DNA from: Candidatus Kaiserbacteria bacterium
GTDB lineage: Bacteria; Patescibacteriota; Minisyncoccia; Phycocordibacterales; UBA2100
Length of the DNA stretch: 42,346 bases
Direction: 5' to 3'
Assembly: GCA_016204805.1 (NCBI GenBank)
Contig: JACQKA010000044.1
Coordinates: 1 to 42,346 of the forward strand
Made by a program: the position numbers and the translations under genes. The stretch's first letter is position 1; each line of letters begins with the position of its first letter. The notes under the pieces are model-generated. The model was given only the letters and a program-made list of their open reading frames with translations. It was not told the DNA's origin and did not search any database. This document shows, piece after piece, positions 1 to 42,346 of this stretch.

Positions 1-2
1 AC

Positions 3-113
3 GATCTCGATGGATCCTTTTCCGCGCTCAAGAAAAAACTTGCCGCTCACCATGGATTGCGCAAAGATCGCCGCTACAAAGTGATCTCGGAATTGCTGAA
101 ACGCGCCCGCTAA
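3..113 (+). CDS. 3' end of an unidentified CDS entering from the left window edge (ends ...RKDRRYKVISELLKRAR, TAA 111-113)
   Basis: Frame 3 is open from the window edge to the TAA. The C-terminal tail is basic. No family recognised. Confidence 0.3.
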   Translation, partial: DLDGSFSALKKKLAAHHGLRKDRRYKVISELLKRAR

Positions 114-114
114 T

Positions 115-459
115 CTAGCAACCCGTTTCTTTCTTTAAACCGCCTTGGTTGACGACGATATCAAATGGTTTTTCGAAGGGATTGAAGTTGATTTCCTGCC
201 CAACGAGACCTATCTGCGCTTTAGCAATTTCCGGCTCTTTGTCGATGTCGTGGCCGAATACCGATACTGATCCCTCGGTCCTATTCACCAAACCGGTCGC
301 AATACCGATGATGGTTGTTTTGCCGGCGCCGTTGGGACCGAGGAGCGCATAAAAATCACCGGCAGGGACGGTAAGCGAAACGTTACTGAGCGCCTTGGTC
401 CCATTTGCGTATGTTTTCGACAGATTTTTGATCACCAGTGCGGGCGTATTGTCGTTCAT
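115..459 (-). pseudogene. Truncated ABC transporter ATP-binding protein (N-terminal ~114 aa only)
   Basis: MNDNTPALVIKNLSKTY...LLGPNGAGKTT (Walker A) ...IGLVGQE, then the frame stops. There is no ABC signature (LSGGQ) and no Walker B. The start is taken at internal ATG 459. The stop lies 1 nt from the stop of the convergent ORF fragment. Confidence 0.55.
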
Positions 460-609
460 GATGGCGATACTAGCATTAAAAAATGAAATTTGCAGTGTGT
501 ATGCAAAAATTGCGCTCATGCTTAACCGCCCATTCATTTCGCTTTGCTACAGTGCGTGTGGAGGTCGATCGATCACAATGTTACCAGCATCGATAACACT
601 CTAATCTGT

Positions 610-726
610 ATGGCAACAAAAAGTTCAAGCAAACGGGGCTTTGCCGCAATGGATCCTGAAAAGCAGAGAATGATCGCCGCGAAAGGTGGAAGGGCAAGCC
701 ATGGCGGGCATGGCCGCAGTCGCTAG
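610..726 (+). CDS. Small KGG-repeat stress-induced protein (38 aa)
   Basis: MATKSSSKRGFAAMDPEKQRMIAAKGGRASHGG matches the GFAxMDPExQRxIAxKGG motif of the KGG stress-protein family. A terminator follows. Confidence 0.55.
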   Translation: MATKSSSKRGFAAMDPEKQRMIAAKGGRASHGGHGRSR

Positions 727-746
727 CAAGATTGTCCGCATTGTAG

Positions 747-775
747 AAAACCGGCTCTGTGCGAGCCGGTTTTCC
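747..775 (+). terminator. Rho-independent terminator
   Basis: Stem aaaaccggctc / gagccggtttt with loop tgtgc, followed by a T run. Confidence 0.7.
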
Positions 776-818
776 TTCTACCCTAAAAGCCCCCAGCGCA
801 GCTGGGGTGTACGTTTAC

Positions 819-893
819 TGGTGCCCTCGGCCAGAATCGAACTGGCATCGCCTCCTTCGGAGGGAGGCATCCTATCCATTGAACGACGGGGGC
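819..893 (-). tRNA. tRNA-Arg (anticodon CCG), CCA encoded
   Basis: The reverse complement GCCCCCGTCGTTCAATGGATAGGATGCCTCCCTCCGAAGGAGGCGATGCCAGTTCGATTCTGGCCGAGGGCACCA folds as a cloverleaf. Anticodon stem is CCTCC/GGAGG with loop CTCCGAA. T loop is TTCGATT. There is one C-A mismatch in the acceptor stem. Confidence 0.85.
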
Positions 894-902
894 GTTTTTC
901 GG

Positions 903-976
903 TGGTGGACCTACCGGGAATCGAACCCGGGATTCAACTATGCCATAGTTGTGTGTTACCACTATACTATAGGCCC
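903..976 (-). tRNA. tRNA-Ala (anticodon GGC), CCA encoded
   Basis: The reverse complement GGGCCTATAGTATAGTGGTAACACACAACTATGGCATAGTTGAATCCCGGGTTCGATTCCCGGTAGGTCCACCA folds as a cloverleaf. The G3:U70 alanine identity pair is present. Anticodon loop is ATGGCAT. Confidence 0.85.
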
Positions 977-1680
977 ATTTTGCTCCATCGTTGGTAGTGT
1001 AGCTTCTCAAGCTGATTTGCCAAGCATTTCAAATCGAAATCCGCATCGGCTGAGAAATAATCGATACGACACACTCCCTTATACTCTTTCTTTTTTGTGG
1101 GCTTCCCCACAGTTCGTTGGTCAATCTGTGCTTTATAAAATTGTGTTGCGGGGACTTTTGTTGTGCGCAACCAAAATCTCTCCAATTTTTTGACATTTTG
1201 ATCGGCCCTGCATTGTAGCGTCACGCGTAAACGACTTTCATCAACAGAAAAACAGGCTCGCAGAAGTGATAAGAATAAAAGGACAATATGAGGGTCTGAA
1301 TTTCCAAACACCATAGAGCCATGCTTGCGCTTTCCTCCTTCTGCAAGGTACAACATTGCCAACGCAATTTTCTGAGCGTAGTGGTTTTGAGACATATGTC
1401 GACACACTACCAGATTGCTCTCGATGAATGCTCGTTCTCTACGAGCACGCTCCACTCTTCTTTTTTGCAGTGAAATGCTTCTACCTCGTTCCAAATTTTT
1501 AAGCTGCATGAGTGCGATACGATTTTTTGCAGCTTCGGATATGATGAGTCGGCGAAACCAAAAGAACATTGTCGATTTCGGCACCTTAATCCCAAGGGCA
1601 TGACAAATTTCGGGATACGTTTTTCCCTGAAGACGCAACGCCTGCGCTTCCTCTCGTTTCTCATTCACTGACATGACCAT
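967..1680 (-). CDS. LAGLIDADG-type homing-endonuclease-like protein with N-terminal HTH
   Basis: Start taken at MVMSVNEK (ATG 1680 or 1674), not at 1830. N-terminal HTH: LRLQGKTYPEICHALGIKVPKST. Core ALAMLYLAEGGKRKHGSMVFGNSDPHIVLLFLSLLRACF resembles a single LAGLIDADG motif plus the following helix. The last 10 nt overlap the 5' end of tRNA-Ala. The region looks lower in G+C than its flanks. Confidence 0.55.
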   Translation of the reverse strand: MVMSVNEKREEAQALRLQGKTYPEICHALGIKVPKSTMFFWFRRLIISEAAKNRIALMQLKNLERGRSISLQKRRVERARRERAFIESNLVVCRHMSQNHYAQKIALAMLYLAEGGKRKHGSMVFGNSDPHIVLLFLSLLRACFSVDESRLRVTLQCRADQNVKKLERFWLRTTKVPATQFYKAQIDQRTVGKPTKKKEYKGVCRIDYFSADADFDLKCLANQLEKLHYQRWSKMGL

Positions 1681-1745
1681 ATAGTACACTAGATGTATAC
1701 ATGGCCGTAGGGTTATCAACAGTCTATTGACTTTGCGAGATGGTA

Positions 1746-1770
1746 ACGGGTTCGACCCCCGTCCGGTCCA
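1746..1770 (+). other. tRNA-like 3' fragment (T arm plus 3' acceptor strand), no matching 5' half
   Basis: ACGGG-TTCGACC-CCCGT followed by CCGGTCC-A. It resembles the 3' end of the neighbouring tRNA-Ala (CCGGG-TTCGATT-CCCGG-TAGGTCC-A). I could not fold an anticodon or D arm upstream of it. Confidence 0.4.
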
Positions 1771-1779
1771 CAGATTTCG

Positions 1780-1788
1780 TGCTATAGT
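1780..1788 (+). promoter_or_regulatory. Extended -10 box TGcTATAGT, 6 nt before ATG 1795
   Basis: tgctatagt-tttttt-ATG. Same geometry as about 11 other starts in the window. Confidence 0.4.
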
Positions 1789-1794
1789 TTTTTT

Positions 1795-2010
1795 ATGCCA
1801 AACGAAAACCTTGATGCGCGGGCAGACCAACTCGAAAAGAAAATTGACGCGATTTATGTATCGGTAGAAAAAACGCGCAAGTACATCCTAACGACCATAA
1901 TCGTAACCATCCTCGTTGTGGTCTTGCCGGTCATAGGTCTTTTCTTTGCGATCCCGTCATTTATGGGTACCTACAGTCAGCTGAACAGCGCATTACAGGA
2001 CGGTTACTAG
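1795..2010 (+). CDS. Hypothetical small membrane protein (71 aa)
   Basis: Charged N-terminal helix, then one hydrophobic span (ILTTIIVTILVVVLPVIGLFFAIP). Preceded by a leaderless-type -10 box. Confidence 0.5.
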   Translation: MPNENLDARADQLEKKIDAIYVSVEKTRKYILTTIIVTILVVVLPVIGLFFAIPSFMGTYSQLNSALQDGY

Positions 2011-2016
2011 GCCCTT

Positions 2017-2151
2017 GGCCGCACACCAATCGGAGCACTGTTGCCACGTGTTTTCGGAATTTAATTGCAGCACAGTGAATTGCTCCCTTGCGAGCGACCG
2101 AATCATACTGTCCAATGCAATAAAACATTGTGCTCCGATTGGTGTGCGGCC
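2017..2151. repeat. Long-stem element E1: 22-bp perfect inverted repeat enclosing 91 nt, upstream of rplU
   Basis: ggccgcacaccaatcggagcac (2017-2038) is the exact reverse complement of gtgctccgattggtgtgcggcc (2130-2151). Confidence 0.85.
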
Positions 2152-2188
2152 TTGCATTCAGCCAGAATATGGCTACAATGCCTTCATC

Positions 2189-2503
2189 ATGTCAAAAATG
2201 GCAGTTATAAAGACAGGCGGCAAACAATACCTCGTGCAGGAAGGGGACGTGCTTTCCGTTGAAATGTTGGGCAAAGACACTGGATCCAAGGTCACTTTTG
2301 ACGACGTACTTCTCCTCGACGACGGTGCGGCAACCAAAGTAGGCGAGCCGACCGTCAAGGGCACAAAAGTTGCCGCAGAAGTCATCGAAACCGGTCGTGG
2401 CAAAAAGATTAACGTCATCCGCTACAAACAAAAGAGCCGCTATTTCAAAAAGCGCGGCCATCGTCAGCCCTTTACGAAAGTGAAGATAACCTCCATCGCA
2501 TAG
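2189..2503 (+). CDS. rplU: 50S ribosomal protein L21
   Basis: MSKMAVIKTGGKQYLVQEGDVL...RYKQKSRYFKKRGHRQPFT is the typical L21 signature. The start could be 2189 or 2198. The long ORF-track extension from 2015 is rejected. Confidence 0.9.
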   Translation: MSKMAVIKTGGKQYLVQEGDVLSVEMLGKDTGSKVTFDDVLLLDDGAATKVGEPTVKGTKVAAEVIETGRGKKINVIRYKQKSRYFKKRGHRQPFTKVKITSIA

Positions 2504-2507
2504 TAGA

Positions 2508-2536
2508 GAAGCCCGCAATGTTGCGGGCTTCTTTTC
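2508..2536 (+). terminator. Rho-independent terminator after rplU
   Basis: Stem gaagcccgcaa / ttgcgggcttc followed by tttt. It abuts the stop of the convergent maiA. Confidence 0.75.
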
Positions 2537-2537
2537 G

Positions 2538-3215
2538 TCACTTCGGCGCGTCCGGCTGATTCTCCGGCGCTGCCTTTTGGAATGCTTCCATCTGCATGCA
2601 GTTTTCGTAGATCCGCCTGATGTTTGGATATGGTTCCAAATCACAGCCGAATCGTTTTGCATTGTACACCTGCGGTATCAGACAACAGTCTGCGAGCGTA
2701 GGTTTATCGCCGAAAGAAAACCCGTCGCCATAGAACCTGGTCATTCCTTCGTAGGTCGCAAATCCTTCTGCAATCCACCGACAGCACCATGCATCAGCGT
2801 CCAAGCTGTAACCGCGCATTCTCATTTCCTGCAAGCTACGTGGATTCTGCAATGGATGCACATCGCACGCGATGATCTGCGCCATCTGCCGGACATGTGC
2901 TCGACTTGCCAAAAAACATGTATCCGGTAACAAAATTGCTCTTGGGTATGCTTCCTCCAGATAATCAATGATCGCAAGTGATTGCGAAATGATCAGTGGC
3001 CTTCCCGTGATAGGGTCAGGAATAACCTCAATGAGTGTCGGTATTAATCCCTGCGGATTAATGTCGCGATACCATTGAGAATTCTGTTCATTCTTGAGCA
3101 GATTCACGGAGTGAATGGTATGATTCAGTCTCTTAAGGTTGAGCGCAATGCGCACGCGATACGAAGCCGAACTGCGCCAATACGAGTATAGGACTCGCTC
3201 TGCTGTTTCTGTCAT
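2538..3215 (-). CDS. maiA: Maleylacetoacetate isomerase (GST zeta class)
   Basis: LYSYWRSSASYRVRIALNLK, INPQGLIPTL, SQSLAIIDYLEE, HPLQN, ADCCLIPQVYNAKRF and PENQPD all match the GSTZ/MaiA pattern. Confidence 0.85.
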   Translation of the reverse strand: MTETAERVLYSYWRSSASYRVRIALNLKRLNHTIHSVNLLKNEQNSQWYRDINPQGLIPTLIEVIPDPITGRPLIISQSLAIIDYLEEAYPRAILLPDTCFLASRAHVRQMAQIIACDVHPLQNPRSLQEMRMRGYSLDADAWCCRWIAEGFATYEGMTRFYGDGFSFGDKPTLADCCLIPQVYNAKRFGCDLEPYPNIRRIYENCMQMEAFQKAAPENQPDAPK

Positions 3216-3340
3216 GAGGGTCTCCTTTTCTCTGGCATCAAAATACCATGTTATATGCGAATGTCAAACCGCGTGTGTATTCGACATCAGCGCTCCTGCA
3301 TTGTACAGTCTATTGAGCAAATATTGAGGAGGAGCGGTCG

Positions 3341-4432
3341 ATGACTAAAGACAGTTTTCCCATTCTCGGGATAGACTTGGAATTCTTTGTGAGATCAGCA
3401 CAAACGACTGCGCAATTTCTCGTGGACATTTTTGGATTCACTGAAGTGGCATATGCCGCTCGCACATATTCCACGTCACGACTGTTGGTGCAGAATGACA
3501 TTCGATTCATCGTTACTGAAGGATCGGGTGCCGACTCGCCAGTAGCACAACACGTAGCAAAGCACGGTGATGGCGTGCGCGACATCGCGTTCCGTGTTCC
3601 GGATGTGCGTGAGGCATACAAAAAAGCAATGCTACGCGGTGCAATCGCGCACATGCCGCCGCATTATGAATGCGACCACTATGGCACGGTGGTGTGCGCG
3701 GCGATCCGGACGTATGGCGACACGATACATTCGCTGGTGGAGCGTACTAGGTATAGCGGACTGCACTTGCCGGGCTTCGAAGCGGTCTGGTCATCGCCGA
3801 ACCCAGGTATCGGTCTCATCACCATCGATCATATGGTGGGTAATGTCGAACGCGGTCAAATGAATCGGTGGGTGAAGTATTACGCAGACGTGATGGGGTT
3901 CACCAATCTCATCAGCTTCACCGACAAAGACATCAAGACCGAATACACCGCGCTCATGAGCAAAGTGATGCAAAACAGCACTGGCAAGGTGAAATTTCCC
4001 ATCAACGAGCCAGCAAGTGAGAATAAGTCGCATGTCGATGAGTATCTCCATTACAATGGCGGGCCGGGCGTACAGCACATCGCCATGGAGACAAAAGACA
4101 TCGTGACAACCGTGCGGACATTGCGCGAACGTGGTGTCGAATTTTCAACCATTCCGCGTAAGTATTACGACATCGTTCGCAAACGCTTTGCCGATGTCGA
4201 ACGTGTTGACATCGACACACTCGCAGAGCTCAGCATTCTCGCCGATCGCGATCCGGACGGATATATGCTACAGATATTCACAAGACCTGTTGTGGACCGA
4301 CCGACGCTCTTTTTCGAGATCATCGAACGGCAGGGTTCACAGAGCTTCGGGCACGGGAACTTCCAAGCCCTCTATGAAGCAAAGGAGCTTGAGAAAGCGG
4401 AACGTGAGCAAGCCGAACGCGGTACGCTCTAA
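3341..4432 (+). CDS. hppD: 4-hydroxyphenylpyruvate dioxygenase
   Basis: Two VOC-fold modules. HIAMETKDI, LLQIFT and the C-terminal FFEIIERQGSQSFGHGNFQALYEA are typical HPPD motifs. SD gaggagg lies upstream. Confidence 0.9.
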   Translation: MTKDSFPILGIDLEFFVRSAQTTAQFLVDIFGFTEVAYAARTYSTSRLLVQNDIRFIVTEGSGADSPVAQHVAKHGDGVRDIAFRVPDVREAYKKAMLRGAIAHMPPHYECDHYGTVVCAAIRTYGDTIHSLVERTRYSGLHLPGFEAVWSSPNPGIGLITIDHMVGNVERGQMNRWVKYYADVMGFTNLISFTDKDIKTEYTALMSKVMQNSTGKVKFPINEPASENKSHVDEYLHYNGGPGVQHIAMETKDIVTTVRTLRERGVEFSTIPRKYYDIVRKRFADVERVDIDTLAELSILADRDPDGYMLQIFTRPVVDRPTLFFEIIERQGSQSFGHGNFQALYEAKELEKAEREQAERGTL

Positions 4433-4439
4433 ACATAAA

Positions 4440-4463
4440 GCCCCGTCCAAACTTGGACGGGGC
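4440..4463. terminator. Bidirectional hairpin between hppD and the FAH gene
   Basis: Stem gccccgtcc / ggacggggc with loop aaactt. T-rich on the plus side. Confidence 0.65.
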
Positions 4464-4470
4464 TCTTCTT

Positions 4471-5253
4471 TTAAGGAGTGGGCATCTCGATGACCTCAAC
4501 GGTGTTACGAAGCTCGCCGAGACCGTCGACTTTCATGACGATCTCATCGCCATGCTTGAGCCATGGATATATGTCACTGCGTTCCGCGATACACCCATTG
4601 CCAATTGTGCCGGAGCCGAGAAGGTCACCCACCTCGAATCCCTGATTCATTTTGCCGAACCACGTGATAGTTTCGGCGAACGACCAGTTGCGCAAGGAAC
4701 TGGTAACCGGATCTTTGAAGTAGATACTGTTAAAGTGACTCTGGCACCGTGGACGGCCATTCACGGAAAGCTCCATTTCGATGCAGAACACCCCGGCGGC
4801 GTCCATTCCGAGATCTCGTCCATATGCGCATGTAGTACCGAAACTTTTGTCGGCGATTCCTTTGGAGTTTGAAACGCCAAGCGGAAGCAATGAATCCTCT
4901 TTCTGAAAGTCGCGGCAACTGCAATCATTCATAATGCAGAACTTCATGCCACCATTTCCCATATGATCTATCGCCTCCGCGATATCAGTCGTCTTAATGC
5001 CCTGAAGAAATATTCCTACCAGCTCAAACTCATAATCTTTTTTCTTGACGAACGACGGGAATCGTATTGTCTGTCCACTCGTTCGCATCTTTTCAAGCTC
5101 AAGCCGTAACGCATAGAAATACGGCCGCCTATACCACGCATCAGGCACATTCTCACCACGCCGCTCGCGTATCTGCCGCATGTGTGTTTCGAATCCGATG
5201 GTATCGCGTAAGTAGCGTGTACCCCATCCTGCAGGGTGATCAAATCTATTCAT
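4471..5253 (-). CDS. Fumarylacetoacetate hydrolase (FAH) family protein, probable fumarylacetoacetase of the homogentisate pathway
   Basis: C-terminal FAH-fold pattern (GDLLGSGTIGNG, GDEIVMKVDGLGELRN). Sits between hppD and hmgA. This is the short FAH form, so the exact substrate is inferred from context. Confidence 0.7.
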   Translation of the reverse strand: MNRFDHPAGWGTRYLRDTIGFETHMRQIRERRGENVPDAWYRRPYFYALRLELEKMRTSGQTIRFPSFVKKKDYEFELVGIFLQGIKTTDIAEAIDHMGNGGMKFCIMNDCSCRDFQKEDSLLPLGVSNSKGIADKSFGTTCAYGRDLGMDAAGVFCIEMELSVNGRPRCQSHFNSIYFKDPVTSSLRNWSFAETITWFGKMNQGFEVGDLLGSGTIGNGCIAERSDIYPWLKHGDEIVMKVDGLGELRNTVEVIEMPTP

Positions 5254-5333
5254 GTGGAGCTCCCGTGCTCATTATTGACTAACTTCAATCTATACAATAG
5301 ATTTAACACAGTTGCAATAATAGGAGATGGAAC

Positions 5334-6539
5334 ATGAAAAAGTACACGGATGAATTCCCGTGGCGATATGCGGCGGCTAAGGGGAAGGAGTTATTGCTGC
5401 AGGGAATGGACGGTTCGCCCAAAGGTCGCTACCGCGCTGGCAAGGCGGCAGGATTCGACATCGAGATGGTGTTGAGTGAATCACCAACGGTTGTGAAGGG
5501 CATCACACTGCTCCCCACGCAGGACATTGTCTCACGACAAGGGGCGGTGTTGCCGCGCGCTTTCGATATCCGTACAGTGCCAGAACGTGAGAGTTGGACA
5601 TCGCTTTTTATCGGGCAACACACCCGCATTAATGCATATGTGTTTGATGTTGGGTCACGACTTATTCGAGACCATGATGCGGACCATGTCTGGTTTGTAT
5701 ACAATGGCTCCGGCATCTGTTACACAGACTATGGAAATTTCGGGTACCGCGCTGGCGATTTCATTTACGTACCACGCGGCACACTCACCTGCTTGACGGC
5801 ACGCAGCGGGGGTACTCGCATGATCGGCATCGAAAGCACCCAAGGCTTCCGTAAACGTGCTCGGTCAGTGTATGACAATATCATGGTGCCGTATAATGAG
5901 TTTGTAGTATCGTTGCCGATACCAGAGTACGTTGAAGATAGCGAAGAACTTCGAACGGTCTTGGTGCGTCGCGGCGGACAATGGAGCGAAATCACATACG
6001 CGTACACGCCGTTCTTGTGCCTCGCGTGGCAGGGAACGCCGTATCCGTTTGCGATCCACTCGAGCAAATTGAACCTGCCGTACGTGGACTCCATTCACCC
6101 GGATCCATCGAATTTTGCCGTGTTTGTCTCACCGGATGGTTCGGCAATGATATCAGTGCTGGGTTCGAGGCGAGTACATTCATTGCCATATGACCACGCG
6201 AATCCTTTAACTGAAGTACTTTTCTACGCAAAGGAATATGATGCGCGAAAGGGAAGTGACGGCGGTGTTGGCGAAAGTGGTACCGCGACCGTGCACCCCA
6301 TGGGTGTATGGCACGGGCCGCAGATGGCTGCGTTCGAGAACTGGAAGAAGCCGGCGTCTCCGAAAGATCTGCCATACATCGATGATCTTGCCATCATGTT
6401 CGAAACAGCCGATGCGCTCTTTCCGACGCTCGATGCAAAAGAAACGCTCATTCCCGGATATGAAAACTCCTGGCTTAGGAGTTGGGAAGAATATCAGTCG
6501 CGTCACCCAAAAGGCATGGGTGGCGTCGGTGGTTGGTAG
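5334..6539 (+). CDS. hmgA: Homogentisate 1,2-dioxygenase (short form)
   Basis: Cupin pattern DHDADHVWFVYNGSG...GDFIYVPRGT. Also LAWQGTPYPF, HPDPSNFAVF, LPYDHAN..TEVLFYAKEYDARKG and TVHPMGVWHGPQ, which align with canonical HGD metal-site motifs. Confidence 0.75.
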   Translation: MKKYTDEFPWRYAAAKGKELLLQGMDGSPKGRYRAGKAAGFDIEMVLSESPTVVKGITLLPTQDIVSRQGAVLPRAFDIRTVPERESWTSLFIGQHTRINAYVFDVGSRLIRDHDADHVWFVYNGSGICYTDYGNFGYRAGDFIYVPRGTLTCLTARSGGTRMIGIESTQGFRKRARSVYDNIMVPYNEFVVSLPIPEYVEDSEELRTVLVRRGGQWSEITYAYTPFLCLAWQGTPYPFAIHSSKLNLPYVDSIHPDPSNFAVFVSPDGSAMISVLGSRRVHSLPYDHANPLTEVLFYAKEYDARKGSDGGVGESGTATVHPMGVWHGPQMAAFENWKKPASPKDLPYIDDLAIMFETADALFPTLDAKETLIPGYENSWLRSWEEYQSRHPKGMGGVGGW

Positions 6540-6560
6540 TGTCAAGGTGTCACCTTGACA
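6540..6560. repeat. 21-nt palindrome tgtcaaggtg-t-caccttgaca directly after the hmgA stop
   Basis: Perfect 10-bp arms. The 18-nt core recurs at 38437-38454 and 42151-42168. Confidence 0.8.
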
Positions 6561-6574
6561 TAGGAACGAAGCAA

Positions 6575-6608
6575 CCCCGTCTCGAACCAGTTCGAGACGG
6601 GGTTTTTG
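6575..6608. terminator. Bidirectional rho-independent terminator
   Basis: Stem ccccgtctcgaa / ttcgagacgggg with loop ccag, followed by ttttt. Confidence 0.8.
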
Positions 6609-6614
6609 TGCGGC

Positions 6615-6839
6615 TCATCTCCCAATCTTTTTCTTGATTTCACTCAAGACGTATAACGTTGAAAGGTTGTCGTACATTCGAGTGGCTGTGTAAAGAAATG
6701 TCGCCACACCAAACCACAACGACCCGCTGATGCTACTGGTGATCATGTAAGTACCCGCGACCACACAGATCCCGACAACAGCCGCTGTCATCACGCGGCC
6801 GATGACTAGATGAGCAAGAGCTTCCATAGGGTCCTCCAA
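6615..6839 (-). CDS. Hypothetical small membrane protein (74 aa)
   Basis: Two hydrophobic spans. Upstream on its strand are TATAAT and an SD (ggagg). Confidence 0.5.
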   Translation of the reverse strand: MEDPMEALAHLVIGRVMTAAVVGICVVAGTYMITSSISGSLWFGVATFLYTATRMYDNLSTLYVLSEIKKKIGR

Positions 6840-6893
6840 ACATTCGCCACGACGCGGAACACTATGGTGATTATACGTTCAAATATGCAAAAG

Positions 6894-7496
6894 TCAAGCT
6901 CTATTCTTGAGGGCGTTTTTGATGGTGTCGGGGTCGGCGTATTCAAGCTCGGCACCGGTCGAAAGCCCGCGGCCGAGCGAGCTCACGAACACTTGTCCGT
7001 CTTTGATAAGCGGCCTGAGGAGCTCGTGTACACGTGATGAGGTCGTGTCGCCTTCGACATTCGCGGGCAGTGCCAAAATGATTTCGCGCAATTCATTGGA
7101 ACGTTTCTCAATGCATTTCACCAAGTCCGCTTCGCGAATGCGGGGGTTCTTTTCGTTGCCGAGCGCGATCGTGCCGCCGAGGATAAAATACGTGCCGTTG
7201 TATGTGTGCGAACGTTCGATGGCGTCAGCATCTGCGTCCGTTGCGACTATCATAAGAATCGCGCGGTCGCGTGTGGTGCTCGAACAGCGATTGCACAGCG
7301 CGGAGTCACCGTCATGGTATCGACGGCATTCCGAACATTGTTTGACCTGATTACCGAGTGCCGTGATCGAACGCGCGAGCTCCTGCCTGATCGCGGGCGA
7401 GCTACGCAATAGATAGTGCACGAAACGTCCCGCCTGCCGCGGACCGATACCGGGGAATTTTTCAAACAGCGTCGCGAGTCGTTCAATGGCGTCCAT
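6894..7496 (-). CDS. recR: Recombination protein RecR
   Basis: N-terminal FPGIGPRQAGRF helix-hairpin-helix, CxxC...CxxC zinc finger and Toprim region. Confidence 0.9.
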   Translation of the reverse strand: MDAIERLATLFEKFPGIGPRQAGRFVHYLLRSSPAIRQELARSITALGNQVKQCSECRRYHDGDSALCNRCSSTTRDRAILMIVATDADADAIERSHTYNGTYFILGGTIALGNEKNPRIREADLVKCIEKRSNELREIILALPANVEGDTTSSRVHELLRPLIKDGQVFVSSLGRGLSTGAELEYADPDTIKNALKNRA

Positions 7497-7502
7497 TACG
7501 CC

Positions 7503-7511
7503 AGTATATCA
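7503..7511 (-). promoter_or_regulatory. Extended -10 box TGaTATACT, 6 nt before the recR ATG
   Basis: The minus strand reads tgatatact-ggcgta-ATG. Confidence 0.45.
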
Positions 7512-7534
7512 AAGTCCTTTTCAATTCCCTGTGC

Positions 7535-7566
7535 CCAGTAAATAGAGCATATGCGCTATTTACTGG
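7535..7566. promoter_or_regulatory. 32-nt near-perfect palindrome upstream of the recR promoter
   Basis: ccagtaaatag-a-gcatatgc-g-ctatttactgg. 15 of 16 positions are symmetric. Confidence 0.4.
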
Positions 7567-7650
7567 ACAACCATTTTACACACGAAATCAAATCGGAATT
7601 CATTCAGGCGCCGAATCGAAAAGGAAAAACACCCGCGTGTGCGGGTGTCA

Positions 7651-7821
7651 TTACTCATGTTTCGTGACGAACATTCGCTTCAATCCGATGCACGCGATCG
7701 CGATGAGCGCGATGAGCGGATATCCGCTTATGAAGAGCAGAAATACAACGAGTCCTTCCGGCCACAGCATGATGCCGAAGCAAACCACGAAAAACACGCC
7801 AAGCGTTAGGATCGAATCCAT
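7651..7821 (-). CDS. Hypothetical small hydrophobic protein (56 aa, below the ORF-track cutoff)
   Basis: My own translation: MDSILTLGVFFVVCFGIMLWPEGLVVFLLFISGYPLIALIAIACIGLKRMFVTKHE. TGcTATAGT and gggag lie upstream on its strand. A hairpin acacccgc/gcgggtgt plus a T run lies downstream. Confidence 0.4.
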   Translation of the reverse strand: MDSILTLGVFFVVCFGIMLWPEGLVVFLLFISGYPLIALIAIACIGLKRMFVTKHE

Positions 7822-7912
7822 GGAAACACTCCCGGTGAACTGCAGTCACTATAGCACTGCTTCAAAAACAGTGCCGCCCCCTCTCGAAGAGGGGGCGGTT
7901 GCACAGTGTTCA

Positions 7913-8134
7913 TTAACGAGTGCGGCATTCGACCCGATATTTAATGCTTGGTGATCGGACATTCGCGCTCTTAACCCACGCTTCAAGTTGCTGTTTATTT
8001 GAAACACTCCAATCGCCGAAAGCGTCAAGAATCAGATCGCCCCTCCACGCTATGCGACACTCTTCAGTCGTTGTGTGTCGACATCCCGATAAGGCTACGA
8101 TCAGAAGTGTAATCGATATGATCTTAATGTTCAT
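7913..8134 (-). CDS. Small lipoprotein (73 aa)
   Basis: Signal peptide with lipobox MNIKIISITLLIVALSGC. SD gggag upstream. Terminator hairpin gccccctct/agagggggc downstream (7874-7900). Confidence 0.55.
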   Translation of the reverse strand: MNIKIISITLLIVALSGCRHTTTEECRIAWRGDLILDAFGDWSVSNKQQLEAWVKSANVRSPSIKYRVECRTR

Positions 8135-8185
8135 TCTCCCACGCTTCTCTCTTATGTATACGTACGTGCATTCTAAAAAGCAAGG

Positions 8186-9613
8186 CTAATCCAGATCACC
8201 CTCGATCTCGGTCTCAATGCCACCGGCGAGAACGCCCACAGACTCTTCACTGCTGACGCTTTCAAAACGGGTTTGGTCTTCCTTGAAGTGGAGCTTCACC
8301 ATGCCCACGGGGCCGTTACGGTGTTTGGCAATGATGACTTCCACGTTGACGAACTCTTTCTTAAAATCGTTTGAGAAACCGTTATCAACTTCGCCGGCAT
8401 CCTGGTAGCGTTTGTCTTTGTCTTCGCGGTGGATGAACAGCACCACGTCAGCGTCCTGTTCAATGGAACCGGATTCGCGTAGGTCGGATAGCTTGGGTCG
8501 GCCGCCGCGTTTTTCGACTTCACGGGAAAGTTGGGAGAGTGCGAGCACGGGCACGTCGAGTTCGCGCGCCATCGCCTTGAGTCCGCGCGAGATTTCCGTG
8601 ACTTGCTGTACCATCGAATCATTCGTGCGGGTCGATGTCGGCATGGTGAGCTGGAGGTAGTCGATGACAACGAGTCCAAGTCCCTTTTCCGCCTTGAGTC
8701 GCCGCGCGGTCGAACGCATCGCAAGCACCGTGTTGCTCGCCGTGTCGTCTATGTAGATAGGGGCTTCGTCCAAGACGCCGATCGCGTGTTGCAGGTTTTC
8801 GTAATCCCGTTCGGTGAGTCCGCGGCCGGTGCGCAGTTTCCACGCATCGACATACGACGTTGCCGCGAGCATACGTTCGGTCAATTGTTGTGCGCTCATT
8901 TCAAGAGAGAATACACCGACGGGCACTTTGTGTTCGACGGCGGCGCGCCGCGCGATATCGAGCGCAAGCGACGTCTTACCCATGCTAGGTCTAGCGGCGA
9001 GGATGATGAGGTCGGCCTTCTGAAGACCGGCGAGTTTGTTGTCGAGCGTGGGAAAGCCCGTCGGGACGCCGCGAAGTTCGCCTTTGGACTGACTTAATCG
9101 CTCCACGCGTTCCCACGTCTCGCGAAGCTCAGTCCGAAGGTCAGTGAATTTGCGGAGTGTCGAAGTATTTGCGATGCGAAAGACTTTTGATTGCGCGTCA
9201 TTCAAAATTTCTTCGATGTCGCGGTCTTCCTGGAATCCCAACTGTGCGATCTCGTCCGCAACACCTATCAGACTGCGTAGAACGCCCTTTGCCCGAATGA
9301 CGTGCGCGTAGTGCTGCGCAGAGCCGGGCGATACGGTAACGCCGACGAGTTCCGAGAGATATGAATTGCCGCCAACTTTATCGAGCGCCTTCTTTTCTTT
9401 GAGACGAGCGGAGAGGGAAATAAGGTCAACGGGTTCGCCGCGCGCGTAGAGCGAAAGCATCGCATCGTAGATGGTTTTGTGCTTCGCGGCGTAAAACGAA
9501 TCAGCGACAAGAACATCGGCAATTTCATACATCGCGCTCGGGTTCAGCATGATAGCGCCGAGCAACGCTCGTTCGGTATCGAGGTCTTGTGGTGGGATGC
9601 GCACGTCCGTCAT
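8186..9613 (-). CDS. dnaB: Replicative DNA helicase DnaB
   Basis: N-terminal PPQDLDTERALLGAIML, Walker A ARPSMGKTS, DYLQL and SQLSRE motifs. No intein. Confidence 0.95.
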   Translation of the reverse strand: MTDVRIPPQDLDTERALLGAIMLNPSAMYEIADVLVADSFYAAKHKTIYDAMLSLYARGEPVDLISLSARLKEKKALDKVGGNSYLSELVGVTVSPGSAQHYAHVIRAKGVLRSLIGVADEIAQLGFQEDRDIEEILNDAQSKVFRIANTSTLRKFTDLRTELRETWERVERLSQSKGELRGVPTGFPTLDNKLAGLQKADLIILAARPSMGKTSLALDIARRAAVEHKVPVGVFSLEMSAQQLTERMLAATSYVDAWKLRTGRGLTERDYENLQHAIGVLDEAPIYIDDTASNTVLAMRSTARRLKAEKGLGLVVIDYLQLTMPTSTRTNDSMVQQVTEISRGLKAMARELDVPVLALSQLSREVEKRGGRPKLSDLRESGSIEQDADVVLFIHREDKDKRYQDAGEVDNGFSNDFKKEFVNVEVIIAKHRNGPVGMVKLHFKEDQTRFESVSSEESVGVLAGGIETEIEGDLD

Positions 9614-9619
9614 CGCTTT

Positions 9620-9625
9620 ATTCTA
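9620..9625 (-). promoter_or_regulatory. -10 box TAGAAT, 6 nt before the dnaB ATG
   Basis: The minus strand reads tagaat-aaagcg-ATG. Confidence 0.35.
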
Positions 9626-9627
9626 CC

Positions 9628-9656
9628 TGTGAAAAATTCGTGAAGAATTTTTCACA
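9628..9656. promoter_or_regulatory. 12-bp perfect inverted repeat overlapping the dnaB promoter spacer/-35 region
   Basis: tgtgaaaaattc-gtgaa-gaatttttcaca. Confidence 0.45.
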
Positions 9657-9819
9657 CAATGTGTACAGGTGGATGGGTTGGGGAAAACACCTTTGTGTGC
9701 GGCTCTTTTTGTGGGGTAATAGTGTGGCATTTGACAGGCACTTTGCAATCTGCTAAAGATTAGACAATAGAGCGTGTGGTGTCGTAAAGCATGCCCTATA
9801 TAAAAATTTACTAAAAACT

Positions 9820-10839
9820 ATGTCATTTTCTCCTAGGGCGATCACTAAAGACCTGCTTGCTGGTTTGCCGGAGCGGGTGCGGAATATCTTGGTCGGACGC
9901 TATGGATTGGGTAAGTCGGGGGAGCGCCGCACGCTCGAAGCGATCGGCAAAGAATACAACATTACACGCGAACGGGTTCGCCAGATCGAAGGGCACGGGC
10001 TTGCATTGCTCCGTTCGTCCGCTGCATATAAAGCGCACAAAAAAGATATAGATGCACTCGAGCAGATGGTTGCGGGATTGGGCGGTGTCATCGCCGAACA
10101 TACGCTTTTAGAGGCATTGCCGGTGCCCCCGACGGATCGTAGTCACGCATATTTTCTCCTCGTCGTTGGCGAGCCGTTTAAATACCAGAAAGAAGACGAC
10201 AGTTTCGAACGCCGTTGGCACGTTGATGCCGATGCGATGGAAAAAGTACAGACCGCACTCCACGCACTCCACAATGCCGTCGATCCGGACAATCTTATTC
10301 CCGAAGAGGAATTTTTGGAGCAGTTCGGCACATGCCTCACGACAGTAGGTATGAAGAAACAACCGCGCGATGTGCTATCACGCTGGCTCGCGATCTCAAA
10401 ACAACTTGCCCGCAATCCGCTTGGTGAATGGGGCCACGCAGATTCGCCGCACGTGCGTGTCAAGAGCATGCGCGATCTCGCGTATCTGACGCTCAAGCGC
10501 CATGGCTCGCCGATGCATTTCACTGAAGTTGCGAAGGCGATCGAGAAGCTTTTCAAGCGCCCTGCACATCCGGCAACCTGCCACAACGAATTGATCAAAG
10601 ATAGCCGTTTCGTGCTCGTCGGTCGTGGCCTCTACGCGCTCAAGGAATGGGGATATAACCCGGGCGTTGTTAAGGACGTCATCCGTTCGGTGCTCGAACG
10701 CGAGGGCAAGCCGCTTTCACGCGAAGAGATCATCGATCGCGTAAAGCGCGAACGTTACGTCAAAGACGCAACCATCATTGTTAATCTACAGGACGGCACC
10801 TTCCGCCGCACCAGCGACGGCAAGTACGCGCTTAAGTAA
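9820..10839 (+). CDS. DNA-binding protein with N-terminal sigma-70 region 4 and C-terminal HARE-HTH-like domain
   Basis: RNILVGRYGLGKSGERRTLEAIGKEYNITRERVRQIEGHGLALLR matches the region 4.2 pattern. The C-terminal LAYLTLKRHGSPMHFTEVAKAIE...FVLVGRGLYALKEWGY resembles the RNAP delta/HARE-HTH fold. Confidence 0.6.
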   Translation: MSFSPRAITKDLLAGLPERVRNILVGRYGLGKSGERRTLEAIGKEYNITRERVRQIEGHGLALLRSSAAYKAHKKDIDALEQMVAGLGGVIAEHTLLEALPVPPTDRSHAYFLLVVGEPFKYQKEDDSFERRWHVDADAMEKVQTALHALHNAVDPDNLIPEEEFLEQFGTCLTTVGMKKQPRDVLSRWLAISKQLARNPLGEWGHADSPHVRVKSMRDLAYLTLKRHGSPMHFTEVAKAIEKLFKRPAHPATCHNELIKDSRFVLVGRGLYALKEWGYNPGVVKDVIRSVLEREGKPLSREEIIDRVKRERYVKDATIIVNLQDGTFRRTSDGKYALK

Positions 10840-10942
10840 AAATCGCTCCGGAGTACATGTGTTTTGGAGAGCGCTTGCACATATGCTAAGTGTGTGGTAA
10901 GGTATTTTTAGACGAGCAGTGTGACTTTGTGGAGGTTTTGAC

Positions 10943-11179
10943 ATGAGAGGTATCAACAGCCTGTTGCTACTGCTAGTAGCCACAGGAGGTCCCATGGCTT
11001 TCATAGCTTGTTGGAATCCATTGGATCCACTACATTCTGCAGGATTTGCGAACCCGGATTTGTACATCACTACAACTGGGCCCCCGAGCGATTCAATTGA
11101 CCTGAAACATCGCCTCAAGGCGGAATCAACTCCGCCCAGCAACAGAGCTGGGTGCACCGACAAAATCCCGCAAGTGTGA
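10943..11179 (+). CDS. Hypothetical secreted protein or lipoprotein (78 aa)
   Basis: SD ggagg lies 7 nt upstream. Signal-like N-terminus MRGINSLLLLLVATGGPMAFIAC. Confidence 0.4.
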   Translation: MRGINSLLLLLVATGGPMAFIACWNPLDPLHSAGFANPDLYITTTGPPSDSIDLKHRLKAESTPPSNRAGCTDKIPQV

Positions 11180-11202
11180 CGGAAATGAAACAGGAGGAAG
11201 AC

Positions 11203-11577
11203 ATGAGTCATGATAAGGAAGCGGAGCGTGACTTGGCATTTTTCGGGCTGATGTTTCTGTGGTGCGCGATACTGGTAGGTCTATTCTATTGGGTAGCGAC
11301 AAGCCCGACAGGAGGTGGTCTATTCCCACCGCCATACACAATTGAATGGGGTTCGTGGCATCGCGGCGGTATCAACGACACCGAATTGATACAGTCGCGC
11401 ATCAGTAATTCGCTGAAGCCAAAGGGCCTTCAGTGTCTCGTAGGATATCGGCGCGAAAGCGTGGACGAGCTGTGGCAAGTGTCTGTGTGGGGAACGCCCG
11501 CAGAGATGGGCACATACAATGTGAGTCCCGACAACATCGTGCAACAGTCCTGCCTCGCATACGCCAATCAGAAGTAA
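11203..11577 (+). CDS. Hypothetical membrane protein (124 aa)
   Basis: Start chosen at ATG 11203, preceded by aggagg. One TM span (LAFFGLMFLWCAILVGLFYWV). A terminator follows. Confidence 0.45.
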   Translation: MSHDKEAERDLAFFGLMFLWCAILVGLFYWVATSPTGGGLFPPPYTIEWGSWHRGGINDTELIQSRISNSLKPKGLQCLVGYRRESVDELWQVSVWGTPAEMGTYNVSPDNIVQQSCLAYANQK

Positions 11578-11585
11578 AAACTAAG

Positions 11586-11612
11586 AGAGCCGGATTCCTC
11601 CGGCTCTTTTTG
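11586..11612 (+). terminator. Rho-independent terminator
   Basis: Stem agagccgga / tccggctct with loop ttcc, followed by ttttt. Confidence 0.75.
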
Positions 11613-11620
11613 AACAAAAA

Positions 11621-11639
11621 GGCGAAGTCGGACTTCGCC
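11621..11639. repeat. REP-like palindrome ggcgaagtc-g-gacttcgcc (copy 1)
   Basis: Perfect 9-bp arms. Confidence 0.85.
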
Positions 11640-11645
11640 ATTGGG

Positions 11646-12344
11646 TTATTCGAGTGTGAGGAATAACATTTCGTCATCTTTCTTTGACAGATGCGCAATA
11701 CACATATCCCGCGCCTGTTGCTTGAAGTCTTTTGGATCGGTATACATATCCCGCAAAAGACCATGTTCGACGATGGACGAGTTCTCGGCGCACGCGATTG
11801 TCCGTAAGCTCGAGAATTGGTATTCGAGACTGAATTTCCACGCGTCATTAAAATGCTGCACCGCTTGTTTCAGGCCTCGCGGATACAATTCGAAAACATT
11901 TTTCACTAACACATATGCCGTAAGGTAACGTAGATATGCGTCGGTATCTACACGTATGCCTTTGTATCCACCTTGGAATAAACTGCCTGATTCGCTATAT
12001 TTCGCGTTGAAACAGAGACTCATACTCCCTCCGAGTCGTTGCATAAATTTCGCTATTCCGTTTTCCTGCAGTTCCTGCAGAATGAGATGAAAGTGATTCG
12101 GCATGAGGGTCCATGCCAATACGTGTGTAAGCGGTTTTCGTTCGGGCCAGTTTTCAGGACGAGTAAAAGCACCTATGCCCTCAGCTTCTCTGCGCCGATG
12201 CTCGGGCATGTATGCATCGTTTGTATAGAACAGAAGATTTTTGAAGTCGTGGCAATCTGCATCATCCCGGACGATATCCATGCCGCGAGTGCCACGCTTG
12301 ATCACATGCATTATTGAGCCGACACCATGTGGTTGTACACGCAT
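11646..12344 (-). CDS. REP-associated tyrosine transposase (IS200/IS605 Y1 family TnpA-like)
   Basis: HUH motif LMPNHFHLILQE. Downstream Tyr region DAYLRYLTAYVLVKN. Size of 232 aa fits the family. Confidence 0.75.
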   Translation of the reverse strand: MRVQPHGVGSIMHVIKRGTRGMDIVRDDADCHDFKNLLFYTNDAYMPEHRRREAEGIGAFTRPENWPERKPLTHVLAWTLMPNHFHLILQELQENGIAKFMQRLGGSMSLCFNAKYSESGSLFQGGYKGIRVDTDAYLRYLTAYVLVKNVFELYPRGLKQAVQHFNDAWKFSLEYQFSSLRTIACAENSSIVEHGLLRDMYTDPKDFKQQARDMCIAHLSKKDDEMLFLTLE

Positions 12345-12359
12345 TTCTCTAGCATATCA

Positions 12360-12378
12360 GGCGAAGTCGGACTTCGCC
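12360..12378. repeat. REP-like palindrome ggcgaagtc-g-gacttcgcc (copy 2)
   Basis: Identical to copy 1. Confidence 0.85.
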
Positions 12379-12394
12379 ACTTTCCTGGTTATTT

Positions 12395-12748
12395 TTAATG
12401 CAGTGTTTGATCAAGAACGTGCTGTAGTAACGCGGTGACTTGTGCCTCATCGTGCGGGTTACAGGTTTCGTCGCGGTGCGATTCTTGGTAGGAACGGAAC
12501 CGGGCACTGGGGGAATCGGCCGCATCCACTGACCAATCTTTTTTGAAAGCATCGAACGTCATCTTTCGATCGGTGTCCCTTTCGTCGACGTGCTCCGCGA
12601 CCCAGTGCGCCATCGCGGCAACTTGGACATACGGATGATGCAAAGGAAGTGCGGTATCAGGAAGCGCATTCCATCGCGTTTCGCCGCCGAGTGCCTCTTT
12701 CCATAAATCGGCGATGGTAATGCTTGACCGCGCTCCTTCAAGTTGCAT
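12395..12748 (-). CDS. Hypothetical protein (117 aa)
   Basis: ORF only. No family recognised. Divergent from the 12799 gene. Confidence 0.3.
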   Translation of the reverse strand: MQLEGARSSITIADLWKEALGGETRWNALPDTALPLHHPYVQVAAMAHWVAEHVDERDTDRKMTFDAFKKDWSVDAADSPSARFRSYQESHRDETCNPHDEAQVTALLQHVLDQTLH

Positions 12749-12783
12749 TCCCGCATACTAACACGGAATGGGAAGCGGAAATC

Positions 12784-12792
12784 TGCTATCAT
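12784..12792 (+). promoter_or_regulatory. Extended -10 box TGcTATCAT, 6 nt before ATG 12799
   Basis: tgctatcat-attgat-ATG. Confidence 0.4.
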
Positions 12793-12798
12793 ATTGAT

Positions 12799-14115
12799 AT
12801 GGCATTCCTGGAATCGCTCGATGAATTCGGCATTTCAAGCGCGGGATTCGTGTTCGCACTCTCGTTCGGCGTCTTTTTCGGCATCGCGCTCACGTTTCCG
12901 TGGATAGTGGGGCCGGTTATAAGCTGGTTCATCGCGCTCGCGCCGGCATGGCTTCCCATCATCCTCGCCGTCGTATTCTGGCAATTCTGGATTCGATACC
13001 GTCGCGCGGATTTCATCGCGAACCAGGAAACAATGGTTTTGGAAGTGAAGATCCCACGCGACATCGATAAATCGCCGCGCGCGATGGAATTGGTATTTTC
13101 CGGTCTCTATATTGGCTTTGGCGAGACTACGTTCATCGACCGCTGGATCGAAGGCAATGTGCGTCCGTGGTTTTCATTCGAGCTCATGTCTGACGGCGGG
13201 CGCATCCATTTCTATATTTGGACGCGGCGCAGATTCCGTGAAATGGTCGAAACGCAGATATACGCGCAGTATCCGAATGTTGAAATCTATGAAGTGGAAG
13301 ATTACGCGAGCCGCATTCAGTACGACCCCGAGCGCTATGGCGCATGGGGGTGTGATTTCACACTCACCAATAAAGATCCCTACCCCATAAAAACATACAT
13401 TGATTATGAACTCGATCGCGATCCGAAAGAAGAACACAAGATAGACCCTCTCGCGCATCTGTTTGAATTTTTGAGTACGCTCAAACCGGGCGAGCAAGTG
13501 TGGTACCAGATCATGGTACGGACCAACAAGGACCAGCGGCTCAAGAAAGGTGCGTGGTTTGCAAAAGAGAATAGATGGAAGGGTGAAGCAGCTGATGAAA
13601 TTGCAAATATTCAGGAAAAGGCGACCCCGAAGCGGAAAGATAAAGAGGGGATCGAGGTGCCCGGCTTCATGCACCTGACACCGATCCAGACTGATCAGAT
13701 AAAAGCGATCGAGCGGAGCATTAGCAAGCAGGGATACGATACCGGTATTCGCGCCGTCTATATCGCAGAACGCAGTGCCTATCGCGGCGTGAGCGTCGGA
13801 GGTATGACCGGCGTGTTTCGGCAATTCAGCTCCGCAAGCTTTAACGGTCTTCGGGCAACGCGATGGATGATGAAATTTGATTACCCATGGCAGGATTTCA
13901 AGGGCATCATGAAGCGGCGCACACTGAGAAAACTCGTCGACGCGTACCGTCGCCGTTCGTGGTTCCATCCGCCGCACGAGACCAAACACTTCGTGATGAC
14001 CACCGAAGAACTTGCTACCATTTACCACTTTCCCAGCAGGGGCGTGCAGGCCCCCGGCCTCGATCGCATCCCCGCGCGCAAATATGAAGCGCCGCCTAAT
14101 TTACCTACCGTCTAA
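12799..14115 (+). CDS. Conserved hypothetical membrane protein (2 N-terminal TM spans plus a large soluble domain)
   Basis: Start taken at MAFLESLDEF. TM spans are followed by MVLEVKIPRDIDKSPRAMELVFSGL. This N-terminal layout recalls proteins associated with conjugation-type coupling ATPases, but no Walker motif is present. Confidence 0.55.
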   Translation: MAFLESLDEFGISSAGFVFALSFGVFFGIALTFPWIVGPVISWFIALAPAWLPIILAVVFWQFWIRYRRADFIANQETMVLEVKIPRDIDKSPRAMELVFSGLYIGFGETTFIDRWIEGNVRPWFSFELMSDGGRIHFYIWTRRRFREMVETQIYAQYPNVEIYEVEDYASRIQYDPERYGAWGCDFTLTNKDPYPIKTYIDYELDRDPKEEHKIDPLAHLFEFLSTLKPGEQVWYQIMVRTNKDQRLKKGAWFAKENRWKGEAADEIANIQEKATPKRKDKEGIEVPGFMHLTPIQTDQIKAIERSISKQGYDTGIRAVYIAERSAYRGVSVGGMTGVFRQFSSASFNGLRATRWMMKFDYPWQDFKGIMKRRTLRKLVDAYRRRSWFHPPHETKHFVMTTEELATIYHFPSRGVQAPGLDRIPARKYEAPPNLPTV

Positions 14116-14124
14116 CAATGCACC

Positions 14125-15174
14125 ATGGGAGAAGTCATACCAGAGGGAGTCGGTCCCGACATAGAGAAAAAATGGAACGCCTTTCAAAAAGTGCAGGCGG
14201 ATATTTCAAAGCGTTGGCAGAAGCATGCCAATCGCCGCACGGCGGCGATTGTTCTGGCAATCGCTTTACCGTTCGCGGCGCTCTATCTGACACTCTTGCG
14301 TGCGCCGAATGATTTCCCTGCGGGGGATATCATCACGATTGAACGTGATGCGACCGCAAAGGACATCGCTGCACAATTCGATTCACAACACATCATCCGG
14401 TCGAGCCGCACGTTCGAAGTCGTGATACGTCTTTTGGGCGGCGATCGTTCCATCCATGCCGGCGATTACCAGTTCAATCATTCAAGAAATGTTATCCGCA
14501 TCGCGCAGGCGCTTATTGCCGGCGATTTTGGTCTCGAGCCGGTGCGTATCCACATTCCGGCAGGCGCAACGGTGCAGGAAATGGCAACGATATTCGATGC
14601 GAAACTGATTCGCTTCGATCGGCAGGAATTCATCGACAATGCACTGCCCTATGAAGGTTATTTGTACGCCGATACGTATTTCTTTCTGCCAACCGCCAAG
14701 GCCGACGTGGTCATCCGGACGCTCCGCGAAACGTTTGATCAGAAGATCGCCACGATACAGCCGCAGATCGACACGTTCGGAAAGCCGTTACACGATGTCA
14801 TCACCATGGCATCAATGCTCGAGCGCGAAGAAAACAATTACGAAGATCGTCAGAAGATCGCGGGCGTCCTGTGGAAACGCATCGCCATCAACATGCCGCT
14901 CCAGGTGGACGCGACATTCGTCTACATCATCGGCAAGGGTTCGCATCAGCTCACGATGGAAGATCTCGACTACGATTCACCATACAATACATACAAGAAC
15001 AAGGGGTTGCCTCCCGGCCCGATCTCGAATCCCAGTCTCGACGCTATCCGCGCCGCGGTGAACCCGATACCAAGCAATAATCTATTCTATCTGGCGGATA
15101 GGAACGGCACCACGCACTACAGTGCGACGTACGAAGAACACCTACGCAAAAAACGCTACTATCTCGGTTCTTGA
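14125..15174 (+). CDS. mltG: Endolytic murein transglycosylase MltG (YceG-like)
   Basis: N-terminal TM span. ASMLEREE, VYIIGKG, PYNTYKNKGLPPGPISNP and FYLADRNGTTHYSATYEEH are typical of the YceG family. Confidence 0.85.
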   Translation: MGEVIPEGVGPDIEKKWNAFQKVQADISKRWQKHANRRTAAIVLAIALPFAALYLTLLRAPNDFPAGDIITIERDATAKDIAAQFDSQHIIRSSRTFEVVIRLLGGDRSIHAGDYQFNHSRNVIRIAQALIAGDFGLEPVRIHIPAGATVQEMATIFDAKLIRFDRQEFIDNALPYEGYLYADTYFFLPTAKADVVIRTLRETFDQKIATIQPQIDTFGKPLHDVITMASMLEREENNYEDRQKIAGVLWKRIAINMPLQVDATFVYIIGKGSHQLTMEDLDYDSPYNTYKNKGLPPGPISNPSLDAIRAAVNPIPSNNLFYLADRNGTTHYSATYEEHLRKKRYYLGS

Positions 15175-15205
15175 CGAAGGTGAAATGCAGTGATACCTTC
15201 CTGTC

Positions 15206-15283
15206 GAGGGTGAGATCGTCTGCAGCGCTCCATCCGGGGTGGAGTGCGTCGTGAGCCCCCTCATGTTGAACGATCTCACCCTC
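15206..15283. repeat. Long-stem element E6: 14-bp perfect inverted repeat enclosing 50 nt, upstream of mnmA
   Basis: gagggtgagatcgt (15206-15219) pairs with acgatctcaccctc (15270-15283). Inner 8-bp hairpin gcgctcca/tggagtgc with loop tccgggg. Confidence 0.75.
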
Positions 15284-15330
15284 ACCTTCACCGATCTTGT
15301 ATGACCGGTGTTTCTTTTGTAAAAATAAGT

Positions 15331-16377
15331 ATGAGTAAGGTGTTTGTCGGGCTTTCGGGTGGGGTGGATAGTGCGGTCGCCGCGCGTCTTTTGCTTGACC
15401 AAGGATACGAGGTGACCGGCGTTTTCATCAAGATCTGGCAACCTGAATTCATCGAATGCACATGGGAAGAAGACCGTCTGTCCGCAAAGCGCGTTGCGGC
15501 GGCGCTCGGCATACCGTTCCGCGAGATTGACCTTTCAGACGAATACAAAACACAGGTGGTTGAGGACATGATCAGAGGCTACGAATCCGGGCGCACGCCG
15601 AATCCGGATGTGCTCTGCAACCGCCACATCAAATTCGGCGCATTCCGAATATGGGCAAAAGCGCATGGCGCGGACAAGATCGCGACTGGGCATTATGCCC
15701 GCATTGTCGCACGTGATGGACAATACGAATTACACCGCGGAAAAGATGTGAGCAAGGATCAGGCGTATTTTCTGAACATGCTCACGCAGGATGATCTGCG
15801 CGACGCGCTATTCCCCGTGGGGCATTACAGCAAAAAAGATATTCGTGCGATCGCACGACGTGTCGGATTGCCAAACGCCGCGCGTCCCGACAGCCAGGGC
15901 CTGTGTTTCGTGGGGGATGTGCGTATCGGTGATTTTCTCACACGTTTTATTCCGCTCACTTCTGGCCCAGTGCTCGATATGCAAGGTGTGGTGATCGGCA
16001 CCCATGCGGGGAGCGCGCAATATACGATCGGCCAGAGGCATGGCTTCACACTCGACGTGACGCACTCTGACGAAAAGCCGCACTACATAGTACGCATCGA
16101 TACGAAAGAGAACACACTAACGGTCTCGACCGATCTGAGTGATGCGCAGTGTGAGCGTATCCTCGTGCACGATGCGCATTGGATCAACGAGGAACCCACT
16201 AAGGGCAAATCATACACAGTCGAACTGCGTTATCACCAGAAACCGATGCCGGCCTGCGTCATACGCACGGCGGATGAATGGGAATTAGAACTCAGTTCGT
16301 TACAGATAGTCTCGAGCGGCCAATCGGCGGTCATCTATGACGGCGATCGTTGTTTTGGAGGTGGCATCGTTTCCTGA
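15331..16377 (+). CDS. mnmA: tRNA-specific 2-thiouridylase MnmA
   Basis: MSKVFVGLSGGVDSAVAA PP-loop, RTPNPDVLCN and DSQGLCF motifs. Start taken at ATG 15331. Confidence 0.9.
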   Translation: MSKVFVGLSGGVDSAVAARLLLDQGYEVTGVFIKIWQPEFIECTWEEDRLSAKRVAAALGIPFREIDLSDEYKTQVVEDMIRGYESGRTPNPDVLCNRHIKFGAFRIWAKAHGADKIATGHYARIVARDGQYELHRGKDVSKDQAYFLNMLTQDDLRDALFPVGHYSKKDIRAIARRVGLPNAARPDSQGLCFVGDVRIGDFLTRFIPLTSGPVLDMQGVVIGTHAGSAQYTIGQRHGFTLDVTHSDEKPHYIVRIDTKENTLTVSTDLSDAQCERILVHDAHWINEEPTKGKSYTVELRYHQKPMPACVIRTADEWELELSSLQIVSSGQSAVIYDGDRCFGGGIVS

Positions 16378-16505
16378 ACCCTGTGAATAATGGCCGACAA
16401 TGCGCATCCTTTCGCGTATCATTATGGATATGCCCATACACCTATTCGCGCCTAGGCGTTCTATGATATTTTTCCTGACGAGTTCAATACCGCACGTCTT
16501 TCTGC

Positions 16506-16961
16506 ATGAACATGATTATCAGCATAAGCGCCGCGGCACAGCCGCAAGGCGCGAATAGGTGTACGGGTATGCTGGTTCGCCTCACACTGTTCACTGTAAC
16601 TGCGATCGCCATCGCCTATGCCGCACATATGTTTTTCGGGAGCATCATTTTCGCGGCGGCGGAAGAAGATGCGAGCGCCATCGTGCTCCGTGATATTTAT
16701 AAGAACGAACGGCATGAACTCTCCGGCATCGTCATGGTGCCGTCCACCTGCCACGATCTCACTGTGCGGGCAAAAGATATCGATGCGCGGAGCACCGCTA
16801 TCATCTTGGAAACGTGGGAACAACCATTTGCCAGTGCATGTGATAAGGCGCCGACACCGCGTGCCATCCATGTGACTGCATTCGGTCCGGAAGGACTCGA
16901 CCTGCGCGGCATGCAGGATGGCGCATGGGTGCCGCTTACCATCATCGAGACGCGTAACTAA
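16506..16961 (+). CDS. Hypothetical membrane-anchored protein
   Basis: One TM span (LVRLTLFTVTAIAIAYAAHMFFGSIIF). The start could be 16506 or 16569. Confidence 0.45.
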   Translation: MNMIISISAAAQPQGANRCTGMLVRLTLFTVTAIAIAYAAHMFFGSIIFAAAEEDASAIVLRDIYKNERHELSGIVMVPSTCHDLTVRAKDIDARSTAIILETWEQPFASACDKAPTPRAIHVTAFGPEGLDLRGMQDGAWVPLTIIETRN

Positions 16962-16963
16962 TT

Positions 16964-17866
16964 ATGTCGGTCTTTATCACAAAAGCGGACGGCGAACAGG
17001 AGATCTATTCTCGAGACAAACTCGATGCGTCTCTCCGGCATGCCGGCGCCAGCGATGCGTCTCGGGCGCGTGTCATCGAACAGATCGAGCGCGAACTGCG
17101 CGAAGGTATGACCACGGAGGATATCTATCAATACGCGCACCAGGCACTCACATCGATCGCAGACGTGCCGGTCGCGGCACGATACTCCATCAAACGTGCG
17201 GTTTTTGATCTCGGACCGTCAGGGTACCCGTTCGAAAGTTTTATCGCCGAGATATTGCGCGCGCATGGATGGCGCACGCGCGTCGAGGTCGCGATGAACG
17301 GCCGTTGTGCCCCGCACGAGGTAGATGTACTTGCGGAAAAAGGCCACACACGTGCAGGCATTGAAGTGAAATTCCATAATACTGCCGGTGTCATCACTGA
17401 CGTCAAAGATGCGCTCTATGTGCATGCGCGATTCGAAGATCTGAAGCGCGCACCGCATACGCAAGATCGTGTGACCGAAGGGTGGCTGGTCACAAACACC
17501 CGTTTTACACGCACCGCGATCCGTTATGGCCGTTGTGCAGGACTCACTATGTATGGATGGGACTACCCACGTCATCGCGGCGTCGTCGACATGATCGAAT
17601 CTATGGGCGTGCATCCGCTTACCTGTCTGACGACACTCTCATCCGGCGAGAAACAGCGACTACTCGAGCGCAATATCGTATTGTGCCGCTCCATCCGCGA
17701 CAATCCACTCATGCTCACCGAATTCGGCGTTTCGCCTTCCAAAATCAACACCATTTCAACCGAAGCGAAGCGATTATGTACCATGGAAACAGCACCACGG
17801 CAATACCCAAAGACGATTGACCCCGTTAGAGACAGGTCGCGGTCTGAAGATGGCATACTCGCATGA
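16964..17866 (+). CDS. ATP-cone domain fused to an Mrr-like PD-(D/E)xK restriction endonuclease domain
   Basis: N-terminal VFITKADGEQEIYSRDKLDASLRHAG...TTEDIYQYAHQAL matches the ATP-cone pattern. The middle region FESFIAEILRAHGW...HEVDVLAEKG...GIEVKF matches D...ExK. Confidence 0.65.
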   Translation: MSVFITKADGEQEIYSRDKLDASLRHAGASDASRARVIEQIERELREGMTTEDIYQYAHQALTSIADVPVAARYSIKRAVFDLGPSGYPFESFIAEILRAHGWRTRVEVAMNGRCAPHEVDVLAEKGHTRAGIEVKFHNTAGVITDVKDALYVHARFEDLKRAPHTQDRVTEGWLVTNTRFTRTAIRYGRCAGLTMYGWDYPRHRGVVDMIESMGVHPLTCLTTLSSGEKQRLLERNIVLCRSIRDNPLMLTEFGVSPSKINTISTEAKRLCTMETAPRQYPKTIDPVRDRSRSEDGILA

Positions 17867-17895
17867 ACTGCAAGCGACCGCGGTCTTTAACGGGG

Positions 17896-17923
17896 TTGAC
17901 ACGCCCATACGCCAGACCATAAT
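17896..17923 (+). promoter_or_regulatory. Promoter TTGACA-16-CATAAT, -10 box 6 nt before ATG 17930
   Basis: ttgaca cgcccatacgccagac cataat ggattc ATG. Confidence 0.5.
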
Positions 17924-17929
17924 GGATTC

Positions 17930-18445
17930 ATGAACGCATCCTACGGCTCGACGTTCTTGGTCGGCTTTACTGCAGGGGTGCTTGTGCTTTTCGCGATCGG
18001 CATCGTGACGAAGGGGGACATCCGGTACATGGGCGCACCGCGTGCAGATACTGCAATATTGTCGGGTGAAGATGTCGATGCGGTGACCGCCGGTAAAATG
18101 AGCGGCATGCGCGCAACACTCAACGTACAGGATCAGAATGCAGGTGCTGCTGTGTCGGTGGATCATGTGGCAATGGAGCAGGCGGGATGGGTGGTGGTGC
18201 ACGAAATCGAAAATGGCCATGTGTTGAATGCGCTCGGTGCCGCGCGGCTCGATGCGGGGGCGCACAGCGATGTAGGGGTGGAACTCTTGCGTGGTACCGA
18301 ACCAGGCGGACGCTATGCGGTCATTCTCTATAGTGATAATGGCGACAAACAATTCGAAGTGCACGCGGATCTTCCGGTCATCGACACTGCAGGAAACCCC
18401 GTTATGCAATCATTCCGCACCTTTGGCGGCGCTGCGGGGCAATAG
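17930..18445 (+). CDS. Hypothetical membrane-anchored or secreted protein (171 aa)
   Basis: N-terminal TM span. Beta-rich domain GWVVVHEIENGHV...YAVILYSDNGDKQFE. Confidence 0.5.
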   Translation: MNASYGSTFLVGFTAGVLVLFAIGIVTKGDIRYMGAPRADTAILSGEDVDAVTAGKMSGMRATLNVQDQNAGAAVSVDHVAMEQAGWVVVHEIENGHVLNALGAARLDAGAHSDVGVELLRGTEPGGRYAVILYSDNGDKQFEVHADLPVIDTAGNPVMQSFRTFGGAAGQ

Positions 18446-18448
18446 CTG

Positions 18449-18457
18449 TGCTACACT
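18449..18457 (+). promoter_or_regulatory. Extended -10 box TGcTACACT, 6 nt before ATG 18464
   Basis: tgctacact-tgccgt-ATG. Confidence 0.4.
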
Positions 18458-18463
18458 TGCCGT

Positions 18464-19003
18464 ATGTTGGAATATCTGTCCGGTCCTGAAATAGTCATTT
18501 TTGGAAAGCTACTCCTCGCGGTTGTCTTGGGCATGGTGGTTGGCACCGAACGCGTTGCGGCGGGCAAGAGTGCTGGTAGCCGCACATTCGCGCTTGTCTC
18601 GCTCGGCGCTTGTCTATTTGTAATTATTGGTGTCGCAGAGAATGCAAAATATCTCGGCATCGTCAATTTCGACCCTATGCGCATCGCCGCGGCGACGGTG
18701 TTAGGCATCGGTTTCCTCGGCGGCGGGCTCATTTATTTGCAGGGCAAAGCACTCCAGGGCCTCACGACCGCCGCCGGTGTATGGGTCGCCGCGGGTATCG
18801 GTATGGCAAGTGGGTTCGGTTTGTATTCAATCGCGATATTCACGAGCGCATTAACCCTTCTTATATTCACGTTCATGTGGATCGTTGAAGAATGGCTCCG
18901 TCATTTTTTCATGAGTCTACAGCCAATGAGCGTTGGTCGTACAATGAACATGGAAACAGGCGTTCCTGAAGAATCGAAGCCGAACACTCCTTCCGAGGCG
19001 TAA
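18464..19003 (+). CDS. mgtC: MgtC/SapB family membrane protein
   Basis: LLLAVVLGMVVGTERVAAGKSAGSRTFALVSLGACLF is the typical MgtC N-terminal pattern. Multiple TM spans. Confidence 0.75.
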   Translation: MLEYLSGPEIVIFGKLLLAVVLGMVVGTERVAAGKSAGSRTFALVSLGACLFVIIGVAENAKYLGIVNFDPMRIAAATVLGIGFLGGGLIYLQGKALQGLTTAAGVWVAAGIGMASGFGLYSIAIFTSALTLLIFTFMWIVEEWLRHFFMSLQPMSVGRTMNMETGVPEESKPNTPSEA

Positions 19004-19011
19004 AGCGCTCA

Positions 19012-19020
19012 TGGTACACT
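19012..19020 (+). promoter_or_regulatory. Extended -10 box TGgTACACT, 6 nt before ATG 19027
   Basis: tggtacact-ctgcca-ATG. Confidence 0.4.
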
Positions 19021-19026
19021 CTGCCA

Positions 19027-19857
19027 ATGAGCGACTATTACAAACCGAATAGAAAGCCCGATTGGAATTACGGGGGAAATAAATGGCGTCTGTCGCGCTC
19101 GAAGATCGACTTGTTCACCGAATGTGCGCGCTGTTTTTATGTGGACAACAAACTCGGCGTTGCACGTCCGCCTGGTTTCCCATTCAACTTGAACAGCGCC
19201 GTCGATGCGCTTCTCAAAAAAGAATTCGATATCCATCGCGTGGCCAAAAACGCGCACCCCATCATGAAGCAGTATGGTGTTGATGCGGTGCCATTCGAGC
19301 ACCCGAGCATGAACATCTGGCGCGAGAATTTCAAAGGTATTACACACAGGCATGAACCCACTGGATTCACGGTTTCCGGTGCCGTCGATGACATCTGGGT
19401 CAACCCCAAAGGCGAGCTCATCGTCGTGGACTATAAATCAACGAGCAAAGACGAAAAGATCGAGGTGCTCGACAAAGATTGGCACGATGGTTACAAACGG
19501 CAGATGGAAGTGTATCAGTGGCTATTGCGTCAGAACGGTTTCAAGGTCGCTGATCAAGGGTATTTTGTATACGCGAATGCCGGTCGTGATAAAAAAGCAT
19601 TCGATGGCGTGCTTGAATTCGATGTGACACTTGTGCCGCACAAGGGGAACGCGGGTTGGGTAGAAGGTACACTTCTCGATATCAAACGCTGTCTTGATGA
19701 CGAGAAAATTCCGAATCCAGCGGATGATTGCGATTATTGCCGCTACCGCGAGGCGACGGGCAGAGTGCTCATGACACAGCATCAGAAAAACGCGCCACCC
19801 ACTCCTTCCAAGAAACGCACGCGCACTTCATCTGACGCTGATACGCTCTTCTCATAA
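19027..19857 (+). CDS. PD-(D/E)XK nuclease family protein (Cas4/RecB-like with Cys cluster)
   Basis: N-terminal CARC, core GAVDDIW...LIVVDYKS, QMEVYQ and C-terminal CDYCRY, matching the Cas4/AddB-type iron-sulfur nuclease layout. Confidence 0.7.
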   Translation: MSDYYKPNRKPDWNYGGNKWRLSRSKIDLFTECARCFYVDNKLGVARPPGFPFNLNSAVDALLKKEFDIHRVAKNAHPIMKQYGVDAVPFEHPSMNIWRENFKGITHRHEPTGFTVSGAVDDIWVNPKGELIVVDYKSTSKDEKIEVLDKDWHDGYKRQMEVYQWLLRQNGFKVADQGYFVYANAGRDKKAFDGVLEFDVTLVPHKGNAGWVEGTLLDIKRCLDDEKIPNPADDCDYCRYREATGRVLMTQHQKNAPPTPSKKRTRTSSDADTLFS

Positions 19858-19866
19858 CTTATCACC

Positions 19867-20130
19867 ATGACATTCAGCGATCGGGTCAAGCACATCGTGC
19901 GCAATATCCCAGAGGGAGCAACGCGTACCTATCAACAGATCACGACGGCGGCTGGGAATCCGCGTGCGGCGCGTGCCGTCGGCTCTGTCATGCGTAAAAA
20001 CTGTGACCCGTCAATTCCATGCCATCGCGTCGTGAAAAGCGACGGCACAGTTGGCAATTACAATCGCGGAGGTAGTATGGCCAAGGCAATGCTCCTCACC
20101 TTGGAGCGGAATAAGGAGACAGTGCTATGA
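19867..20130 (+). CDS. MGMT-family protein (O6-alkylguanine-DNA alkyltransferase DNA-binding/active-site domain only)
   Basis: IPCHRVVKSDGTVGNY contains the PCHRV active-site motif. Only 87 aa. Confidence 0.75.
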   Translation: MTFSDRVKHIVRNIPEGATRTYQQITTAAGNPRAARAVGSVMRKNCDPSIPCHRVVKSDGTVGNYNRGGSMAKAMLLTLERNKETVL

Positions 20131-21965
20131 AGGATCTAAAGACAGAAAGCGTGCGATGGGATCTCGACATCTTCTATCGCGGCATCAATGATCTACAGAT
20201 TGATGCTGACCTTGCTCTCTATATAGAGCAGATGAAAGCGTTCAATGCCGCATACAAAGGTAAGCTCGATACACGCTTGGGTGACGCCATCAGTGCCGAG
20301 ATGGAAATATCCATGCTGGGTAATAAAGTAGGTGCCTATGTGCAATTATTGAGCGCACTCAACACCAGTGATGCCGCCGTGAAAGCAAAACTCGCACACA
20401 TCAATCGAACTGCAAGCATGGCCGCCGGAGAATACATGACATTTTTTCCGCTGGAACTTGCCGCGCTTCCGGATGACGTGATCGAAAAAGCGATGAGCAA
20501 CCCTGTGGCGAAGAAACACCGTCCGTATATCGACCACATCCGTGTTCGCAAACCGTTCATGCTCTCGGAAGAAGTCGAGAGCGCGCTCGCGAAACGTGAT
20601 CCGTTCGGATCGGGTTCGTGGTCAGAATTTTTTGACGAACTTGAATCAGATCTTGAATTCGACTGGCGTGGCGAGAAAAAGGTTCTGCCACAGATGCTCG
20701 ATATTATGAGCGAATCGCCGAATTCCGACGAGCGCGCAGAAGCGATGCAGATCGTGAACGCGGGTCTATCCGGCATGTTCGCAAAATATTCCGCCGAGAC
20801 GCTCGACAAGATAGTCGGCGGAAGCGCCGTAGAGCGCCGTGAACGCGGCTACACACATCCAATGCACGAGCGAAATCTTTCGAATCGCACCCCGGACGCC
20901 GTTGTCGAGGCACTGCATGTTGCGGTGACCGAAGTGGAAGCGCCCTTAGCGCGGCGTTATTATCGGCTCAAAGCGGCACATCTTGGTCTGAAGACACTCA
21001 AATGGAGCGATCGCAATGCGCCGCTACCGTTCGAAGACACGACCGTTGTGCCGTTCAATGATGCGATGAAGATCGTGCGCGCAGCGTATCGCAGTTTCAG
21101 TCCGACGCTCGCTGGTCTGATAGAACAGTGCATTCGCGATAAGCGCATCGATGCGCCGATGGTGAAGGGCAAACAGGGCGGCGCGTTCAACGCATCGCTT
21201 GTACTTCCCGGCAACGTGCCGACTTCGTGGACCTTCCTGAATTACCTCGGCTCAAATCGTGACGTAATGACGCTCGCCCACGAGCTGGGTCATGGCGTAC
21301 ACGGTCTCTTGGCTGGCGAAGCACAGGGGCCATTGATGTCGAGTGCGCCTATCGCCTTTGCGGAAACCGCATCGGTGTTCGGCGAGATGGTGACATTCAA
21401 TTTCCTTAAAGAGCAGCTTGCGGAAAAAGGTGAGACGAAATCTTTGCTCGCGCTTCTCATGAGCAAGATGAGCGACATGGCGAACACCGGCCTGCGGCAG
21501 ATTAGCTTCTCGAATTTCGAACGGCAACTACACGGCATGGATCCACACTACAAGACGTGGAGTGATCCCACCAAAAAATCGGTGCAGGAACTTTCTGCCT
21601 TGTGGAAAGCAGTTACAACAGAGCTCTATGGCAAGGAAGGTGATGTATTCACCTACGAAAATATCGACAATCTGTGGGCATATATCGGCCACTTTCATCG
21701 TCCGTTTTACGTGTATGGATATGCTTTTGGCGAACTGCTGACGCAAAGCATCTACGCAAAACGAGAAGAGCTCGGCACGAAATTTGAGCCGTTGTATCTC
21801 GATCTCCTGCGAGCGGGTTCGACCAAAAATGCGGTTGATCTCTTGAAGCCATTCGGTCTCGATCCGACCGATGAGAAATTCTGGATCGACGGCATCGCGA
21901 TGAGTTTCGGCAAAGCGATCGAAGAAGCCGAGGCGCTCTCGAAAGAGATGGGTGTCTCCATCTGA
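20127..21965 (+). CDS. pepF: Oligoendopeptidase F family (M3B) metallopeptidase
   Basis: HELGHGVH zinc motif. Length and overall pattern fit M3B. ATGA overlap with the upstream gene. Confidence 0.8.
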   Translation: MKDLKTESVRWDLDIFYRGINDLQIDADLALYIEQMKAFNAAYKGKLDTRLGDAISAEMEISMLGNKVGAYVQLLSALNTSDAAVKAKLAHINRTASMAAGEYMTFFPLELAALPDDVIEKAMSNPVAKKHRPYIDHIRVRKPFMLSEEVESALAKRDPFGSGSWSEFFDELESDLEFDWRGEKKVLPQMLDIMSESPNSDERAEAMQIVNAGLSGMFAKYSAETLDKIVGGSAVERRERGYTHPMHERNLSNRTPDAVVEALHVAVTEVEAPLARRYYRLKAAHLGLKTLKWSDRNAPLPFEDTTVVPFNDAMKIVRAAYRSFSPTLAGLIEQCIRDKRIDAPMVKGKQGGAFNASLVLPGNVPTSWTFLNYLGSNRDVMTLAHELGHGVHGLLAGEAQGPLMSSAPIAFAETASVFGEMVTFNFLKEQLAEKGETKSLLALLMSKMSDMANTGLRQISFSNFERQLHGMDPHYKTWSDPTKKSVQELSALWKAVTTELYGKEGDVFTYENIDNLWAYIGHFHRPFYVYGYAFGELLTQSIYAKREELGTKFEPLYLDLLRAGSTKNAVDLLKPFGLDPTDEKFWIDGIAMSFGKAIEEAEALSKEMGVSI

Positions 21966-21970
21966 TCCAA

Positions 21971-21997
21971 ACCCCTCCACACCACGGAGGGGTTTTT
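21971..21997 (+). terminator. Rho-independent terminator after pepF
   Basis: Stem acccctcc / ggaggggt followed by ttttt. Confidence 0.75.
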
Positions 21998-22013
21998 GCT
22001 ATATCATGTGCAT

Positions 22014-23741
22014 ATGTCGAATCACCAGCCGTGGCATCAACCTTCGCGTACGTGGGAAATGCTTCTGCCGTTCGTGCGTTGGATACGCACCTACACGGTA
22101 GATACGCTACGTTTCGACACGCTCGCTGGGCTCACGGTTGCTGCCATTCTCATCCCACAAGCGATGGCGTATGCCATGCTTGCCGGTCTTCCGCCTATCG
22201 CCGGCTTTTATGCGGCACTCGTCGGTGCCGTTGCCGCCGCTCTATGGGGAAATTCGCGCAAACTTTCGACCGGCCCTGTCGCACTTGTGAGCTTCCTCGT
22301 ATTAACGGCACTGGTCCCCTTTGCGGAACCGGGGAGCGCCGAATATCTGGTCTTGGCCGCCGCGCTTGCCGTCCTATCCGGCACCATGTTATTCCTGCTC
22401 GGCATTTTCCGTCTCGGGTTCATCATGCGTGTCATACCGCATACGGTCATCATTGGATTCGCGACCGCGGCAGAGCTCATCATCATCGTGACACAGATCC
22501 CGTCGCTCCTCGGATTCAGTGCGCTCCACTACGAATTCATGTTGCCGACGATCGCGAGCATCGCGACCCACAGCATCAACATGCATGGCCCGACGGTTAT
22601 TGTAGGGGTGGCATCGCTCGCGCTTCTGATCGCGCTGAAGCGGCTATCATGGCACATTCCCGCCGAGTTGCTGGTATTGGTGGCGATGACCGTCGCAAGC
22701 TTTGCGTTCGATTTCGATACGCGTGGCATCGCGACCGTCGGAGAGGTGCAGGCGATAGTACCTTCGTTCTCATTTCCAGTACTTTCATTCACCGACTGGC
22801 TCGTACTTCTCAACAAAGCATGGATCATCGCGCTTGTAGGCTTTATCGGCACCTATGCCATCGTGCGCTCCATATCCACGCGCACAAAAGAACGCATCGA
22901 TATAGACCAGGAACTGGTGGGGCAGGGCATGGGGAACATCGCGGCGGGACTCTTCCATGGATTTCCAGTATCAGGTTCCTTTTCACGGACGGCGGTCAAT
23001 GTGAGCGCTGGGGCGCACACCGGTATCGCGAGCGTATGTGCGGCAGTGATCGTGTTCGGCGCGCTCATCCTCATCGCACCCATCTTTTCACTGATCCCGC
23101 TCGCGACGCTCTCCGCGATCGTCATCGTTGCGGTCGCCGGGGCTATCGATATCGGAAAAGTGCGCGACATGTATCGCGCATCGCGGACCGACGGCATCGT
23201 CGCGATACTGACGTTTGCCATCGCTTTCGTATTGAAACCCGACGATGCAGTGGCGATCGGCGTCATTGTTGCGCTTGCATTGTTCATGCGGAAGATCGTC
23301 TGGGCGGAGATACGCATGCTGGGTATCGAACCCGAATGGGGGATTCTACAGGGTGCGGAAACCGGTACAGTTGAAACATTTCGAGGCGTTCTCATACTCC
23401 GCATCGAAACATCGGCGTTTTATGGCAATATCGATTACATCGTCCGCACCATCGACAAACTTGTCATGGACGAAGAATCTGGCGGCAATCAAATTCACGC
23501 GCTCGTTTTGGATTGTTCAAGCGTCACGTATATCGATCTTTCCGGCGCAGAGACGCTCCGCGAATATCTCGAGGGACTTACAACTGAAGGCATCACTGCC
23601 TATGGCATCTATATGCATCTCGCGGTGACGGAACAACTCGAACGCGTCGGGGCCTTGCCGTACCTCACCATCCTCCACAACATCCGCGAAATGCGCGCCG
23701 CACTCAATCTACCTGAACCTTCAGTAGAGCCCAAAATGTAG
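22014..23741 (+). CDS. SulP family anion permease with C-terminal STAS domain
   Basis: IPQAMAYAMLAGLPPIAGFY and the multi-TM body fit SulP. The C-terminal region (LVLDCSSVTYIDLSGAETL) fits STAS. Start taken at ATG 22014 because the TTG at 21996 lies inside the terminator. Confidence 0.85.
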   Translation: MSNHQPWHQPSRTWEMLLPFVRWIRTYTVDTLRFDTLAGLTVAAILIPQAMAYAMLAGLPPIAGFYAALVGAVAAALWGNSRKLSTGPVALVSFLVLTALVPFAEPGSAEYLVLAAALAVLSGTMLFLLGIFRLGFIMRVIPHTVIIGFATAAELIIIVTQIPSLLGFSALHYEFMLPTIASIATHSINMHGPTVIVGVASLALLIALKRLSWHIPAELLVLVAMTVASFAFDFDTRGIATVGEVQAIVPSFSFPVLSFTDWLVLLNKAWIIALVGFIGTYAIVRSISTRTKERIDIDQELVGQGMGNIAAGLFHGFPVSGSFSRTAVNVSAGAHTGIASVCAAVIVFGALILIAPIFSLIPLATLSAIVIVAVAGAIDIGKVRDMYRASRTDGIVAILTFAIAFVLKPDDAVAIGVIVALALFMRKIVWAEIRMLGIEPEWGILQGAETGTVETFRGVLILRIETSAFYGNIDYIVRTIDKLVMDEESGGNQIHALVLDCSSVTYIDLSGAETLREYLEGLTTEGITAYGIYMHLAVTEQLERVGALPYLTILHNIREMRAALNLPEPSVEPKM

Positions 23742-23744
23742 CAA

Positions 23745-23769
23745 TGTCCGAAGGTTAAACCTTCGGACA
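23745..23769. terminator. Palindromic hairpin after the SulP gene
   Basis: tgtccgaaggtt-a-aaccttcggaca. No clear T run. Confidence 0.4.
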
Positions 23770-23796
23770 CGCTGATAATTTTAACCTCGTGAGGTG

Positions 23797-23805
23797 TGGT
23801 ATATT
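23797..23805 (+). promoter_or_regulatory. Extended -10 box TGgTATATT, 7 nt before the alaS ATG
   Basis: tggtatatt-tcgagtc-ATG. Confidence 0.4.
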
Positions 23806-23812
23806 TCGAGTC

Positions 23813-25576
23813 ATGACACTGAATGAAGTTCGTGAGAAATATCTGGAATTTTTCGAGGCGCGAGGCCACACTATCGTGCCGTCTGCGCCGCTCGTGCCGC
23901 AGAACGACCCGACGACGCTTTTCACCGGTTCTGGCATGCAACCATTGTTACCATACCTTCTCGGCAAGGATCATCCGGGAGGGGTGCGTCTCGCGAATTC
24001 GCAGAAATGTTTTCGCGCGATGGATATTGAAGAAGTTGGTGACAACCGACACACGACTTTTTTCGAAATGCTCGGTAATTGGTCGCTCGGTGACTATTTC
24101 AAAAAAGAACAGCTACCGTGGCTCTTTGAATTTCTTACCAAGGAGATTGACATCCCGAAAGAGCGCCTGTGGGTGACTTGTTTCGAGGGTGATGAGAAAT
24201 ACGGCATTCCGCGCGACACTGAATCAGCTGAAATTTGGAAGAATCTCGGCATATCCGAGGACCACATTCATTTCTACGGCAAGAAAAACTGGTGGAGCCG
24301 TGCCGGCGAACCGGAAAACATGCCAGCGGGTGAGCCGGGGGGACCTGATTCCGAGGTATTTTTCGAATTCACGGACGTACCGCATGACTTCATATATGAA
24401 GCCACCTGCCACCCGAATTGCGACTGCGGTCGATTCATGGAAATCGGCAACTCTGTCTTCATGCAATACGTCAAAAAACCCGACGGCACATTCGGACTGC
24501 TCCCAAAGCAGAATGTCGACTTCGGCGGCGGTCTTGAGCGCATCACCGCGGCGGCACATGACAACCCAGACGTGTTTGAAGTTGCCCACAAGAATGTGAT
24601 CAAGCATCTCGAAGCCGAGAGCGGCAAAAAATATGAGGGCAATGCGAAGGTCCCATTTCGTGTCGTTGCTGATCATGTAAAAGCCGCCGTCTTCTTGATC
24701 GCCGATGATGTAAAGCCCAGCAATGTTGAGCGCGGATATGTCGTGCGTCGGCTTTTGCGCCGCGCAATGCGCTATAGCGATATGTTTGGCGTTGAATCCG
24801 GCCTCTCCGCTATAGCTGATATCGTTGTTTCTGATTATGTCGGCGTATATGATCTCGCTGCGGTTGCTGATACCATTCGCGATGAAATACATCTGGAAGA
24901 AGAGCGATTCCGCAAGACGCTTGCCCGCGGCCTCAAGGAACTCGAAAAAGGCACCGACGCATTTACGTTGTTTACCACCTATGGTTTTCCGATCGAACTA
25001 ACGCACGAAGTCGCAAGAGAGAAAGGAATTACTGTCAATGAAGAAGTGTTCAAGCGTGAAATGGAAAAACATCAGGAACTTTCACGTGCTGGCTCCGAAC
25101 AGAAATTCAAGGGCGGGCTTGCCGATGCATCCGAGGCGACGACACGCCTGCACACGGCTCACCACTTGCTCCTCAAGGCGCTACAAATCGTACTCGGCCC
25201 CCATGTAAAACAGCGGGGGAGTAACATCACCGCGGAGCGCCTACGTATCGATTTCTCGCACGGCGAGAAAATGACATCGGAACAGCTCTCGGAAGTGGAG
25301 CGCATTGTAAATGAAAAAATAAAAGAGGATTTGCCGGTCGTACACACAGAAATGCCGAAAGAGGAGGCTGAAAAACTCGGTGCAGAACACGAATTCGGTG
25401 CAAAATACCCCGACAAAGTTTCCATATACTCCGTCGGCTCGCTCGACAATACCTTCTCCATAGAATTCTGCGGCGGCCCGCATGTAACCCACACCGGTGT
25501 GCTCGGCACATTCAAAATCCAAAAAGAAGAAGCTTCTTCCGCCGGCATCCGCCGCATCAAAGCAGCCTTGCTGTGA
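23813..25576 (+). CDS. alaS: Alanine--tRNA ligase, short form (587 aa; catalytic plus editing core, no C-Ala domain)
   Basis: [38 protein letters not shown].. and [14 protein letters not shown] mark the catalytic domain. HTAHHLL and CGGPHV mark the editing domain. The protein ends about 290 aa short of canonical AlaRS. Confidence 0.9.
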   Translation: [587 protein letters not shown]

Positions 25577-25614
25577 CCATGTGAGTAAGGCGGCACCCGT
25601 TTCTATAGGTGCCG

Positions 25615-25620
25615 TATACT
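25615..25620 (+). promoter_or_regulatory. -10 box TATACT, 7 nt before ATG 25628
   Basis: tatact-ataggtg-ATG. Confidence 0.35.
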
Positions 25621-25627
25621 ATAGGTG

Positions 25628-26803
25628 ATGAAGCTGTTCAGTTTTTCTCGGTTGGGAAAGGCAGGCGGACAAACCGCAGCTGTGTGTGATATCGGAAGCG
25701 GTAGCGTTGCCGTGGGAATAGTCGCATTCGGCTCCGCCGGCAAGACGACTGTCTTGGTCTCCGAGCGCCGGATGCTACCGCCTGAAGAACGGGGCAAAGC
25801 ACAGATTATCGACCAATTGAAAACACTGGCGCGCGAAACCGCAGCAGCAGTACTCGACCAACATGCGAAGCGCGGCGGCACACCGCCTTCCGATATCATC
25901 GCCATTGTGCATACACCATGGGTGCGATCAGAAACGGCGAGCGCGAGCGAGCAGTTCACCGAACCTACGGTTATCACCGAATCCATCATCAGTGAGACTG
26001 CAAAAAAGGCGGTGCGCGAAGAGACCAAGCTTACGGTGGCTAACGTGTTCGAACGCAGTGTCATGCGTGTTGCATTGAGCGGTTACCCGACATCCACGCC
26101 AGAGGGGAAAACGAGTACCCGCATCGATATATCGGTGCTCCAGAGTGATATCAAACCGGAGATGTTATCGGCGATGAAAGAAGCGCTCGGCGCCGTATTC
26201 GTGGGGCGCACCATCACGTTCCAATCCGCATTCTTCGCTTTCAGTATCATCATCAAGGAACTGCTTCCCAACATCACGCACTACACGCTGATAGACGTTA
26301 CCAGCTTGGCGACCAGCGCCGCTGTCGTACGACAGGGAGCAGTCCTGGAGCACGCGGATGCGGAAGTCGGCTGGCGCACCATCGTGATGGAACTTGCGAA
26401 GATACATGGTACGACTCCTGCCGAAGCATTAAGTCGCGCGCGAATGGCTACCGAAAACACCTGCACCGATGCGCTCTGCCAGACGGTCCTGCAATCACTC
26501 ACTGCGGTCGAACCGATGTTCGTGGACACGTACGGCAAGATGTTCAGCGAACTTGCCAAGGTCAAGCGTATCCCCGGCATGGTCATTCTGATCGCTCCAC
26601 CCGATCTGGGACCATGGTTTTCCAATATATTTTCGCGCGTTGATTTTGCGCAATTCGCGGTATCTGAACAACCTTTTTCCGTGCACCAGCTTTGGGCACA
26701 GGCGCTCGAATCGCACATAGAGATGGCGCCAGAGAACTCCGAGGATACCGGTATTGCCGCAGCCGCCGCATTTGTGCACATCAAGTCTAGAGACAGGATA
26801 TAA
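25628..26803 (+). CDS. Hypothetical protein, possibly a degenerate actin-like (ASKHA, FtsA/PilM-like) fold
   Basis: AAVCDIGSGSVAVGIV resembles the phosphate-1 motif. LIDVTSLATSAAVV sits where phosphate-2 (DxGGGTT) would be, but it is degenerate. Confidence 0.4.
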   Translation: MKLFSFSRLGKAGGQTAAVCDIGSGSVAVGIVAFGSAGKTTVLVSERRMLPPEERGKAQIIDQLKTLARETAAAVLDQHAKRGGTPPSDIIAIVHTPWVRSETASASEQFTEPTVITESIISETAKKAVREETKLTVANVFERSVMRVALSGYPTSTPEGKTSTRIDISVLQSDIKPEMLSAMKEALGAVFVGRTITFQSAFFAFSIIIKELLPNITHYTLIDVTSLATSAAVVRQGAVLEHADAEVGWRTIVMELAKIHGTTPAEALSRARMATENTCTDALCQTVLQSLTAVEPMFVDTYGKMFSELAKVKRIPGMVILIAPPDLGPWFSNIFSRVDFAQFAVSEQPFSVHQLWAQALESHIEMAPENSEDTGIAAAAAFVHIKSRDRI

Positions 26804-26808
26804 AAGCG

Positions 26809-26817
26809 TGGTACACT
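26809..26817 (+). promoter_or_regulatory. Extended -10 box TGgTACACT, 7 nt before ATG 26825
   Basis: tggtacact-aaaaaat-ATG. Confidence 0.4.
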
Positions 26818-26824
26818 AAAAAAT

Positions 26825-28177
26825 ATGCCTAAGGACTATTTCCAAGACATCACTCCGCCGGCGTCAGAAAAGCTGGACACAGCCAAAGAAGAACGCACGA
26901 TACGCAACATTCCGATAGCGCCGCGACGCGAACGCGGGCCTAATTTTCCGACCGCCGACAGCCCGCTCAATGCGCCCGCATCAGCACAGGCATCCATAAC
27001 ACCGTCGAAGAAATTCACCATGCCATCGCGCCGCATCATTATCTGGAGCATTGCTGTGGTCGCCGTATTGGCGCTCGTGTTCGTGGCGTTCGCTATGTTC
27101 CAGGGCACATCCGTAGTCGTGACACCCCGTACACATGCGGTCGTGCTTACCGAAGACGTGCCACTCACTGCATACATCACAGGGGATACCCGAGCATCCG
27201 CAGAATCGCTCACCTACGATCTGGCCGAACGCACCCATGATGCCAACAGCACTATTGATGCGCATGGATTCACCGAGGTTGAAGAATATGCATCCGGCAT
27301 CATCACGATATACAATAACCGCACAGCAGGTCAGGTGCGCCTGATAAAGAACACACGTTTTGAATCGCCGGAGGGTCTCATTTTCCGCATTCGCGATTCC
27401 ATTGTGATACCGGTCAAAAAAGGCGATGCGCCCGGTACGGCAACGGCGACTGTCTACGCGGATCAAGCTGGAGTCAAATACAACCTCGATCCCGTAGACA
27501 AATTCATCCTCCCGGGCCTTAAGGGCGGCGACATGTATAACGACGTATATGCACGTTCGACCATCGCATTCAAGGGAGGTTTCGTTGGCAGTAAGCCAAA
27601 AGTCGCGGATGCGGATCTCGAGGTGGCACGTAGTGCACTGCACAGTTCTCTCGAAACACAGGCTCGTGGCGAAGTCGCTACGCTAAGCGTTCTCGGTACA
27701 TTGGTATTCCCGCAATTGATGTCACTCACGTTTGAATCGCTTCCCGTCGAAACCAGCCCTGATGGCAAAGCCTTGCTTCACGAACGCGTAAAAGTAGCCG
27801 TGCCGATATTCCCAGATACCATTTTCGCCCGTGCGCTTGCGGTCGCAACCCGCGCAGACACTCCTGATGGCACCGTCCACATCCAGAAGTCCGATGGCAT
27901 ACAGATCCGCTATGCTTTAGAAACTCCGACCGCGGTACATGAGCCCTTGAGTATGCTCGTTTCCGGCAATGCAACGCTCACGTGGGAAGTAGATGCTGAT
28001 GCACTCACCAAAGCGCTCGCCGGTACTTCCAAAGCCGAGGCAGTCTTCGACAGGATTATCAGCGGCATTTCGAGCATCGAAAAGGTCGATGCCTTTCTTC
28101 GTCCATTCTGGCGCGACACTTTCCCTTCAAACCCCACTGATATTAAGGTGATTATTAAAGAGCCCGCACAACAATAA
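26825..28177 (+). CDS. Hypothetical single-pass membrane protein with a large extracytoplasmic domain (450 aa)
   Basis: Charged N-terminus, TM span IIIWSIAVVAVLALVFVAFAMF, then a beta-rich domain. No family recognised. Confidence 0.5.
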   Translation: MPKDYFQDITPPASEKLDTAKEERTIRNIPIAPRRERGPNFPTADSPLNAPASAQASITPSKKFTMPSRRIIIWSIAVVAVLALVFVAFAMFQGTSVVVTPRTHAVVLTEDVPLTAYITGDTRASAESLTYDLAERTHDANSTIDAHGFTEVEEYASGIITIYNNRTAGQVRLIKNTRFESPEGLIFRIRDSIVIPVKKGDAPGTATATVYADQAGVKYNLDPVDKFILPGLKGGDMYNDVYARSTIAFKGGFVGSKPKVADADLEVARSALHSSLETQARGEVATLSVLGTLVFPQLMSLTFESLPVETSPDGKALLHERVKVAVPIFPDTIFARALAVATRADTPDGTVHIQKSDGIQIRYALETPTAVHEPLSMLVSGNATLTWEVDADALTKALAGTSKAEAVFDRIISGISSIEKVDAFLRPFWRDTFPSNPTDIKVIIKEPAQQ

Positions 28178-28181
28178 TGTG

Positions 28182-28210
28182 TTGACTTTACGGCTTGAAG
28201 CTGGTATCCT
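28182..28210 (+). promoter_or_regulatory. Promoter TTGACT-17-TATCCT (with TGg) upstream of infA
   Basis: ttgact ttacggcttgaagctgg tatcct, 24 nt before ATG 28235. Confidence 0.5.
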
Positions 28211-28234
28211 CCAACTCACGTTACGATTTGCATT

Positions 28235-28441
28235 ATGAGCGAACCACGGGTTGTAGACGGCGTCGTTGAGGAGGCTCTCCCCAACACCCTCTTCCGTGTG
28301 AAGCTCGCTGATCAGACGCTAACGCTGGCGTATCTTGCAGGAAAGATGCGTATGAACCGCATCAAAGTTCTGGTGGGTGACACAGTGTCACTCCAGTTGG
28401 ATCCATACGGCGGCCGTGCCCGCATCATCAAGCGGATGTAG
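28235..28441 (+). CDS. infA: Translation initiation factor IF-1
   Basis: VEEALPNTLFRVKL...YLAGKMRMNRIKVLVGDTV..LDPY matches the S1-like IF-1 pattern. Confidence 0.9.
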   Translation: MSEPRVVDGVVEEALPNTLFRVKLADQTLTLAYLAGKMRMNRIKVLVGDTVSLQLDPYGGRARIIKRM

Positions 28442-28476
28442 AAAAATAAGGAGCTTGCGACTATATTTTTCTTAAT

Positions 28477-28578
28477 CCAGCCCCACTTTTGCTTTTGAAC
28501 GATATATGTATATAATGCGTCACATTCATCCAACCTTTTGTTTTTGCGTGAGTTGTTAGCATGCAAAAGTGTGGCTGG
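28477..28578. repeat. Long-stem element E2: 16-bp stem (one mismatch; 18 bp with flanks) enclosing 70 nt, between infA and rpmJ
   Basis: ccagccccacttttgc (28477-28492) pairs with gcaaaagtgtggctgg (28563-28578). The loop contains tgtatataat. Confidence 0.75.
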
Positions 28579-28626
28579 ATGTAAGAGCTTCTACAAGCTC
28601 GTTCGCACTCGATAAGAATCTCTAAC
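28579..28626 (+). promoter_or_regulatory. Leader L1 immediately upstream of rpmJ (paralogous to L2)
   Basis: atgtaagagcttctacaagctcgttcgcactcgataagaatctctaac-ATG. Contains an ATG-TAA start-stop and the hairpin gagctt/aagctc. Confidence 0.6.
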
Positions 28627-28752
28627 ATGAAGGTCAAAGCATCGGTTAAAAAAATGTGTCCGCAATGCCGGATCGTACGACGCAGGGGGTATCTGCGCGT
28701 TATTTGTACGAACCCGAGCAAGGGTCCGCGCCATAAACAGCGTCAAGGTTGA
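28627..28752 (+). CDS. rpmJ: 50S ribosomal protein L36 (41 aa, below the ORF-track cutoff)
   Basis: My own translation: [41 protein letters not shown]. This is the canonical L36 zinc-ribbon pattern. Confidence 0.9.
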
Positions 28753-28790
28753 TGCAATTGTATGAGTGCAACGAATAACAATTGCTCAAC

Positions 28791-28884
28791 CCCGCACTTT
28801 CTTACGAAATTTGAGTTAATACCAAAAATGTGCATAATCTTCGTACTATGGTAATTGATCAAAAACAACGTAAGAAAGTGCGGG
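28791..28884. repeat. Long-stem element E3: 16-bp perfect stem enclosing 62 nt, between rpmJ and rpsM
   Basis: cccgcactttcttacg (28791-28806) pairs with cgtaagaaagtgcggg (28869-28884). The loop contains tgtgcataatc. Confidence 0.8.
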
Positions 28885-28930
28885 ATGTAAGAGTTTTTAA
28901 GCTCGTTATCACTCGCTAACAATCTCTAAC
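28885..28930 (+). promoter_or_regulatory. Leader L2 immediately upstream of rpsM (paralogous to L1)
   Basis: atgtaagagtttttaagctcgttatcactcgctaacaatctctaac-ATG. 43 of 51 aligned columns are identical to L1 by hand alignment. Confidence 0.6.
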
Positions 28931-29311
28931 ATGCGTATCTCAGGCATCACACTTCCGGACAACAAACGAATGGAGATCGCACTCACGGCGGTATTTGGTA
29001 TTGGCCGTCCGCGGGCGCACACGATTCTTAAAGCAGCGGGCGTTGATTTCGGCAAGAAGCCGCCGGCTGTGACCGCGGATGAAGAGGTAGCGATTCGCAA
29101 AGAGATCGAGAAACTCACCATCGAAGGTGACCTCCGGCGCCGGGTATCCATGCAGATCAAACACCACAAAGATATCAATTCGTACCGCGGCTCGCGCCAC
29201 ATGAAGAAACTCCCCGTCCGTGGCCAGCGCACCCGCACCAACACCCGCACCGTACGTGGCAACGTCCGCAAGACTATGACGTCGGGCAAACGTAAATTGG
29301 AGAAGACCTAA
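28931..29311 (+). CDS. rpsM: 30S ribosomal protein S13
   Basis: MRISGITLPDNKRMEIALTAVFGIGRPRA...YRGSRHMKKLPVRGQRTRTN. Confidence 0.95.
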   Translation: MRISGITLPDNKRMEIALTAVFGIGRPRAHTILKAAGVDFGKKPPAVTADEEVAIRKEIEKLTIEGDLRRRVSMQIKHHKDINSYRGSRHMKKLPVRGQRTRTNTRTVRGNVRKTMTSGKRKLEKT

Positions 29312-29325
29312 ACGCGCGGGAGCGC

Positions 29326-29455
29326 GGCCGTGACCTCCCTGAAAAAGACTGAAGCTTGGGCAATTCCCGTTTTGCCCAAGAGCGAAGCGATTGGGTGCAA
29401 AACGCAATCCTGTAAGGGACGCCCTCGAGTGGTCTTTTTCAGGGAGGTCACGGCC
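29326..29455. repeat. Long-stem element E4: 24-bp perfect stem enclosing 82 nt, between rpsM and rpsK
   Basis: ggccgtgacctccctgaaaaagac (29326-29349) pairs with gtctttttcagggaggtcacggcc (29432-29455). Confidence 0.85.
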
Positions 29456-29466
29456 AAGTGTATTTG

Positions 29467-29475
29467 TGGCATAAT
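29467..29475 (+). promoter_or_regulatory. Extended -10 box TGgCATAAT upstream of rpsK
   Basis: tggcataat lies 12 nt after the E4 3' arm and 61 nt before ATG 29537. Confidence 0.35.
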
Positions 29476-29536
29476 ACTCTTGATTTTTTATTGATATCCT
29501 GTATTATTGCGCAACTACACAAATTTCGATTGAGTT

Positions 29537-29971
29537 ATGGGAAAAAAGCGTATTATCCGGAAATCGGGCGGTACCGTTGATGCGGGGCTTAAATCTCGTT
29601 CACTTGCCCGCGGCATCCGAAAAAACGTTGGTTCTGCAACACTCTACGTGCAGGCTACTTTCAACAACACTAAAGCGGTTCTGACCGATCAGGGTGGGAA
29701 TGCGATCGCATGGTCATCGAGCGGTAGCCTCGGATTCGCAGGCGCCAAGAAAGGCACACCGTTTGCCGCAGCGAAAGTAGGCGAGCTCATCGGTGACAAA
29801 GCTATCCAAGCGGGTGTCGCCGAAGCAGCGGTCGTCATCCGCGGCATTGGCGCGGGCCGAGAGGCGGCAGTCCGTGCCTTTTCAGGCAAGGGCATCACCA
29901 TCACGCGTATCGCTGACGAAACACCTGTTCCTCACAACGGCGTGCGCCCGCCGCGTGCGCGCCGTATCTAA
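29537..29971 (+). CDS. rpsK: 30S ribosomal protein S11
   Basis: ATLYVQATFNNTKAVLTDQGGNAIAWSSSGSLGF.GAKKGTPFAA...DETPVPHNG.RPP..RRI. Confidence 0.95.
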   Translation: MGKKRIIRKSGGTVDAGLKSRSLARGIRKNVGSATLYVQATFNNTKAVLTDQGGNAIAWSSSGSLGFAGAKKGTPFAAAKVGELIGDKAIQAGVAEAAVVIRGIGAGREAAVRAFSGKGITITRIADETPVPHNGVRPPRARRI

Positions 29972-29976
29972 TATCT

Positions 29977-30582
29977 ATGTTACGCGTCCGCTCCAAATTC
30001 AAAGTTGCAAAACGTCTGGGCGCAGGCGTCTATGAGAAGACGCAGTCGCAGAAATTCGTACTTTCCGAAGCGCGTACCGCGAAGGTGAAGAAGGGTCGCG
30101 GGCGCGGACTTTCGGATTACGGCAAACAGATGCTCGAAAAGCAGAAGGTACGTTACACGTATGGCCTCACCGAACACCAATTCCGCCGCTACATCAATGA
30201 AGCGATGAAAGTCATCGATTCGCCGGCGGCGATACACGCCGCACTCGAACTCCGCCTCGACAGTATCGTCTATCGTGCTGGCCTCGCACCGACGCGCAGC
30301 GCCGCACGGCAGATGGTGTCGCACGGGCACATCACGGTAAATGGCCGCCGCGACAACACTCCTTCGCGCCGTATGCATGTCGGAGACACGTTTTCCGTCC
30401 GCGAGGGAAGCAAGCGCTCTGCGCTTTTTGCCCCGAAAGAAGAGGGGGTGGGTATGGCTACACCCACGTGGCTCGAGTTTGATCGCAGTACTCTCATGGG
30501 GAAAGTCCTCGCGGTGCCCAGCTACACAGCCGGAATAGCAGGTTTCGATTATCCGACTGTGTTCGAGTTTTACAGCAGGTAA
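29977..30582 (+). CDS. rpsD: 30S ribosomal protein S4
   Basis: SDYGKQMLEKQKVRYTYGLTEHQFRRY, LDSIVYRAGLAPTRSAARQMVSHGHITVNG. Confidence 0.95.
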   Translation: MLRVRSKFKVAKRLGAGVYEKTQSQKFVLSEARTAKVKKGRGRGLSDYGKQMLEKQKVRYTYGLTEHQFRRYINEAMKVIDSPAAIHAALELRLDSIVYRAGLAPTRSAARQMVSHGHITVNGRRDNTPSRRMHVGDTFSVREGSKRSALFAPKEEGVGMATPTWLEFDRSTLMGKVLAVPSYTAGIAGFDYPTVFEFYSR

Positions 30583-30621
30583 GCTTTACAAAAATAGCAT
30601 TATTCACTATAATTTCATTTT

Positions 30622-31587
30622 ATGTTCGACTATCATGTTACGTTGCCGTCAAAGCCCAAGGTCATTTCGGAGGAAGGCAAGAGCGGTACCTATGAGATCG
30701 ACGGTCTCCACCCAGGATATGGATTCACGCTGGGCAATTCTCTGCGTCGCATCATCCTCTCGTCTTTGCCGGGTGCCGCGATCACACAGGTCAAGATCGA
30801 CGGCATCAAGCACGAATTTTCGACCATCGAAGGCGTCAAGGAGGACGTAGTTACGCTTTTGCTCCACCTCCGTCGCGTTCGCGTGCGCCTCTCGACCGAC
30901 GAGCCGCAGACCTTGAAGCTCAAGATAAAGGGTCCCAAGACCGTGACCGCATCGGACATCGAAGCGCCGGGCCAGGTAGAAATTTTGAATCCGGATCAAT
31001 ACATCGCGGAAGTTTCCGGCAAAGCGACATTGGATATCGAAATCACCGTCGAGCGCGGTCTCGGCTACCTTCCGAAAGAAGCGGTTCAGAAAGAGCGCGT
31101 TGACATCGGTATCATCCCGCTCGACGCGACATTCTCGCCGATCCGCCGCGTGAACTACGAAGTCGAAAACATGCGCGTGGGCGACCGTACTGATTACAAC
31201 CGTTTGCGCATGTTCATCGAAACCGATGGCACGCTTACGGCGCGCGAAGCACTTGAACGTTCGATCGAGATCATGATCCACCAGCTCCGCGCTATCGTTG
31301 GCTTCAAGGAAGAGGAGTTGCCGGCCGCTGCGGAGGAAGAGGCAGTTACGGATTCTGACCGCAAGGTAGACGAAAAGGCGGACATGGAAGCTCTCAAGGT
31401 GCGCATCTCTGAATTACAGCTCTCGATACGTGTTATCTCCGCCCTTGATGGCGCGAGTATCCGCACGATCGGAGGCCTGGTGCGCAAGCGCGAAGACGAC
31501 CTCCTCTCTATCGAAGGCTTGGGCCAGAAAGGACTTCAGGAAATTAAAAGGGCGCTCTCTAATTACGGTTTGACGCTCCGCCCGTAA
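30622..31587 (+). CDS. rpoA: DNA-directed RNA polymerase subunit alpha
   Basis: GYGFTLGNSLRRIILSSLPGAAIT in the N-terminal domain. C-terminal domain ELQLSIRVISALDGASIRTIGGLV. Confidence 0.95.
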   Translation: MFDYHVTLPSKPKVISEEGKSGTYEIDGLHPGYGFTLGNSLRRIILSSLPGAAITQVKIDGIKHEFSTIEGVKEDVVTLLLHLRRVRVRLSTDEPQTLKLKIKGPKTVTASDIEAPGQVEILNPDQYIAEVSGKATLDIEITVERGLGYLPKEAVQKERVDIGIIPLDATFSPIRRVNYEVENMRVGDRTDYNRLRMFIETDGTLTAREALERSIEIMIHQLRAIVGFKEEELPAAAEEEAVTDSDRKVDEKADMEALKVRISELQLSIRVISALDGASIRTIGGLVRKREDDLLSIEGLGQKGLQEIKRALSNYGLTLRP

Positions 31588-31594
31588 GTAGCTT

Positions 31595-31948
31595 ATGAGG
31601 CACCACAAAAAAGGCCGCACATTCGGACGAGTGAAGAAGCAGCAGACTGCTCTTTTGCGCTCGCTCACTCGCTCTCTTGTGTTGCGCGGCAACATCACCA
31701 CGACCGTCGCCAAGGCGAAAGAAATGCGCCCATATGTGGAGAAATTGGTAACCATCGCAAAAGCAGATACATTGCAGTCGCGCCGGGCACTCGAAAACCG
31801 TCTCGGTAATGCACGCGATGTGGTAAAGAAGCTCCACACGGACATTGCACCGAAATACGCAAAACGCTCCGGCGGATACACGCGTATCACCCGCCTCGGC
31901 AAGCGCGGCGCACGCAAAGCAGAAGAGGCCAAAATAGAATTCGTATGA
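31595..31948 (+). CDS. rplQ: 50S ribosomal protein L17
   Basis: MRHHKKGRTFGRVKKQQTALLRSLTRSLVLRGNITTTVAKAKEMRPYVEKLVT. Confidence 0.95.
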   Translation: MRHHKKGRTFGRVKKQQTALLRSLTRSLVLRGNITTTVAKAKEMRPYVEKLVTIAKADTLQSRRALENRLGNARDVVKKLHTDIAPKYAKRSGGYTRITRLGKRGARKAEEAKIEFV

Positions 31949-32481
31949 CAAGAACCGACCCCAAAAATAATGGCGTAGCGAGGGCGCTTCCGCCCGAGCG
32001 AGACGCCGTCGCGGAGAACGAGGCATATCGGGATATGTCGAGTTCGAGCGACAAGTCGCAGCCGGGCGGAAGCGACCGCAGTAGCCAAGCACACACAGTG
32101 TCGAATAAAAATGCGATTATTTTTGGGGTCGGTTCGCGAACCCACACTATAAATGCATCAGGCAAGAAATTCGGACGCGTCGCATCGGAGGCTGCTAAAG
32201 CGCTCATGGGCAAAATGCGCACAGACTACACGCCGAACAAACCGTCGGGTGTCTTGGTCGAGATCACCAACGCAGGCAATTTGGACATCGCACCTATTAA
32301 GAAGAGCGATGTCATCTACAAACGCTATTCCGGCTATCCGGGCGGTCAGCGGGAGGAGTCACTTGGCGCGCTCCTGCCGCGCCGCGGAATCTCGATCGCA
32401 TTAAGGAAGACCATCGAGCGCATGTTGCCAAGGAATTCGATGCGCAAAGACCGTATGAAGCATCTTTCAATCAAAGAATAA
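31945..32481 (+). CDS. rplM: 50S ribosomal protein L13 with an unusual ~65-aa N-terminal extension
   Basis: The L13 core starts at THTINASGKKFGRVASEAAKALMGKMRTDYTP. There is no in-frame ATG/GTG/TTG just upstream of the core. The in-frame ATG candidates are 31945 (ATGA overlap with the rplQ stop) and 32035. Confidence 0.8.
   Translation: MTRTDPKNNGVARALPPERDAVAENEAYRDMSSSSDKSQPGGSDRSSQAHTVSNKNAIIFGVGSRTHTINASGKKFGRVASEAAKALMGKMRTDYTPNKPSGVLVEITNAGNLDIAPIKKSDVIYKRYSGYPGGQREESLGALLPRRGISIALRKTIERMLPRNSMRKDRMKHLSIKE
31952..32135. repeat. Long-stem element E5: 21-bp perfect outer stem plus 12-bp inner stem, lying inside the 5' extension of rplM
   Basis: gaaccgaccccaaaaataatg (31952-31972) pairs with cattatttttggggtcggttc (32115-32135). 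Inner stem cgcttccgcccg / cgggcggaagcg. Apex catatc-ggg-atatg. Confidence 0.85.
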
Positions 32482-32482
32482 T

Positions 32483-32881
32483 ATGGCTACGAAATCAGCT
32501 ACATACATAGAAGCCGTGGGCCGTCGCAAGATGGCGACCGCACGCGTGCGCATTATCCCGAGCAAGCAGGCAAAAATGACGGTGAACGATCAGACTGTTG
32601 CGGACTATTTTAAGACTATGGTGCTCCAGAGTGTTGCCCGCGCCGCGCTTGATGTAGCAGGGGAGAAATTAGAAGTTACCGCAAAAGTACGCGGCGGCGG
32701 CATGCAGGCCCAGGCGGAAGCAGTACGCCACGCGCTCGCGCGTGCCATCACGGAACGTACTCCTGAACTCCGCAAAGACCTCAAGCGCAAAGGGTTTCTC
32801 AAGCGTGATCCCCGCACCAAAGAACGCAAAAAATTCGGCCTCGTCGCTGCTCGAAGGGCGCCACAATGGTCGAAGCGCTAG
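32483..32881 (+). CDS. rpsI: 30S ribosomal protein S9
   Basis: GRRKMATARVRI..., VRGGGMQAQAEAVRHALARA, RDPRTKERKKFGLVAARRAPQWSKR. Confidence 0.95.
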   Translation: MATKSATYIEAVGRRKMATARVRIIPSKQAKMTVNDQTVADYFKTMVLQSVARAALDVAGEKLEVTAKVRGGGMQAQAEAVRHALARAITERTPELRKDLKRKGFLKRDPRTKERKKFGLVAARRAPQWSKR

Positions 32882-32887
32882 CGTAGA

Positions 32888-32988
32888 CCATTGTGGTGCA
32901 GAAGGGGGTCGGGGAAACTGGGTGTTTCCCCGTGTCGGAAGTTATTCGAAACCGAGGGTTTCGAAGGAGCGAAGCGACGCCACATTGG
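32888..32988 (+). other. Structured region after rpsI: imperfect closing stem around two 9-bp hairpins
   Basis: Closing stem ccattgtgg / ccacattgg (one mismatch). Hairpin cggggaaac-tgggt-gtttccccg. Hairpin ttcgaaacc-gag-ggtttcgaa. No T run. Confidence 0.5.
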
Positions 32989-33067
32989 AGTAAGCGTTGA
33001 TCTAAAAAAGACCGGACATGTTCGAGGGGGAGAACTCTTTTGATATCTATCGCATGGGACTCTAGCT

Positions 33068-33898
33068 GTGCTGGAAAAAAACCATATTTCGGATACAATT
33101 CCGCTGATGATAGCCACGACAACAGCGACCAGCACCGCAACAACTGCTACGGCGCACACGAGCGGTATTCACATTTCGCTCGTTGCGGAACGGATAGGGG
33201 ATTTCCTTGGGCTACCCATCACGAACACGCTTCTCATGAGCTGGGTAGTGGTTGCACTACTCACCATTCTCGGCGTGCACATAGGCCGTGGCGCGAAACT
33301 GGTGCCGAACCGCGTGCAGACACTTTTTGAAATGGGATTTGAGTATATATACGACTACATTGCAGAGACGCTAGAGAGCCGCGACATGGCGCGCACATTT
33401 TTCCCGCTTGTCGTCACCATCTTTCTTTTCATATTCACAGGGAACCTGCTTGAATTCATTCCGGGCGTTGGGAGTATCGGTTTTTTTGAGCCGAGCGGTG
33501 CATTCACACCGCTCCTGCGCAGTATGAACACCGATCTTAATATGACGCTCGCGCTCTCGATCATCGCTTTTGGTGTCATTGAAATTACGGGCATTCTTGC
33601 GATCGGCGTATGGAAATATGCGGGCAAATTCATCAACGTGCGAAGCGGTGTTCTCGGGTTCTTCATCGGGATTATTGATCTGGTGAGCGAACTCGCGCGG
33701 CTCATGTCTTTTTCATTCCGTCTCTTCGGCAACATATTTGCCGGCGAAGTGTTGATCACGGTCATCATATTTTTTGTGCCTTACATTGCACCGGTCCCGC
33801 TCATGCTCTTCGAGCTTTTCGTGAGTTTCATTCAAGCGGTTATTTTTGCATTGCTCACACTATTTTTTATAAAACTGGCTATTGCGGAGCCCCACTGA
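33068..33898 (+). CDS. atpB: F0F1 ATP synthase subunit a
   Basis: Multi-TM protein. C-terminal pattern SFSFRLFGNIFAGEVLI contains the conserved Arg. GTG 33068 or ATG 33107 could be the start. Thr/Ala-rich N-terminus. Confidence 0.9.
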   Translation: MLEKNHISDTIPLMIATTTATSTATTATAHTSGIHISLVAERIGDFLGLPITNTLLMSWVVVALLTILGVHIGRGAKLVPNRVQTLFEMGFEYIYDYIAETLESRDMARTFFPLVVTIFLFIFTGNLLEFIPGVGSIGFFEPSGAFTPLLRSMNTDLNMTLALSIIAFGVIEITGILAIGVWKYAGKFINVRSGVLGFFIGIIDLVSELARLMSFSFRLFGNIFAGEVLITVIIFFVPYIAPVPLMLFELFVSFIQAVIFALLTLFFIKLAIAEPH

Positions 33899-33911
33899 CA
33901 TGGTACAGTAG

Positions 33912-34178
<267 letters not shown>

Positions 34179-34193
34179 CGCTGATGTGTCACC

Positions 34194-34643
34194 ATGGACG
34201 GTCTCCTCTCCACATTCGGCATCAGCTGGAAACTGCTTCTCGCGCAGGGGTTCAATTTTGCCGTGGTGCTGGTGGTGCTCTGGAAATTTTTGTACCAGCC
34301 GGTGTTGAAGATGATCGATGAGCGGCGCAAGACGATCGCGAAGGGCGTCGAAGACGCGCAGGCGGCGGCGGAAAAACTCGCGCTCGCAGATGGCGAAGGG
34401 CAAGGAATAATCACCAAGGCGTCGCAAGCGGCGGAATCGATGTACGCGACGGCACGCACGCGTGCGGAAGAGAAAGGTTCGGCCATAATTGCAGAAGCAC
34501 AGAAGCGTGCGGATGCAGGCGTACAGGAAGCACGGATGCGCGCGTTTGCTGAAGCGAAAGAGATACGCGCAGCCAGCGAAAAAGAGATTGTTCATGCGGC
34601 GATCATGGCGGCAGAAAAGATCCTTCGCAATAAACAAACATAA
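34194..34643 (+). CDS. atpF: F0F1 ATP synthase subunit b
   Basis: N-terminal TM span, then a long charged Ala-rich helix (PVLKMIDERRKTIAKGVEDAQAA...). Confidence 0.85.
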   Translation: MDGLLSTFGISWKLLLAQGFNFAVVLVVLWKFLYQPVLKMIDERRKTIAKGVEDAQAAAEKLALADGEGQGIITKASQAAESMYATARTRAEEKGSAIIAEAQKRADAGVQEARMRAFAEAKEIRAASEKEIVHAAIMAAEKILRNKQT

Positions 34644-34645
34644 TT

Positions 34646-35035
34646 ATGAAAACCGAACACTTTGCAGATGCACTTATGGGTATGACCGCGCGCGGCACCA
34701 CAGCAAAAGAGGCCGTGCACACGCTGATGTCATATCTGGAGGCGCGCGGCATGAAAAATGCACTCAGCACATTGCCGGCTCTGCTTGAACGCAAGGCGAT
34801 GCGCGAGCGTCGACGTAATGAGGTCGTAATGGACGTCGTCCATCATCACAACGCGCCGCATGCAAAAAAAGAGGCGGCACAGTATTTGGTACCGCTCGGT
34901 GTTGATCCGCACGATGTGCACATTCGCGAGAACGATGACCTCATCGGCGGATGGCGGCTCACGGGAAAAGGAGTGCTCGTAGACAACAGTTTTAAAAAGC
35001 ACCTGCTCTCGCTGTATCGGCGCATAATTATCTGA
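34646..35035 (+). CDS. atpH: F0F1 ATP synthase subunit delta (short, 129 aa)
   Basis: Position between atpF and atpA. The C-terminal DLIGGWRLTGKGVLVDNSFKKHLLSL matches the OSCP/delta C-terminal pattern. Confidence 0.7.
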   Translation: MKTEHFADALMGMTARGTTAKEAVHTLMSYLEARGMKNALSTLPALLERKAMRERRRNEVVMDVVHHHNAPHAKKEAAQYLVPLGVDPHDVHIRENDDLIGGWRLTGKGVLVDNSFKKHLLSLYRRIII

Positions 35036-35125
35036 GTCGAACGGACCCTGTCCCGTTAGAAATATATAAGTAATGATGACATATATGAATGTGATATTGT
35101 ACGGTGATACATTTTTTCAAATCGT

Positions 35126-36697
35126 ATGACAGAATTTTCTAATGGGATGATCGAGAAAATCATAAAAGAGATCGAACACTTCGCACCGGTGGCGGAGGAA
35201 GAACACATCGGCCGCATCACCGCGGTGGGCGATGGCGTTGTTTCGATCGAAGGACTCGACCGCGCGATCATGTCCGAAGTCATTTCTTTTGACCAGACCG
35301 AAGGCAAGAAACTTAAAGACGCTCTCGAATCACAGGATGTATTGTATGGGCTCATTTTGAATCTTGAGGAGGATGGCGTGAAAGCGGTCGTTCTGGGTGA
35401 CACTGCGCGCTTGCGCGAAGGCATGCTGGTCAAATCGACCGGCCGCGTGCTTTCAATTCCCGTGGGCGACAAGATTATCGGTCGCGTCGTGGACCCGCTC
35501 GGCGATCCTATCGACGGATTGGGTGCCGTTCCCGGTACCGAATACCGTCCGATCGAGCGCGAGGCGTACAGCGTCATCGAACGCAAATCGGTGTCGACAC
35601 CGCTTCAGACCGGCATCAAAGCAATTGATTCCATGATTCCGATCGGCCGTGGCCAGCGCGAACTCATCATTGGCGACCGCTTCACCGGGAAGACCACCAT
35701 TGCTATTGACACCATCATCGCGCAAAAACACGAACCGAAAGAAACTCGTCCTATCTGCATCTATGTTGCAATCGGTCAGAAGGAATCCAAGACCGCGCGC
35801 ATCATGGCTGAATTGCGTGAAGCGGGCGCGATGGAATATACCATCGTGGTGGATGCTCCGGCGTCAGCGCCTGCGGCACTACAATTCCTCGCACCGTTCG
35901 CGGGCGCGACCATCGGTGAATATTTTATGGACAAAGGCCGCGACGCGCTCGTCATCTATGACGACCTCTCGAAACAGGCCGTTGCATATCGTCAGCTCTC
36001 GCTTCTCTTGCGCCGCCCGCCAGGGCGCGAAGCGTATCCGGGTGACATTTTCTATCTGCACTCGCGACTGCTTGAGCGTGCGGCCAAACTTTCCGATGCG
36101 AAAGGCGGCGGCTCGTTGACCGCGCTTCCCATTATCGAAACGCAGGAGGGTGATGTGTCAGCGTACATTCCGACGAACGTAATCTCGATCACCGACGGGC
36201 AGATCTATCTTGATGCAGGGCTTTTCAACAAAGGAGTGCGTCCCGCGATCGACGTCGGTATTTCTGTCTCTCGTGTCGGTTCTGCCGCGCAGACCAAAGC
36301 CATGAAAAGTGTTGCCGGTACACTACGTCTCTCGCTTGCGCAGTTCCGCGAATTGGAAGCGTTCGTGCAATTCGCGCAAGACTTGGATCCCGAAACGGCA
36401 AAGCGCATCGATGATGGCCGCCGCATGGTGGAAGTCTTGAAGCAGGGCAGGGGGTCGCCGATGCCGTTCGAAGATCAGGTGGTCGTGCTGTATGCTGCGA
36501 CGAACGGATACTTGAACACCGTGCCGATTCCGCGCCTGCGCGAAGCGGAAAAGAAGCTACTTGAATACTTCGATGCACAGCACAAAAAAATCATGGACAC
36601 CATCCGCACAGACAAAGCCATCAACGATGGTGCAAAAGATCTCTTGAACAAAGCGCTCGAACAATTCATGCAAACACATCCTGATTTGAGCAAATAA
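35126..36697 (+). CDS. atpA: F0F1 ATP synthase subunit alpha
   Basis: [15 protein letters not shown] Walker [42 protein letters not shown]. Confidence 0.95.
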
Positions 36698-36702
36698 AGC
36701 TT

Positions 36703-37614
36703 ATGGCTGGACTTAAAAACATAAAATTGAAGATATCGTCCGTCGGCAAGACGCGGAAAGTCACGCGCGCGATGGAGGCGGTTTCGGCTGTGAAGATGCG
36801 CAAGACACAGGAGCGCGCTCTTTTGGGACGCCCGTACGCAACGGCCGCGATTTCTATACTGCACTCTCTTGCTGGTGGCATCGATGCGGCGAATCATCCG
36901 CTGATGCAGAAACGCGATGGCAAAGCCGCGCTCATCGTGATCACCAGCGACAAGGGGCTCGCGGGTAGTTTGAACAGCAACGTGCTTCGTGCCGCTGAGG
37001 AGGTGATAAAAGAGCACCATTTGAATAAGAACGAAATTGTTATCTATGCCATCGGCCGCCGCGGTGCGGATTATTTTGCGAACCGTGGATACGATGTTCG
37101 CGAGCGTCATGAAAATGTCGCAGACGATGTACCGGTTGCGGAATTGCGTACGGCTACGGATGCGATACTCGCATGGCACAACGCAGGCGAGATCGGCCGC
37201 TGCTACATCGTGTACACGAATTTTCTCTCGACGTTTGAACAGAAGCCCATTGTGCGCCGCGTGATCCCGCTCGCGCCGGTCGCTCTTAAAGAGATGGTCG
37301 AAGGCATTCCGCCGGTCAAAGGCAAATATTCAAATGGAAAGATTATCGACAAGACTCCTATCTATACGATCGAGCCGAACGCGGAAGAAGTATTCAATGT
37401 ACTTTTGCCGGACTTGATCCATATCATCGTGTTCCATGCACTGCTCGAAGCGAAAGCATCCGAACATTCAGCGCGTATGGTCGCGATGAAAAACGCGACG
37501 GATAAGGCGCGGGACGTGGGCAAGATGCTCACGCTCAAGTACAATAAAGCACGCCAAGCCGCCATCACTCGCGAGGTCAGCGAGATAACCAGTGGCATCG
37601 AGGCGATGAGGTGA
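36703..37614 (+). CDS. atpG: F0F1 ATP synthase subunit gamma
   Basis: MAGLKNIKLKISSVGKTRKVTRAMEAVSAVKMRK... and the C-terminal ARQAAITREVSEITSG. Confidence 0.9.
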   Translation: MAGLKNIKLKISSVGKTRKVTRAMEAVSAVKMRKTQERALLGRPYATAAISILHSLAGGIDAANHPLMQKRDGKAALIVITSDKGLAGSLNSNVLRAAEEVIKEHHLNKNEIVIYAIGRRGADYFANRGYDVRERHENVADDVPVAELRTATDAILAWHNAGEIGRCYIVYTNFLSTFEQKPIVRRVIPLAPVALKEMVEGIPPVKGKYSNGKIIDKTPIYTIEPNAEEVFNVLLPDLIHIIVFHALLEAKASEHSARMVAMKNATDKARDVGKMLTLKYNKARQAAITREVSEITSGIEAMR

Positions 37615-37636
37615 TTTAATAATTTAGCTAAATTTT

Positions 37637-37981
37637 ATGACAGAATTTGTACCACAAAAGCGAGGAGGGAAGCAATATGCTGAAGTTTTGCGAGAAATGG
37701 AAAATTTACCGTCCATTCTTATGAGGATGTTAATAAGTGAGGGCATGGAGCAAGGTGAAGTTGCAGAAGAGGTAAGGAGAGAAGTCAATAACACACTCGA
37801 TAACTTCAAGATCAAGTTGAGAGAGCTTGATCAAAATAAATCCGCAGATCAGGAGGCGTTTCGAATTATTACGAATAATTTAGTAAGTGATATCTTGAGC
37901 TTTGGCGGGGTGCCTCATGCAAAAGTCGATCAAATCGTACGAAAGGCCATTAGAGAATGTTTTGCGCTTGACGAAAAATAA
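37637..37981 (+). CDS. Hypothetical protein (114 aa) inside the atp operon
   Basis: ORF with helical, charged composition. No family recognised. Its first 12 nt (ATGACAGAATTT, MTEF) are identical to the atpA start. Confidence 0.45.
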   Translation: MTEFVPQKRGGKQYAEVLREMENLPSILMRMLISEGMEQGEVAEEVRREVNNTLDNFKIKLRELDQNKSADQEAFRIITNNLVSDILSFGGVPHAKVDQIVRKAIRECFALDEK

Positions 37982-37987
37982 CAAAAC

Positions 37988-38038
37988 ATGAAAGGCACTA
38001 TCACACAAATAGTCGGACCGGTTGTGGATGCAAAATGA
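37988..38038 (+). pseudogene. Relic copy of the atpD 5' end (16 codons plus stop)
   Basis: [14 protein letters not shown] is identical to the atpD N-terminus. There are 5 differences in 42 nt, all synonymous third positions. The copy then diverges (AK) and stops at TGA. Confidence 0.75.
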
Positions 38039-38050
38039 ACGGGATATAAT
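38022..38050 (+). promoter_or_regulatory. Promoter TTGTGG-17-TATAAT, -10 box 6 nt before ATG 38057
   Basis: The -35 lies inside the atpD relic. tataat-gtgttt-ATG. Confidence 0.5.
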
Positions 38051-38056
38051 GTGTTT

Positions 38057-39717
<1,661 letters not shown>

Positions 39718-39741
39718 AGGTTAAACCTTTATAATTTCGAT

Positions 39742-39984
39742 ATGAGTACATTTCACCTGACAATCGCATCCATAGGCGAGACGAAATTCGACGGTGACGC
39801 GCAGTCGGCGATTTTTCCCGGATCAGACGGTGAATTTACCGTACTCGCGCACCACGAACCGCTTGTCTCGACCCTGAAGCCGGGTCACGTGCATGTTCGC
39901 GATGCTGCCGGCGTACAGCATGCGTTTAACATAACCACAGGGGTTGTGGAAGTCTCGGCCAATCACGCGATAGTACTGATATAG
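39742..39984 (+). CDS. atpC: F0F1 ATP synthase subunit epsilon (80 aa, beta-sandwich only)
   Basis: LTIASIGETKFDGDAQSAIFPGSDGEFTVLAHHEPLVSTLKPG. Lacks the C-terminal helical hairpin. Confidence 0.8.
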   Translation: MSTFHLTIASIGETKFDGDAQSAIFPGSDGEFTVLAHHEPLVSTLKPGHVHVRDAAGVQHAFNITTGVVEVSANHAIVLI

Positions 39985-39985
39985 T
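39977..39985 (+). promoter_or_regulatory. Extended -10 box TGaTATAGT, 6 nt before ATG 39992
   Basis: tgatatagt-agatgg-ATG. Lies within the atpC 3' end. Confidence 0.4.
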
Positions 39986-39991
39986 AGATGG

Positions 39992-41845
39992 ATGCGAGCG
40001 ATCAGCCTCGTTCTTTTTGCGGTGCTTTTTGCGCCGTTCCTAACGCATGCTGAGACTTCGGCAGAATGTAAGAAATACATTACGGATGTTCAGCGTGAAC
40101 ATCCGCAGGATCAGCAATCACAGGCACCGAATACTGCGATACAAAAAATCCCGCCCAACACTCCACCCGACAAGGCTCCGAAATTGGGCCACAAAGAAAC
40201 CAACGATCAGGTCATTGTGAACGCCGATGGCAGCATCATGGTGATATCCAGTTGTGGCGAAAAAGGAACAATCGGCACCATATCGGTGTGTACATTCGAT
40301 AAAGATAGCAAACAAACCTGTGGTGTGAAGATCCCTAAAACGAAAGAAGATGTCGTCGCGTCTGTTGCAAGTGCGCTTCAGCAGGGTAGTGGACAGACGG
40401 TACAGCAGTCGCTGAAAGCCTTGGCGGAAGCGGCTAAAAATCAACCGGCACCCACCGGCTCACTACCGTCACTGAACAGAAGACAGGTGCTCGATGCCTT
40501 CAAAAAGGCGGGCGTTTCCAATCCTGAGGCAGCATTACGCCAGCTGAAAGACATGGGTTACTCAAAGGAAGCGGAACAGTTGCTTGCGGCTGCTGCCGCA
40601 GGGGATGAGCAGAAAGTACGGAATATCCTACGGCCGCTCGAGCAATATAGGAGCTATTGGCCGGAAGATATGCGCACATTCAGTACGAATGCATTCTTGG
40701 ATGCACTTGACGAAAAACGGAAATCGGCGCAGGCCGCTTTGGTCACTCCTGATTATTTTTCCGCCATGAGAGAGATACCTGTCGCAGAGGCGACCGGTTT
40801 CGGCGATATTGAAACCGGATCACTGGGACAGCGTGCGCCATCTATGGTGGCGCACTTGAGTTCACAGCCGATACCTGTGGGCGCGGGTGGCCGCGTTGAC
40901 CCAGTGTCTTTCTACGCACATGCGGTTCAGGCGGCAAAAGACGCGGGGCTTGATGGATATGTTGACCCCCGTCTCCATAGTCTTGGCCTTCTCAACACAG
41001 GATCGGCCGAAGAGTGGGGACGACTGTATACCATGATGGCAAAGCAAGAATCTGATTTTAACATCAACTCTTCCGCACCCAGCGAATGCTCCTACGGCAT
41101 CCTACAGTTTTGCCCGAATGACAACCGATATGGCCTGTATTCAATGCAGGATGTGCGGGATCCACAGTCGTCGCTTAATGCTCTGGTAAGCGTCACACAG
41201 CAAGGAAAACTCTTTCAATATTTCGGGCCGATCAAACGCGGTGGAAGTGAAGTCGCTAAGCATGCGGCATGGTTTGACCAGACAGTCGCTCCGCAAGTCA
41301 ACGGCGAGGTCCCTTATTCACCTGTCACGAACGTGGTGGGGGGAAGCTACTGGTCCGGTGTTTCTTCACGCGGTAGCGAAGTGTGGTCGAGTCCCGGTTA
41401 TTACAGCTCATACAGCGGCAATTCGGGCAGTTCATTCACACCGCTATCCAGTTTGTTTTCGAGCCTCGGTGGCGGATCGCTATACATGGCACCGAGCACG
41501 AATGTCGCTCCGCCTGCGCCCCCGCAGCAACTGAGCGCGCCTCCCATCACACCACAGCAGACGGCGATTATCAATCCGGTCATAGCATTTTCTGGTACGA
41601 AAGAAATAGACAAAGGCGACTCGCTCTTGGTTGCATGGGCGGCGACGGGAGTTTCCGCAACACAGCCCTGCCGGCTCGTAGAGGATGGGGAAGTAGTCGC
41701 GGGGGGTAATAGCGGCACATATTTCGTACCGATAAGCGCTGTGTATCCTGACGATTCCATCGTATTTACGCTCGAATGCACGCCGGCTGATTCACGAGCG
41801 AACTTAAGCGAAGCTAAAAAAGAGCTGAAAGTTTTGGTACGATAG
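39992..41845 (+). CDS. Secreted protein with a lytic transglycosylase (SLT-like) domain
   Basis: Signal peptide MRAISLVLFAVLFAPFLTHA. MMAKQESDFNINSSAPSECSYGILQF matches the ES-x-F...GxxQ catalytic pattern. Ser/Pro-rich linker followed by a C-terminal beta-rich domain. Confidence 0.65.
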   Translation: MRAISLVLFAVLFAPFLTHAETSAECKKYITDVQREHPQDQQSQAPNTAIQKIPPNTPPDKAPKLGHKETNDQVIVNADGSIMVISSCGEKGTIGTISVCTFDKDSKQTCGVKIPKTKEDVVASVASALQQGSGQTVQQSLKALAEAAKNQPAPTGSLPSLNRRQVLDAFKKAGVSNPEAALRQLKDMGYSKEAEQLLAAAAAGDEQKVRNILRPLEQYRSYWPEDMRTFSTNAFLDALDEKRKSAQAALVTPDYFSAMREIPVAEATGFGDIETGSLGQRAPSMVAHLSSQPIPVGAGGRVDPVSFYAHAVQAAKDAGLDGYVDPRLHSLGLLNTGSAEEWGRLYTMMAKQESDFNINSSAPSECSYGILQFCPNDNRYGLYSMQDVRDPQSSLNALVSVTQQGKLFQYFGPIKRGGSEVAKHAAWFDQTVAPQVNGEVPYSPVTNVVGGSYWSGVSSRGSEVWSSPGYYSSYSGNSGSSFTPLSSLFSSLGGGSLYMAPSTNVAPPAPPQQLSAPPITPQQTAIINPVIAFSGTKEIDKGDSLLVAWAATGVSATQPCRLVEDGEVVAGGNSGTYFVPISAVYPDDSIVFTLECTPADSRANLSEAKKELKVLVR

Positions 41846-41859
41846 TGTAAGGTACAGCC

Positions 41860-42141
41860 ATGACCTTTCAGAAACGTATCGAAGATTTTATATGTGAACA
41901 TTGCGGTGCACATGTGAAAGGTGATGGCTACACCAACCACTGTCCGAAATGTCTCTGGAGCAAACACGTGGATGTAGACCCGGGTGACCGTGCCGCGGAG
42001 TGTGGCGGCATGATGGAGCCGATATCGTGCGTGCGCGAAGGCGACAACTGGATGCTTTCTCAGAAATGCATTGTCTGTGGCCATACAAGAAGGAACACGT
42101 TACATGCCGACGATAATTTCGATGCCGCAACAAAACTCTGA
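41860..42141 (+). CDS. RNHCP domain-containing protein
   Basis: FICEHCGAHVKGDGYTNHCPKCLWSKHVDVDPGDRAAECGGMMEP matches the RNHCP zinc-ribbon pattern. Confidence 0.7.
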   Translation: MTFQKRIEDFICEHCGAHVKGDGYTNHCPKCLWSKHVDVDPGDRAAECGGMMEPISCVREGDNWMLSQKCIVCGHTRRNTLHADDNFDAATKL

Positions 42142-42174
42142 CCTCAATATCAAGGTGACACCTTGATATTGAGG
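42142..42174. terminator. 33-nt perfect palindrome between convergent genes (bidirectional hairpin)
   Basis: cctcaatatcaaggtg-a-caccttgatattgagg. Shares its core with the palindrome at 6540-6560. Confidence 0.6.
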
Positions 42175-42191
42175 GTGCGGGAGCGGAGCGA

Positions 42192-42346
42192 TTAGTTTTT
42201 CTCGGTTGCAACGATCTTGCCGTCATCGATCTGTACCACACGCTCGGCAAGCTTTTGATATTCTTCCTCGTGGGTAACCATGATGATGGTGTGACCCTCG
42301 GCGTGGAGGTCGCGTAAGAGGGCCATGACGCGCGACTCGTTGTGCT
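42192..42346 (-). CDS. ABC transporter ATP-binding protein, C-terminal end (partial, runs off the right window edge)
   Basis: My own translation of the minus strand: HNESRVMALLRDLHAEGHTIIMVTHEEEYQKLAERVVQIDDGKIVATEKN*. This is the typical H-loop/C-terminal pattern of MacB/LolD-type ATPases. Confidence 0.75.
   Translation of the reverse strand, partial: HNESRVMALLRDLHAEGHTIIMVTHEEEYQKLAERVVQIDDGKIVATEKN

Follow-up and report, generated by a model that had tools for sequence, protein, structure and literature searches.

A candidate three-hairpin RNA module between genes of the infA-rpmJ-rpsM cluster in a Kaiserbacteria-type CPR bacterium

Evaluating a 42,346-nt stretch of DNA (hereafter the window), we propose with moderate confidence that the infA-rpmJ and rpmJ-rpsM spacers each represent one copy of a structured RNA module that acts in cis, occurs in multiple copies and lies on the sense strand, and that this module acts as 'punctuation' of polycistronic mRNA through processing, stability and presentation of the start codon independently of a Shine-Dalgarno (SD) sequence, a mechanism that we infer. 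In Kaiserbacteria-type CPR bacteria the module replaces the normally tiny spacer between genes, and the family of three-hairpin modules to which the two copies belong is apparently undescribed so far, as a full-text literature search found no published description of this element. CPR bacteria are uncultured and have tiny genomes, and the rules of their gene expression are almost unknown. If the proposed role holds, the module would count among the main organisers of gene expression for a major lineage, standing before ribosomal, chaperone, secretion and replication genes, and would provide a sequence-defined handle on SD-free translation of internal cistrons and on the cutting of operon mRNA into leaderless units. 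For annotation, the modules break assemblies, and reading through them can give false N-terminal extensions.

Two copies in one ribosomal protein cluster

The window holds, in order, infA (28235-28441), rpmJ (28627-28752), rpsM (28931-29311), rpsK and rpsD, followed by rpoA, rplQ, rplM and rpsI, with Pfam matches to IF1 (infA), L36 (rpmJ) and S13 (rpsM). By these gene calls the infA-rpmJ and rpmJ-rpsM spacers measure 185 and 178 nt, exactly the lengths given in the first-pass annotation, and both contain the same module, made of three hairpins (H1, H2 and H3). These features, together with the three-part spacer that follows rpsM, are:

28440-28472, plus strand: module 1 H1 (inverted repeat, MFE fold, family covariation)
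28475-28580, plus strand: module 1 H2, with a 70-nt AT-rich interior (inverted repeat, fold)
28581-28626, plus strand: module 1 H3, GUAAGAGCUUCU.../...AAGAAUCUCUAAC (covariation, RNAalifold, fold)
28750-28788, plus strand: module 2 H1 (fold, family covariation)
28789-28886, plus strand: module 2 H2, with a 62-nt interior (inverted repeat, promoter scan, fold)
28887-28930, plus strand: module 2 H3 (covariation, fold, RNAalifold)
29313-29520, plus strand: rpsM-rpsK spacer, with a three-part layout as in the modules (repeat finder, fold)

Single-sequence folding recovered the three hairpins in each of the two module spacers folded alone, at -50.9 kcal/mol for infA-rpmJ (z = -3.1) and -58.5 kcal/mol for rpmJ-rpsM (z = -6.7), and in neither case did any of 200 shuffles equal the native value. 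H1 begins within the infA stop codon (TAG, 28439-28441) in module 1, where it has the stem AGAAAAAUA/UAUUUUUCU and the apical part G-GA-GC-[UU]-GC-GA-C, and at the rpmJ stop codon (TGA, 28750-28752) in module 2, where the stem is GCAAUUGU/ACAAUUGC and the apical part AU-GA-GU-[GCA]-AC-GA-AU. The long stem of H2 had been described as 16 bp in both copies, which stands for module 2, where the repeat finder returned a perfect 16-bp stem (arms 28791-28806 and 28869-28884, 62 nt between), whereas the 16-mer of module 1 holds one C.U mismatch and the repeat finder returned 18-nt arms (28475-28492 and 28563-28580, 70 nt between) that are 94% complementary, with 17/18 paired. Taken to its full extent (arms 28789-28806 and 28869-28886), module 2 H2 opens with an A-U pair and a C.A before the 16 perfect pairs, at the place where the family has ACCC/GGGU. 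Its interior carries a promoter-like TTGAGT-16-CATAAT (28811-28838), and the module 1 interior carries the -10-like TGTATATAAT (28507-28516).

The third hairpin reaches the start codon in both copies, with G28581 pairing C28626, the base directly 5' of the rpmJ AUG (28627-28629), and G28887 pairing C28930, the base directly 5' of the rpsM AUG (28931-28933). The similarity of the two leaders that had been read by eye was reproduced by the repeat finder (89% identity over 35 nt plus 85% over 20 nt), and both copies align with the wider family over all three helices (alignment rows 1-2). Covariance model R1, which handles long H2 interiors poorly and misplaces H1 and H2 around them, matched only these two copies in the 42-kb window, at 48.4 and 41.7 bits.

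The rpsM-rpsK spacer presents a small GC hairpin, then a 24-bp perfect stem (29326-29349 / 29432-29455, 100% complementary) enclosing a structured 82-nt interior, then a third hairpin 16 nt before the AUG, and folds at -105.9 kcal/mol (z = -8.55). Comparison with the family revealed no sequence similarity, and the covariance model gave 11.7 bits (E = 0.78). We regard this spacer as an analogue of the module rather than an established member of the family.

Family, architecture and covariation

An exact lookup of the S13 protein returned no record, the closest S13 being ~70% identical, and the best S13 relatives are 60-70% identical and belong without exception to metagenome-assembled genomes of Candidatus Kaiserbacteria, Paceibacterota or Parcubacteria, which places the window in a CPR bacterium without a close sequenced relative. 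Across 80 related rpsM loci, the cluster spacers are usually 2-40 nt and reach 100-300 nt in a subset of genomes, at varying positions, and the long spacers hold long stems that recur across genomes (e.g., ACCCAGCACCTTT/AAAGGTGCTGGGT). A leader HMM placed copies around rpsM in 12/80 species-level genomes (seven in L043, six in L009), and a metagenome scan with an H2/H3-junction pattern yielded 120 contigs, 84 of them HMM-confirmed. Kaiserbacteria/Paceibacterota genomes and metagenomes together gave 141 matches representing 121 distinct copies, 108 of which were parsed into parts, such that the homologous modules whose existence in relatives had been named as a check were indeed found. The recruitment pattern covered GGGTGTAAG and CTAANCTC, and since metagenome members were recruited with it at the H2/H3 junction, these columns are invariant partly by selection. 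The nearest relatives lack the module at the window's positions, and its presence is patchy both between related genomes and between spacers. Rfam 15 at the gathering threshold returned two tRNAs only for the whole window, and a permissive scan (E <= 10) of 28380-29600 returned only sub-threshold miRNA/snoRNA chance matches, none of them to an r-protein leader, which agrees with the original impression that no described leader of that kind is present.

We define the family by an H1 with tandem G.A, an H2 closed by ACCC/GGGU, and an H3 with A.A and UC/CU loops that ends at -1 of the AUG. H1, a ~36-nt hairpin, begins at the upstream stop codon or at most 3 nt from it and has at least three interchangeable stem versions (among them that of module 1 and AGAAnUUGUU/ACAAnUUCUU) whose lower parts are ~90% paired when each version is read in its own register. 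Its apex comprises tandem G.A (71/77) and A.G (76/77), two covarying pairs (C-G to U-A, G-C to A-U) and a three-base loop, mostly GNA, giving a triloop of the C-GNA-G type. One base further on, H2 is closed by an A-U and three C-G pairs (ACCC...GGGU), after which the next nine pairs differ wholly in sequence between classes while pairing is kept, with both-side changes in 10/13 pairs. Its stems, of 12-25 bp across the family, fall into a few sequence classes that are common to many contigs and conserved across species, and in the ACCCGCC class position 8 is C.A (10) or U.G (8), never Watson-Crick. The tip of H2 accepts 4-121 nt of unrelated sequence; of the 108 parsed members, 41 have interiors of 4-53 nt (<=32 nt in 39) and 67 have interiors of 70-121 nt (mode 70-83 nt).

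H3 lies directly 3' of H2 (GUAAGA...) and has ~15 pairs, with compensations between AGAG/CUCU, AGAU/AUCU, AGUU/AACU and AGCG/CGCU; its conserved GTAAG start lies within this covarying helix. It also holds A.A mismatches in 77/77 and 75/77 members and an internal loop of U.C (76/77) and C.U (77/77), followed by two more covarying pairs and a small loop. RNAalifold, without being given the proposed structure, recovered H2 and H3 and added the pairs G71-C118 and U72-A117, which means that the H3 helix ends at the base just 5' of the AUG. Pair 71-118 reads GC in 68, CG in 3, AU in 2 and GU in 3 of 77 members, and the ends compensate in members reading CUAAG...CUAAG or AUAAG...CUAAU. In most aligned members the distance from the end of H3 to the AUG is 0 nt (last pair at -1), and in the rest it is 2 nt. 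These non-canonical motifs, along with the C.A/U.G-only position in one H2 class, suggest protein recognition.

Covariation was evaluated on 77 members, with H2 interiors removed beforehand and H2 arms located by complementarity, and it was strong: 86.1% of cells were paired (67.0 +/- 0.5% shuffled; 33-47% with partners slid), 30/40 pairs had changed on both sides (25.7 +/- 1.4 shuffled; 13-22 slid), and the covariation score was 0.447 (0.140 shuffled; 0.064-0.161 slid). Because complementarity was used to find the H2 arms, their 96% pairing is partly by construction; the swapping of entire stem sequences at a fixed position beside H1 is no such artefact. The proposal that pairing is under selection, and the covariation among relatives by which it was to be checked, are thereby borne out. 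Two finer elements of the first-pass annotation fared differently. The leader hairpin gagctt/aagctc does not behave as a conserved feature, being paired in 72.4% against 71.8% in shuffles (94/500 shuffles were as good), and its bases, present in the window, are instead part of the long-range H3 helix. Where the window has the ATG-TAA start-stop, most members read GTGTAAG, CTAAG or ATAAG; the site marks the H2/H3 junction and is no conserved mini-ORF.

Other ways of folding or reading the same bases were tried and set aside. A 'rod' in which H1 pairs H3 leaves the outer helix 43.6% paired, at noise level, and only four invariant junction pairs fit it. A kissing interaction of the apices of H1 (GAGCGAAGCGA) and H3 (CTCGCTTCGCTC) is disfavoured by the changes inspected, which go from G to A on either side alike and are non-compensatory; the two apices are better explained as hairpins of their own. 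Reading CTCGTTAAGAA as boxA fails since its bases lie in covarying H3 pairs, a small ORF from an ATG in H1 lacks that ATG in the other H1 variant, which reads AAGGAG there, and loses its frame through the variable H2, and a hammerhead-type three-way junction would have neither a conserved junction core nor a closing stem.

Placement and possible roles

Placement is strict on the downstream side, where 114/121 copies lie directly before an ATG-initiated ORF of 30 aa or more and the other 7 are cut by contig ends. One contig (L117) bears two copies on opposite strands, each facing its own gene, showing that orientation follows the gene. Upstream, an ORF of at least 60 codons ends <=90 nt 5' of H2 in 86/108 copies, and its stop codon most often lies 34-37 nt from H2, roughly one H1 length, putting the stop at the foot of H1; most copies without such an ORF follow promoter-like or terminator-like sequence. 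Insertion into a tiny spacer would by itself explain the abutting of the stop codon, whereas the strict contact between H3 and the AUG needs a functional explanation, as it is kept also in the copies that follow promoters. Genes downstream of 64 sampled copies span 77 Pfam families and include many r-proteins, RpoA, EF-Tu, NusA, DnaK (HSP70), Hsp20, SecY, MreB, DnaA and DnaB, as well as SSB, the RNR small chain, PGK, ArgG, Map, Adk and a pilus ATPase, a set that is strongly non-random and consists mostly of highly expressed housekeeping genes.

Start-codon context bears on how these genes might be translated. As had been noticed, no Shine-Dalgarno sequence precedes rpmJ or rpsM; module-free relatives have spacers of 2-40 nt at the same junctions, also without one, so the absence of SD is normal for the lineage. 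A TAnnnT box ending 6-7 nt before the start occurs in 13/41 window genes (~0.7 per position elsewhere), and this placement is a signature of leaderless transcripts. If the module punctuates mRNA, the H2 duplex and/or the base of H3 would be a structure-specific processing site that separates cistrons, after which H1 and H2 would stay on the upstream message as a protective 3' structure, and H3 would either present the AUG without SD as a protective 5'-proximal structure or come off, leaving the AUG at the 5' terminus. Transcripts begun at a promoter inside H2 would arrive at the same 5' end, H3 followed by the AUG, and abundant housekeeping genes would thus come to be expressed as independent, stable units by a host whose translation appears already to rely on leaderless and SD-free starts. 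In an alternative course, termination at the foot of H1 requires the ribosome to melt H1 and could thereby promote the opening of H3, which would amount to translational coupling.

A variant closer to mitochondrial punctuation, which we judge unlikely, would have a structure-specific endonuclease cut where H3 ends on its 3' side, between -1 and the A of the AUG, such that internal cistrons become leaderless, a form that the lineage's ribosomes would already prefer, and the excised H1-H2-H3 remains with the upstream message and stabilises its 3' end. The anatomy would fit such a cut, in that H3 ends 0 or 2 nt before the AUG, the start is always ATG and the genome is rich in leaderless-type promoters.

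Three features of the module sit awkwardly with punctuation. A stable helix ending at -1 of the AUG is normally inhibitory and would be odd for highly expressed genes unless cut or melted; the conservation of H2 classes across species exceeds what a plain RNase III duplex needs; and the resemblance of H1 to the reverse complement of H3, together with the patchy distribution, suits a spreading DNA element.

The module might be viewed as a palindromic DNA element that is mobile or spreads by itself (MITE-, REPIN- or PATE-like, perhaps read as single-stranded DNA hairpins), that has colonised short operon spacers and whose RNA structure is a by-product, an origin that we hold to be improbable. 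Its patchiness between related genomes and spacers is what such an element would leave, as are several similar copies side by side in one genome (e.g., the seven of L043), discrete H2 sequence classes common to many contigs, and the many contigs that break at the module. The H1-H3 likeness also extends to minus-strand HMM matches, which fall on H1; the H1 apex GCGAAGC with C-GNA-G loops is the classic ultra-stable DNA mini-hairpin; and a short spacer at another locus (L008, TAAGAATCTCTCATG) resembles the module's 3' end. Against this origin, all 114 of the 114 assessable copies point at a directly following ATG, the divergent L117 copies included, and the spacing from H3 to the AUG is fixed. 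The complementarity of the ends is lost (H1 5' strand against H3 3' strand, 43.6% paired, at noise level), H1 and H3 each keep a distinct conserved consensus, the flanks are a stop codon and an ATG with no target-site duplication seen, and the downstream gene set is strongly non-random.

Also doubtful, to a similar degree, is a translational operator or sensor of a growth regulon, in which a trans-acting protein or small ligand at the G.A and Y.Y loops of H1 and H3 would open or close a start-occluding H3 and so co-regulate ribosome, chaperone and replication genes. The invariant non-Watson-Crick motifs of H1 and H3, the extent of H3 from -1 to about -45 and the likeness of the gene set to a growth-rate regulon would all suit an operator. 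Few conserved nucleotides are unpaired, however, leaving no obvious ligand pocket, no candidate binding protein was found, the module also stands 5' of metabolic and pilus genes, and it is gained and lost between close species, unlike an essential regulon signal.

Promoters within H2 offer a further explanation that we rate lower still, namely a promoter cassette or transcript-isoform switch, where the inverted repeat flanks a promoter, read-through RNA forms H2 and promoter-initiated RNA cannot, giving two 5' UTR states, as had first been suggested. The -10-like boxes earlier reported in both window loops do exist, and in the long interiors of the family sense sigma-70-like sites (19/67 vs 5.8 +/- 2.2 shuffled) and extended -10 motifs (13/65 vs 4.8 +/- 2.2 shuffled) exceed shuffles; yet antisense matches are somewhat raised too (10/67), and the promoter scan of the window region (4 vs 2.1 +/- 1.8 shuffled) is not above chance. 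A loop promoter cannot define the module, because interiors are 4-53 nt in 41/108 members and 39 of these 41, at <=32 nt, have no room for one, and strong conservation lies in H1, the base of H2 and H3, not in the interior. We interpret the promoter as a frequent passenger of the H2 tip, plausible but optional, and not a defining part. An invertible promoter (inverton) was likewise rejected on account of the short interiors (62-70 nt in the window, 4-53 nt in the 41 members) and of the single orientation observed.

Finally, r-protein autoregulation through a leader to which S13, S4 or L36 binds on its own mRNA is effectively refuted, even though the infA-rpmJ-rpsM cluster that holds both window copies is also where the E. 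coli S4-binding alpha-operon leader lies, because the module precedes dozens of unrelated genes and the variety across the 77 Pfam families rules out r-protein-specific autoregulation, while Rfam, r-protein leader families included, gave no match even at E <= 10 and the nearest relatives have no module at these positions.

Comparison with known systems

The alpha-operon (S4) leader (Rfam Alpha_RBS) also stands before rpsM in the same cluster; the module matches it in neither sequence nor structure and is not restricted to rpsM. Mitochondrial tRNA punctuation shares with the module a structured RNA exactly between coding regions; in mitochondria its excision yields leaderless mRNAs for a translation system that uses leaderless starts, of which the window too carries a signature. 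Unlike those tRNAs, the module is not tRNA-like: ARAGORN found tRNAs only at 819-976, Rfam found none in the modules and a closing stem of the acceptor type is missing; a cut between H3 and the AUG is here only hypothetical.

Stems between cistrons that are cut by RNase III (phage T7 early region, rRNA operon stalks, rplL-rpoB) are likewise long intercistronic duplexes in which loop content is irrelevant, and cutting them gives the upstream RNA a 3' hairpin and the downstream RNA a new 5' end; for the module, cleavage is hypothetical. RNase III-type processing is possible, and the stems span roughly the one to two helical turns characteristic of such sites (17/18 bp and a perfect 16 bp in the window, 12-25 bp in the family). 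The module departs from these sites in having H2 stems down to 12-13 bp, a class-conserved sequence, and the additional conserved H1 and H3.

Correia/NEMIS elements of Neisseria, which are MITEs of ~100-150 nt with inverted repeats, may carry promoter boxes and form co-transcribed hairpins that RNase III cuts. They resemble the module as intergenic inverted repeats with possible promoter boxes and long hairpins, whereas Correia elements have true terminal inverted repeats, a TA duplication and either orientation, and the module has ends that are not complementary, no duplication and a strict orientation. Membership of the MITE/Correia type was accordingly rejected (terminal repeats 43.6% paired; 114/114 in one orientation; no duplicated flank).

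REP/BIME and REPIN elements of proteobacteria are, like the module, multi-copy palindromes in operon spacers that come in discrete classes and form stable mRNA hairpins, and these hairpins are known to influence mRNA stability and, near a stop codon, to affect translation of the upstream gene. Hallmarks of REP/REPIN are association with a RAYT transposase and a conserved GTAG head. The module differs in that it is always oriented to the downstream gene, its 3' helix ends at -1 of the AUG, it has three different hairpins with conserved non-canonical motifs particular to each, and it is not known to be associated with a RAYT. Overall, the module resembles REP/BIME, Correia and T7-type RNase III sites in kind, and differs from them by its strict orientation, its three hairpins and the contact of its last helix with the start codon.

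Long stems in other parts of the window

Spacers in this genome seem, as a general trait, to contain long stems that enclose ~50-140 nt, and besides the two three-hairpin modules ahead of rpmJ and rpsM the window holds the following structures (forward-strand positions):

29313-29520: third long spacer (rpsM-rpsK, 225 nt), with the three-part layout of the modules
29326-29349 / 29432-29455: perfect 24-bp long stem of that spacer, enclosing a structured 82-nt interior
31945-32160: very stable rod at the rplQ/rplM junction, within the rplM ORF (ATG start) at its 5' end
2017-2151, 16430-16570, 15206-15283: further long inverted repeats in or adjoining other intergenic regions

The rpsM-rpsK spacer runs from a small GC hairpin through the long stem to a third hairpin, carries a -10-like TGGCATAAT 3' of the long stem and folds at -105.9 kcal/mol (z = -8.55), with no sequence similarity to the three-hairpin family. 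The rplM rod consists of 23-bp arms (31952-31974 / 32113-32135) together with inner stems, and its folding energy is -104.4 kcal/mol (z = -9.2). In relatives, only 4-8 residues of L13 precede the conserved T(H/Y)TIDA, so translation of rplM may really begin at an in-frame GTG (32098); alternatively, the rod may represent an in-frame insertion of ~55 residues. The further inverted repeats, each unique in sequence, are of 22-24 bp, 92-100% complementary and 91-93 nt apart, with 14 bp at 50 nt apart also seen.

Module-free relatives and variants of the family

Among the related rpsM loci (L001-L080), relatives that lack the module have A/T/C-rich spacers of 2-40 nt at the infA-rpmJ, rpmJ-rpsM and rpsM-rpsK junctions, and no Shine-Dalgarno sequence in these spacers. 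One of them, TAAGAATCTCTCATG in L008, is similar to the 3'-terminal 14 nt of the module and may be either an excision scar or a precursor of it.

Within the family, position 8 of the long stem H2 is never a Watson-Crick pair in 19 members of the ACCCGCC stem class (e.g., L090, L096, L104, L124, L139), being C.A in 10, U.G in 8 and U.U in 1, a distribution that looks like conserved wobble geometry. Four loci (L017, L088, L009, L014) carry, 5' of H2, a third and longer version of H1, AAGGGCUUGUC-[inner hairpin]-GACAAACCUU, where a 36-nt hairpin usually stands; this shows that replacement is tolerated at this position. In L006, L033, L049, L052, L060, L078 and others, further long spacers of the same gene cluster contain recurrent stems of a different kind, among them ATCCCGTTAGAAGT/ACTTCTAACGGGAT and AAGCACGAAATCCGAAA/TTTCGGATTTCGTGCTT; these stems were not detected by the profile built from the module's leader and may be diverged or sister families.

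Metagenome copies and start signals

Upstream of nusA in three metagenome contigs (L142, L175, L163), a promoter-like TTGACA...TATACT followed by a terminator-like GC hairpin with a T-run lies directly 5' of the module, and this stretch may act as an attenuator. Many metagenome contigs (L081-L200) start or stop less than ~100 nt from a module, as expected if repeats broke the assembly.

In the window itself, a few of the 41 gene starts have clear Shine-Dalgarno sequences instead of a TAnnnT box. Such a box, often with TGn ahead of it, ends exactly 6-7 nt 5' of the start codon in 13 of the 41 genes, including rpoA at 30622, a placement indicating that leaderless transcripts would be widespread.

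Follow-up and report, generated by a model that had tools for sequence, protein, structure and literature searches.

Rickettsia palindromic elements (RPEs), which comprise ten families and 44 copies in R. conorii (Ogata et al. 2000, 2002, summarised in PMC10969869), are hairpin-forming palindromic inserts of 100–200 bp in coding genes, including housekeeping genes, where the frame is kept and a peptide segment, presumably tolerated at the protein surface, is added. In-frame fusions of MITEs are not unusual in bacteria, and RPEs are the extreme case of them (PMC10969869).

An insert of the same appearance is found in rplM, the gene for ribosomal protein uL13, in the window (the whole 42,346-nt stretch of Candidatus Kaiserbacteria DNA that was analysed). 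It shares with RPEs the size, the hairpin-forming palindrome, the location in a coding gene, the retained frame and a candidate peptide segment: the hairpin is stable (z = -9.6), and the insert is, at the sequence level, an in-frame segment of 62 codons without a stop. It differs from them in that RPEs form repeated families with conserved peptides, whereas here one copy is known, without similarity to any family model, in the phylum Patescibacteria/CPR and at the extreme N-terminus, after codon 4. No repeated family was found in the sequences searched, and no homology of the peptide to known families in Pfam and NCBIfam. The original prediction had described an RPE-like in-frame palindrome; the hairpin and the kept frame stand. 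The searches gave no support for a repeated family, and no RPE-type domain was found.

The insert also resembles MITEs and other foldback elements (ERIC, BOX, Correia/NEMIS and the Anabaena MITEs; PMC10969869) in being small and of non-coding origin, in forming a stable RNA hairpin, and in having terminal inverted repeats of 20–23 bp, a 5-bp flanking direct repeat and an in-frame fusion with the host ORF. Its size (181–186 nt), its arms (20–23 bp) and the lack of a family match in any frame agree with such elements. The GAACC repeat is exact, and taking out 186 nt restores the empty site; but the GGTTC in the right end is an inverted copy that can pair with the left GAACC, and in a single case (n = 1) target duplication, microhomology and core crossover would look alike. 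The differences are that neither further copies nor a parent (autonomous) insertion sequence was identified in the sequences searched, which gave no phage or plasmid similarity either, that under a 5-bp duplication model the right inverted repeat is 7 nt subterminal, and that the junction is a 12-nt palindrome. A structured RNA directly 5' of the uL13 core coding sequence recalls ribosomal-protein leaders such as L13_leader (Rfam RF00555); the insert differs from these in having no Rfam match, in not being conserved in relatives and in lying downstream of the ancestral start codon. In the literature, no report of such elements in Patescibacteria was found, and MITEs and Patescibacteria are mentioned together only incidentally, in two papers. 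As far as its sequence indicates, the element behaves like an RPE or an in-frame MITE, yet it lacks the repeated family by which both are defined. It is best filed as an orphan instance of in-frame selfish palindromic DNA, with no homology to a known family.

The rplQ-rplM junction and its hairpin

All features of the junction described here lie on the forward (+) strand. Downstream of rpoA (30622–31587), the bL17 gene rplQ (31595–31948; 117 aa; Pfam Ribosomal_L17 E = 3e-30) is followed by rplM, which in its present form is an ORF of 178 aa (31945–32481), and then by rpsI (32483–32881). The TGA stop of rplQ (31946–31948) overlaps the ATG of rplM as ATGA, and the same overlap is present in the two closest relatives with DNA compared, L001 (GCA_964404835.1) and L004. 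The rplM ORF is made up of four ancestral codons (MTRT), 62 inserted codons and 112 ancestral codons. The conserved uL13 core (32143–32481), as delimited by PF00572, TIGR01066 and AlphaFold, begins HTINASGKKFGRV and runs to the stop; the match to Pfam Ribosomal_L13 (PF00572) is confined to residues 65–176 of the 178-aa ORF, and that to TIGR01066 to residues 67–176. The 178-aa product is recorded for two contigs only, the window contig and one Logan contig (L009).

Inverted-repeat analysis gives a long imperfect palindrome at 31952–32135. Its left outer arm, GAACCGACCCCAAAAATAATGGC (31952–31974), pairs with its right outer arm, GCGATTATTTTTGGGGTCGGTTC (32113–32135), over 23 nt with 96% complementarity; the outer stem is a perfect 20 bp (31952–31971 with 32116–32135), or 23 bp with one mismatch. 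Within it, an inner stem of 15 nt (31982–31996 with 32063–32077; 93% complementary) encloses an apical stem-loop, whose stem (32016–32029 with 32032–32045) is found both by inverted-repeat analysis and in the RNA fold. The 3' side of the hairpin includes an A-rich asymmetric segment (32078–32112), mostly unpaired according to the minimum free energy (MFE) structure and the pairing probabilities, which contains an in-frame GTG (32098) and an out-of-frame ATG (32111). The hairpin is real: its RNA MFE is -104.4 kcal/mol, against -63.1 ± 4.3 in 200 dinucleotide shuffles (z = -9.6), none of which (0/200) is as stable, and the 20-mer of the arm has only two sites within the window, namely the two arms, where 0 are expected by chance.

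Most of the original description of this region holds. The ATG at 31945 overlapping the rplQ stop as ATGA is seen in the ORF list, the inner and apical stems exist, and the outer arms are translated as TDPKNN and IIFGVGS, as had been stated. The open frame is likewise confirmed, and so is the long outer stem, although with 20 perfect base pairs and not 21.

Insertion into rplM

By alignment, the extra rplM DNA is shown to be a recent, lineage-specific insertion that is absent from close relatives, and not a conserved extension. The DNA alignment has one clean 186-nt gap in both L001 (~90% nucleotide identity) and L004 (~83%), which places the insert at 31957–32142, between rplM codons 4 and 5, as 62 codons. 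Because GAACC is repeated at both edges, 31952–32137 is an equally valid placement; the element proper is 181 nt long (31957–32137). The two relatives read ATGACCAAAACC followed directly by TATTCC and ATGAACAAAACT followed directly by CACACC, where the window reads ATGACAAGAACC, the 186 nt and then CACACT. When the insert is removed, ATGACAAGAACC joined to CACACT encodes MTRTHT, and the restored N-terminus, MTRTHTINA, is collinear with MTKTYSINA and MNKTHTID of the relatives.

The proteins give the same picture. A search of 5.8 billion proteins returned 123 L13 relatives, all of Parcubacteria/Kaiserbacteria type; among the 120 listed, lengths range from 111 to 143 aa, and none aligns with the N-terminal 62 residues. 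The closest L13 proteins listed (84–93% identity) have 116 aa, which is exactly 178 minus 62, except for one of 128 aa with an unrelated N-terminal extension; those with 90–93% identity are all of 116 aa. No insertion at the 5' end of rplM occurs in 80 related genomes (GTDB representatives). The alignment of L13 orthologues thus agrees with the insertion originally proposed, since none of the listed relatives carries a matching extension and the 186-nt gap is clean. Long tblastn matches had pointed to N-terminal L13 extensions in L036, L040, L018, L053, L089 and L060; these are read-through of the preceding frame.

The left GAACC (31952–31956) is a candidate for one copy of a target-site duplication or for the core of a crossover; the same 5 bp form the outer end of the left arm. 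The right GAACC (32138–32142), identified in the sequence and the DNA alignment, lies at the end of a perfect 12-nt palindrome, GGTTCGCGAACC, at the right junction (32131–32142), which was found in a search for palindromes with overlapping arms. Along the element the order of GAACC is direct, inverted, direct, the inverted copy being the GGTTC of the right end; were the element circular, its joint would hold a perfect palindrome of 20 nt. These repeats allow the event to be read as the arrival of a 181-nt element that duplicated a 5-bp target, GAACC. The insertion may have occurred by transposition with such a duplication, or by recombination at a 5-bp core or at microhomology; recombination stays an alternative to transposition because of the inverted GGTTC and the palindrome GGTTCGCGAACC at the right junction. 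Simple transposition does not explain the inverted GAACC copy inside the right end, and this counts against the best explanation given below. As the two genes overlap, there is no intergenic space at the rplQ/rplM boundary, and the insert lies 7–12 nt inside rplM.

The element is a single copy in the sense that no other was found in the sequences searched. With up to 3 mismatches, the 20-mer arm has no further copy in the 42-kb window, and neither in the window nor in 1.3 Mb of related loci did blastn-short with the element reveal a second one. The exact 20-mer has 0 matches in public collections of genome contigs and viral contigs. A two-arm pattern in JGI metagenome contigs gave five matches, all unrelated palindromes that merely share the 12-mer, and distant blastn against phages and plasmids gave nothing, or noise at E ~ 0.6. 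The concatenated six-frame translation had 0 matches at E ≤ 10 among 5.8 billion proteins, a search in which insert-bearing proteins can hide in clusters represented by insert-free ones, as is the case with the rplM product here. There was no Rfam match to the element at the gathering score or at E ≤ 10, and no family at E ≤ 1 in Pfam or NCBIfam (the latter presumably including an RPE1 domain model) for the insert peptide in its three open frames. No promoter or terminator consensus was found in or around the element. Membership of a repeated RPE-like family is therefore not supported, as neither the arms nor the interior recur anywhere searched, and because of this the mobility of the element is deduced only from its terminal inverted repeats with the flanking direct repeat and from the neighbouring hairpins. 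An intein was also considered and rejected: inteins are splicing domains that carry Hint motifs and measure some 130 aa or more, and the insert encodes 62 aa, without a Pfam or NCBIfam match and predicted to be disordered.

Probable translation of the insert

As a whole, the locus is probably best explained by an orphan foldback or MITE-like insertion in rplM that is read through from the ancestral ATG. A 181-nt imperfect-palindrome element, with a 5-bp duplication of GAACC, would have landed between rplM codons 4 and 5. Ribosomes finishing rplQ would re-initiate at the overlapping ATG, as in the relatives, melt the hairpin and read through it, and the product would be a uL13 with an unstructured N-terminal tail of 62 residues that the ribosome tolerates. 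The insertion would have survived in an essential gene precisely because the frame was kept, and the element would have no function of its own, being selfish or neutral DNA.

Translation from ATG 31945 through the element is favoured with moderate confidence. In a partition-function fold of 31800–32300 the ancestral ATG is the one candidate start predicted to be unpaired (P(unpaired) = 0.87), and, judging from known ribosome footprints, a ribosome terminating at the rplQ stop would already cover the first bases of the stem. If read-through was required, an in-frame, stop-free insert is what one would expect to find. Among dinucleotide shuffles of the insert, 12.4% are stop-free in frame, and the chance of being both in frame and open is 1/3 × 0.12 = ~0.04 for a random insert of the same composition; for this element, with three of its six frames open, it is 1/3 × 3/6 = ~0.17. 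The state could thus have arisen by chance at 4–17%, and this counts against the best explanation. The 23-bp stem is also a potential RNase III substrate, and a cut there would sever the ancestral start from rplM.

The peptide encoded by the insert is predicted to be disordered. In the AlphaFold2 model residues 1–62 are coil with pLDDT of 46–61, while the core is above 87 (87–97 from residue 71, in 10-residue blocks). Production of the 178-aa form would mean that uL13, which is essential and enters the ribosome early in assembly, tolerates in a CPR bacterium with a minimal genome a disordered N-terminal tail of 62 residues that was gained in one step; it would also give a natural case outside Rickettsia in which protein sequence has been created by selfish palindromic DNA. 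The rplM insertion alone opens no new mechanism.

The main rival, tentative and rather unlikely in our estimation, is that the insert is an untranslated or incidental spacer, that uL13 starts at GTG 32098 (127 aa), at ATG 32035 (148 aa) or at ATT 32116/32119, and that the open frame from 31945 is a coincidence, for which the 4–17% chance is not negligible. Both canonical codons are in frame: the ATG (32035–32037) lies in the apical stem, and the GTG (32098–32100; codon 52, the V of HTVSNK) is 13 codons upstream of R-T-H-T-I-N-A. The original claim that no in-frame ATG, GTG or TTG occurs in the approximately 30 codons before the core is therefore mistaken, as is the premise of the alternative attached to it, a non-coding leader followed by an ATT start; with GTG 32098 in frame, a non-canonical ATT is not the sole downstream option. 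The GTG lies in the mostly unpaired 3' segment, with a mean P(unpaired) of 0.66 over -12 to +12, and the longer N-terminus it implies would be ordinary. In TIGR01066, the bacterial L13 model, residue 67 of the rplM product aligns to profile position 15. Ordinary bacterial L13 thus has about 14 residues ahead of this point, where the local 116-aa form has about four; N-termini that exceed the local one by 11–14 residues are normal in bacteria, and some added length at this end would be unexceptional.

Against an internal start, the ancestral ATG and the ATGA overlap are intact, so ribosomes should still begin there and read through, and an in-frame, stop-free insert would be needless. The codons themselves are predicted to be paired, with P(unpaired) of 0.01 for GTG 32098, whose flanks are open, and 0.00 for ATG 32035. 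Neither is preceded by a Shine-Dalgarno motif or a -10-like signal. Shine-Dalgarno motifs are absent from most genes of the window, so internal de novo initiation would have no obvious signal; in many of these genes a TAnnnT box stands 6–8 nt ahead of the ATG, a sign that initiation may be leaderless or coupled, and neither internal codon has such a box.

It is improbable that the hairpin is a functional RNA, either an autoregulatory leader through which uL13 would control rplM-rpsI or an RNase III site splitting rpoA-rplQ from rplM-rpsI. A very stable structure at an operon junction would suit such a role, and rplM-rpsI is a separate transcription unit in many bacteria. There are, moreover, further long hairpins between genes of the same cluster, and the family formed by two of them (E1 and E2, below) is conserved 5' of ribosomal-protein genes in several Kaiserbacteria. 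The rplM element, however, matches no Rfam family even at E ≤ 10, is missing in the closest relatives and in the 80 related genomes, and shows no sequence similarity to the other hairpins; its site is within the ancestral coding sequence, where a cut would take away the start codon.

That the insert arose as an artefact of assembly or amplification, for instance as an inverted chimera, is very improbable. Hairpins do break assemblies (Logan contig L095 starts inside the hairpin E3, below), and both insert-bearing assemblies may come from the same reads. The second assembly was nevertheless made with another assembler, and its contig (L009; run SRR12113384) is 100% identical over 1264 nt, insert included. 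An imperfect asymmetric palindrome, a length of exactly 62 codons, a flanking 5-bp repeat and an open frame are none of them expected of a chimera.

Least probable of all, to the point of being hardly credible, is translational bypassing, in which peptidyl-tRNA(Thr) would leave ACC 31954–31956 and land at ACC 32140–32142, restoring the ancestral 116-aa uL13 with MTRTHTINASGK as the junction-spanning peptide. Mobile elements are known to have introduced bypassed gaps into coding sequence (bioRxiv 10.1101/2022.08.31.505936), and the locus shares with T4 gene 60 and the mitochondrial byp elements a mobile insert in coding sequence, matched take-off and landing codons and a take-off hairpin. The GAACC duplication has made identical Arg-Thr codon pairs ([A/C]GA ACC) at both edges of the insert, the take-off codon is within the base of a very stable hairpin, and as its 23-bp stem brings the two pairs together, ribosomes could hop. 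In contrast to these systems, the gap would be 183 nt against about 50 nt in gene 60, the codon after take-off is GAC and not a stop, the nascent chain of four residues leaves no room for a peptide signal, and the insert can be translated in frame, a property that bypassing would not call for. If it were true, an essential cellular gene would contain a programmed translational bypass of 183 nt, and every known one would be far shorter.

Other hairpins of the lineage

Besides the rplM element, five or more long hairpins of this build are present in the window, with near-perfect outer stems of 16–27 bp and interiors of 80–140 nt. E1 (28442–28626) is between infA and rpmJ, E2 (28753–28930) between rpmJ and rpsM, and E3 (29326–29455) between rpsM and rpsK; E4 (2017–2151) is upstream of rplU, and E5 (16430–16570) is upstream of a membrane-protein gene. 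E1–E3 are missing in the relative L004, where the spacers are 11, 12 and 85 nt, and exact sequence look-ups for closer empty sites of these three brought up nothing beyond one short contig from the same sample. The sister genome L001 carries two different inserts, at rpoA/rplQ and rplM/rpsI. E1 is related to E2, and several Kaiserbacteria have copies related to both, which precede the start codons of ribosomal-protein genes; E5 shares a related 3' end with one of the L001 inserts. The rplM element has no homology to the other hairpins of the window and of L001 (z ≤ 0.9).

The rplM element resembles E1–E5 and the L001 inserts in its stem and interior build, in its gene-boundary site in the ribosomal-protein cluster and in its absence from relatives. 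It differs in that those are between genes or duplicate the start codon, which leaves the gene intact, whereas the rplM element is inside the coding sequence. The flanking direct repeats of E5 and of the L001 inserts include the start codon, and the downstream gene therefore keeps its ATG.

Counted as exact arms of at least 14 nt with loops of 30–320 nt, there are 6 hairpins in the 42 kb of the window, whereas the related loci have ~30 in 1.25 Mb. Since several hairpin insertions are found in this genome and its sister, some of them in repeated families and some with flanking repeats that contain the start codon, such insertions are frequent in this lineage, which is building up foldback DNA where genes of the ribosomal-protein cluster adjoin; this company speaks for the best explanation of the rplM element. 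Together with that element, the hairpins of the cluster suggest that foldback elements keep entering these very compact genomes, and that an insertion survives only if start codons or reading frames are kept. Gene calling in CPR genomes, and phylogenies based on their ribosomal proteins, would be affected.

Repeated modules and translation starts

Two of the long hairpins, E1 (28442-28626) and E2 (28753-28930), are the copies in the window of a repeated module, which is also found in five related Kaiserbacteria loci (three copies in L068, two in L070, and further occurrences in L054, L076, and L016). In several Kaiserbacteria the module immediately precedes the start codon (ATG) of rpoA and of genes for ribosomal proteins; the equivalent sites in the relative L004 lack it. 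Its first part is a long hairpin with a CCAGCCCC...GGGGCTGG-type stem and a variable interior, which is followed by a small hairpin (GAGCTTCTAAGCTC) and a tail, ...CTCGCTAAGAATCTCTAAC-ATG. A TAAGAAT box, positioned 7 nt 5' of the ATG, looks like a -10 element from which a leaderless transcript would arise.

Most genes of the window are devoid of a Shine-Dalgarno motif, and many have a TAnnnT box (TACACT, TATAAT) 6-8 nt 5' of the ATG, often with TG in front (for example, at the ATGs at 17930, 18464, 19027, 26825, 30622, and 39992). The scarcity of Shine-Dalgarno motifs, together with these boxes, suggests that leaderless mRNAs are widespread in this organism.

Inserts and a possible insertion at start codons

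The hairpin E5 with its flanks (16426-16572) and two inserts in the sister genome L001 (L001 positions 1645-1971 and 2673-2958, the sequences of which hold assembly gaps as N runs) are bounded by direct repeats, GGATATGC / GGGTATGC for E5, and GGTATG / GGTATG and ATATT / ATATG for the L001 inserts. In all three cases the repeats contain the start codon, and therefore the downstream gene retains its ATG. E5 and the L001 insert between rplM and rpsI are homologous at their 3' ends, and the two L001 inserts have a 5' part in common (CCGGTAGTAKAATTTCAGCTYAATTATGTCCACCA).

Between atpG and atpD (37615-38381) there are two small ORFs, of 114 aa (37637-37981) and 97 aa (38051-38344). The 5' end of atpD is duplicated here as a 42-nt copy (37987-38028 vs 38340-38381, 90% identical), the upstream copy forming a 16-codon stub. 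Over 37001-38000, the GC content falls to 0.47. The region looks like a gene-carrying insertion at the start of atpD, with the 5' end of the gene either brought in or duplicated by the insertion.

Orphan hairpins and minor features

E3 (29326-29455, in the rpsM-rpsK spacer) and E4 (2017-2151, upstream of rplU) have perfect outer stems of 24 and 22 bp, respectively, both starting with GGCCG. They resemble neither one another nor the in-frame rplM element, and none of the related loci has a similar sequence; E3 is absent from L004. The independent Logan contig L095 (run SRR12113384) begins at approximately 29414, that is, with a break within E3. Such hairpins therefore fragment short-read assemblies, and MAGs may contain too few of them.

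At gathering score, Rfam matched two adjacent tRNA genes on the minus strand (822-976) and nothing else in the whole window. A short palindrome-containing repeat (core CAAGGTGACACCTTG) is present in three copies (6538-6568, 38432-38462, and 42146-42176), one of which is within the atpD coding sequence. The other two are at gene ends, and look like terminator-type hairpins.
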